DNA from: Octopus sinensis
Lineage: Eukaryota
Direction of reading: 5' to 3'
DNA length: 64,000 nt
Assembly (NCBI RefSeq): GCF_006345805.1
Contig: NW_021833914.1
Coordinates: 21,120-85,119 of the forward strand
This document shows positions 1 to 64,000 of this stretch, piece by piece. The notes below the pieces were generated by a model. It saw only the letters and a list, made by a program, of their open reading frames with translations. It ran no database searches and was not told the origin of the DNA. The position numbers and the translations under genes are program-made. The first letter of the stretch is position 1, and the number at the start of each line of letters is the position of its first letter.

Positions 1-953
1 GTTATATTAATGAGATTATAAAAAATAGAATTTGGAGACCAAGTCCGTAAATTGATGGATGCTGTAGTCAAATTTTCTTTAGGAAATTTAAAAAATTGTA
101 CAATCAAATTCGAGGAATCGGTGGCACAGCAGAAAAGTGAATTTAATACAAGAATCAAGGACGTTATAGACAAGTTTGGATCACATAAAGTCTGTCAAAT
201 ATTTTAAAAGCCAAGAAAATGTATGACGCCAAGCTCTTTCCTATTTTGGGCCATCCTGCACATACTGGAAAATTAGAAAAATTAGTAAATGATCAAGAAA
301 CTTCGGAAAATGAAATTCAAGCCAATTTTTTACCATTGATCAAAGAATTTAAAGTAAAGAAATACCATTAATTTAGAAATCATATGCCTTAACAACAATT
401 CAATACGTGGAAGACTATCTCGTCCTGGCCTTGGATTACCTCAAAATATTTGACAACATTTTGACTGAAGAAGAAATAACATTTGATGGTTGAAACATGA
501 CATTTATAATTTTAAGAACTTCCTCCCGAACGGAAACCAATCGAGGCACTCCTGTTCGGAGAATTGAGAGAAAATAACACTGCAACTGCATTCACTGATT
601 ATGACATTTGTGAAACTACAAAATTTGATACAAAGATAAAATTAAGAAGCTTTTAAAAAGAATGAGGGATCACTTGGATTCAAAAACTGACAACAAAAAA
701 TGGAAACAAATAATGGATCTCTTCGACGACGAGGAATATTTTAGAAAGACATTGGCTCATCAGAGAGTGAGAGAACATAAGTACAACGTAGTTGAGGTGG
801 TTTTGATTTATGAATTGAACAGAATGCAGAAGTTATGGAGGATTATATAAAAGAAATTGAGGATGCGTCAAATAATGGGTTGCAGGAAAAACACGGTGGG
901 ATTGTTATTGGACTTCATGCATCGAAAGAATTAAAAATCTTTACCATCAATAA
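1..953 (+). CDS. 3' part of a multi-exon coiled-coil protein, CCDC180 (DUF4456)-like; 5' end outside the window
   Basis: Joining exons across 21-28 nt GT-AG introns gives ..PILGHPAHTGKLEKLVNDQE..KTLAHQRVRE.. and a terminus TRWDCYWTSCIERIKNLYHQ* (TAA 951-953). This resembles CCDC180 motifs LRPxLGHP and RWxxxWxxSVxxIKxLY from memory. One A-run frameshift near 890 is needed. Confidence 0.5.
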
Positions 954-1254
954 TAATTAACATTATTAGTACTAATAAGGTTATTTGTATCTTACACAAA
1001 CCTTGCTTTTAAAATCAGGCTTTAAAGACCACAAAGGTAATTTTCTGAATTAATAACAATATTATGATAATAATAATTTTGTCAAACTCCTATGTGAATT
1101 AAAGTTTGTAGTAAATTTACTGCTAAAACGGAAAGTTCAAAATGAGTAAGAAACCGTCACCACAAAGAAAATTTTGTCACTATATAAAAAATTAAATCTT
1201 TTTAAAATTAGTGTGGAAAGTAACTTGTATACGGAACCTGCGCGTACCTTTTTA

Positions 1255-2040
1255 AAATTTTTTTTTTTTTTAATACAAATTTTTTTTTTTTTTAACACCC
1301 GAAAATAATTATTACAATCTAAAGCTACTGATGATCGAGAAGACGTTGCCCCTCAGGATCGCAATGGATATTCTTTGGAACAACCATTGCTTCTCCCGAG
1401 GCTCTCTCCGTCTTCTCGAGATCAGATCCCCGATTTTCTCGACGAGTTCGAACGATTTTTGGCTCATGACCCCGGAGGTTTCTATGGATATTGGGGAGAA
1501 GATGAAGTTGTCCAACAGGTTGGAATATTTCTGAACTTTATGTGCCTCAGCCTTCTCAGCGGCTGAGCCTGGACTGATCGCGGAGTCAACTATATTGGTC
1601 TTTGAGAAGGTGTCTGTGCACGTGGAGTCCCACGCGAGGCATTTCCCATTACTCCACGGGAAAATGGTGACTCCATCTGGGCGTTTACCGTCTCCACGGT
1701 CAAGCCCAACGGGTTCCAGTTCTGTCGGGAATCCAGCTGCTTGTAACGCAGCCGAAATAGTCTCGTTGATAGCGGAGTGTCTGGGAGCACGGCCAGCACT
1801 CCTCCTGCATGACAGGGGATGTAGTCCTTTGGTATCGACTTTACTACCACATCGGCATTGGCCCCCCGAACAGACATTAAGTCCCAAACGTATTGCTACG
1901 CCAATCCTCACACAGTCATTATCGAGAAGGGTTCCAGATTGGGAGCAAGGGAGGGCATTAAGCCACGCCCCACTTTCAGGTCTGGCAGCGGCACCGGCGA
2001 GGCGATGCTGATCCAATGTAGGTCTGATTGCTTCCATTTT
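1255..2040 (-). mobile_element. CRE-clade non-LTR retrotransposon, 3' portion (CCHC + restriction-like endonuclease) with poly(A) tail
   Basis: ORF 1312-2037: [63 protein letters not shown]-runs at 1258-1292 are the minus-strand poly(A). Confidence 0.88.
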
Positions 2041-2084
2041 AGCTTTGCTGGAGATATCATCCGTACCTATTCGTACCTATTCAG

Positions 2085-2560
2085 CTACTTTCCTAAAACT
2101 CTCAGCAGTGACTTCGGATTAGTCTTTTCTAGGCCCAAAGATTCGAGGATCAAAAAATATGCTTCTTTTCCAAAATCTTCTTTTTGTTTCTTGCCTCTCA
2201 GACAAGTTGTGACTTCGGATCTCCTCCTGTAAAAACACGGATCTCCTCCAAGATCTTTGACAAAAAGGTTTGGATTTTCTAACGCATTTCTTTTGTCATC
2301 CTCCGAAGTAATTGTAAAGCAATCTTCCCCCCAACGTGAGAAAAACAATCCAATTTAAGTTTTTAAACAAATAAAAAAATCATTCTTGCAGGGAGAAAAT
2401 TGATTGGCTGTTTCCATAAATCCAATTTGATCATGTCTACACGTGTTTTGGTTTGTCAATCAGATGGGAAATCTATAGACAACCCCCACTAAATCAAAAA
2501 TAGAATAAAGCATCAACCTCTGGATGTCCAGAATCACTGTCAAAATTAAATAAAATAAGA
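2085..2560 (-). CDS. possible small multi-exon gene or pseudogene, product unknown
   Basis: 87-aa ORF plus upstream GT..AG mini-intron-like segments (e.g. gttgatgctttattctatttttgatttag). No recognisable domain; an in-frame stop appears in the best join. Confidence 0.25.
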
Positions 2561-2747
2561 AAATGAATCAATCCTAACAAATAACTCGACTCAGATTGTC
2601 TTAATTCGTTTAAATAAGCGTATGTTATAATTTCAATATATTTTACCGATTGCAGTAAAACTGTTATTTACTAGAAGTTAACAAAGCCATCTATCCGAAG
2701 TGGACCCCGCCAACATAATTGACGTTATTTTACCGATTATTTATGTA

Positions 2748-2843
2748 AATTTCCCAATTGATTATTCTAATCACAGAAATAGAAGAAAAGCGTTATGTGC
2801 CAGCGGCAAGATTTTTGTGATTAGAATAATCAATTGGGAAATT
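2748..2843. repeat. 33-bp inverted repeat with 30-nt spacer (hairpin or tiny MITE remnant)
   Basis: aatttcccaattgattattctaatcacagaaat (2748-2780) versus atttttgtgattagaataatcaattgggaaatt (2811-2843), one mismatch. Confidence 0.85.
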
Positions 2844-2895
2844 AAAAAAAATTTATGTAAATTAAAAAATTGATTGAAATAACAAAACTGAAATA

Positions 2896-3370
2896 TTAAA
2901 CTTTTGCCCTACAGAACGGGCAGGATAATTTACGAGAATTTTTTCCTTGTAGCCACTTCTTGACGCAAGAGAAATGAAAAAAATGACCGCATTTTAATTT
3001 AGCCACATTCTCCCCTGATTTGTAAATGTCCAGACATATAGAACAGGTGTCACCAATGTCTAATTCCAGAGTATCATAAACACATGTTTTAATTCTTTTA
3101 AGAGCCGATTTTAATACCTTTGATCTTTTTTTCTTAAATCGTTTAAATTAAATTAATAACCCATTCACAAAAACTTGAAATATTCTCATTTAGTGCGTCC
3201 ACGAGTTGATTAAATTGAACATTTGGAGAATCTTCAAACATAGCGGTGTATACTAAATATATATGCTCAGATATTTGATCACTATGAGTTACAAATTGTT
3301 TTAAGAACTGAATTGAGCTTGTGTCATCTTCATCTAGCATGCGAAGATACGATTGGTTTAGAAACGACAT
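2896..3370 (-). CDS. RING-H2 (C3H2C3) zinc-finger E3 ubiquitin ligase, 2 coding exons
   Basis: ATG 3370; a 28-nt GT-AG intron at 3133-3160 joins in frame to ..CSICLDIYKSGENVAKLKCGHFFHFSCVKKWLQGKNSRKLSCPFCRAKV* (stop 2896-2898). Confidence 0.85.
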
Positions 3371-3559
3371 TATGTGGCACCTAAAAATTAATATTTATTA
3401 AAATACAACAGTCAGAATATAACAAAGCAATAATTGGTAGCAGAATATTTAATGCTTTTAAATATTTATTTAATAATTTCAAATATTAATAAAATTAAAG
3501 AGAATTAATATTTTTCCATTTTAATAAAATATAAAATTAAAAAAAGATAGGTTTTTGAC

Positions 3560-4720
3560 TTCTCCTTCTTTCGGAAAAGTGACGCCATTGGAAGAGTCGC
3601 CTGTCTCCAAGACTGCGTATCGAAGCTGACGTTGAGGATGTCCTCAGTGCAAGCTTTCATGTGCTCGGAATAGTCTTCGAGAAGATCTGTTTCCTCATAG
3701 CACTGGGCCGTCCTCAAAACGTATGTTAACTTTGGAATAGATAGACAGTTCCTCAATAAAAGGGCCCAGTGGAGTATGCCAAGTTGACAATCGGTAGGAT
3801 GTACGCAATTTCTTTGACGCAAGCTTCAAGGATACAGTCTCTTCTAACAGAATTGAATGCATTCTTTAAGTCGATCTTGACCAGAATTCGTTGGGAATCA
3901 GTGGAAGAGTTAACAAACTCACGTAGAGCGTGGACCCCGGCCTCGGCGCCTCTTCGGATACCAACTTTGAGCTGTGTTGGTACGAAGTACGGTACAAGTG
4001 CCCCAGAACCTTCCTTCGACGATCTTTTCAAGCAAGGTAGTACTGTTTTTCCCTGAAGGCCGGCGTCTCTTCGGTAGGGGGGGTAGAGAACGGACTCGAA
4101 ATTGGACATTCATTCAGGGATCTGCGCTTTCAAAGCTTTAGCAAGGGATTGCCCATCCGTTCGTTGCTGTATCGGGACGCTCAAAGCGTAGACGGGAAAG
4201 AGGAATAGTTTTGCCCACGAAAGGGCGTCGGAGTGTTTCTTCGTGGCATTTCCAATCAAGGTGGCAAGACTCTCTGAAGCAAGTAACCTGGCTGCCTTCG
4301 GAATCCTAACGGGGATGTACCTACACCGTCGCAAAGGGGACAGATATCGCAGGAAATCCCCTGCATCAGAGACGGGAAGGACAAAGGGAGGTGGAAACCA
4401 TCCAGGAACTACGCACGAAAAGAAATTCCACGTCTGGAGGGGAAATGGCTGCTTCCTCTTAAGACCAATACAAGAAAGATGGAAAAAATTCCCACAGGTC
4501 GAGCAATTAATTCTACGTTTCTGTCTGTTCGATTTCTTGCTAGAAAGGCATGTGGGATTATCTACTTTTTCCATGAATAGATTAGAATAAAATACAATAG
4601 GATACACAGAAAATAAGACAATACAATGAGATACACAGAAAATAAGGCAGTACAATGAAAAACAACAATGAATGTGACAAAATTACAAATGGGAAGAAAT
4701 TACACCACAATATTTAGTTT
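3560..4720 (-). mobile_element. CRE-clade retrotransposon, degraded 5' portion (PHD-like finger + partial RT)
   Basis: CSTCGNFFHLSCIGL; RIPKAAR; QLKVGIRRGAEAGVHALREF, VKIDLKNAFNSVRRD; LLLRNCLSIPKLTYVLRT, WRQATLP. Frameshifted and internally deleted. Confidence 0.8.
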
Positions 4721-4963
4721 GTACTCTAATTAAATAAATAATCCAGTAAATGGCACTTTAAAGCTCTCAAGTCACTATAGAAATCTATACGCTTATTTAA
4801 TTGTTATTTTTTTCATATTTGCCTTCTAAATACCGCCAAAATACGTTGTTTAGTATCTTAAGCTCTTTTTTAAGCCCCCAAGCTAAGATTTTGAGCTTCT
4901 TAAGAAACGAATTTAATAAAGATTGTTTTTTTCAATAAAGACAGTAATTAAAATTCAAAATAG

Positions 4964-5680
4964 TCACTTTTGGAAATTGACAGAATACCCGCCTCCTTTA
5001 TCTTTATCAAATTTAAAGTTATCTGTCGACAGTCCAAATGGTTTTAAAACCATATTCCCTAATTCTTTTAATTTAGCTAACAAAATTAATACACCAACCC
5101 AACCCATTGCCTCTGTTTTTAATTTCTCGTTCCTGGTTTCAATCAGAGGGGGCAATTCAAAATTTCCTTTGAGAGCGACTTGGTTTTTTGGGTCGAGTTC
5201 CAACACTTTTTTGTAGTCTTTTAAAGCATCTTCCAATTTTTCGGTTTTTTCATAAAGTTTTGCCCTCAGAAGATAAGCTTTGATATAATTTGGATCAAAT
5301 TCCAAGGCATTGGTACATTTTTCGATGGCTTCTGAGTCTTGGGACTAAATATTTATTTTTTGTTTAATAACAAGATATTTTAACGAGATTGCTGTGTTGT
5401 GGTATAAATTGGCTTTAATGTCAGGAAAATATTCCGAAGGACACAACTTCAAAGTTTCTGAATATTTATTTATGGCTTGAATGTATTTTTGGTTTTGGAA
5501 AAATTCATTTCCGATGCTTTTTTCTTTGAGAATATCATTTTTTAGTTTCTAGAATGTTGTTCATAATTTTACATCTAATTCCTCTGGTGATAATTCTACA
5601 TTAATTTCTTCATTTATTTCCTCTAAATTAGAAGTCTCGTCAGCATCAAAAAATTCAGAAATTTCATTTTCAGAATCCAT
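4964..5680 (-). CDS. TTC1: tetratricopeptide repeat protein 1, 4 exons
   Basis: ATG 5680 (MDSENEISEFFDA..); introns of 24, 27 and 27 nt; TPR repeats (KSIGNEFF, PNYIKAYLLRAKLYEKTEKLEDALKDYKKVLELDP); TTC1 C-terminal signature KLKELGNMVLKPFGLSTDNF..GGYSVNFQK*. Confidence 0.92.
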
Positions 5681-5989
5681 CAGTCAAAATCAAGTGCACA
5701 ACAAAAACTAAATTATTAAATTATATAATTTATATTTCAAATTTATTGTGAACCTAATTTTATAATTAGATTCATGTGGAGGGTAAGAGATAATTCTTTC
5801 AGCTTCGACATGGATATAACTTAAGTCCCAAAAAGTTAATGTTATGAAATAGTCGACTTTGGTATTGCTTACATGTTAGTTAGGCTTTGAGAGGAATTTC
5901 TGTTTTTGATTATTTTGTTGAGCTGGCATTGGAAATGGGGCAGTTGAGACAATTATTATTATTTAGGCCAAACAAAATCACCGTCTTAA

Positions 5990-6470
5990 CCATTAACTAA
6001 CACGTTCAGGTGATTCCGACACTTCTCAACAGTCGAGGCATCTTTTCACAATGTTCCGACCGTGACCCCACACACTTTCTGTATGTACGGTGAATGGTTT
6101 GTGGTCCATTTCCACGATCCCCCCATTTGCCTCTACGAGGTGAATAGAGTGACTGCTGACTTTTCGGAACATGCATGTAGTCTGTTTTCATATAGCCATC
6201 CATATAAGTCGTCCAGTATTCTTTGTAGTCTTTCCTTCGCGTATTCGACATTTACATCCCTAGATGCGACAACTATGTCATCGGCATAGGAGAGTAGTAT
6301 GTCATTATTTTCCATAGGAACCGGGAGATCATTCAGAAACAAGTTGAAGAGGGTCGGGGATAAAGGAGAACCCTGGGGTGATTTTGAACTCTCGTTCCCG
6401 ACGCACACTTTCCCACGACGTTCGCTCAAAAAATTCGGCAGTTGAGACAATGAAAATTGTATAAATGTTT
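5990..6470 (-). mobile_element. internally deleted I/Ingi-like LINE fragment (RT core fused to ORF2 terminus)
   Basis: PQGSPLSPTLFNLFLNDLP..YADD..W..ENRL..EKSAVTLF; ends ..MPRLLRSVGIT*. Confidence 0.8.
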
Positions 6471-7103
6471 TATCGTCCCTCAAAAAGTCAAATCACCTTT
6501 AAAATATTTATTCCCCCGATGACCTTATTTTAAATTGTTCCGACTGAGAGTTTAACCCAGATCCACCTTAATGCACACCTTTGGAATGTCGCTTGTTTAG
6601 AAAGTTTGTTGTTTCTGTAAATACAAATATTAATTTTATTTGTTTTTAAGATTTTCTTGTTGGTTGAAATACTCATTTTAAAGTATTCCTATAATTTTAT
6701 TTAAAATGTCCGTTCGGATAAACATTTTATATAATTAGTAATATATCACTCAAATTATCAATCTGAAAATAAAAAATGAATTTAAAGACGTTCTTAAACT
6801 CTAATTTATTAATCATCTATTCTGGCCTATGCAGACTTGGTTCGGGTTGATCGTCTTTTTCTTTGCAATCAGAGTCGATACTTTGAGAGTTCGAAAAGAG
6901 TACTTTCATATGAATTTTATTTTTTAAATGACTTTCTACGTGTCTTATAAGTAAATTGTGAATTTTTTAAATAATTTTGTAAATTTGTAATAAGAAATTG
7001 TAGGAAAAGTATTTTAAAAATTAAAAAATGTGTTTATACGACGACAAACGGAAAGATCTTTTAAAATTATTTTTTGACTTGCAAAATAACACAAAATATT
7101 TTA

Positions 7104-9090
7104 TCAAATAAAATTGAAGCATTTAAAATGATATTTGTGGAATGAAGAATACCGCCAATGTTTTTTGAAGTCTGTATTTTTCATTGATTTCCTCAAACTA
7201 ATAGATTCAACTTTGGATATACTATCAATATAAAATACGTCATAAAAATACTTTTCATTTATAAAATGATTGATTTTAAAGCCATTTAAGTTGTTTTGAA
7301 TATTTTTATCTCTCAAAAATAACTTCAGAATCTACTAAACTTTCAAAAAATGTTTACCTTTTCCACCTTCTTTGAATATTGTTTATATTTTGTTTTGAAT
7401 TCAATCAAAACTTGTATTCCCCGAAACTTAATAAAAAATCTATAAATATTGAAACTTTAAAAACACAATTCAGGCTCATAATTTTTCGACCGTTTCAGAA
7501 TAAAGTAGAAAAGATTTAATGAAAGGTGAACAATTTTTTCATTTTTGCCAAACTTTTCAAATTTTGTTATTTTATCCATTAAACTTGTAACGTGCCTGAG
7601 TCCATGAAAACCTGCATATCGTTTTGAAATTAATGGTGACCAAGAATACTTCCGATAACTGGATCCTGAGACAAAATACTTAGGAGAGAGAGTATATCCA
7701 GCATCATTTCTGGAGAATCTAGACTCAATAAATTAAGAATAGCAAATAATCCATCATTTTCTTTCATCTTCTCTTTGAATTGAGAGGAAAACTAAGAAAT
7801 GCTAATGAATGCTTACTTTTGGATCTCCCACAATGAGATTAGTAAATATTCCGATTATATATTCTACATATAGTGGCTCAGAGCTTTTAATAAGAACATA
7901 AATAAAGGTTTCTTGCACATTATTCAGCCAATACATTGCAAATCTGGTCACATTATTACTTTGCTACAACGAATTATCTGGGTAGTTTCTTCTTTTCTTC
8001 TTAGCCATTTGTTTAAAGACTATAATTATAAATTACTAAATTAAACAAAATAAGCCTTTCTGTTTGTCTGGAAGATATTTTACTTTCATAAAAATAGACA
8101 TAAGTCTCAAAATTTCATAAATAAGGATCACTGTGCTTTGATTAATGTTGCGAAATATAACTGCAAGTTTTATCACCTCCAACATGTTTATTAAAATAGA
8201 AATTCTTTCAGATAGAGCGAATTGACACAATTCATCTTCCAACAATTTCTAGATAACGTTAGAGTCGGTTTAGATACAAAAGGCATTCCAGTAAGTAGTG
8301 AACTTGATTTAAAGGAGGTTTGTTAATAGTTAAACATAATTTTCTCTTTTTAGGGTCGGAGAAATTGTTAGCAAAATTTTGTACAACCTTTTCCAAGAGA
8401 GCGATTATAGCCTCGAATATTGATATGTGAGTCCACTATTTGTTAGATATGATCGATCTTGCCTGATGCTGAGATATGTTTTTTAAAATGATTGCGGCTT
8501 GTAACTCAATTTCAAAATTGTCATTTTCAGAGTAAATCAATTTGCTCAGAATAGTAATTGATTCCATTAAAATTTTCTAATTCACTTACAAGTTTTTTTT
8601 ACGCAGGTTTTTTCACCTTCTTCGTCTCTTCTGATAGTCATGTTATCTAGGATTTTAAGCAAGGGAGACAGGATGGCTATATTTTCATGACGTAAAAGAT
8701 GGCATAGTTTTTGAATCCCCCCAAACAATCTGAACAAACTTGAAAAAATAAATACCGTATTCTAGAAAAGAAACGTTGTTTTTGATTTGTAGAATTCAGA
8801 AGAAACTGCAAAGCACGGATCTTCGTCTCATCACAAGGGTTTGAAAGTGCGCCAACTGCATGACAGGTGTCAATAAAATCGTTTTTCTTTGACTTATTTC
8901 GAACTGGATTTATATTATTTGTTTTCTCTGATGTTGTATTTGGAATGTTGTTAATGAAATTATTTTGACTGTATTTTGTTTGAGTAGTTGAATTCGGATT
9001 GAAATATGTACTGACAAATGAATGTCGCTCCTTGTTACGATGATTGGTGTTATTAATGAAAATTGGAGGCTTTATACGTATAAATTACTG
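7104..9090 (-). CDS. divergent p120/delta-catenin family armadillo-repeat protein; ends uncertain
   Basis: Spliced across 25-29 nt introns: ..RIRLFGGIQKLCHLLRHEN..LDNMT..EIELQAAIILKNISQ..; YWLNNVQETFIYVLIKSSEPLYVEYIIGIFTNLIVGDPKFSSQFKEKMKENDGLFAILNLLSLD..DPVIGSILGFHGLRHV. This is colinear with p120-family VRRLGGI..LVDLLDH and LW.PEVV..Y..LL..S..GALQNL.AG..WS..VRKEKGLP.LVELL. Confidence 0.7.
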
Positions 9091-9644
9091 AAAGGTGGAG
9101 AGGTTCGAACAAGAATTGAATCCTGCATAACTCCACTACTGAGTAATCACGATTTAAAGAATATAAACTGTGGAATCAATAAGATTTATTATGACAATGA
9201 AATTGTTAATCCCGAAAGCGTAGTAAAACAAATGGGATTCGAAATTTCTAAACAAATAATACGAGTGGTTGTTAAAATCAATAATGATGAGTTTCTGTAT
9301 CTTCACTCGTAATTGATGACTCATCGGATGACCTCATTTTGGTTTTTTCACCTCGGCTAGATTTGTAATTTCAAAACTTTTATCAACATAATTAAAATTT
9401 TGCAACAATTTGTTTCCTCTCTTATCATTAGGACATATTTGCAATTTGAGTTAGAACAATCTTAAATTCAAAAAATTATTCTTTTATTTGTTTTTATAAA
9501 ATTTTGAAGAGATGTGTTTTGTTTGGGTATCAATAATCATTTTCTTTCAATTTTCATTAAAACTTAAAGAAACGGTAAAATAACATAAATCGGTAAAATA
9601 ACATAAAATTTTAATTTGGCTATATTTATTTGTTTAAACACAAA

Positions 9645-10776
9645 GACCGCAATAGTAAAGTCAATCGTACGTATGATTCCAAAGCCTGGAAAAATAAAGG
9701 ACCATGCAGAGAACTATAGGCCGATAAGCCTAATATGCTCCGTCTCTAAAATTATGGAACGGATTGTCTTCACAAGACTTTCGAACTTCGTAGAGGAATC
9801 AGGTGCACTTGCAGTAGAGCAGTGGGGATTCCGACGAAAAAGATCCTGTGGTGATTGTTTCGGAGAACTCGAGAAAGTCATCTCGCTTAGTCTTGCTAAT
9901 AATACAGCGACTATTGCTATCTGCCTCGATGTCTCAAAAGCTTTTGACAGCGTATGGCACCTGGGCCTCTTGGAAAGTGTCGCCAAGAGCAAACCCGGGT
10001 CTAAAACGGTCAATTGGCTGAAGAGCTATTTATCAATGAGAAGGTCATACATACGATGCGGAAACCGTTTGTCGGAATCTGTCGATCTCAAAAGAGGGGT
10101 ACCTCAAGGCTCGGTCTTGAGCCCCCTGCTTTTTAATATTTACGTTGCTGATATTCCAAAACCGAAAGATCCTACCAGTCGTCTCATGATCTACGCGGAT
10201 GACATATTAATAACGGATGCTTCGTGGAGAAAAGACATCTCGTGGAGGAAGTTAAAAGGATACGTGACAAGAGTGGAAGAATGGTGCATATCAAAAGGAC
10301 TGACGCTTGCAAAAGAAAAGTGCACCGCCACTTGGATTGCAAAACAGGGAGCAAAACGAAAACCGCCGAGAAACCTCTATGGGTTTACAGTAACGGAGAA
10401 CCTGAAATACCTTGGGGTTGAAGTTGGATCCAAGGGTTCTTACTTCAGATACATCGACTCGAGGAGAAGGAAATGCGCTCAAATTCTCAGGAGCATAATT
10501 CACTTCCACCTTTCCCCGGAAACGTTTTTATATGTTTATAAAACGTGCGTCGAACCATTGCTTACCTACGGGTTCGAGGGATGGTATCCTACTGCTGAAA
10601 GGATGGCATTATCGCTAAGCTCGAAAAGACGAGGCGATATGCCATCAAATTGGCAAATGGACTCCAGTTGGACCAACCCATCCCTCAAGTGATGGAAGAC
10701 GCGACGGAAACGGTTGGAAGTGTTCTTGAGAGAGCCTTTTCCTCTCGAATTAAATATTAAAAAAAAAAAAAAAAAA
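9645..10776 (+). mobile_element. 5'-truncated Jockey/I-group LINE: RT domain and poly(A) tail
   Basis: NYRPISL, QWGFR, LDVSKAFDSVWH, GVPQGSVLSPLLFNIY, YADD, KYLGV; A-run at about 10759-10776. Confidence 0.9.
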
Positions 10777-10854
10777 GAGGGAAACAACGAAGAAGAGGCA
10801 TACGTTGTCTCATTAACTTTCTCCCTCTTTTTTCGGCTTTTCCGTTAATAAAAA

Positions 10855-11140
10855 TTCATTCATTCATTCATTCAGTAACCGGACAAATAGTCATGCGATC
10901 CCGATAAACGCCACCAGGGAGCTCATCCCCGCTCGGTAAACTTTCCACGAGCCCACAACAGATCGTACTAGACGGCCGATCGATTTTGCCGCGACATTAG
11001 CCGCCAATATGGAGTTCTGCTTGATCAGATCCTCCAAAGGAACCGTTCCGGAGCGTTTGTTATCATAAATCGAACGTTCAGTTTATCTTTACGGCCTTAG
11101 TTGGGTATCCTCGATTCTCCTTCTGACGTCTCCATGATTC
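10855..11140 (-). mobile_element. LINE ORF2 3' end with (TGAA)n tail, tail-to-tail with the preceding LINE
   Basis: Minus strand reads ..RSGTVPLEDLIKQN..WKVYRAGMSSLVAFIGIA*, homologous to 16900-16956 (MRSLIEYIGIT*) and 49100-49410; (ttca)n at 10855-10873. Confidence 0.65.
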
Positions 11141-11500
11141 ATGTTTTATAAAGAAAGTTATTTTTAAAAACACATCTAGGTTTTATACTTTTTTTACTGT
11201 TTTTATACTATTTGGAAGTTTCAAATAATAATTTTCTTAACATTCTTTCAAAAGCATTTTTTTAATTAATTATAAAAATAACTCTTTATGCGAAAAAATC
11301 TTAACAAATTTCTCAATCTGTGATTTTTAATAACAAAAAATAGCATTTGATAAAATTTTAAGTGATTTTTGAATACTTGAAATCAATATTATTGATATTA
11401 TTATATAAAAATTTTCATAAGTAACGGATACGGATGAGTGTTTTCTATGAACATTATATAATAAAATACTATATAAGTAACTTTTGCAGAAATAGAATAA

Positions 11501-12017
11501 ATGTGCGATTCAAGTTTATTGCCTGTTTTTAATCATAGACCAGTTTCTGTTTCTATCAGACACAAAACCTCGAAGACGCCCTCGTATTTCAGTAAAAGAA
11601 TCTGAAAAAGATGAAGTTTATTACTTTAAAAGATTTAAAAATAATGAAGTATATATATTAATTGATTTTCCTTAGTCTGCTAAAAAATGTCGAGAAAATA
11701 AACGAAGACTTCAAAAAATCGTAGAAAATCGATTGAATATGCTAAATTTTAAAATATCGCTTTGTCGTGAATATTTTTTATTTATTTATACTTCGGTAAA
11801 AAACAATTTAGACATTTTTGGTGAAAGCACACTTGCATTTTTTGACGAACCAGTTATGGCCAATTTGTTGTTCAACAAATCCAATGATTTAGATAATTTA
11901 TATTCATCCCAAAAAAGTTTGATCCCAGATTACTCTTTGTGGCCAGAAAATAATTTCTACAGTTATCAAGATGATGTTGATTTTTCAAATTGTGATTCAA
12001 AATTTTATGAAATTTGA
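11501..12017 (+). CDS. PAR/NFIL3(vrille)-type bZIP transcription factor, 3 exons
   Basis: ATG 11501; 25- and 27-nt GT-AG introns give MCDSNQFLFLSDTKPRRRPRISVKESEKDEVYYFKRFKNNESAKKCRENKRRLQKIVENRLNML.., matching KDxxYxxKRxKNNxAAKRSR..LENRL. Confidence 0.82.
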
Positions 12018-13099
12018 AGTTCAAGTCTATTTTTTGATTCAACAAACTATTGATTTAATAAATTTAATAAATCTTAAACAAAACTTTCTTTCAATCTGTT
12101 TTGAACTTATTTTATGTGTCGGGAACAAATTACGCAGAAAAGTTTCTAACAAAGTACAGAGAATTGAGGGTTGCTTCAATGACCTGACTGAAAAAGACAA
12201 AGTTAAACTTTGCAAATTGTGTAGTCCTCACAGCGTTGAAAGTCTTCGCAATTTATAAACATTATTTTAATATCATCAAAAGCTTTATTATTGTAAGCTA
12301 ATTCCATACTCTTAAAAACTACAAAACAAGCTAATAGGCCTTATTTCTCTGCGAAAACAAAAAATTTTATAGTTTATCCACAATGGCTATCTTTGTCACC
12401 TTCGATTTCTTAATAATAACCCCTTGCTGTTTTTGTTAAAAATTGAATCGAGGCTCGAATATATAAATTAGGAAAGACTTTTTGACGAGTCATTTTTATC
12501 CTATCTGTCTCGGATGGCTTTTTTTCGGAATTTTCACTTTCTTTTTCTAAGTTAAAAAACAGAAATTTTTTTAAAAAGGTGTTTCTACAATGTGAAAACT
12601 AAATTGTTGTACTGCCGTGAAGAAAAAAGACTGAATAAGATTATGTCGCGAGCGCTACCTATGCTCGAATTTAACATTAAAAATTTTTTATAACAAATTA
12701 AACTTAAATTTTCTTAGTTATTAATCTTAAAATTATAGAATATTTAATTTCAATATTCTTAAAAGCCGCAGGATTTGATGAAACGAATTTAGTTATAAAT
12801 TAGAGCAACATAAGTCAATAAAGTCAATTTCAATTCAGAGTTAGACTTTAGTCTAAAAATAGTTATTACTTAAATAAATATCCAAAAAGAGTTTTTATAA
12901 AAAGTTTGTTAGGTCGATTAGGTCAATTTTTAAATACAAATTTAAATAATGTAATCATATCATAATTTTAAGAGTCAAAATAAATTTAAAATAATCGGCG
13001 TGACATTTCTGAATTATTGTAATAATCTTTTACTAACTTATAGAGTACATATCTCTAAAAGGAGATTCTTTGCTTATTAAATGAGCGACAGAATGTTTA

Positions 13100-13820
13100 T
13101 TTAATGAACAATCGTGTCATAGCGTATAATTTTCCGTTAGGAATCTTTTTTGGCCATTCTAGGCCCAGTAGATTGCGTAGTTATTTTCTGTGAAACGTGT
13201 CTATTTTATGTAACTCTGCCTCTATGACACCCGAGGTACCCGAGTTGTACATGAGAACTGGTTTTATATATGCTTTGTACAGCTTTAGCTTGATGTTTGT
13301 TTTTTGAAGTTTTCGATGATTCCATATCTTTTGCATTTTCTTGTACATTGCAGAGGCTAAAACTCTCATGTCTTCACTATCACCAAGTAATGATCCCAAT
13401 TTCTTTTTTTCCTCCAACTTTCATCAATATATTTCAATTCTCTTATGTGTTCAGTCTTTTCTTGATTAACCTGCGAACACCATCTCTCAAATTCGTCCGG
13501 AATTTTCTCCAAAACAGATGCAAGTTCCTGATCATTTTTTGACGAAATGTATTCAGCAATAAACCCAGTTTTTTCTTTATTATCCAATAAATTTCTTCTT
13601 AACTGTCGTGAATACAAATATTCTTAGGTTGCACTCCTCTCACAGCCCGAAACATTTCGTTCCGTATCCCGTCCTCTCATTTTCACTGTCACTTTCATGT
13701 ATTTTTCTGACATAAATTTCCTTCTTCTTTTTTGATCTCCTGACAACACGACTCCTTTCTTTTTTTAGCACGTTATAATTATCATGATCTGTCGTAGATT
13801 CCATATTAAGTCTTATTTTC
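13100..13820 (-). mobile_element. RTE-clade LINE fragment (RT C-terminal region), degraded
   Basis: KKLGSLLGDSED, KIW..KLKLYKAYIKPVLMYNSGT..IDTFHRK, followed by LLGLEWPKKIPN. Confidence 0.75.
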
Positions 13821-13999
13821 TCTTCTGGTTATCACTGATAGCAGTTTTTACTTTATCTAAGATTTTCCCTTTTTTGTTAATTCAGGACCAGAAACTATAG
13901 TGCGAACTGTATGCATGTTTTTCGAGTAGTAAAAGGCTGCACTAAGTTGGTTCCCCATCTTGTAATTATTACTTCAGGTGGTAATTCTATATTGTCAAA

Positions 14000-15127
14000 A
14001 AGATCTCTTCGAGATTTTTTTTGAGCAATGCAGTTTACATCGTGGCAATCAGATTATTAATATCCCCATAGTGTGTACTCATTTTTAAGGCACAATTATG
14101 TAAAGATGAGCAAAACAAGTAATGTGTATACATTGTTATACATAATTGACAATGTTTCTGCAGCAGCTATCATGTATGATGCAGCGTCGATAACCAATAA
14201 AACAAAATTAAATCGTTTGACGTTAAAATCCTTTAAAGTTTCATCGATTATCTGGCAAATAACTGAGTATTACATATTTCAACAGAAATGCAATTTAATA
14301 GATAAATTTTCGATGGATTACAAATAGTCCCCCCAAAAACATTCACAAATTTATTATTTGAAAATTGGGTTTCATCAACAATCAAAATATTTTTCAAATT
14401 TAAAATAAGATTTTTTATTCGTTCAAAATTTAGAAGATAATTATCATATACCAATTTGCGACAATAGGTTTTCTGATGGAACAGAAAATCCCAAATCGTC
14501 GAAAAACTTAGAAAAAGATTGTGACGAATCTTATAAAGAGGGATATTCACACCCGTCATCATCGAAACCAATTTTAACAAAAATCATTTGGAATTGCAAT
14601 CAATTTCGATTGATGCAAGTCGTGTGTTTTACTTCTTTTTTATGCATTTCCGTCTGTCTGTGTTGTTCCACGTTAAAACTTTTTGACAAGTTTACCGAAA
14701 CACAACAGAACTTGCAAGTAAGTCCCCCATTAGTACTTCTCGTAAATTCGTGCGGATATTTATTTAATATTTTAGAGAGTTTGAATTCATTAGATTTTTT
14801 TGATTTAGGCATCTATTAATATACCTCTTTTATATAAAAACCTTTATCTCACTCAACAAAAAACCGATTATATCTCACGTTATAAAAAATAATTCAAATA
14901 TTATTATTCAATATTTTATTTAAAAATATTAATCTAATTCATTAAAATATACAAAAATTTGAATATGACTTATTTTTATAATATAACTTTATTATTGAAT
15001 ATGACTTATATGACCTATTAATAAGTGTTTAAATAGTTAAAAAATATAATTAAAATTTAATTAATATAAACAAACACAAAATGACCTTATTTTGTGATAA
15101 GCATTATATGACTTTTGGTTGCCCTAG
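14000..15127 (-). mobile_element. degraded hAT-related (CGGBP1-like) DNA transposon, one end visible
   Basis: N-terminal Zn finger LTCKFCCVSV..FNVEQHRQTEMHKK; IVDETQ..FVNVFGG; DAASI. Terminus TAGGGCAACCAAAAGTCATAT near 15125 with subterminal atatgac repeats. Confidence 0.65.
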
Positions 15128-16059
15128 TTATCAGATAAAAGTTCAATTTCGTTATCGAATACTCCTTTGAATCCGGACGGTTTTTTTCCCAAGCACATAC
15201 ATACTTCTTTATTTCTTCAGCCACTGAATCCCAAACCACTGCAGGGGATTTTTCATATTTACGTTCATATTTCTTTCTTAATTGCCATACAATAATTTTC
15301 CGAGTCTTCTCACATAAAAATAATTGTCCCACCGTAAAACGGTTAGTACTGATTCACTTTATACTTTTTGAAAAACTTATTTAAAAACAGTTATGTTATA
15401 GAAAAAATTTTCATTAAAAATAAAAAAGTCTCCCAAGAATAATTTGACCCACTGAATGTGGAATAAAAATTATATAAACACAAGTCTAATTCTAATGATA
15501 TCACAAAATAATGAATTTCAATGATCATCGTATTTTACCTTCGAAGTATTTTCTTTCTTGGATGAATATTAGGCTACATCGTGCGCAGTGGATTCTAAAC
15601 AAATCTTAACAAAGAATGGAATTTAAAATCGAATAAAGTAAAATATTACTTGATTGTTAGTAACTTGATAAAAGATGTATAAAATTACCTTAGATTTTCA
15701 TAAGAGTAGTCTATATATAAAATCAAGTAATATATTTCTTAGGTTAATTTTTCAGTCAATTCTTAAAATTTTACGGTCAATTAAATTGACTTTTTAATAA
15801 TAATGGTTCTGTGAACGTGCTTTTAATAATAATTAAAAGCACAAAACATGGTTTTAGCGGCTTAAAAAATTCGAAAACTTTAGATATTATAGTTAAAAGA
15901 GTCATTATTAAATTATTTTAAAAATACTAATGGATCCTTTTTTCAAAAAAACAATACTAGTCACATCTTTATTCAACAGATGCGCAAAAGAATAGGTAAG
16001 AATAAAAATACTCTTACTTCGTCTTTTTTTAATGGTTATTACTTTATTATTTTAGTAAA

Positions 16060-16225
16060 TTGATTTTATTAAAACTGATAGTTTATCTAGCTGACATTTT
16101 TCATAAAGTGAATGAAGTAAATATTAGCTTGCAAAGAAACAAAATTAGTTTAATAAATGTACAAAGAATTATCATGCCTTTTATTGAAAAATTACATATC
16201 TATGAAACAACATTAAGAAATGATG
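16060..16225 (+). mobile_element. Buster-type hAT transposase fragment
   Basis: VYLADIFHKVNEVNISLQ..FIEKLHIY matches YLxDIFxxLNxLNLxLQ..FxxKL. Confidence 0.65.
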
Positions 16226-16229
16226 AGAA

Positions 16230-16800
16230 GGTGTGCAGTGGTCGGGAATTGCACGTTTTTAGTGGTGCATTATTATATCATTGTTCTATCATTGTATTTC
16301 ATTCTTTCATCCATTCATTTTTTCATTAAACTGTATTTAATTGTATCAATCTATTCTTTTTTCATTTGATTGTATTCCATTGTATCAATCTATTGTACCC
16401 TTTTCTCACTCCATGTCTCACTGTCTATCTTGTATTCATGTCAACGCCTGCATGAGACCGTCCCTTGCAAAAGTTGCCTCTTCTCCAACAAAAGGAAGAA
16501 CGGTTTCAGATGCGCTATGCCATCAGTACTTCCATTTAAACTGCCTTAAAATCTCGAAAGAGGCCGCCATAAAGATTCCAAACTTGCTGTATCCATCATC
16601 ATGCCTCTCATGCTCAAGTCACTCTCTCAAGCCTTCAATGGGGTGCGAACGAACACCCTATGCGGCCAACGCTTCTCTGCCCAACCATTCCTCGCCAATC
16701 ATTCCATCTGTTAAAGATTTCCTCTTTCCGGTTTCCCGGAACAAAAGAATTCGCAGAATTCCAGTCATTTCGCGCGCTGATTCCTTATCAACTGCCAGGG
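16230..16800 (+). mobile_element. CRE-clade retrotransposon 5' fragment (UTR + PHD-like finger)
   Basis: C..QYFHLNCLKIS..CLSC and RRIP, paralleling 4110-4655; similar low-complexity 5' UTR. Confidence 0.6.
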
Positions 16801-17049
16801 ACAAATTATATCCAACTGTCAGCAAATTTTTGTTATAGAAGAATTTCTGATATTATTGGTGTTTAAAATGAGGCTAAACAGCGACATATTTCAGCAAGAC
16901 GTGACTTTGTTATCGCGAAGATGAGGTCCCTGATCGAGTACATCGGGATCACGTGAGTTTTGTTTAATCTCTATCGTAATCTCGGCGGTTAAATAAAATA
17001 AGACAATTCCCCATGTCATACTTCAAATGCAATAATGGAATGTTCATCC

Positions 17050-17310
17050 GCAAATAAAACTAATTTATTCGATTGGCCGACACAATCTCCGGACATGAAT
17101 CCAATTGAAACATTTGGGCTAAAATAAAATATGAATTATTGAAGGAAAAAATTGAAAATTGAGAACAAATAACGAAGAACAAAAGGATAAAATACTCAAA
17201 ATTTAAAATCAAAATCCAATGGAGTACATTAAAATTGATAAATTCGATGAAAAATCGTAGTTTAGAGTTATTCAAACAAAAAAGGAAAACATATACCGTA
17301 CTAATATGTT
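17050..17310 (+). mobile_element. Tc1 transposase C-terminal remnant
   Basis: gattggccgacacaatctccggacatgaatccaattgaa = DWPTQSPDMNPIE. Confidence 0.7.
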
Positions 17311-18299
17311 TTGACATTTTTTCGGAATTTTTTGTCATAAAAATTGTTTTTCTGCTTTATTCACAACATTTTGAAAAGTTAATAATAAAAATAACGATTC
17401 ATCAAGTGTCCGGAATTTTTCATCAAGAGGAAAATATTGGAAAACAAAATATTTCAAAAGTGGAGCAACTAACAACAATGTCTTCGTTTAATTATAAAGC
17501 TGATGACAAATCAGATATTTGACAATGAATGTTGTCCTAGCACAATACAAAACATTGCTAGAATAATAACTAAGCAATGGATACTGTTACGAGAAAAACA
17601 CCATTAATAACTGATAGTACCCCGAATCAATCAAATATAACATACAGTGAATATATGAATATATGTAAAGCACAAAACAAACTGGAAATTGTACAGAACC
17701 AGTGCTTACGGATTTTACTGAAACGTGATAAAATGACGACTACTTCGGAACTGAGAAAGTGCTATACATTAAAAAATTAATGGACCATCTTACAGAAAGA
17801 CAGCACATCTTCTTAACAATGGCAAGATATACCGGAGGTCCCCTTGAAGAGGAGTATCTTGCTTATGAAAAGCGTGTTAAAAATTTTTAAAAACCATCCC
17901 CCTTTTGGACGTTGATTAAGAATTCGAGACAAGGAAATGATAAAAGGAGACGCACTGACACCAAGATCACTTAATTAGACAACTACTATTCCTCTTTCTG
18001 TGTTCCCGGGCAATAATATGCGAATCAATATTTAGTAAAATAATTCGACCATGGATGACCCACAGCATATATATTTAACAGCGTGCTTATAATGGTTCTT
18101 GTGGTGTCGAAAACTCTTAATATTGAAAATAATTTAACGGATTGGCCACATTACAACAATCCATAATTCCCTAATGGGACCCCATTTGAGCAATAGCATT
18201 CTTTAATTTTGAAACACATTCGATCGACGGCGATCATAAATATTACAAGGAAACGAATTAAAAATGGGCTTAAATTGTAGGAATAAAATTATCACACAG

Positions 18300-19640
18300 G
18301 AATCAAACGTATAAGTATACTGTTCAATAATTTAAAAATAATTAAAATAACTCGATAAAATACAATGGATTCAGGGTCAAGTAGAGATGCAAGCAATTGA
18401 AAATTTATCTTTAGGAGCATTAAAAGATGGATTATTTCCAATTGTGCACAAAATGAATCTTTTGAAAGATATAAAGATTTGTATCAAAAAATCGTTTATA
18501 ATATGATAAAGAAAAACATGAAATCATTAAAAAAACACCCATTAAAATTTTCATTCAGATTAGGAAATTAAAATCGGGAAATAGCACAAAAATGATGAAA
18601 TTTCGATACTTATTCATTAAAAGATTAAATCACAAATATTCCTTCTGAATCCAATTTAATAAAAAATAAGCAGAACTAAATAATAGTAACAGTACAACAA
18701 AGTAAATCAAAAGCATGTCATAATTTATTAGGTTTGCCATTAAAATTAAAATAATTTAACAATGAAAAATAGTTTTATAAATATTATTAAAATGATGACA
18801 AGAGACAATCGTTATGTTCTGAAAAAGTAGGTCACTCGCGTATGATGAAATTTTTTTGTATAAAACATTATTTTGTCAGCCAATCATTAAATTATTTGTC
18901 AGTTCCATAAATATTAGTTATTTGTTCAAATTTCAGATTTGGCGCTTTTTGATGAACAGATAAATCGAAAAGATCTGGAGAGATTCCACTGACATTTAAA
19001 TTGTGTTTTAATAAAATAAAGTTTATTTTTTATTAATATTTGTTTAATTATCTTTATTTTTAATGAAAACCGAATACATTACGACACATGTGATCACGTG
19101 TATGTTTTTACTTTGTTGTATTCTTTTTATTATTTTTCTTTACTTTATTTTTAATGTAATTGGATTCAGAAGGAATATTTGTTGATGCAGTCTCTTTTAA
19201 TTATTAGATTATCTGAAATTTCATCATTTTGTGATATTTTTTCATTTTATTCCATTAATCTGTCGCTTCTACATATTTTGAACTTTCTAAACACAATTAT
19301 CTTTATTCATTCAATTCTCTTTTTTTGTTTGTTTCATATTTTCCGATATATATGTTCATTATCTTTATTTTACTAATAGTACCCGTAGTTTTCAAATTTT
19401 TCTGAAACTGCTTACTTATTTATATTCAGTTCGTCATATAATGGGTATCTACGGTTAACAGGTTATCATCCCTATCGTGTTTCAGCAGCACTGTATCTCC
19501 TATTATATTTCCACTTACGACGTTTTTCATTTTCTTACCAGCTTTAACAAGGTTTTCATGCACTTTTTTCTCAGTATTTTTATTGTCATTCTTAAAATAA
19601 TTTGAATTTGACTCATCACTTAGTTCTGCATTTGTTCCGT
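18300..19640. mobile_element. mixed remnants, including Ginger2-like integrase pieces on both strands
   Basis: 18370 QGQVE and 18470-18560 resemble ORF 24902; minus 19426-19640 VHENLVKAGKKMK..IGDTVLLKHDRD matches VYESHVLAGEKMK..VGDNVLLRHDID. The motif atattccttctgaat recurs at about 18637 (+), 19165 (-) and 61533 (+). Confidence 0.5.
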
Positions 19641-19644
19641 CGAA

Positions 19645-21000
19645 CATATACAAACGGGATGGACTTTTCCAGCTCCCTTTCGAAACTGGAAAAGTCTTCA
19701 GACTTCTCCACTCGAGCAGGAATTGGGTGGGCTCCCTCTTCAGGACTCGATACCGCCTAGACGGCTGTATCGAGTCCAAAATCCCTAAGATTTTAACGAC
19801 TGATGCCTTTCCACAGGTGGGAAAGACCTCTAGTCGTGCTACCACGCCGAAGGTAATTCTACCACCGGCGCGGGCGGTCTTCCTCTGGTGTGCATTCACC
19901 TCTGGAGACGAGTTAGCAGTACCTAAACTGTTAGAGACCGGACGGCAAGCGACACGTTTAGGTTTCCCCACGGTACGCAAGCCGTCCTCACGGGCTACCT
20001 GTGTAAGTTGCACATCAGATCCTGTTCGCGATCGTTTTTCATCACTTTTTTCTCCTTTAATATTCGGATTTCTGTGCACCACAGGAAACACAACCATTCT
20101 CGCACGCTACAATCGATTGGTCGTGGACACAATGACGAGCTTGTGTACCCCGTTTACATCCTTCAGATACAATTTCCCCTCAATTATTGTGAAATTCTCT
20201 GCCTTTTTTTGTGTCGATACTTCTTATGCTTGTTAAGATCGACATTCTCATTTTCAAGTATGGATCTGTCTTTCAATAGATAGGTTCTTGAATAAATCTT
20301 TTTTTAACTTTCTTGTTATTTCTTCAGCTGATTTGGTTTTTGCAAATTTTACCACTGCAAATTGTCCATTTTCCTGTTTCATTTGTTACGGTCTTTATAA
20401 GGGCGTTTACTTCGTGGCTTTAACTTTGGGAGAAATTTGGTATAATTCCTTGTGGAATGAATTTTTTGGAGGTCAAGATGATAAGTGCATTGAGATAATT
20501 GACTGCTGCGTCAGTCGAACGAAAGTTGATAATGTCGAAATCATTCAATGATTTTTCTAGAGCGAGACTGTAGTCGTCCCAGAAAGCTCTTTTGTAATTC
20601 GTATAACAACGCCGTTGAATGTCGATGTTGGGCTTTAGGACATTCTCAATAATAATCGGGTTGTGATCAAATTAGGTCTTAAATGACCTTCCAAGAAGTA
20701 ACAGGGGCCAGAATTGGAGTACACAGCGAGATGTCAGGAGAAGAAATTGCGTAGCCTTTTCTTGACGGTGTTCTGGTGTGTGATGAGGGATTGTTGAGGA
20801 TAACTAAATCATCAAATTGGTCTAATAGTAGAGATCCTCTTGAATTGAGAGATTGATTTTTTACCATATCGGGATCTTTGCGCTCATATCACCACAAATA
20901 ATGCACCAACAATCAGTCCAAATTTGGAAAAGGAGTCGATTATAAAAACCAACTATGACTTATTCAAAAAAAAGACCCATCCACAATTGCCGTCAAGATT
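19645..21000 (-). mobile_element. LINE fragments: putative ORF1 start (19645-20100) and AP-endonuclease/linker (20100-21000)
   Basis: RGSLLLDQ..LVILNN..HTRTP..SSPDISLCTP..W is an APE motif set; the 19760-19830 segment has a diverged copy at 21830-21910. Confidence 0.6.
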
Positions 21001-21253
21001 TGAATATCTCCTTAGATCCACTAAATCTGCAATATACCGATCTCTAGGTCTTCTTGCAATTTTGGGGTGATAGTTGGTTTTGTTGCCATGAAATCTTTCG
21101 ACTAACACTGATTAAGAACATTACTTGGAATAGACACATTTTGCTATCACACTACAATTTCTTCTCTTGAATATATTTGGTCTCTTAGTACGAGAGCATT
21201 CTGTCTCTACCAAATCAAAAACAACGTTCCAGATTTCTTTGTTCTACTTTTCG

Positions 21254-21523
21254 CTATTTATGAGTCTTGAAACCTTTTATTGATCTATAAAAGCCCGACC
21301 TCGTTGAAGAACGAGTCAGCCTCCTTTCCCGCGCTCCGGGCGATTGGCGTAATACGCAAACAGTCCGCGGGGAAGAATACTTTTGTAGTTTCATCCTTTC
21401 GGCGTGGTTTGCAGCCGAACAAGGATTCGCAGCGGAGGAATCGATTCTCGACTTTGAGAAGGCATCCACAACGGTAACATCCCATATGAGGGCTTTCCCG
21501 AACGAGTACGGGAATATTGTCAA
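21254..21523 (-). mobile_element. CRE 3' fragment
   Basis: TIFPYSFGKALIWDVTVVDAFS..AERMKLQKY. Confidence 0.8.
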
Positions 21524-22614
21524 ATTACTAATCTGTTTATAAACACAATTATTTATTGAAAAAATCGAATAAAGTTATTTGTATAGTTTTTTAATTAATT
21601 TTTGTAAATCATTCGAAATGTTTTTCAAATTTTTTACAGTATTTTGTTATATTTTGAGAAAAGCAATTCGAACAAGAACTTAATTTATGACAATTTGAAT
21701 TCCATCAAATAAAGTGATTGGGCTAATATCGTAGCTCTCATCGATTTGGCCATCTTCTGCATTAAGCATGATATCTTCAACAGTATATTCTTCTTGAAAC
21801 AGTGCAATGATTTCATCGTCATCAATGACTTTATACCGCTTAGATAATTGTATCGAGTCCAGAATACATAAAATTTTAATGACTGAGGTCTTTCCACAGT
21901 TGGGAAAATCACGATCTTACTTTTCAATAAACAAAAATTGTGTTTCACTTGAATGTCAATCACAATTGAAGTGTTTCCTTGGCTATAGTACGTGGAAACT
22001 GTGTTTCCATTTACGAGGCCGGGAATTTAGTTAGTTAATAACTATTTTATTCTCTTTTTTTTCTGGTTTTATATAGCTAGTTTATAAAAAAAATTGAAGT
22101 TTTCACCCAGATTTTCACTTCAGTGTCGTAAATATCGATCAAACTGAATTTGTGTTGATAAATTTAGATTTTTCAATGCCACACATTGTTCATATGTACA
22201 GATATATGCATCCTACAACTTCGTTATGTTTTCTCATGTAGTAACTGTTCAACATTCTGACCAATTAATCAACGGATTTCTTGGCTTTTTTACAGTAATT
22301 ACATGTTGATTCTTTTGGATCAAAAAATTAATTTCTATTCTAAACACTATATAGCTTTGTATTTAGGCTGTTATTTCTCGTGGGAAGCTATTGAGAAGAT
22401 TCAACATTTCATTCTCCTTACTATTAAAAAGAACAGAATACTGATATGGAATGAGTTTTTTTGCTTCTGTAATAAAGTAAGTAATGTTTTGAATAATCTT
22501 CATGCAAACTTTGATGAATTTTTATAGATTAGAAAAGAAATTCTCAACCTTCAAGAATTAAATCAATAATTAAGAGTTTCTTTGTGGCTCCGACAAAAAA
22601 TATTTTTACAAGCT

Positions 22615-23130
22615 TTCTACACGCACCGGAGGCACGGGTATCAGGTCGGCGCTGGATTTCGCACTTCCGGCATATCTGTTATCGCTTTTAAGCTGCAGTC
22701 ATCTCGTCCAGAAAGTCCAAACTCACACTACTATCCTTGGACACAGTATTTGACGAGGCTTGCTTGCAGTAGAAGGAAGCTGAACTTTCGATCCAGGATG
22801 ATGTCTCGAGACAGAATTGTTGGGACGCAATATTGTGCAAAGCTATTGTTGATGACCTAAAGCGGGGGTTGAACCAACACTGTTTTGTCTGTTTGCTTTC
22901 TGGGCCACAACACGGAAGGGTGCATGGCTCCACGCATTTCCATACAGTTCATTCGGTACTTTTATGGACGACGATTGTGAGATAATTGGTGTTCAGGAGA
23001 TCGGGTCCCGCATGTCTGCTATCACAGGCGACGGCCGCGAATCAAAATGGTTTTTTCGAGCGGATATTCCTCGCGATAGTACGCTCTAATTCTTTCTCGA
23101 TCGCGTCGGCATCCCGCCCATTAAGCTTTT
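22615..23130 (+). mobile_element. CRE 3' fragment, degraded
   Basis: SGAGFRTS.., LACSRR, ..KHGRVHGS..FIRYFMD..LVFRRSG.., ending gcggatattcctcgcgatagtacgctctaat (RIFLAIVRSN, equivalent to QRISIAIxRGN). Confidence 0.65.
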
Positions 23131-23157
23131 TTTAATTAACTTGTAGTTATTTACTTT

Positions 23158-23158
<1 letters not shown>

Positions 23159-23230
<72 letters not shown>
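23159..23230. repeat. 72-nt poly(T) tract flanked by ttactttgtt direct repeats
   Basis: Directly visible. Confidence 0.9.
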
Positions 23231-23235
<5 letters not shown>

Positions 23236-24668
23236 GTTGTTTGTGGTTCATTGATTTCTAAAAAAAAATTTTCAAATTTATAAAATAAAAATGTACCGAA
23301 GTACACGAAAAAATACGCCGTAGGACAGCCCGTATGGAACCGACCACACTCGAAGGCGACCCAAAGTGCAATGGATGGCCAGCGAATGGCACATTTGCCT
23401 AATTGATAACAAACATGCACGACCAGGTAAGTACTTAGCATATGCACACATTAGGAAATAGATACAACTAAATTATTAAAATGTATGGATTTTTACTTAG
23501 CTTTGAGGTATATACATTTAAATAGATTATCCAATTTTTTATTGAGTTTTAACATAAATGACAAATTAAGTAATTACAAATTTATTAAATTTATAAAAAG
23601 GTGATTTTTAAACACTACTTGTTTAATCCTTGATCGCTTAAATGTTTATATTCTCCATTCGACTGTATTTATGACTGTGTTTATGACATTTACATTAGTT
23701 ATGACATTTACATTAGTTAACCATTATTTATTAATTTTTTAATAACCTCCGTATCAACGTGCTTTTAGGTAAGTCAGTTCTTATAAAGATTTTTATTTGT
23801 CATTTGGATTTATATGCAATGATAAAAATAAACTAACCTCAATGTTTAATTTGCATGGTCTTCTTGGCAGATAATTTTTCGTTTTTGTTTTCTGAAAAAC
23901 AATACAAGTATTATTTAGTTTTTATTATGTATCGTAGATCTAGTCAAATGATGTTCAGTGAAACTTTTGTAATTACAGAGGAATCATTAAAATATTCATA
24001 CCTGATTTCAGAATTTATAGCAAAACAACTAAAACCTCACTATTGGCGAAAACTTGATAATCCCTGCTTGTCGTATTATTGCTCGAACTGTGTTTAGGCA
24101 TAATATGAACAAATAATCTTAAGAGATCTTTGTCAGATAACAGTTTCTTGTCGGATTTGTGGTTTGTCGGAGAATATTGAAAATAGTGTCTCATTTTCTA
24201 TTAAAGAAACTCACTTGACGAATCTGAGGATATTTCGGAAATGGCACATTTATTGGCATATATACGATTTGTTTATTTTGGGAAAATTACAGAACAATTC
24301 GTATTTTATAAGCCTCTTTTAACTACTACTCGAGCAATTGATATGTTCACGATATTAAACGATTATTTCAATATCAATAATATTTCATTTGCCAATTGTA
24401 TTGGTACATGTATAAATGGAGCCCCATATGTTTGGTCGTATCAATGGATTTGTTTCATCTGTTAAATTTAAAATTAATGAGATGATTTTATCACATTGTT
24501 TTTTGCATCAAGAAATATCGACTGTAAAAACATTGTCTGTGAGTTTAAAATCTTTCTTGGATGATATTATCTAAATCAGTGGTTCTCAACTGTGGACGAT
24601 TCTCCCCTTAGGGATAATCCGATTTATTTCGCCAGGGAGGGGATAATTGAAATAATGAATAAATATGA

Positions 24669-25868
24669 TGTCACCGGCTGGATAATGCCCTGGGTTGGAT
24701 AATGCCCCCTCAACGTTATTTTAAAAAAATAAATATTTTTTCATAATTAATTTTGATTAGATTTTTTGATTTTGTTAATTATTTTAGTAATTTATCAAAG
24801 TTTTTTTTCAAATTAATCTAGCATGAAAATTTGTTTTGGTTATTTAAGTTTTCCAATTTGAAAAAATAATAAGTATAATCGATCAAATTTATATTTCAGA
24901 AATGGTTTTACTCAACCTTAGCAAAGATGAACTTGAAGTAATCAAAAATATTCAAATAGATGCTTTTTATATTGACCGAATTCAGAAATCTGAAAAGAAA
25001 AGATACAGAAAATTAGCAGAACAGTTAATTTCAGGGTCAAGTAGAAAGTCAAGTTATGGGTCTTTTGGAAGCTATAAAGACTTCTATCAAGAAATTGTTT
25101 ATAAATATAACATGTCGAAGCATGAAACGACCAAGAGGACACCTTTCGAAATTTTTATGCGAGGAAATCATTTAATCTCGGAGGAAATTAGATCGGCGTT
25201 ATTGTCATTCGATGGAAATGAAGCGGTTGAATCAAGTCAATCGGAGATAATTGGATCCGATTATTTGGAAAACGAGGACGATTGTTTGAATCAACAAAGT
25301 GTGTATGAAAGCCATGTTCTCGCCGGAGAAAAAATGAAAAGGAGGCGGAAATGGAAATTTTATGAAGATTTAGCCGTAGGAGATAATGTCCTACTGAGAC
25401 ATGATATTGATGCGAATCCAAATAACCGAAAATACCCCCTATACGATCAGATTGATTCCACTATATATGAAATATCGGAGGTTGATAAAGACAAGTGCGT
25501 ACTTAAAGATCTTAATGACGAATCATCCAAATATGTACACAAAAGTCGTATAAAAAAATATGACTTTTACAAAAAATTTTTATATAATAAAAATTCATGA
25601 ATTTTTAATATTTGTTTTTAAATGGTAGACCTAAAAAATTGTATAATTATAATAAAATACGTTATTGATTCGGAAAAATTGGTGATGCCGGTTTTTGCCG
25701 ACTCTTTGAAAAATTCTTTCAATCAAAAAATTGATAAAAAAATTGAATAAATCGACTTAATTCCATTATCAAGTTATTTTTAATTAATTATCAGGTTATT
25801 TTTGTTTGATTTTAAAAAAAATTTCAAGGGGGTATTATCCAACCCAGGGCATTATCCAGCCTGTGACA
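24669..25868 (+). mobile_element. Ginger2/Tdd-type DNA transposon (internally deleted integrase), nested in the hAT
   Basis: About 42-bp TIRs TGTCACCGGCTGGATAATGCCCTGGGTTGGATAAT../..ATTATCCAACCCAGGGCATTATCCAGCCTGTGACA; 5-bp TSD tatga; ORF 24902-25600 has YNMSKHETTKRTPFEIF and LAVGDNVLL (integrase C-terminal motifs). Confidence 0.85.
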
Positions 25869-26545
25869 TATGATATTTTTATTATAATTTATTTAAATTT
25901 CTAAGCGTGATTTCTAGTTATTTTTATGGGTCGTGTTCAAAAAAGTCAGAATGTATAAAGATGAATATATTTCTCTTGGATTTATTAAAGATCCTCAAGA
26001 TCCTAATAAACCACTTTGCCTTCAATTTGGGGCAATCGTTTTGAATTAAGCAAAGAAGTCGTCCTGTTTGAATGAACATTTGAAGCAAAAATATCATAAT
26101 TCGATTGGAAAAAGGCAGACTTTATTTAGAATTAAAAAAGAATTTTGAAAATAAAAACACCTTACAGTCAATTTTTGATAAAAATATGTCTCTGGATTAT
26201 CTTTTTCATATTAAGTTGCAAAGATAATCACAAAAACTGGTTGCATTATTATTTAAATTATAGGTACTGCTCATTCGATTGCAGAAAATGTTATCCGTCC
26301 TTGTTTAAATTTATTTATAAACCATATCTTACAAAAAGATTCTTCAAATATTATGAAGACTATTCCATTAAGCAACGACACCCCACGAAAAAGAATTGAT
26401 GAAATTTCTAATGAAATTGAACAATCCTTAATTTTACTTCTCAGGGAACGCAAGTTTTCAGTCCAATTTGACGAATCAGTTATCTTTGATAACCAGTCAA
26501 TTTTTATGGCATATGTAAGGTATTACTTTTTATAAATACTTTTTA

Positions 26546-26985
26546 TTGCTGGCTGGAGAACTAAAGATGCTTTACGGGGCACCAGTCCGAATTATTCCGA
26601 TTGTGCTGACGTGGGACGGGGTGGTTTCAACGTGTTACAAAGCCTATATGGAGAAGTTATCCGTTGAAGGCCCGACAAGAACGTACATTCAGGGACTTGT
26701 CATGAAGAAGACATTGGAGGCAATTGTGGTGGAACATAGGCATGGAATCCATACGTCTCAAGAGGAATTCATTACGGCAACCAGTCAATTAAGCTGAAGT
26801 GGCAAATCAATCTTGCGAGGACCCTTCGGATGAAGCAAACGGGAAAATCTTGTGTTCGGAGAATGAAAGTGCTGATGGTGCGTTGGTGGAAATCTCTCCC
26901 AAGAAGAGAAAAATTCCAGGAGACGAGGATCATTGAGCTAACGTGATTAGGAACACATTTTCCAACAAAACTTAGAATAACTTTT
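26546..26985 (+). mobile_element. R4/Dong-like RLE retrotransposon 3' fragment inside a hAT intron
   Basis: LAGELKMLYGAPVRIIPIVLTWDGVV..YIQ..KKTLE. Related pieces at 22080-22260, 31100-31250, 36999-37388, 46830-47000, 54320-54380, 56900-57130. Confidence 0.7.
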
Positions 26986-28312
26986 GAATAAATTTACAGA
27001 TATTTTGATGATGATTTTATTCTGCAAGAAGAGTTAAAATCTTTAATCACGGATACCACAGGATTGTCAATATTCAAAATGTTGGAATCTTATTTATTCT
27101 TAAATAATATTCCATTGGAACATATTTTAGCGTGCGTAACTGATGGCTATGGTTAGAAAATATCGTGGTTTTTAAGAAAATTTAATTTGAGTAATAGAAA
27201 ATTTGGAAAATTCGATTTTTATGATCACATTTTTGATGACAACGATTTGAAAATTTATGAATTTTATCTCGAATCTTTGGAACAAGATTTGAAAAAAGAT
27301 TTAAAGATTTAATTAATTTAAACTTTTCTGATTGGATGATTAATCCTTAGGTGCCCATTTATTATGATTCTGACGATGAATGTCAACAAGAGCTAATAGA
27401 ACTAAAAAACGACCAAAAACTCAAAATAAAATTTAAAACGAAAACTAGAGTCAATTCTGGACAGAAAAATCTACAAAAATGAAATTCCCGAAATTATGAG
27501 AAAAAATGATGCCAGTAATATTATTTTTTCCTACGTCATACTGCGTAGAGAAAGGATTCAGCACTCTGAATAGTATGATCGGAAAAAAGAAACAAACTAA
27601 ACATAGAAAAAAGAGAAGACATTAGAATTACACTTACGAAAAGAAGTATAAATTTTGAAAAACTTGTCACTTTCATCAACCGCAAGGATCTCATTAAAAA
27701 TCTTTTTTTTAATAAAAAAATATTTCTAATATACAAAAATAAAGGTTGTGAACCACTGATCTAGATGACTAATAATATAAAAAGTCTCGCATTTTTACCT
27801 CTATTTACGATGAAATGGGGGCAAACTTTACAAATTTGAATTTGTTGAAAAAATTCAGAATCCAATATTGTCCATAAAACTCCATTCAAGTAAGAACGTT
27901 TTCAAAAAGTCAATTCCTCAGTTTTTGGGTTATTATTTTATTTGATTTTTTCGGGAAATAGGAGCCTTTTGTCGAGGACATGACTGCCTACATCGTTGGA
28001 ATAATCGGAATCATAAAGTCAGAAAAAAAGGTGTTTTTGTTTTCATTAAATGCCAGAAAAATATTTTGAATTTAATTTTCTTAGTTCTAGTTCATAATTT
28101 GATTTTGCATTTTAATCAATAATTAATTGCACCACATGACTTAAAATGTGTATCTTTCACCGGCGTGTCACGGCAGCATGCCACTTCTGCAACCTGGTAA
28201 GCAACAGAGGTGTATTCTTCGGCAGATACTCTCACTCCATGTCTGTGTTCAACTACCATGCTTTCTAGAGTCCTTTTTAGAACAACAGACTGAAATATAT
28301 CAAACTATAGAG

Positions 28313-28447
28313 CAGGGGTGCGCAAGCTTTTTGGGTTTGCGGCTGCATAGCATTTTTTTTCCTTCTCTTCCACGGCCACACATTTTCTGCATTATTTTTT
28401 CGATATTAATATAGTAATTTTTTTTAGGCCGCACTTGCGCACCCCTG
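28313..28447. mobile_element. 135-bp non-autonomous hAT MITE
   Basis: TIR CAGGGGTGCGCAAG/CTTGCGCACCCCTG; perfect 8-bp TSD ctatagag. Confidence 0.92.
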
Positions 28448-29901
28448 CTATAGAGCAAAAAAGCACAACTTATTGTATTATCAGCATATAAACACTTCGG
28501 AGATTTGAAAGAGTTCTTTGTTCGCAAAGTAAACGAAAATTAAATTAAATGAACTATAATTAAATAGTTTGAACATGACCCCTGTTTGGGAGGGCACCCC
28601 CGCTTTCTTGGGCACTTGGTGGCCCACCCCGGGGTTAGACTGTATTGTTGTTTCTTGTTCTGTACTGAAAGAATTTGTTTTAAGGAGTTTTCCTCGAAAC
28701 AACAATGAATCAACTGTATAGAATTCATCAGTTTCTTTATTCATTTTCAGATTACTTCAAGTTTTAATGAGCGCCGATAAAGTATTTATACTAGTTAATT
28801 AGGGGTAGTTTATGTTTGCTGTTGTAATTTTTTTCAATATTTCCTCTTTCTTTCTATCTTGTAAACAATATTTTGTAAAATACAATTGTCTAGTAATTAA
28901 TGATTAATTTGTTATTTACGACTTGAATAATTCATTTTTTAAATAATGATTTTTAAATCAAAGAAAGTGTCCAATACAGACGGTTGATTTAAATAAACAG
29001 TGGAAAAAATGTTAGTAAAATACAAATTTGGTTTTGAGAATATTTTTACTTTAAATAACTCATTTGACGAAAAATTAAAATCAGTGGAAATATTGCGAGA
29101 ATATAATTTCTGTCGATAAACAAAAGAACTTCAAAATGGAAATAAATAGAGGTAAAAGGATTATGAAAGTAAACTTGCCTGACATTGCTGAAAAGCAATT
29201 TTAAAATTAATTACTTATTCTCTAATTGTGAGGATCACTAGAGACACGTTGAGATTTTGATTTCTGTAGTTTTTGAATGAAGAAATGTTTAATGAAACGG
29301 AATTCGTTTCTTGTACTAGTAGATAACTGAAATACATGGTGATTTTCCAAACTTAAATATTTTGTATTGTTGTGTGTCTAGAAAATATAAATTTTATAGT
29401 GAAACGGAAAAGGGTCTGTAAATTTGTCTTAATGGACATAATTTATTTCATGCATTTAATTAGCAATCATTGCTCAACATATTATTCTGATTTATTTGAA
29501 TCGAATGAGCCCTGGCAACGTTTATAGTCTCATTGTGAATAGCTAATCAAAAAGATTAGCTTGAATTCTTTACTGGATGATTTTGAATATTATTATTAGT
29601 AATCTGGATAATTCGAATAGTAATGTTGTCTACCTGGCAAAAATATTATCATTATTCAAAATGATCGTCAGGGGTCTATACATCTTCTAAGCTCTCCTGA
29701 TTTTTTATTTTCAAAATTCTGTCGTGGAAAAGTCTCACTTTGAAGTTTTACAGATTGGAGATATGCTCTCACGTAGTTTTCTATAAATTACAATGTTTTC
29801 TCAATTCAATTTTTTTTAATGTTAAAGTTTTAACTGGATTCTTTTAAATTTGATTTTAGTAGAATATAACTTTATTATAAAAATTAATATATAGGCTTTA
29901 A

Positions 29902-30666
29902 ATGTTTGACTATTCACGTGGTGCATTTGAAAATTTACTCGAAACGTGACTGAATCAGAAGATAGCATCCTAAAAAATAAGCAATGGGTGGTTTTAAATC
30001 ACAAAAATAACAGGAAATCGCACAAATATGGAACGAGCAATACAACAAAGGTTTAATTCCACCATCCTCAACTTTTAGCCCATCCAAATAAAAAAATCAA
30101 TCTCTTACATCTCTGTGACCGTTTACTGCAAAATGGCAAGAAAACGAGGCCGAGATTTTTCCGAAACATTCCAAAAAAGTCTTTGCAATGTTTTTATTTC
30201 AAATGAGTGACTTTATTTTTATATTCGTAGTGAGGAGGTGTCTCAAACCCTCCAAGAATTGCTAACCACGTGGGGGAATACTGAAATGTTTTCCAATTCA
30301 GTCATTTCATCAATGAAGGCTGGATTGACTTCAAAAACTAAAAAGTCGAGGGTTTTTATTTTTTTCTTATCAAAGTTTGAACGAATGGTTGAACTGATGG
30401 CCCAAGTTGAAGAATGGGAGGAATCCGGGATGCATCCACAGGCTGATATGTTGGAAAAGATCGAGACAATTCAGAGTCTTTTGGCCGGTGTTGTTGTTGA
30501 AGAGTGTCAGTTATTGAGTGATTTAAAAACCTGTTCTCAGGTGAGGTGGAAATCCGGTAGTTTAGGAACTGAAAGCATTCTTAAGTGTAAGTGCTATGAA
30601 AGAAAGGGAGTCGAGGAGTTTGAATCATTAAATAATTTTTACACTATTTTTGACTTTATGAGATAA
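29902..30666 (+). CDS. RPRD1/2 (Rtt103)-like CID-domain protein, with about 3 apparent frameshifts
   Basis: Reconstruction MFDYSRGAFENLLE/VTESEDSILKNKQWVVLNHKN/QEIAQIWNEQYNK-AHPNKKINLLHLCDRLLQNGKK/RGRDFSETF..LQELLTTWGNTEMFS aligns with RPRD1 MSAFSE..SQQSVQTLSLW..W..AKPNRKLTFLYLANDVIQNSKRKG.EF..W; two mini-introns. Confidence 0.72.
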
Positions 30667-31655
30667 TTTTAATCAACAAATTGTAAAAAGGCTTAGTTTG
30701 TAGATGAAAAGTTTTGTTTATATGAAAAATAGTCTTAGATCTTTATATTCTGACTTTCTGGGTATTCTACGAATTTTGAATAGGAAAGGTTTTGAAAATT
30801 TTTTTTTGATTTTAAATTTGTTGATTAGCTACAGACTAGGGATTATTTAACAAAATAAGGATTGACTTGGTACGTTTTATTTTATTATTTGAATTACTAC
30901 TCTTTCTGCTTTTAGAATGATCAAGTAAACTTTGATGAATATAAAATGACAGTTCTATTTTAAAGTATCTAATTAAGAATCCAGATTGGCAGTAATTTCT
31001 CTTCTACGAGATTGTCAGTTTGGCACGAACTTCTTTTCATTTTACATTTCTTCATCACAACCTACTGGATGTATGTCCTCGTTCTTTCTTCAATGGATAA
31101 CTTATTCGTATGACTTTTACAAAAATTTGAGACAACTCCCGTGTCAAGATAATTGGAATAATCTTTACTTTTACTTCATAGAGGATCGACAGTTTGTTTT
31201 GCCAGCAGATTGTATTTTTGAAATTGGAATTCTCAAATTTATGATTTCCGAACTGGCGAGTGTCGTAAGGTTGGAAAAAAGGCTTGAAACTGTTAATATT
31301 GAACGTGGTATACTCCAAGATAATTAGTTGTCATTTCGAATATTTTTATTGAATCCATCCAACAAGAACTCATAACAATTATGCCCCAATAGATTGAATC
31401 AGAACTTTCTGAATGAAACCAGTAATATTCAAGGCCCAGAAACTGGTTTTCTTCGTAATCGAAAATTTATGCCATACGAATTCCGATATACTCAAACTCT
31501 ATCCTCCATCTATCGATTTTTAAACACAATTTGAAGTTTATGTTTAACTTCTGATAAGATATTTATCCAGCATATAGATTAGTCAAAATTAGATCAATGT
31601 GCATAAAACCTCTCAAATCAGCAGATTTTGGCCAACTCGTCAATCAAAACAAATA

Positions 31656-33005
31656 CAGTGCTCGTCAAAAAATTGCTCAGCCATTTTTTTATGCTTTTAT
31701 TGAAAAATTAATAAGAATTTAATCTTACGCTTCATTTTTTATTCTAATTCTTAAGTTTATTAATTTATTTATCGATTTTATTAAATATAAGGAATTTAAA
31801 GCATAAAAATTTAAATCACGTGACAAAAAACATTGCTCACTTTTCTTGTTATTACATATCCCACGTTCTCCCAAGAAACAGTTAACTGAATTTAAAAAAG
31901 GATGATTATTGCGTACTTTAAAGAGGGTAAAAATCAATCAGAGAAATCTCAAAAATACTTAATTTGCCGTATTCCACAATTTCATTTAATATTCGAAAAT
32001 TTCGAGAATTTGGAACACTGCATCGGAGACCGGGCAGGACGTCTTCCGAAACTAAGTTTCCCCAAATACAATTTTTATGTAATGAAACCGATTCACATCC
32101 TACATTGTTGCAGTGGATTTGTCCAACAAAACTAAAGAAACTTTCAATATTGATGTTTCCCCTAGGACAATTCTGAGAACTTTGAATAAAAATGGGTATA
32201 TTGTCGTGTAGCAAAGAAAACCCATTGCTTCTCAAAAAATATTATTCGAGATGGTCTGCGTCACTACGATTTTTATCGATATCTGATAGTACATGGAAAT
32301 CGGTGATATTCTCAGATGAGTCAATGTTCGATGTTTTAACAACAGAAAACATCAGCTTGTTTACAGAAAAAATAAAACGGAGTTAAAAAATGCACATTTG
32401 TTGCCGACTGTTAAGTTCGGAGTAGGGAGAGTTATGATTTGGGGCTGTATATCGTATAGTGGTGTAGGCAATTTGGTTTTTATCGAAGAAACTATGAACT
32501 CTGGATATTATATAAATTTACTGTCTAATAATCTGGACCAATCAGCTGAAAAAATGGGCTTATCCTCGTTATTTTTCAACAGGATAATGCTCCATGCCAT
32601 ACATCTCGTATGGTTAAGGCATATTTCGAAACCAAAAAATATATTATTCTTGATTGGCCATCGCAATCACCGGATCTTAAGACAAATATTATGAAATTTG
32701 GCAGTCAATTCCTAAAAGTTTTTTACAAAACTTAGTAAATTCAATGAGAAAAAGGAGTTATTCTTTATATTTAGCAAGGGGAGGACATATTAATTACTGA
32801 TAATGAGATTTCCAAATTTGTGCTAATGTTTTTTGTCTTGCAATTTTTTTTTGTTTTTGTTTAAGTTTATAAATAAAAAGAAAATTTTATTATAAAATAA
32901 GGTATAATAATAAAATACTACTTAAAGATGTTACAAAAAAAAATAAATCAGAATAATGCTATATAAGACATAAACATTGGTGAGCAATTTTTTTGACGAC
33001 CACTG
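31656..33005 (+). mobile_element. full-length but decayed Tc1 element
   Basis: TA|CAGTGCTCGTCAAAAAATTGCTCA..TGAGCAATTTTTTTGACGACCACTG|TA; VIFSDES, TVKFG.G.VMIWGCIS, FQQDNAPCH, WPSQSPDL; frameshifted. Confidence 0.93.
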
Positions 33006-33035
33006 TACATTAAAAAGTATTTATTAAATAAATAA

Positions 33036-35506
33036 TCAAATTCCATAAACTTTACGTATAAGACAAGTCAGGGACTGTTGATCGTACTTAAAATACTTAG
33101 TCGGCGTCGAAGAAAAGGAGAATCTGGCATAACTCATAACTTCCTGCTGATACTTCTTTACAACGAGTACACAACACTTGGCACAAATATCCTTCCGCTG
33201 TTGAACGTCGGCCAAATACATATTTCCATGAGATCTGGCAATATCCTCCAAATCCTTATTAAACACCTACCACAATAACATGCACTCAGTCACATTAAAC
33301 ATGTCTTTAATGGCCTTCCGTTCCCGCTCCCTCAACTATAAAATAATATAATTAAAAGACAACTTCTGATCCAGGTTTGTATACATCAATCTCAAATGGC
33401 TTGAACAAATGTTCCCATCTTTCATGTATAATAAACAATGTACATTTGTAAATATTCCCCCTCAAACTTGGCAATATTCTTGCTTATTCTACTCTTGGAG
33501 TCCTCCAATAGTCGAATTGTGATCTATCCCTACAAAATCGCCAAACAAGACATGCCTATCACTCGTCGGGGAAAATACCAGAAAGGACAGATTCCTCAGA
33601 ATATATGTAAAATTGTTCATTAGAAACACATTTCTTATCCCCGAATCGCCATAAAGGGTCGCTTTCTGCAGGAGATTGGCCTCCAAAGGTGGGAGAAATC
33701 CCTTCACTGCCATTCAACCAACCCACCTACCAATAAAATCGACAACATTAAGAGTAGCAGCAGACAAGGACACGTCCGAACCTATCAAATGAGTCAAAAA
33801 ACACATTTCTCTGAAAAGGAGACTTCACTCCGCCTGAGGTAGTATATTTTCAGACACTCCCCCACGCTCTGTTTATTCTCAAATATTATTTTTAGAAACG
33901 GCATTGTCTGAATAGACTTAACATACCAATACTTGGCAGCCAACTCATGCACATTCCCGTCTGGGGGCATTGACGAGTTGTTTATTGGGTCAATCTGGCA
34001 ATTTATATGACAGAATAAACCCTTATCAACTCCAGTTGTCGTTCCATGATTTTTCCTGCCATGTTCTGCAGATCGATGTATAGGAAAGTTATTTTGGACG
34101 AAAATGCCTCCAATGCTTTCAGATTCTTTTGAACACAAATCTTGAAGCCTGACTCAATTTCGTTTATATTCCTCAGACCACCCAAAAGGGAGAATAAGGC
34201 GGTTGAAATCCCCTCACATGTTGCCAATGTTATTATCAAATTGTCCAATTTCTATATTTTATGTTTAGTTCTCCACCTTGGAGTCACTTTCGAGTGGTTC
34301 AAGTCGAGGAATAATTATCATTTTGAATATTTGATTCACAAGCGACTTGCCAAACTGGGAAAAAGTGGCTTTAATAAGATCGAGCTCAGTCTCGGCCAGA
34401 ATGGTCAAATTATACAAAGACAGAACCAGCAAATCGACACTAAAACCATCCAAGTCCCCCACGTTTTTACGAATGGCAGCCTGGGAGGCGTTCAAAGGGG
34501 AAAATTTTGAAATATTCCTATCACATAAAGTCACAACAAATACTTCAAATGTGAGAAATTACGATAACTGGGACTACACTATTGGAATAAATAAAAAGTA
34601 CAACTGAAGCAGGAGTCTGGTGGGTTGTTTCTGGTCGACTAGTCGTCCGTAAACACTCAAATCTCGCCGTCACAAATAAATCCATAAAATAGTCCAATTT
34701 ACTCTTCAAATTGACTTTAATCCAGTTATAAGAATTTGCCAATTTATTTATTTTGTTGACTGACCGTGAATAATATCCAGCCAAATTATTTCGCACTGAA
34801 AATCTAAGTCGGGAAATACCCTTAAAATTGATTCCCGCGTCGTTTTGTGGAATTCCGTGGTAGTTCCGAGAGCGGGAAAATGACTGGGGAGTGTTTGTGA
34901 CAGAATCAGCAGTTCTGGACATAAAAATGGACTGATCGGGAGTAAAATTATCCTTAATAAAACAGATAATGTCATTTTCCAGCTTAGAAACAAGCGAATC
35001 GAATAAAATTGCCTTTTTTGGTGAGAAATAAAATACAGCGGTTTTAGTCTCGATGGATTCCGGACGATTGGAATGGAAAAAGTCCTTCGCCTTATTCACA
35101 GCATCCAAAACACTGATCATTTCAGAGAGATCGTTGCTGGATGACATTTTTGTTATTAAATATGCCTTATTTTGTCGACTCCGATCTTGTTTATATTTTT
35201 GATGACCTGATAGTGGAGGATTATTGAATCGGTCTGTTTAAGGGCCTCCACGTAGGCTGAGATGTAGTGAGAGAAAGATATACCATGACAGTTCAGTTGA
35301 GAAAGGGAGGATTTGTCAAATATGCACGAGAATGAATCTTCAATGCTCTTTAGTTGAGAGGAAAATGACTCTAATGTAGCTACATATGCGTTTGTCGAAC
35401 TGTCAATGTTAGCCAAAAAATCTTTCATTAAATTCAATCTATCTGTATACTATAAATTAAACATAATTTGTGATTATTTAACATTTGGATGATCAAACTT
35501 ATCCAT
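33036..35506 (-). CDS. EXOC7: exocyst complex component 7 (Exo70), multi-exon
   Basis: ATG 35506 then a 33-nt intron; LESFSSQLKSIEDS, AKDFFHSNRPESIE, MPPDGNVHEL (compare MPKDGTVHEL), ERKAIKD..FNKDLEDI, FSSTPTKYFKY (compare FTKNPEKYIKY). Confidence 0.88.
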
Positions 35507-35762
35507 CCACACACCAACAGGAATTTTAAATTTGTAATTTTATATGAATTAGTATTATTTAATTTATGACAATTTTAGTTAACATTATTTTTAACTAATA
35601 GAATTTAAATTTCAGAAAAAAGATTTAAAATATTCTATTTCAATATTCTATAGTGTAGAAATAATAACAGTTCAGAATTAAATTTAGTAATTTTACTATA
35701 ATTTAATTATACTATAATTATATTATTTTTATATTAATCAACGGTCAACCTAATATAATAAA
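35507..35762. promoter_or_regulatory. probable bidirectional promoter between EXOC7 and the bZIP gene
   Basis: About 256 bp of very AT-rich spacer between divergent start codons; no specific motif identified. Confidence 0.4.
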
Positions 35763-36298
35763 ATGTCTACGTACAATATGATGTGTTACTGTGCGTTACT
35801 ATGTTGAACCTAAGAAGTAAAAGAAATTTGTCACTTAAAAATTCGAAAATTCGAAAAATTAGAAATAGAATGAATGCTAAATTGACTCTTGAACAATATA
35901 TTGACACCGTCAAATTCCGTATTCAAACGCTAAAAGAAGAAAAAGCAAGACTGGAAGAATCTAATCGTGAATTATCATTAAAAAACGACTACTTAATTCA
36001 ACAATTAAGTCTCAATGCCCTGCCAAAGTCTACAGAACTTACGTCTTCTCTGCAGCAGAAGAATACAGTGGCATTATTTCTTCTCCTTATTACTTTCCTT
36101 GCAGTGGAAAATGGGAAGAAATCTATATTTTTGAAGTCTTCGAATCGACCTAATTTGGTTATAAAATCGAGGATCTTTAATTCATTTAAGGAATTGGATC
36201 GAAGAAAAACTTTTCATAGGCACTATGTTGACTATGATTTTTTTGTCGCGATATTTTGTTGTGACATTATTAAAAAATTTAATTGGTTTTATAAATAA
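35763..36298 (+). CDS. CREB3/ATF6-like membrane-tethered bZIP protein, divergent
   Basis: RKIRNRMNAK..QYID..RIQTLKEEKARLEESNRELSLKNDYLIQQL zipper, then hydrophobic TVALFLLLITFLAV. Start is ATG 35763 with a 32-nt intron, or ATG 35801. Confidence 0.6.
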
Positions 36299-39200
36299 AT
36301 GGCTTTATTCTTAAACATTTTTATTGTTTATGACTTTACTTTTATTTGGATTTAAGTGTTAGAACGAGTATAACCATGCTTTTACACACCAAATAATCTG
36401 ACAAGTTATTTTTAAACCGGAGAACTTTTGAGAAATTAGTTACTTGTCAAATGAGAACTGAGCTTTTTCAGTTTTTTAAAATTTTATAAAAATATTTGTT
36501 TGTATGTTTTAGGAGATTGATTCTGTAAATAATAAAACAATAACTGGCATTTACTGCATTCTAAGTATTCCTTCTACCGAAATATGCAATTTTTGCGAAT
36601 ATTTATTTTGAATTCTTCAAAAACACTTAAAGAAAATATGAATAAAATTAATAGTAAAGCTCAATTTAATGAAGGTTCACTTCTTTACGACTGTCTAGTG
36701 AAAATTATTTCGATTTTTATAATCAAGAATGGAGTTATCTCAACATGCTACAGGAATTATTAATAGTAGATACATTATCTTCATAAAATTTAAAATCGTT
36801 GTGGTGTTGTGGCGTGTTTATCGTTTTTGACAATTATCTAATGTGTCAATAGAGAGTATAAATATAATCTGGAACTTGGATCGATGTCAGATAGACATTT
36901 GACTTTTTCGATCAGAATTTATATATCACGTGCTTTCTCAGTCCGGAATTCCGAACGCAAATTTTGTGAAAACCTTAATCAACAAATAAAATATTATTTT
37001 GAAACTCAACAATAAAAGGATTGAAACTGTAAAACTGGGAAGAGAAATCCGGCAAGAAGATTCACTCTATGGATCCGTTAAGTATGATCTTAAATATGAA
37101 GTTCCGGAAGGTGTGTCTAACCAAAGTCATCTGCTTGCGGTCTTATATTTGACAAACTATTTGTTGTTTATTGAAAACGTGAAAATAATTGGTGAGAATG
37201 AGAATATTGTTTTAAAAATGATGAAAGATTTTTTCGATGTTTTTTGCTTCAAGAGGGACTCAGAAAAATCTCAGACCAACTTGCACTATGTGAAAGATAC
37301 AAAATGTCTGTATGACTGCGTTGGGCAACTTTACCAGGGAGTTCTGGAGGATAGAAATATCAACGTCAAGAAAAACGAAGTAATGTGACCAATTGCTCGC
37401 AGCTACTGATCTGGCAATTCGCTGTATTCTAATCAATTTACGAATAGATCTTAATCCTGAAAATAAATAACGATTTCAGAAATTTCTCATTTTCTAGGAT
37501 CCTAGTTTTTAGGATCCTAGCGGGATAGTTATTCCTTCAGTTGTTTTTAGTCGGATCTCTTCTCCTTTGTTTTCCATATTACTTAGTCTGTTGAAAACCT
37601 TCCAAAAATGAGGGTTTTTCTTATTCAGTTTTTAGCATTGTCTCTTCATAGCAAGGTCTGAATGATTTTTGCGACATCATTTATCTCTGTTTTCACGGTA
37701 CGAATCTTATCCCGAAGACGAATGCAATATATGGTGTCACTGCATCGTCTTAGCTTCTTTTCAAGGTTTCCCTTCCATTTTATAAGTTTTCCCAAAGATT
37801 CGTCAATCCGGGTTTTTCTGTTACTATTTGACATGATGTATTTTCTGACCGAAGATTTTTGGAGAAAATCCAGTTAGCTTCTCTGAGAATTTTATCGAGT
37901 TTTTCAATTTTTATATTTGAGGAGATGTTTTCTATTGGATACGGTATCAAATGCATTTTCATTGATATCTCGAAGTCAGACCAGATTGTCCGAGACGTAT
38001 CATATCCGATGAAAAGATCTTCGCATATCGTAGATGATGTTTGCATACATAAAGATTGAGGTAGGTGATCACTACCAATGTTTATCTAAATTCTTGGTAT
38101 GCTGCATTGATGAACAAGATCAGCCGATACAAGAAAAACTTCAATACAATCCTCCCCATAACAAGAGAAATGGTTTGGTTCTTGTAAGGTCAAAACACTA
38201 AAGCCGCAGTTCTTCGATAATCTGAGGAGTATATGACCGTCCGAATTTGTATTAGCACACCAGTACGATGTGTGTTTTGCGTTAAGGTCTGCTATTAGAA
38301 TTCCTCCATCATTGTTTTGGAAAAATTCTTCAATAAGATTTGGTTAATTCTTTATTGCTTTGGAGTACATAGCTCCTACAGATATCCATCCAAGGAATGT
38401 TAGTAGTTTCAATGCAATTAGTTCGCAAAAATTTCTTCAACGATTTTCAAGTCCCTCACCATTAGATTGTCTTTATAATGTCAGGTCGCCATGGGATATC
38501 AATCGACTGAAAACCATGGATTTTGTGATGCTGCTTTCCCTTAAGCTTTGTTTTATTAACAACCAATATGTTTACCGATCTAACCAAGTAGCTTAGCTCT
38601 GTAGCCCGTTTCCGAATTGACCGGGGGTTGATAAGCGTAAAAACGCTCATCTCGTCAAGTTTTGGTGACTGTCCTCCATAAAGAGCGCCACCAGTTCCAG
38701 TAAATTTTTAAACGTTTTTTTAGTCGTCGTTTTCGATTTAAGATGGAGATCCTCCAATTGATTCTTGGAGTATTTTTTATGATTTTCTCTGGGTGGCCCT
38801 CATGGAGATAAAGTCAGGTATTAATGCTGATCTTTTTTTCCTCTATTTCCCAACGAGATTTTCAACAAAATTTTTTCCAAATCAGCACAGGTAGCACATA
38901 ATTTTCTTTTGTTGGGAGATTTGAGAATATTACGAGCCTGGTTATAAGCAGTCGAGGATTCATCTAGAACAGGGGTCTCCAAACCCCGGCCCGCCATGTG
39001 ATTTAATCCGGCCCGGCTGTTATAAATATCTTTTTTTGGCAATAAGAAAGGAAATAGATTTGTTTCTCATAAAGAAAAACTGAAAAGAACCACTTTTGTC
39101 AGACACAGAATGGCTTTGTAGATTGGCTTTTTCGTGGACATTACAGGCCATATGAATGAATTAAATCTCAATTCGCAAGGTTAATTTATTATATTTTTTA

Positions 39201-39918
39201 TACCATTTCCTATACTAAATGGGAATTAACGTCAAACAAAGTGGTATTAACGTCAAACAAAGTGGGATTAAGGTCAACTATGTGGGATTAAGGTCAAACA
39301 AAGTGGGATTAACGTCAAACAAAGTGGGATTAAGGTCAAACTATGTGGGATTAAGGTCAAACAAAGTGGGATTAACGTCAAACAAAGTGGGATTAAGGTC
39401 AAACTATGTGGGATTAACGTCAAACTAAATGGGATTAAGGTCAAACTATGTGGGATTAACGTCAAACTAAGTGGATTACGTTTATTATAAATATTATATT
39501 TCGACGCAGCAAATAAAAATGCCACGTAAATCATTGGAAGAGAAAAATCAAATGCATAGAAATAAAATACATTTAATTTCAGCTGCAGAATCAGGTGGAG
39601 ATTGGAAAAAAACAGCACTTGAACTCAATATCCCGAGAACAACGAGAACAATATAATTGGATGCATCTCAAATCTAGGACTCATTTACTGTAAAATCCGA
39701 AGGGGAGCTTTTAAAAAAGAGCAGATATGGTTAACATAAAATTTTAAAAAAAGAATTTTTGGTGTTAATCCCATTTAGTTTGACGTTAATCCCACATAGT
39801 TTGACCTTAATCCCACTTTGTTTGACGTTAATCCCACTTTGTTTGACCTTAATCCCACATAGTTTGACCTTAATCCCACTTTGTTTGACGTTAATCCCAT
39901 TTAGTATAGGAAATGGTA
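39201..39918 (+). mobile_element. non-autonomous Tc1/mariner-superfamily element with long TIRs built of 21-bp tandem repeats
   Basis: TA|TACCATTTCCTATACTAAATGGGA..TCCCATTTAGTATAGGAAATGGTA|TA; unit gtgggattaa(c/g)gtcaaac(aaa/tat), about 12 copies left and about 7 inverted right; HTH-like start MPRKS..AAESGGDWKKTALELNIPRTT. Confidence 0.82.
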
Positions 39919-40278
39919 TAGTTTTGAAGGTGAATATGCTCTTATTTGTGATTTATTCACAGATGTCAAGGCATTTAGGTAAAAACTAGTGCTTTTTGGA
40001 AAACAACTCAAAAATAAAAACTGTTCATTTCGCATTTTGCGAAAATTTCTGTAAAGAAAACGTTTGTAAATTTCCTGTCGAATTTGGTACCCAAATAATT
40101 AAGGATTTGAAGAAACAATTTCTTAAACGATTTTCTGACTTTAACAAGAGAAACGATGAAATAAGGTTTTTTGATAGTTTCATTCATTGAAGGTTATTTT
40201 AAAATCCTTTTCAATGCGAAGCCGAAACTATTCCAAGTTATCTTCAACTTGAAATAATTAAACTCCAATCAGATAATA

Positions 40279-41804
40279 TGTGACATGGGCGGCTGGATAC
40301 GTATGGGCAACCGGTTACATTTTTGACCTTGTAGATGTCAATTTTTAATCATCGATAACTTTGTTTCCCCTCCACTCTAGAGCCAGTCGGTCTCTGCCGG
40401 AGTGATGGAAAGCGTCCTGACGGGATGACTACCTTCCCTTTCAGGGAAGGCAAGTCCCTGATTTGGGACGCAACTTGTGTTGACTCGTTCTCTGCGTCGG
40501 TGTTACTCAAGTCCATCACTAACCCGGGTTCCGCCAGTGCTCAGGCTGAAGAGGCTAAGAGGTCGAAGTATGGAAATATTTCGGACTCTTACGAGTTTGT
40601 CCCCCTCGCCTTCGAAACATCTGGAATTGTCGGCAGGTCTGCGACTCGCCTTCTTGCCAACATTACCAGGAGAATCGCCAAGAAGACCAACGACCGGAGG
40701 GAGACGAGCTGGCTCTTCCAGCGAATCTCGGTCGCAGTGCTCCGCGGAAACTGCCACTCGATACGCAGTGCGGCGACTTTGAGCTGACCTCCAGGCTCTT
40801 TATTAATTCGTGTATAACTTATTCCCCATTTTAATTAAATATTTGTTATAAAAAAAAAACTTGAAAGAATAATGCATTTTAACAAAAAAATTAAAATTAA
40901 TCATTTTTTTAGTCTTGCCATTGGTACCGTCCAAATCTCTCCTTTATCATATTTTATCTATTAAATAAAAATGATTGATTTGCCTCGACTCGATTATTTG
41001 ATAAAATGTTAATTATTTCAGCGCCCGGATAGAAAGGAGACTCGAATTTATCCATCCCCTGTGTACGGGGATTGTTTGGTCTTCCATGTATCTGAACTAG
41101 ATTGAACTCTTCGCATAGATCTCTCAGAGACACATTCTTGAATTCTGAACCATTATCTAATTGCAAAATTTTTCAAGGTCTATATAGGTAGAAAAATGAT
41201 CTTAAGTTGTTGCATACTTCTTTTGAAGATTTATAAAAAAGTGTTCTGACAAATGCAAATCTGAATAAATTGTTGAGAGACCTACTACCAACCTACTATA
41301 ACACCTACTACCAACCTATAATTATTACAAACTTTTTTAGATCTACAAGATCTAGCTGAAACCTTTCATTCGGAGAAGAAGCAAAGATATGATGATTCAT
41401 ATCACCAACCTAAATTAAAAATTAAAAAGAATTAAAACTTTCAATGGACAGGCAAATTTACATACTTCACAATTTCGAATGACTTTTGTGATTTGTTTAC
41501 TCCTCCGTGTGAATATTCGTGTAGAGATTTAGCTACATGCTCCATTTCAGTTTCGTTGTCAAAGTAATACAATCTGTGCATTAATCGTAAATATAGAGTA
41601 CCTTTCATTGATTATTGTAAAATTCTCGATCTTTTTTATAAGTCTATATTTTGCTTGCCTAAAAAAATCTTCGGGAATTTATTTTCCAAAGCATCTTTTA
41701 AAATTCGATACTCTGAAGAATCTTTGACATAACCTCTATAAGAAGCCATTAAAAGGTCAAAAAATGTAACCGGTTACCCATGCGTACGCGTTGCCCATGT
41801 CACA
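40279..41804 (-). mobile_element. Ginger2/Tdd-type DNA transposon nested in the hAT
   Basis: TIRs TGTGACATGGGC..CCGGTTACATTTTTGACCTT and its inverse; 5-bp TSD taata; host frame QSDN|ILKDKY restored on removal; integrase HEYSH..CEVC, ERFQLDLVDL, QLDNGSEF, HGRPNNPRTQG. Confidence 0.9.
40365..40859 (+). mobile_element. CRE 3' fragment with poly(A), nested in the Ginger element
   Basis: LEPVGLCRSDGKRPDGMTTFPFREGKSLIWDATC..QRISVAVLRGN; A-run at 40850-40859. Confidence 0.9.
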
Positions 41805-42881
41805 TAATATTCTGAAAGATAAATATGAAAAACAGAATATTATTCAATTTTATAAATATTTAAATTCTAATCAATTTCCAATTTTGAAACGATACGCATG
41901 CGGATTTATATCTACTTTTGGTACAACATACCTTTGTGAACAAACATTTTCAAGAATGAAATATGTAAAATCCAAATATCGAGCAACTTGTCGGATGAGC
42001 ACTTAAAGTTGCTTTTGATAATCGGAACAACAGACTTGACGCCTGATTACAATAAAATATATAAAACGAAAAGTCAGTTTCATCATTTTCATTAAAAGCT
42101 AATGTTTAAATCTTTCTTGTTATTCTGTCTTTTTAGTCGTAGTTAAAAAATTAGGAACATTATTAAATCTAATTGATTTTACACTATGGCCCACGGTCAT
42201 CTACCAAATATTCTATCCGGCCCGCGTTGTCAAAAGTTTGGAGACCCCTGATCTAGAACTTGGAGCCCGTGCATTTCAAGATGGTCAGCAATAGGCAGGA
42301 TTTTTGTTTCCCGATAGAGGTGGTCAATGGTGGAAGATTCTAAACGTCTGATTCTCGTTCTAAGCCCAGCATTCTATGTTTTCTCTTGTTATTTACTTCA
42401 ACGTAGATTTAAACATAAGTTACTTTGTTACAAATGAACTTTATTTACGTCGTTTCAACATAAAAAAATGTTTGCCAGGAAATTTAGTAATCATACAAGT
42501 TAATTACAGCTTTTCATTTTATTTAGTCTCTTGTTCTTTTACTAACTTGTTCAATTGCTTTTGCATAAAGATATTTTCCATGTGGGAGCCGAACGCTTTA
42601 TTTTGTGTTAAAAGCTACATGATCCTTAATTGACACCAAGCTCCTACAAGATAGTGAGACTAGAGTTAAATGACAAGCAAAGGACTTCAATGAAAAACAA
42701 AATTAATAAACTAATCCCAAAAATTCCAATGATGAGTCAGCATAAAACCTTTTTTACTTTATTAGCTTAAAATCTGTTTGAGTTTTGTTTGTTATTTTAA
42801 CTTTTTGACAAATAAATTAACTTATATTAAATTGTTTTAATCATAATATAAGTTCATAATTTGTTATAAATTATTAATCAA

Positions 42882-44449
42882 ATGGTCGACGCATTCCGTG
42901 AATATCTGCGATTTCCAACAGTCCAACCAGATCCTGATTATGGTGACATTCTATTAAATAAAAAGCACTTTTAGGTCCTGCAGTTAAATTTCTCTCTGAT
43001 TTAGCCCTTGGAATAGGGCTTCAGCTTACCGTTTTAGAATTTTATCCAACAAAGCTGATTCTTGTAATAAAGTGGCAAGGGAACGACCCTGAAGCGGAAT
43101 CAATTTTACTGAATTCTCACATGGACGTTGTTCCAGTGTACAGAGTATTTATGTGTAAATTCAAATATTTTAAGGAGAAATGGACATTTGATCCATTTGG
43201 TGCAGAAATGGACAATGATGGGAACATCTATGCACGTGGAAGTCAGGTTTAAATATATTATAAATGTGGTTAGGATATGAAATGTGTCACAATTCAGTAT
43301 TTTTTAATTTACTGACGTCAGATATTTAGAAGCGATCAGAAAACTCATCAAAGAAGGTTATGTTCCGCGCCGAACTATATACGTCAGCGTAGTACCAGGT
43401 TTATAATTTTTATTTTATTGTTATCAGATGAGGAAATCGGTGGACTGACCGGAATGGCGACGTTTGTGAAGAGTGAGTATTTTAAATCTCTCAACATTGG
43501 TTTTGCCCTTGATGAAGGTGTTTTATTATGTCACTAAGAGTTGTAGGAATTGCATCCCCAAATGCAACGTTTTCAGTTTTTTATGGCGAAAGGACTGTAA
43601 TGCGTTTGATTTTTTTGACTTGAATGATTTATAGCATTCAAATTGACGTGTCATGGAAACCCAGGCCATGGGTCACTTTTTTTGGAGAACACTGCAGGAG
43701 AGAAGATGGTAATAAATTTTACGTTTTAAATTATAGGCAAACTGTCTCGCTGCAGTACAATCTTTCCGCAATAATGAAAGACGAAAACTTGAAGAGTTGT
43801 TATGAAACTGTTAATTTTAGAAATCCCGGGATGAAACTGGGAGATGTAACAACTGTCAATTTAACTGTTCTTGAAGGCGGCGTACAGACAAACGTTATCC
43901 CGGCCACTCTTTCTGCCAGTTTTTTTTCTTATTTAAGCTATTTGAAGCATTTGATTTACGATTACCTTCAACCACAAGTTTTACTGAAATTTGTGATCAG
44001 GTTTTTCCTGAAGCTGAAAAAAATGAGATTTTTATCAATAAAATTTATGTTTTATTTGAATTTTTGTAATATTTGACAGGATAGTGAACAAATTCAACCT
44101 TCGTCCCTTGATTCCCCGTTTTGTAAATCGTTTTTTTCTGCTATTGATGAACTGTGAGTTTTAATCAATAATTGAGTTAAATTATATTTTAATTTTAAAT
44201 TTTTGATAAAAAACTTTAGTGAACTGGAAACACAGGTCATGATTTTTCCGGCAGGAACTGATGCAAGATATCTTCGTGGAGTACATTATTAAATCTAACA
44301 ATACATAGACTGGAATTCCAGTTCTCAATTTTTCCCCGATGAATAACACTCCTGTGCTTCCTCATGACCATGATGAGTATCTAAATGTTGATACGTTTTT
44401 GCGAGGAATTGATATTTATCAGATCATTCTCCAAAAAATATCAACTTAA
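42882..44449 (+). CDS. ACY1: aminoacylase-1 (M20A), 14 exons, intact frame
   Basis: [103 protein letters not shown]. 13 GT-AG introns (12 of about 25-32 nt, one about 65 nt); metal ligands retained. Confidence 0.95.
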
Positions 44450-45179
44450 TCTAATTTAATTCTAATTTGATTATCTCGATTTTTCTAACCATAATTTAAT
44501 ATTTAATTTTTTTAATATTACCCACAAATGATTAATTAATGATGAAAAGAATTTGACCATTATCATTTTTCTATTTAATGTATTTTTATTTAAGAAAAAA
44601 AATTTCTACAGATATTTAGTTCATTTGAAAAATACGTTTATGAGTCAGCAAATGTAGTTTTTTATTACAAAAATTGGTTTTTATTTAATCTATTTTATCA
44701 TTAACAAAATGTAGATTAACAAATTGCCAATTAAATCATTAATAACTCTTAGAATAATGGTCGGAAAATTAATTATCAATTGTATTAAAATGTATAATGA
44801 TTGACTATTAGATTATTTCAAATAATTTCTTTTTGGATAAATCATAAAATCAAAAACAAAATTAGATGCTAGCTAGGTAAGTAGCTAAGAGAATAATCGA
44901 GAGCCTAAGAGTCAGCTTAACGAACCGCGGGGTGCGTATTTTCGTTGAGCACAGCGACCGAGAGTTGTCGAAAAAGCCAGCTTGTTCAAGTAACTTAATA
45001 GAAATTTTTTAAAAAATTTGAAACTTCATAATCCTGATAAAATTGGTACACCCGTTCATCACAGTCAGATTGAAATTATTGATTTTAAAGCATGTAATGC
45101 TTATCTATCATACAATTGTTAAATGTATGAAGAGGAAATAAACGACAGTTTATGTAGAATAACGTGAGGCGACGAGTCC

Positions 45180-45430
45180 TGTGAATGGAATCTCCTACCT
45201 GCCGGATCTCAGCGTGGCGTAATGTGGTTTACCATGTTAGTTGGAACTTCAATTGATATGAAAACGCTCAGAGGGCACCTAATCCCTACCGAAAAAGAAC
45301 TTGTAGAAATCTGACCCCAAGGAAATCTTTTTCACAGGTCGATCGAACCTTTCCGAAGGATCTCCGTCTCTTGCGAAGTGCATCGAGGATCATGGGAAAT
45401 TATAATTAACAAGTTCACCCTGGTCCTTTG
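45180..45430 (+). mobile_element. Ingi/I-like LINE 3' remnant, paralogous to 56390-56640
   Basis: Shared ttggaacttc..aaacgct..gatcgaacctttc.gaaggatctcc..attataattaac; translates as LP.G..W..DRTF.KDL. Confidence 0.55.
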
Positions 45431-45589
45431 GTCATTAATAAATTTCTCAAAAAATTATAATTGAAAACATATTGAAATTATTTATGTAGATCATGCTCAC
45501 TAAATAAGTTTTTTCAATTCCTTTTGAGCTGAATTCATATTCTTATTAGCACTACGCGATGTCAGTAGGCATGTGAAGTCACCTTTCTA

Positions 45590-46130
45590 TGTTTTGTTAT
45601 ATTCGAGCCAGGTCGCGTAACATGTAAAGATCCTCGTTATCCTTAAAGCGCTTCTCATTTTTTTGAAGTCCTCGTGAAGGACAGACGACACTGTTGTCTT
45701 TGAGCAGCCTCTGAAATGTATTGCGTCCAAAGAAAGTGATCCTACATGGCGCTGAGTTTGTGCGGGTATCTATATCTATCCGAGAATGTGACAAAACATA
45801 TTCAATTTGGCCTCTAGAATCTCCTCAAAATTGACGTGGTTCTTTCTCTCTTATAGAGGATTTGGGACGACATTTTTGATCGACTTCGCGAAAAAAGAAT
45901 TAGTTGTAGCTGATCTCTGAAAAAACAGGTTTAGAATTTTGTACTTCTGTTTTGTACAAGTTCATTTTAGCTAATATCTCACAAAGCTTGCCAACACCAC
46001 TGGTGTTAGGATCTCAACACTACCCTAGTTTCTGAATAGGAGTCTCTCTCCTGTTGCTAGAGAGGTGCATCTTTTATACATTCCAGTTTAGGATCTAAGA
46101 AATGACTGCCTAGTTTCTGTGTTTCCTATT
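45590..46130 (-). mobile_element. RTE-clade LINE remnant
   Basis: ..QILYKR..MFCHIL..DLYMLRDLAR, paralleling 55920-56290. Confidence 0.5.
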
Positions 46131-49089
46131 TAAAGTTAAATTATATAATTTTTTTTAAGTGTGTTAGTAATATTTTTAAAATTTGATTATTATTATTTGT
46201 TGTGTTATTTATTATTAATAAGCACACTGCAAAATAACGTTAGTAAAGTTTCTCGCTTGTTATTTAAGAGAGGAAAGAGATTTCCAATAATCGGGACTGA
46301 GAATCTAAATTAAATAGTCTAGCTAAAGTATATACAATTAACGTCTATTTGTTAAATTGATTTTATGGCAGATGATGATTCTTAAGTCAGTCATGATTCT
46401 GATATAAGAGATGACTCTTACTTACTGATGCCGGATAACACTTTATTAGGATAATTTTTTATACCTGAATTTTATATTATATCAGTAGTTATTAAAAAAT
46501 AGACATTCAATTAGTTCGATATGATGCCATCATTCCATCATGCATGCCTTGTATGTTGATGCAATTAAAGTGAATTTTAATTGCTTTAACTATTAATGAC
46601 CTACCTAATGAATTTTCTTAGAAATAGTCATGTTAATAAAGCAGTGAACTAATGTGGTGGTCTCATTTAAGAATCGCATCAATCAGGACTGGAATTCCTC
46701 CAGTTAAAAAGACATGAGATTTATATGTATTATTTAGGTAGGTTAGTGATCGTGGGAAATAGTCCTGTTGACACGAAAGTAGACATGGCCTTGAAAACAA
46801 GTGTATTTCATAAAATATAAAATTAGATAACAATATTTGAAGTCGTGTTTACATTTAAAGGCAACTCAAAGCAAGTCGAAGTAGATAAATTTTACAAGTA
46901 TAATCTACTTGCTGGACAATTTGGCACAGTCACAATAGTCCTTGTCGTATTTACATGGGATAGAATAGTGAACAGTTATAGTCCTACATAAAAAATTAAA
47001 TCTGGACTAATGGATACATCCAATTAGTGACAATCAAGAAACGTTGGCAAGCATGATCGCTATCCATGCATTGCATTAAGGTTGACAACAACAAAATTGC
47101 GGAAGAAGAAAATAATCTTATCGTTAGGAAAGAGTAATTTCGAGTGTCAGTTGACCTGTCAGAGGAGTCGGCTTTCTTACTACAATAATATTAGGAGAGG
47201 TGTCGAGACGTGATCGGTCCTCGGAGTAGTTGTCTTATAGAAGAAACATCAATTAATGATAGTTAAATTGAGTATTGTTAACCCAAATAAATAAAATATT
47301 AACTAAGATAATCTCATCGAAATCCTTGTTGAGCTTAGTTTTCTTAAAGACAAATTACTAAAACTCTTAAATGATTAGGTTCTCAGTCATTTTTTTTCTT
47401 CGTATTGAAGAGAAAATTCATTTGATATCAAACTTAATAAGTACGAATTCTCCATTAAATAATATGAAGAATAGTTTATAGTTATCATTAAAGTGATGAC
47501 AAAAGACAATCTTCCTATTCTAAAAAGTATGTCACTTGTGTGGGATGCGATCTACAAAGGCAAGTTTTTTGTGTTGAAATTATCTCTTCGGCCGTATTCC
47601 TTGCGCACGCAGGAGCGTGTGAAAATCGACAAATATCAAATTCTCTCATATCATCTTTTTTGCTCCCGTCTTAGTTGAAGTCTTTGGAGATGCAGGAAAT
47701 TTTATCTATGACCTCAGAAGTAGGATTTCTTCGCGTAAATGTGAGCAAAGTGAATCATCATGATTCCTACAAAGAATTTCAATTGCCATTTTTCTAAAAA
47801 CAGTCAATTTATTCTCTTTGCACATTAATTGATTCTAAATCTTAACTTTTTTCTAAAACCCTCCTGAATAGTCAAAGAAACAAACCACTCAACTATTGAA
47901 CTAATCTACAACAAAACGAATGGAATCCAAAAAGAGAGACCTCTAAAAGTGTGGTTTTTACTGAAACAGCATTGGAGGAAATTGTTTCCTAATCCTGTCC
48001 GAAGAACCCGTCGAAAAATGTAAAAACGGAAAAGTCCTGATAAACCTTGAGCTTAGACAATTTCGAATGCCATTTGGATCTCCTTTAAAGCAGAGTTAAT
48101 TGCAGCGCAAGCTAATGCCAACATCCTCAATGTTTTTGACATAGCATTTCCCGCAAGTTTGTAATAACTCGTTTCTCCTTCAACAATCATTTGAACTTTT
48201 TTGATTCAGCAATCCATGATTAACCAGTTTTTGTTAAATCGTACACTGATTTCATTTCTGATTTTATAGTAGCATAAAACTTTGAAGATATTATGAACAC
48301 AGGAATATTATTTGTTGATTTGATATTTTGTAAAACTTCAAACATACCGTTATCAGCTCAGAAATAATTTTAGAAATTTTGAACTCATTTAGTTAAAGTG
48401 TTTAAAATTCAGAACTTTTTTTAATTGATAACCTATGAAATTGACGTATAAATTAATGCTGTATCTAAATTTGTTGAAACAAACAGAAGATACACACCAA
48501 TTTTCTTGATTTAAATTCCTACTAATTCTTATTTTGTTTTTTTGTAAATAAACTTTTTATAATGGAATTTCAAAATTGAATTTGTTTGAAATTTTTATTT
48601 ACATTTGAAATAAATATAGATTTCCGAATCGAAATGTTAAGAAAATAATGTCCTCAAACGTGATTTTTTGAATATCCAACTTATAAAGGACGTCCAGAAG
48701 GATGTCTTCCCAGACACTTTCGGAGGATTATGCTGTCATCAGGGGTTGATTGAAGGACGCTAACGATCAATTGGTAGCGCAAAAGTGGATTAATTAACTA
48801 ACTTAACTAAGGTGATTTTTTATTACCAATTTTGCATTTATTGGATCTTCGTTCCGACTTTTGAATGAAAAAAGAGTTTCTCGCTTATTCAGCTAATGAT
48901 TTACATTTTTTAAAATCTTGAGATTATGCCTAAGATTCAGGAGACAATAAGAAACAGTGAAAAATGCAGAGGATTTTACAAGTGAGTATGATATAGATTT
49001 CTGCTTTTCTCAAAATTTAGATAAAATACTTATGAAATGCGAAAAATAAATGAACTTGTTGAAACCTTATTGGGATTATGGAAGAGTAG

Positions 49090-49410
49090 TTCTCACCCGG
49101 TCTTCACAAACATATATCTTCAATACATCAAACCATGTTTTTCCTATGCTTGTGTTTACGGGAACCTTATTTATCAACAGGAGGAAAACCGAGAAGGCTC
49201 AATTAAGGGCGTGCAAATAAGCCAAACATTGGTCAAATGGAACAAAGGTTCCGGGGCGGCTCGTTTGGAAAATCTGATTAAGCTGAACTTCAGATTGCCG
49301 GTCTATGTCTTTGCAACCAACCATTCATTCGTTGCGTTGTGTGACTAGTGGGAAGATTACCGTGCAAAGATGAGGTCCTTTGTGAAGTGAATCCGGATCA
49401 CGTAATTAGT
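49090..49410 (+). mobile_element. LINE ORF2 3' end
   Basis: IYLQYIKPCFSYA..EKAQLRAC..LENLIKLN..WEDYRAKMRS; homologous to 10890-11140. Confidence 0.65.
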
Positions 49411-50328
49411 TTATTATGTTATTGCTATGTTAAAAAATGTTTTTCTAAATTTTACGTAAAAAAAAGTTTGATAACTTAGCAACAAATACTAAATATCTGG
49501 CTAAAAGATGTTGATCATAGTTTTTCATTTACTTAGGCAATACAATATTTTAGGAAATTAACTTAATCAGTCCCTCGTCTTTATGTCGGGAAGTACTCTG
49601 CTGTCTAATACCTTTCGAGTATTCACTAGAAGTCCTGAACAGACCGCATGCTGGATAACCAGTTATTGGGACAGAGTTGGACTACTAATGGTACTCACTT
49701 ACTACAAACATTTTTTTACCTTTAGTGATTTGAAGAATGTTTCTCAATAATGTGTATTATATACTGTCCACATGACTTTGCATTCCTAATTTGATCATTA
49801 ATCACCAAAGAAATTGTTTCCAGTGACAATAGAGACGGAGTTAATAAAAATCTTTCCACAAACAATATAAAAACTTATGTTGAAAAAATAGTAGCTGAAA
49901 CTAAATTTCCAATATTTAATATTTTATGAACTCGAATGTATGAATTAGATAATTTCCAAATCTGCTAACATACAATTTATTGTTTCAGTACTAAGTTCTA
50001 AAGACACTACATTGTTAAAAAGAACAAAAACTGATTAATAGTCATCTAAACAAGGCAAAATAACCACAAATTATCTTGAGCAAGAATTTATAAGAGGAAA
50101 GCTTAATTCAACTAGAAACTAAAATCCTAGAAATGAGAAATTTCTATTCCAAATTCAAAACACACTACTTGGAAATTATTACCGAACGTGGAATACTCAC
50201 CGGAGTTTTTTTATCTTTTCAATTATTTATACTCATCTAAAATAGCTCTTTCCCCCAAATCACGACTTGTAAGAAAAATAATATGCACAATAAACAACAA
50301 AAATCAAATATTTATTCAATCAAAGCAA

Positions 50329-51050
50329 TTATTCAACAGAATTAACAAGAAGACTTAACTCAGCAGAAGAATAACCCCACAACTGTCTTCAAATCACACA
50401 CAAATCTATAAACAAACCTCTTCAGTGACCTAACCCTAAAATAAAAGACCAACCTTAGCAAGCATATCCCCTTGATAGTAACAACGCAAAGCACGACTCA
50501 GTTTGCTATAAGTCATAGTTCCTCTGTTCTTCCTGACCCCCACAAATGAGCAACCACCTCAGGATTGACTATTTTGAACTCTCCCGTTGTCCCCCACCCA
50601 CCGAATGACCTCCAAACATCGATAGTCTGTCAGCATATCCAACAAAACTGCCACAACTGCACTCCTCTGTTCTGCCTCACTGAAACTACGTCCAACACTT
50701 TTACAGATCTCAATTCTGAGTTATTTATAAATAATAAAACCATGCTGAACTTCGACCAGCACTTCGACCGGCCCATTGTGGTTCACACAAAGAGAGGAGA
50801 CTGCCGATTTGTGTCATTCTTAGGTAATTAAAATTTTAGTACAATCAGGGCGTCTTGGACGTGGATAGAATAGTCTTTCAGGGAATGGACCAGTCTCACT
50901 TCGAAGGAGGATAGAATTGTATATATCGGACGGTCAATGTCCACCAAACATTGTATTGTTCTTTATTCTGTCTTTTTTTGGGAGAATTCGCAACCAGTTC
51001 TGAGCACTCCTCTGAGTTGTAATGTTTGGGTGGCTGACTTTGTAAATTGA
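50329..51050 (-). CDS. GABPA: GABPA/Ets97D-type ETS transcription factor (about 5 apparent frameshifts; 5' end uncertain)
   Basis: [61 protein letters not shown]-intron-V../[22 protein letters not shown] matches GABPA YYDGDM..KRFVYKFVCDLKTLIGYSAAEL. Confidence 0.85.
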
Positions 51051-51324
51051 TAAACACCACAAGATTAAATAATTAAAATAAATAAATTTAATTTTTAAAT
51101 AATTTAATAACTTTAATATTAGATAATAATTGAAAAAATTAAAAAACTTGATTTTTTAAATTTAATATTTTCATGTTATAATAACAAAATACATGATCGT
51201 TTAAATAATAATTTCCTATTAATATAAATGTAATTTTTAAATTATTTAATTAAATTAATAATACAAATATTACTTAATTTAAATAATTATAATTACAATA
51301 AAATTAATAAATAATAAATAATAG

Positions 51325-51846
51325 TTTTGATTCTTATGAGGCCACCGACCAAGAAGAAATAGCGATTTTTATGCTTTACCGACGGTTTATATAAATTTAA
51401 CTCTCCTAACAAACATAGACTTTGAAGACGCCGAAACAATCTTAATTTCAGAAGTAAGGATCCTCTTACAACATCGGTATGACTTGTCTTTATACTCCTT
51501 CAGTGAAGATGCCAATACCAGACGACGATGCTCTCGAGATCTCCGAAGTCTTCCGATCTACACTCGATTACTGCAATTTATTCAGTCGCTTCAAGACAAA
51601 GGACAGTCAGTGCTGTCCGCAGGTTATCGGGATCTCTGAATGAGTAGCGCCTTGGGAAAACCTGAATTGCATAAATTCGAGCGAGCTCAGTTGGCTAATT
51701 TGGCCCCTTCTACCGTCTCTCAGGCCAAAGCGTTGATTCCGAGGTTTCTGTGTTTTTGATATGTCAGTCTTTCTGATAAATTATCTGACGAGAGTATTGC
51801 TTCTATCATTGACGATGTTCATTCCAAGACTAAATTCCAACTTTAA
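51325..51846 (+). CDS. POLR2D: RNA polymerase II subunit RPB4 (with apparent frameshifts)
   Basis: DFEDAETILISEVRILLQHR..EISEVFRSTLDYCNLFSRFK..LHKFERAQLANLAPSTVSQAKALIPSL..IIDDVHSKTKFQL*; four introns of 24-34 nt. Confidence 0.92.
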
Positions 51847-52291
51847 ATTACTTTTTTCGTTTTTTAAATTTAAATTCTTAAAGTTGTGGTCTTGGATTCG
51901 AACCCAGGAAAGCTTTGTTATTTGGCCCACCGGTTCTTCCATCTGTCGTTTGTGTACTGTCTGTAGTTGCATAACTTTTTATACGCCTATTCGCAATTGT
52001 CTTTATGGGTAATTCCTACCTTACATAGTATTCTGATAACACATCAATTTATTGCTAGTGTTAAAGGTATATAATTATATGTAGTTACTCCCAATCAGTG
52101 GCATTGGCTCTCCAGTTGTATATCGCTTTTTATTAGTCTACTTAGTCATTCTATTCCATAATAATCTGATTACCTGCCTATCCCATGAACCAATAAGTCT
52201 AATAAACTAAAACCAGTATTCACTTAGTACAAACAAGCCTATTTCCTCAATACTTATTCACATAACTCATATCGTATAGGTACATGCAAAG

Positions 52292-53200
52292 TTAATAAAT
52301 TTTAATAAACTCCTTTCCCCAAGAACACCTGAGAGGAAAGCCACCAATGGAAGTGAATGTGCAGAATGATAGCCTGAACACTCTCCTTCCGATCAAATCT
52401 GCCATCAAAACACAAATACAACTGAATAAAAGCATATCCTTTTGGACAAACTCTAATTGTAAGAATCTGCCAAAATGGGAAAAAACAGCTCTAAGCGTGT
52501 CTTCCGAAACAAGTCCAGGAGGCAGTCCCCCCACATAGACAGTCGAATTAGTCTGAGTTGTCTGAGCTGATATTTGGTCTATAAGAACGGTCCTTTGTGG
52601 GACACACTTTCCGTGAGGCCCAATTAGTCCTAATTGGCCGACTCCCAAGCCACTGAGAATTCATTTGGAGAATAGCACGGGAAGCATCCTCTTCGTGATG
52701 AAGGAGATGAACCCATATCCCTTCGAAACTTTGTGACTGGATCAACCACGACCTTGCAGTCCCTGCCATGTCACACCTCCATTACGATATCTCCCCGAAC
52801 TGAGCAAATGCCCTACGGAGTGCTTCGTTGTCGATATCTGGACTGATATCCCCCACGAATATGTGAAAGTGTTCTGTGGGTGAAGATATTTCATTACTGC
52901 TTGTGTCTTGCTTGTTTGGAACTGCTGCCCATTTTTATTCGTATTTTCTTGCCGTATAATTCAATGTTGCTTAATTGGGCCATCACATATTCTCCGTCTT
53001 CTCGACTGCAGAATTCGACAAAGCAATATGGGTCGTCTGATACTTCTCGAATCAATTTGCAGACACACAATTCACATCAAACGAGTAATCAGCATTATTA
53101 TTAAGTTTCGTCAATACAGCCAGGTAGGTTCCCAAAGTACCTAATTTTTAATCACAAGACTAACAGAGTCCCGCTGCCATCTCCGGTGTTTATTGCACTC
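52292..53200 (-). CDS. TIAL1: TIA-1/TIAR three-RRM RNA-binding protein (with apparent frameshifts)
   Basis: TLYFGNL, DPYCFVEF, EHFHIFVGDISPDI, MNSQWLGSRPIRTNWASRK, NSTVYVGG, RCSWGKE. Confidence 0.88.
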
Positions 53201-53589
53201 ACACAACACTCTATGTTTATTATTTATATTATATTATTATATTGCTAATTAGTAGTCCTTTAATATAGTGTTTTTATTATTTATTTTATTTTTTGTTTAG
53301 TATTGTTTTTTTTATATTTGTTGATTTTTTAAGTTGTCTGATAAATTATGATTTTCATTTCTTGTCATTTCATATTATGTGCTTATATACTTAAATTTAT
53401 TAGATTTTCGAATCATTGCTATAACTTTAAAAAGTGGAATAGAGAAGAAACTTTTTCAGAAAGTGTTTTTTGAATGTTTCGTTTTTAATTTCTTTCATTC
53501 AAATCTAAAACCTAACTTTCCTCAGGTTAAACTAAGCGATTGAAAATAAAGGTCTATTGACCCTCATTAATTTAAATTTTAATATTCAT

Positions 53590-54309
53590 TTGATTTTAAT
53601 ATATCGATATAAGCACAACAGGCCGGGCTGAAGTACAGAAATCCCTTTTCTGTGTAAAATTATTAATTCAATTTAATTATCCCAAAATAATTGTTTAGAA
53701 AGACAGGATTAATATGTGCAATGTTTTTGCCCTCTTGTTTATGTTTGTTTACATTTCCTATATTTTACAGACCTCTTCTGAGAATGTACAAAAACGCGTT
53801 TATTTAATCATTTTATTATATTTTTTTCCTCGTTGTCTTTTGTCAGATAAGTTACTTCCTTGTCGCATTGAATGCATGATTGTTGTATATTAGCACTCAC
53901 TGAATGACTGTGCTGTACTGACTGCCAATATCATTAGAAGCAACTTTTCCTGCCACGAATGGAAGATTTATTCGCTTTTGCATTCTCTAACTTGTTTCTT
54001 CTTGTAGGTCGGGAAACATTTTGAGTATCCGACTGTAAGAATGAATTCATTTTTTCCTATAAAACTATAAACGTGAGTACTTTGGTTAACGATAAATGAC
54101 TGAGCAGCGCTTCATTCTCTTCTCTTCCTTAATTCTTCAATCCTCGATTTGTCTATTTGGTGGTTGGTGGGTGATGACTGAAATAGTGAGTCCACGGAGA
54201 GTTGTTTAAATTTTTCCCTAAGTTCTCTCAAACAGTCAAAATGTCTACAATGGTCACGTATAATCCACCTTGTTCTTCTTTTGATAGCATACTCATTGCT
54301 TGGTAACAA
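53590..54309 (-). CDS. possible multi-exon coiled-coil gene, product unknown
   Basis: Clean 24-nt intron gtactcacgtttatagttttatag (54057-54080) between ..ENEALLSHLSLTK and EKMNSFLQSD..; needs a frameshift. Confidence 0.3.
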
Positions 54310-55369
54310 TTTAATTATAACAATGCACCTCGATTGTTGTCCAGCACAACAAACCCGATAATAACAATTATAAGATAAAAATTATAAATGATTTTGTAAA
54401 GCTCTCCTGCATAGCTGTTTGGATTTCCCGCATTTCTGCTTAGTTGTCACAGACTCGACAGGAATATTAAAAAAATAACAATTCATACGCCGATCAAGTC
54501 TTTAAACATTCATCTGTAGAGTTGCTTTTTATTAGACGTTGGATGTTTAATAAAATAAATATGCACATTAATTTTTGGCTGATAATAAGCGAATTAAAAA
54601 GTTATAATTTGACTATTTTAATTTGGTCGGAATTAAATCTATTTATACAGACCAAAGGGGGCTTATGCGAACTTCTTTTGAAGACACTGATTGTTTCAGT
54701 ATCAGAATGGGTGTTAGATAAGGCTGTATTTTATCTCCCATTTTGTTTAATATTTGCATGAAAATAATATGCGGAATCATAATCGGTGACCTAAACATAA
54801 TTAATCTTCGAAATGAGGACGATACCAAGTTTTTCTTTCAGAAACAAAGATGGATTGAGGCAGTTAATAGTGTATGTAAAGAAAAGTCCACATTTGGTCT
54901 TTTCCTAAATGTGGAAAAACCAAATAATTGCAACTTGACTATCTAAAAAATAAGAATTGTTGTTTTATAACGAGGAAATAGAATTTTCTGAAAGCAGTAT
55001 CTTTCTGTTTACTCTGATAATTAGAGATGGTGGTTTTGTCTCAAAATCAATAGAGCATAGCCTTGTGCAGAAGTACGATAATAAAACTGAATCGAATCTG
55101 GAATAGCATGATATACATACCGGTCATATGTTTTAGACATTCTGAAAAATCCCAGTGTTTGATTTTTCTAAAGAAAAATCTTATTAAAAAATGCTTTTCA
55201 TTAAGCATTATCCATTTTTTTTTAGTTATTTATTTTTTCCCAATCTCATCGTCACTGTATTTTCGACATCTTGATCTTTTTATGTTTAGACATTTACGAT
55301 GCACATGCATAATCTGAATTTTTAAAAGTTAAAACGAGTTTTTATTAATTAAACACAAGTTAGTATTTA

Positions 55370-55800
55370 GTTACATCTCCTTTTTTTCGATATTACATCA
55401 TGTATTCTATTTGGGATCGACAAATACAAGTTTTGAATAATCATCTCCCATCTTGTTCCATTCATCTTTTGCCATCTCCCATAGTTGCTTAATGTTCTGA
55501 GGTTTCTATTTCTGATTTTGCTCTTTAAATAATGCCAGCAATTTCTATTATGTTAAGATCTGGCGATTGTGCAGGCCAATTGTTTAAAATATTCACTCCT
55601 TTTTCAAGCAAATAATTTTTTGTAGACCGTGAAGTATGACATGAACGCACACCTTGTTTGGAAATAAAGTTATCATCATATATCTCAGAAAGCCCTTGTT
55701 CCAAGATTCGTTGATATTCTACGGATCTACATTTCCTTCGCACAATATCAAGGCACTTTTTCCATCGTATGTCCAAAGACGAAGATAAGACTTTTCAACG
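55370..55800 (-). mobile_element. Tc1 transposase 3' remnant
   Basis: YQRILE..CHTSRSTKNYL..WPAQSPDLNIIE. Confidence 0.85.
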
Positions 55801-55919
55801 CGTTTGTGTTACCAGTCTTCCTCTATGGTTATGAATCGTAGGTTTGGCATAGAAAATAAAATATCGCTATCTGCGTTTATTATTAATATTATTAAGAGCA
55901 CTTTCGAGAAAGCATAAAG

Positions 55920-56290
55920 TTAATTAAGTCTCCCTTGTGCCGTGTTCTGTAACATCTCTCTCCGTTAATCTCGATCAGAATTTTATGTTGCGCGCGATAT
56001 CTTTGAGGTTGTCCAAATCGTCCACCGACTTCAGTCGCAGACCAACCGTCGAGAGATCCCCCTTAGGATGGTCGGAAGCGTCGTTCTTGGTCTACCACGG
56101 AATCCGGACTCCGTCTGCGCAAAGAAATAATCTATTGCAATCTTCGCTGGAACCAGGTCCTTTAAACGTAAAACTGGCCAAAAAAACTCCATCTCGATCT
56201 GAAAATATCATCTGACGAGACACCGGATTTGCATTTATTATAAAGTTTTTCATTGCTGAAGCTTAGCTAAGGATAATGGATTAACAGTCG
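55920..56290 (-). mobile_element. RTE-clade LINE 3' end
   Basis: ..SNEKLYNKC..RWSFFG..PAKIAIDYFF..FRGRPRTTLPTIL. Confidence 0.7.
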
Positions 56291-57210
56291 TGGTTTGTAT
56301 CCGAAGAAGACTAGTTTCCAGCTTGGGTCAATTCTCGTTCCCCTGTCTGTGAGGCAACGAGTACTTCTGGCAAGACACAGTCGAAAATAAAGATCCTCAC
56401 CTTCCTTCCGGTCTTGACATGGCGTTATGGGGTCCATGTCAATTGGAACTTCCAATCGGATATGCAAACGCTAGGAGGCACTTAATGTCTACAGAAAAAG
56501 GACTTCTATAACTCTGATTCTGGGACATCGTCGTCTCAGTCCGATCATTGTGGGCAGGATCGAACCTTTCAGAAGGATCTCCCTCGCTTGAATCGGGGAT
56601 CACGGGGGATTATAATTAACTGGCTTACCCAGGGCAATAAAGTATTTAAAAAAAGTATTAGCCTTGCTATGGGCGCATTTAAAAAATATCGGCTATATGG
56701 AATATGGCTTAACTTAACTATATGGAACCATTAAAAATCGGATTAAATACCAGGCTCAACATATATAAGGCTTTTGTTATCCCGGATCTTACTTATAACT
56801 CATGGGGAATCTCTAACACAATATGGACCGTCTTGATTCTTTACACAGCTAAAATCTGCGTTTACTGGAAAGAAAAAACAAAGACAACCAAAATGTAATT
56901 TTTACATCAAAAATCGTTAAATACCAAATGGATACCTCCATACGCACCTCAATTGTTGTGCAGCACAACAAACCCGATATTGTGGTCCAAGATAAACTCA
57001 CCATAATATTGTTATCGTAGAAGTGCACACACGTACCTAGCCCGTTTGCAAACAGTGAAAGAGAACTAAGAAAAAAATATAAACTTTTTGCAAACGAGCT
57101 AGAACTTATGCACCACTGCAAAGCCATGTCATCTTAATAATAAAATGGTATGGTGTGTCTGTCTGTCTGTCTGTCTGTCTGTGTGTGCACACCAACTTCA
57201 ATTGGCAATA

Positions 57211-59139
57211 CGATGTCCTCGACTTACATGATGAGGTCCTTAAAACCTTCCCCCCCAAAAAATTAAAAAAAAATTTTCTGCATTTTGGTTAAAATGAACA
57301 ACTATACAATGTCCTCGACTTACATGATGAAGTCCTTAAAACCTTCCCCCCCAAAAAATTAAAAAAAATTTTCTGCATTTTGGTTAAAATGAACAACTAC
57401 AATGTCCTCGACTTACATGATGAAGTCCTTAAAACCTTCCCCCCCAAAAAAATTAAAAAAAATTTTCTGCATTTTGGTTAAAATGAACACTACAATGTCC
57501 TCGACTTACATGATGAAGTCCTTAAAACCTTCCCCCCCAAAAAATTAAAAAAAATTTCTCTGCATTTTGGTTAAAATGAACAACTACAATGTCCTCGACT
57601 TACATGATGAAGTCCTTAAAACCTTCCCCCCCAAAAAAATTAAAAAAAAATTTTCTGCATTTTGGTTAAAATGAACAACTACATTGTCCTCGACTTACAT
57701 GATGAAGTCCTTAAAACCTTCCCCCCCAAAAAAATTAAAAAAAATTTTCTGCATTTTGGTTAAAATGAACAACTACAATGTCCTTCGACTACATGATGAA
57801 GTCCTTAAAACCTTCCCCCCCAAAAAAATTAAAAAAAATTTTCTGCATTTTGGTTAAAATGAACAACTACAATGTCCTCGACTTACATGATGAAGTCCTT
57901 AAAACCTTCCCCCCCAAAAAATTAAAAAAAAATTTTCTGCATTTTGGTTAAAATGAACAACTACAATGTCCTCGACTTACATGATGAAGTCCTTAAAACC
58001 TTCCCCCTCAAAAAATTAAAAAAAAATTTTCTGCTGTTTTTTGTTAAAATGAACAACTACAATGTTTCTCGACTTACATGAGAAGTCCTTAAAACCTTCC
58101 CCCCCAAAAAAATTAAAAAAAATTTTCTGCATTTTGGTAAAATGAACAACTACAATGTTTTCGACTTACATGATGAAGTCCTTAAAACCTTCCCCGCAAA
58201 AAAATTAAAAAAAAATTTCTGTATTTTGTTAAAATGAACAACTACGATGTCCTCGACTTACATGATGAAGTCCTTAAAACCTTCCCCCCCAAAAAAAATT
58301 AAAAAAAAATTTTTCTCTGCATTTTGGTTAAAATGAACAACTACGATGTCCTCGACTTACATGATGAGGTCCTTAAAACTTCCCCCCCAAAAAATTAAAA
58401 AAAAATTTTCTGCATTTTGGTTAAAATGAACAACTACAATGTCCTCGACTTACATGATGAGTCCTTAAAACCTTCCCCCCAAAAAAAATTAAAAAAAAAT
58501 TTTCTGCATTTTGGTTAAAATGAACAACTACAATGTTTTCGACTTACATGATGAAGTCCTTAAAAAACTTCCCCGCAAAAAAAATTAAAAAAAAATTTCT
58601 GTATTTTGGTTAAAATGAACAACTACGATGTCCTCGACTTACATGATGAAGTCCTTAAAACCTTCCCCCCCAAAAAAATTAAAAAAAAATTTTCTGCATT
58701 TTGGTTAAAATGAACAACTACGATGTCCTCGACTTACATGATGAGGTCCTTAAAACCTTCCCCCCACAAAAAAATTAAAAAAATTTTCTGCATTTTGGTT
58801 AAAATGAACAACTACAATGTCCTCGACTTACATGATGAAGTCTTAAAAAACCTTCCCCCCCAAAAATATTAAAAAAAAATTCTGCATTTTGGTTAAAATG
58901 AACAACTACAATGTCCTCGACTTACATGATGAAGTCCTTAAAACCTTCCCCCCAAAAAAAAATTAAAAAAAAATTCTGCATTTTGGTTAAAATGAACAAC
59001 TACGATGTCCTCGACTTACATGATGAAGTCCTTAAAACCTTCCCCCCAAAAAAAATTAAAAAAAAGTTTTCTGCATTTTGGTTAAAATGAACAACTACGA
59101 TGTCCTCGACTTATACATGATGAGGTCCTAAAAACCTTC
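57211..59139. repeat. ~94-bp tandem array, about 20.5 copies, inside the Helitron
   Basis: Unit caatgtcctcgacttacatgatgaagtccttaaaaccttc6-7a6-8ttaaaaaaaattttctgcattttggttaaaatgaacaacta, head to tail with no spacers. Confidence 0.97.
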
Positions 59140-59944
59140 GAGGCAAAAATCTCACGTATTAAGAATATCCTTGATGAAAACGACAGCGAGAATATAACAA
59201 TGATGAACTCCCAATTATTCGCGATAAAGAAATTCAATTCATCCTATGATTTTCTCTTTAAATTAAATGCATATATCATTATCGACCATGAATCAAAATT
59301 AAAGCTATTATCATATTTGACTTTGACAGGATGTGCATTACAGATTGCACGACCTTGAATAGAGTGTGCAATTAACAGATTTTGAAAAACACTTTGATAG
59401 TTAAAACCACATTAGCACAATCATTACACAATTTACCACCAATTGACAGCGCAATCAGAAATTTTGCGTAAAAATATTAACTATTAAGTTAAGTTTTTCG
59501 TATAGATAGAATTTATTTTCGGTATGCCTCTTTTCCTAAACTTTTTTATTATTCAAAAATAATTTTTTAAATAGATAACCGAAGGAGGAAAAACGAAGCT
59601 GAAGAAAAAACGGTCTGCTTAAGGTAATTAATTAAATCTTTTTTGTGTCGCTTTTCTGCTTCTACTCTGCCTGCCGCATCTCCGGCTGCCCCATTTCCGC
59701 CAGTGGTTTGTCTAATCAAGGTCACTAAGCTAAATCTCCGGACTATAAAGGCTCTTAAGCATTATCTTAATTGGCTGTTAAAAAATTAGACTGGTTGTTG
59801 CCGTGGCGGCAGAGATTTTTTTTGTTTATACTATTTTACAATTTTTAAATTTTAAAGTTTTTTTTTTTTTTTTTTATTTTTTTGTTTTTAAATTATTTAT
59901 TTTTATTTTTTTTCTTTATTTTTTGTTATTTTCTAAAAATTCAA

Positions 59945-60419
59945 CCGGATTGAATTTTTAAACTCCTTAGATCCCTCTGGAATGCCGAATCATCTTTTAA
60001 AGTTAAAGATAGGCGTTCCAGTGGTTTTATTACGAAATCTTGCGCCACCTAAATTATGCAACGGAACGAGGTTAGTTATCAAAAATTTGATGGCTAACGT
60101 AATAGAGGCTACGATATTAACAGGTAAGTATAGAGGTAAGGATGTTTATATTCCACGAATTCCGATAATTTCTGATGAATTACCATTTAGATTTAAAAGG
60201 CTGCAATTTCCTTTGAGGATGAGTTTTGCAATGACAATAAACAAGGCCCAGGGACAGTCATTAAAGGTAGTTGGGTTATTTTTAGAGAGTGAGTGCTTTT
60301 CACATGGACAGCTGTATGTGGGATGCTCGAGGGTAGGCAGAAGAGAAAATTTATTCATATATGCCAAGGAAGGACGACAAACATCGTTTATCAACAGCGA
60401 TAGAATAGGGTTACATTAA
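59945..60419 (+). pseudogene. Helitron PIF1-like helicase C-terminal fragment
   Basis: [67 protein letters not shown]. Confidence 0.93.
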
Positions 60420-60664
60420 CCAGGTAGTTTTATACATCTACATAAACTTATAGTTGTTTGATGAAACAGGCCCTCCGCAGGAGCTAGGTCGCGGTGAGCG
60501 AAGCGAGCTGCCGAGCTAGTTTGTATAATAACATAAAATAAACTGGTGACCAAATACCACCAACGGTGTAGATAAGTCTCTACAGGCTTATATACAGTCA
60601 ATTTTTCATAAAAGGACTCTGACCAGTATTTTAGGCCCAAAACCGAGGTTATTATGTTCATAAA

Positions 60665-61050
60665 GATCTATCTGGGACGCCACCTGTTCCGACACTTTCT
60701 CCGCCAAAATCTAATTGTCTCCGCTGCGGAACCGGGCTCAGTTACAAAGCAGGCGGAACTAACAAAACAGAAGAAGTATCGGGTCCTGGCAATGAATCAC
60801 CTATTCACTGCAGTCGCGGTGGAAACCTCTAGAGTCATCGGCCCGCAGACGCTATCGTTTCTTTCTTCCCCGCCGCCTTGGATCTAAGCTCGTGGTTGCC
60901 ACGAAGATCCCAACGAGTCGATCAGACTCTTTCAAAGGATCTCATTGGCCATCATGTGCGGGAATTGCCAGTCGATCCGCTGCGCATTTTAACTCTTTTC
61001 GATTGGTTATATTGTTCCATTAAAAAAATACTCAAAGAAAAAAAAATTGA
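60665..61050 (+). mobile_element. CRE 3' fragment
   Basis: WDATC.DTF, AELTKQKKY..AVETS, QRISLAIMCGN, A-rich tail. Confidence 0.8.
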
Positions 61051-62364
61051 AAAAAATATCAATAAGGATACATTGTGGTTTTATAACTACTACATCAGGC
61101 TGATTGAAATCAAATTATGAGAATTTGAAAATATTGCTCTGTGGTGCATAAAAGTAAGCAATTGCTCCTCCAATTTCTCAAGGACATTGAAATGAAGGAT
61201 ACAGTTGTTTGATAAGAGATGGAATTATGGAGGCCATGAAATTAAAGAAAACATATATGACTCCTATCAAGGAATTCCTATGTAGAAAGTACCAAACAGG
61301 GAATCCTGAAAAGACTCAAACTGAAGGTTTGAAAGATGTGAAAGAAAAGTATTTAATTGAGAAAAATTAATTTAAAAACAAAGAAAATTGTATAAATACG
61401 AATAATAAAGAAATAATAATGTTTTAGAAATTTCAAATATGTAAAAGAAACAGATTAAAGAATAAACTCAAAAAATATTCAAAAATGATGGAATTTCAGA
61501 TAAAATAATCATTAGAAGAAACAACATCACGAATATTCCTTCTGAATTCAATTACATTAAAAATAAGTACAGTTAAATAATGATACAGCACAACAAAGTA
61601 ATCAACTCATGCGAACACGTGTCTTATTTATTAGGTTTACCACCATCAAAATTATAATATTTTAAATAGTAGATAATCAGAATAAGATAGGAAAATATAA
61701 AATAAACAGTTGACCATTTTGCCACGAGATGTAGGAAATATGAAAAATGAAAAGGATAGGCCACCATAAGGCTATCTTGTACTTCACATACAGATAGATA
61801 ATGGCCAATCGGCCAAGATATCGGAATTGATTCCAGCAAACACAAATCATGGTGGTGCAAAGGAATTGTTTCTTAGTGGTCACACGCCAAAAAAGGTTAA
61901 AGAGAATGAATGGGACATCCCGCGAACTTTTCACTTCATACTTGGCTAAGTTTGAGAGAAGAAATGATACGTTTTTGTAATAAAGGCGGAAATCTTTTCA
62001 AAAAATTTTCATTGCTATAAACGAACAATATTCCTTTCAATATGCCATTTCAATTGTTTCTAGTGTTATTTTTTTTAACTTTTGTCATTAAAAATGTTTC
62101 TGTTTTTAGAGTTATGAAATTTAGGGTTGCCGCAGTAATATCATATTTTGTAAAATGTTAATAATTTATAAAAAGAATATAACAATAATAATTAAAATTC
62201 GGCAAAATACATCTTTTGAGACACTCCAAAAATATTATGAGTTTAGATTTCAACTTGAAAAAATTTAAGAAATAAAAAATTGAATAGTTATTTTAAAAAA
62301 ATGTTTTAAAATGAAAAAATTATCGATTAATCAAAATCAAATGAAAAAACAAAATAAAAATTTA

Positions 62365-62845
62365 TCAAACAAGAATCGGAATCTCTCTGCACCTCGGACT
62401 AAGGCAATGTGTCCCGCACAGGTGCCGTTGTGGCTGCACTGTTAAACCTTTCGGTCCTTTATTGTGCAGGAGGAGTGCCGGACGTTTTCCGAAGCACTCT
62501 GCTATTAACGACATCATACGGAGGGCCCTCGACTCGGCGGGATTTTCTTCGGTCCTCGAACCACCGGGTCTTGACCGCGGCGACGGGAAACGCACTGACG
62601 GATGAAACTTTTCCTCTTTTGAAAGGGGAAAAAGCCTCGTATGGGATCCACCTGCTGGGACACTTTTTTCTGCTTCACATTTAACTTTTTGTGCTCTGGA
62701 GGCTAAATCTGCAGCTAAGAAGGCTGAAATTTAAAGCTATCAAAATATTCTGCCCTTTCGGAGAAGTTTTTAGTAGTGCCGATAGCGGCGGAGACGTTAG
62801 GTGCTCTCGGTCCAAAGACTGAAAAGTTCCTTCGCAAGCTCGGAA
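62365..62845 (+). mobile_element. CRE endonuclease-region fragment
   Basis: [60 protein letters not shown]. Confidence 0.85.
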
Positions 62846-63084
62846 ATTTATCAACTATAGAGCAAAAAAGCACAACTTATTGTATTATCGGCATAAACAC
62901 TTTCTGGGGCACTGGTGTCCCACCCCGAGGTTAGACTGTATTATGTTTCGGTACTTGTAGATTTCATGCTGCACGAATAATGCTCTAACTTAATTTTGGA
63001 AAATTTTTTTGATTATTTGAACTAAAATTAAAAAAATGAACAATGCCGAATTTGTAAATTTATTATAAATTTTTTTAAGGAAAA

Positions 63085-64000
63085 TTGCCTGTCAATCCTA
63101 GCAGGAGATCTTAATGCCAAAATGTGAGTTATGGATGTGAAACTACGAATATGGATGGAACTGTCCTTGAGGACTTGGCCAGTAGCTTGGGTTTTTCGGT
63201 CTTTCTTTACATCGGAAGAACTGAATCATTATGCAGACAGAGGCAGGGCTGATCGCTTGGGTCTCTTTCTATGCTCGGCATCAATTAGTCCTTTATGTTA
63301 CATACCGAGGTTGGAAGCGGGCATTGGCTCTGACCACGTGCCGCAAACGATGTTGATAAAGATGACTATGAATGTTACGGAGGACTTGTTCATTGGTTAC
63401 ACCTCGTGAACATGAACTGGAGTTTATTCGAATCATATATGCGGGATTCTCTTCGAAATGTCGTGTCCCAGCCTCTGAGAAGCAGAGATGATATTGACAA
63501 TCTCGATGATCACCTTAGATCGTCAATCATAAATTCCTGGATGTTTATGCATTAAAAATGTATGGAAACCCAAGGAACGCAAAAGCGGATGAATTTGAAA
63601 CTTGTCACTCTGATCAGAACGAAAGGTACCCTGGAAAATCGCAGGAGAAGATTTCGGGTTGAGTCAATCAAATGCCGCCTGAAATTGGAGATCGACAAGA
63701 TAATCTCTACTATTGCAAAATGGCCAAGACTGAGGTCGAAAGTAAATGGAGGTCTGAATGCAGAAAACTGGATAAGCGAAACCCTAATTCTGGAAAGCAT
63801 ATCAACGCCTTACCAGAAATGATGCCAAAGGATTTGAAATTTCACTAAAAGAACCAGACGGGAAATATATCTCCTCTGATCGTATCCCGGAAGTACTCAG
63901 GACCAACTTAGTCAGGTTCAAGAGGTCGAATCTACCGTTCCACGAGGGACTTATGCCGAATTGTGAAGAAGCTTGGCTCTTCGCAATTATCGGAGGGACC
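63085..64000 (+). mobile_element. LINE fragment: AP-endonuclease end and linker, running off the window
   Basis: ILAGDLNAK..TNMDG..LFLCS..GIGSDHVP; related to 37700-38300. Confidence 0.8.

Follow-up and report, generated by a model that had tools for sequence, protein, structure and literature searches.

The transposase of BuT2, a hAT transposon of the Tip group, is divided into five exons (PMC3942097), Ginger1 carries one to four introns (PMC2836005), and TLEWI are intron-bearing Tc1-like elements of bivalves without terminal inverted repeats (TIRs) (10.1101/656579), as described in the available parts of these reports. According to the accessible text of other papers, dicyemids inhabit the renal organs of cephalopods (PMC12953835), their median intron length is 27 nt (PMC6543705), and their splice signals are reduced to GT and AG, such introns being reported among animals only in dicyemids and myxobolids (PMC13644364). 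A further system is the Rogers model, in which a tandem duplication containing AGGT is the source of an intron; the excerpts available state that this was shown experimentally with a longer duplication in human cells (PMC3265369, PMC4974935), and that the minimum duplication length in these cells is ~60 nt (PMC3265369).

Intron gains with a visible source have rarely been documented, and the tiny introns of dicyemids have so far been described as old introns that shrank. The locus presented here is a decayed hAT copy whose family, designated family A, carries three segments of 26–28 nt that, judging from the sequence, are quite likely spliceosomal mini-introns gained inside an animal with tiny introns, itself probably a dicyemid. 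Since the relatives of these transposases are intronless, the starting state is known, and new introns of 26–28 nt could be seen being born.

The locus and the genome to which it belongs

The window analysed is a stretch of 64,000 nt from one contig of the Octopus sinensis assembly, and the features of the locus are listed in Table 1. With its nested elements removed, the hAT copy matches residues 351–601 of its relative P0002, which amounts to 40% of a SPIN/Buster transposase at the 3' side, and, introns aside, it contains three stops and three frameshifts; this copy is dead. The nested 718-bp TIR element sits at a TA inside the 28-nt intron and has a short helix-turn-helix-like reading frame in its middle. 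The Ginger2/TDD-like element gives a weak rve match in Pfam (E 0.0013, below the cut-off). Integrases of this type on the same contigs, here and at other loci (L017, L022, L086–L105), have introns of 24–32 nt, at two positions common to subfamilies, i.e., PLK| and YSR|FAF; because Ginger introns are already known, shrinkage instead of gain may explain them. Elsewhere in the window there are a decayed Tc1-like transposase (55300–55950, minus strand) and the 3' end of a Helitron-like Pif1 helicase (59937–60416, plus strand), and inspection by eye found no evident mini-introns in these two fragments.

Table 1. Features of the hAT copy and its surroundings (positions in the window; TSD, target site duplication)
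Feature	Position	Strand	Evidence
SPIN/Buster-type hAT copy of family A, decayed and non-autonomous, first ~350 codons missing	38970..42250	+	TIRs, TSD, translation, PF05699 match
Left 8-bp TSD ATCTAGAA (right copy 42251-42258)	38962..38969	+	sequence
Left 15-bp TIR, perfect (right copy 42236-42250)	38970..38984	+	sequence
Remnant of a transposase exon (profile residues 351-400), interrupted by one stop and one frameshift	39033..39179	+	
Putative mini-intron at residue 400, phase 1, AAG|GT..AAG|GT, enlarged here by nested element	39180..39929	+	
Nested non-autonomous TIR element, 718 bp, 21-bp subterminal repeats, TA target duplication	39201..39918	.	
Transposase exon, residues 400-479	39930..40165	+	
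Putative 27-nt mini-intron at residue 479, phase 2, AAG|GT..AAG|GT; like first 24 nt of following exon	40166..40192	+	
Transposase exon part, residues 479-507	40193..40278	+	
Nested decayed Ginger2/TDD-like integrase transposon, TGT..ACA ends, TAATA 5-bp duplication	40279..41804	-	
3' fragment with poly(A), within the Ginger-like element, which we take from its motif to be a non-LTR retrotransposon	40340..40860	+	no Pfam match
32-nt GT-AG mini-intron in Ginger-like integrase, at YSR|FAF	41261..41292	-	by eye
29-nt GT-AG mini-intron in Ginger-like integrase	41410..41438	-	by eye
Final part of the transposase exons (residues 509-601), including the catalytic Glu in LCEQ and the hAT dimerisation domain	41805..42095	+	
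Aminoacylase-1, neighbouring host gene, intron-size reference	42882..44449	+	

The assembly (G000) amounts to 2.72 Gb, and aminoacylase-1 occurs in it twice, as a gene of 42.5 kb on a 213-Mb scaffold and as a gene of 1.6 kb beside the hAT element; about five intron positions, compared by eye, are common to both. In the gene on the small contig there are 12 clean introns of 25–32 nt and 83% AT, excluding a misaligned one near residue 315. Against this reference of one host gene, the 11 transposase introns analysed measure 25–31 nt and are 86% AT. Every match of at least 85% to family A lies on small contigs. Rpb4, tried first as a two-genome probe, gave copies from small contigs only and was replaced by aminoacylase-1. 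A second, compact genome with tiny introns is present in the assembly, and the window does not come from the large-genome animal. The owner is probably a dicyemid parasite that was co-assembled with the octopus, an assignment drawn from intron size, the host label, the standard code and intron positions shared with animals, and not from a sequence match. Dicyemids are the likely owners because, as mentioned above, they inhabit the renal organs of cephalopods, have introns of ~27 nt and use signals reduced to GT and AG.

The window locus exists in at least six versions in the assembly (contigs C10385, C9254, C12601, C11040 and C12605); three contain the nested elements and the other three do not, and more diverged copies of aminoacylase are found in C11702 and C9082. 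The assembly thus combines several haplotypes, duplicated loci or more than one parasite species. Other host genes with tiny introns in the window are located at 51340–51845 (plus strand), which we take to be an Rpb4-like gene (no Pfam match), at 52300–53200 (minus strand), an RRM protein that is presumably TIA-1-like, and at 33039–33713 (minus strand), Exo70. The products of small contigs carry the octopus label in databases, and several of the models (P0039, P0040 and P0290) skip or read through mini-introns, giving truncated proteins; the 365-residue model P0290 ends at the stop of the unspliced frame. Intact transposases are missed or truncated by standard annotation and filed under the wrong animal.

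Putative mini-introns of family A

Family A shows a CxxH and an RW motif, a DDE transposase domain and a C-terminal dimerisation domain, and it groups with SPIN/GTF2IRD2-like proteins. Transposons of the Buster group produce 8-bp target site duplications with a preference for a central TA. Genome searches gave 15, 19 and 32 matches to the family; its copies occupy at least eight distinct target sites, seven of eight with the central TA, and all those found are defective. The initial annotation had proposed an intron of about 30 nt, without its insert, running from the GT at 39180 to the AG at 39928–39929, and another one of 27 nt at 40166–40192, and both are correctly placed. At the first site (residue 400), deletion of the nested element and one TA leaves 30 nt, and the intron measures 28 nt in the copies with an empty site (L004–L008 and L015). 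The second (residue 479) is a GT-AG segment holding in-frame stops. The proposal that these two removals restore the frame holds at each site but not for the copy as a whole, which lacks ~350 codons and bears the three stops and three frameshifts already mentioned. No other copy was found to be free of the segments: the 28-nt GT-AG segment is present in 4/4 independent insertions that span residue 400 intact, and the segment at residue 479, of 26–28 nt, in 5/5. Among the family A copies examined there is no precise intron loss; L007 and L008, which are alleles of the window insertion, lack 39 nt at site 479 through an imprecise deletion. A third segment, of 26 nt, is located at residue 286, where it is complete in one copy (L015, GC-AG) and partly retained in another (L004, beginning with TC).

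The segments were also evaluated with an excision test, in which ~3,200 possible excisions per site, with any start and a length of 0–60 nt, were scored against a Buster profile. The best lengths were 28 nt at site 400 and 27 nt at site 479, and the GT-AG placement was tied best in L004 and L007. At the second site of the window copy it ranked below six shifted placements, owing to a nearby stop created by a point mutation. At residue 286 two shifted non-canonical placements outscored the GC-AG placement, and the support for this intron is the weakest among the frame-restoring introns. Shorter alternatives, of 20 nt at site 400 and of 15 nt (GT-AG) at site 286, were discarded, as they left an incorrect frame or a stop codon. 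Of the three segments, two have frame-shifting lengths and the other contains stops; once they are removed, the majority codons of the family are open over 596 of 601 profile columns and the D/D/E motifs are kept. Of the two columns with a majority stop, one is a 1:1 tie, and the other is a stop common to deletion derivatives, with Ser in two other copies.

Other remnants were seen around these copies. L004 (reverse) contains in its transposase, at ~1218–1280, a 60-nt insertion with an 8-bp flanking repeat that resembles the footprint of another hAT. Further Buster-group fragments lie on small contigs at L020:1444-2820 (minus strand), L015:902-1264 (minus strand) and L022:2130-2402; the one in L020 is open over ~370 codons and fused to a piece of family A.

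Other Buster families and intronless relatives

A protein search yielded 1,398 candidates, of which 150 were scored and 40 fetched, mostly those on small contigs and with interrupted frames. Two families, X and Y, are represented by intact copies (3/6 fetched for X, L108–L110; 5/7 for Y, L113, L114, L116, L117 and L144), which have TIRs, distinct target site duplications (that of L117 not matching) and 99–100% identity; both families, with copies 99.9% alike, are recently active. Their frames extend over 593 columns with no stop or frameshift after the removal of three GT-AG segments of 21–30 nt (residues 168, 350 and 469), and when unspliced they stop at codons 366 and 487. Although their proteins are only 51% identical, X and Y have all three intron positions and phases in common, with unrelated intron sequences. 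An introner, i.e., an intron-generating transposon, would leave many near-identical introns at unrelated sites; by eye, the 11 transposase introns seen are mutually unlike. Two introns in X and one in Y break the frame; the remaining three of the six are in frame and stop-free, so that read-through is possible. Taken together, X and Y show three distinct indels in 164 intron bases versus two in 3,525 exon bases, to which long-read errors may contribute. An intron at site 350 is also found in L123, and in family V, represented by four decayed copies, a segment of 27 nt lies at residue 67. Outside family A, the excision test returned the called intron as the best length in 9/9 cases, with the GT-AG placement best or within the top 10 of ~3,200. 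Single-copy calls in decayed loci (L004 at 332, L015 at 66, L034 at 211, L121 at 292, L125 and L130 at 284–318, and two in L012) were not retained, being attributed to the aligner or to insertions of another kind.

Families X and Y provide the strongest indirect support for splicing, and the mini-introns of these transposases are very probably spliced out. A U2 spliceosome that needs little beyond a GT and an AG ~25–30 nt apart would remove the segments, which would keep the transposase functional and allow the family to continue jumping.

The same contigs also carry two families without introns, Z and W, whose TIRs are unlike those of A, X and Y. They are no nearer to outside relatives than family A; therefore, gain is not a rule and is not visibly tied to residence time. 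The idea that intronless families are recent arrivals is not supported, given that P0156, which matches Z at 91%, itself bears the octopus label and lies on a small contig. A recent transfer between octopus and parasite was likewise set aside: no family is common to both among the 150 scored of the 1,398 candidates, and the nearest chromosome family has 55% protein identity.

The state of the relatives was assessed in 82 homologues of 450–700 aa, for most of them at the level of the protein sequence. Inserts of at least six residues occur in 1/73 of them at site 286, 1/74 at site 400 and 0/68 at site 479. Related copies on chromosome-size scaffolds (L033, L034 and L126) align without the inserts of family A, and the intronless relatives include two genomic reading frames that stay open for 619 and 632 codons. 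In quick trees, for which support is given as SH-aLRT values and no Ac- or Tip-group outgroup was included, family A groups with P0001, P0143 and P0002 (97–98), within the intronless Z and chromosome families; X, Y, L123 and P0291 fall together in another clade (100), and V is placed elsewhere on a long branch. A topology uniting family A with X, Y and P0291 was rejected (p-AU 2e-6), the tested clade having been chosen after the first tree was seen. The different positions and this rejected grouping indicate that the mini-intron sets arose at least two times, and probably three. P0291, which belongs to the X/Y clade, has no interruption at any of the three X/Y sites; it could represent a spliced transcript or else a relative without introns. 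The introns of X and Y may therefore be an old set that shrank, as gain at small size and shrinkage of older introns cannot be told apart in these families.

For family A, gain within this lineage is likely. The initial annotation had argued as much from the premise that Buster cores are usually intronless, and the scarcity of inserts at sites 400 and 479 agrees with that premise. The introns are fixed in the insertions, have the host-like size (25–32 nt) and AT-richness, and have no counterpart in relatives. Its statement that Buster transposons gained introns is extended by the third intron of family A and by other mini-introns in other families, but it does not apply to Z and W. In the same way, the match to a tiny-intron class stands, but the host whose class it is would probably be the co-assembled parasite.

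Origin of the introns and comparison with known systems

On balance, we lean towards an origin of the family A introns by tandem duplication of 26–28 nt across AG|GY. All three are located at AG|GY with flanking direct repeats of 4–6 nt (AGGC, AAGGT and AAGGTT). A random 26–28-nt exon segment of family A spans such a site in 0–19% of placements (~11% pooled over five stretches), and hence three of three would be expected by chance ~1 in 700 times. Internally, the introns are similar to the adjoining exon sequence on both sides, i.e., to the beginning of the following exon and the last part of the preceding one, with 13/22, 15/24 and 14/23 matches, GT and AG excluded. The pooled value of 42/69 compares with 27.8 +/- 3.3 in shuffles (p 0.0004, for a likeness seen by eye before testing) and, against 1,563 other junctions, gives a post hoc p of 1e-5. 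The same signature is at chance in the 12 host introns (110 versus 108.7), and among nine introns of other families, which include one of L138 at 472 that is left outside the family count, it is significant in one (pooled 92 versus 87.6, p 0.24). Age may have erased the signal in X and Y; V is also without it. A duplication of this kind would give a ready intron in one step, and the duplicated segment would afterwards drift to AT-rich sequence. If the spliceosome accepts 25 nt, much shorter duplications than those used in human cells would become introns, and the duplication model becomes testable in a natural, repeated setting. A broader proposal, possible and put forward tentatively, is that with such a spliceosome the commonest small mutation, a short AG|GT tandem duplication, becomes a one-step intron, that transposases record this repeatedly, and that the mini-introns would confine elements that normally move between hosts to the parasite lineage, since splicing them would be beyond other animals.

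Transposons suffer frequent double-strand breaks, and a gain in this lineage through the repair of such breaks, or through tiny insertions with short flanking repeats in place of a full tandem duplication, would account for the direct repeats beside each family A intron and for the V intron, which is flanked by a repeat without internal likeness to its flanks. We regard this as rather unlikely for family A, where the likeness spans the intron interior even with GT and AG uncounted. It is improbable that the introns are real but old, i.e., that they were of ordinary size in an ancestral Buster element at entry and then shrank, and that the relatives lost them or never showed them. The positions shared by X, Y and L123 across a deep divergence, with no pooled duplication signature, fit that history, introns are hidden in protein databases, and other hAT, Ginger and Tc1-like transposases carry introns in the available descriptions (PMC3942097, PMC2836005, 10.1101/656579); however, family A would need several parallel losses among the intronless lineages around it, and a flank match at exactly the intron length fits birth at small size. 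That the segments are never spliced and are the scars of duplications or insertions, which killed the master copy and were moved in trans by an intronless transposase, is very improbable, because the defective state of all family A copies, the intronless Z and W on the same contigs and the GT-AG ends that a duplication across AGGT yields automatically are outweighed by a divergence of ~40% from the apparent source (versus ~5% between copies) with an open exon frame, by the unlike TIRs of Z and W, and by the same three positions being held by X and Y at 51% identity in otherwise intact frames.

Introns in DNA transposases, dicyemid mini-introns and duplication-born introns are each known; literature searches, with most subscription papers outside their coverage, found no report on Buster transposase introns, dicyemid transposases or the combination. 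The elements resemble the Buster group (SPIN/GTF2IRD2-like) in their short TIRs, their 8-bp duplication with central TA and a DDE transposase of ~600 aa, and the nearest full-length relatives, in a cluster with members from turtle, mussel and crustaceans, are 56–59% identical. They differ in having introns of 21–31 nt at seven positions across families, where the relatives are continuous. With BuT2, Ginger1 and TLEWI, as far as the available text of those reports describes them, they share spliceosomal introns within a cut-and-paste transposase gene; in contrast to them, there are several independent intron sets within one genome. The introns have roughly half the length of the shortest ones in BuT2, and, unlike TLEWI, the elements retain TIRs and have moved recently. 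Gains under the Rogers model, in the excerpts at hand, have AG|GT at both ends and an interior that resembles the flanking exon (PMC3265369, PMC4974935), as in family A; the duplications would here be of 26–28 nt, with three events in one gene, and >~60 nt was needed in human cells (PMC3265369). In size and signals the introns are like the miniature introns of dicyemids, with a median of ~27 nt and signals cut to GT and AG (PMC6543705, PMC6736024, PMC13644364). The accessible text of the two dicyemid genome papers makes no mention of transposons ("transpos" occurs 0 times), and in that text these papers treat the shrinkage of introns in host genes, whereas the introns described here are located in transposases.
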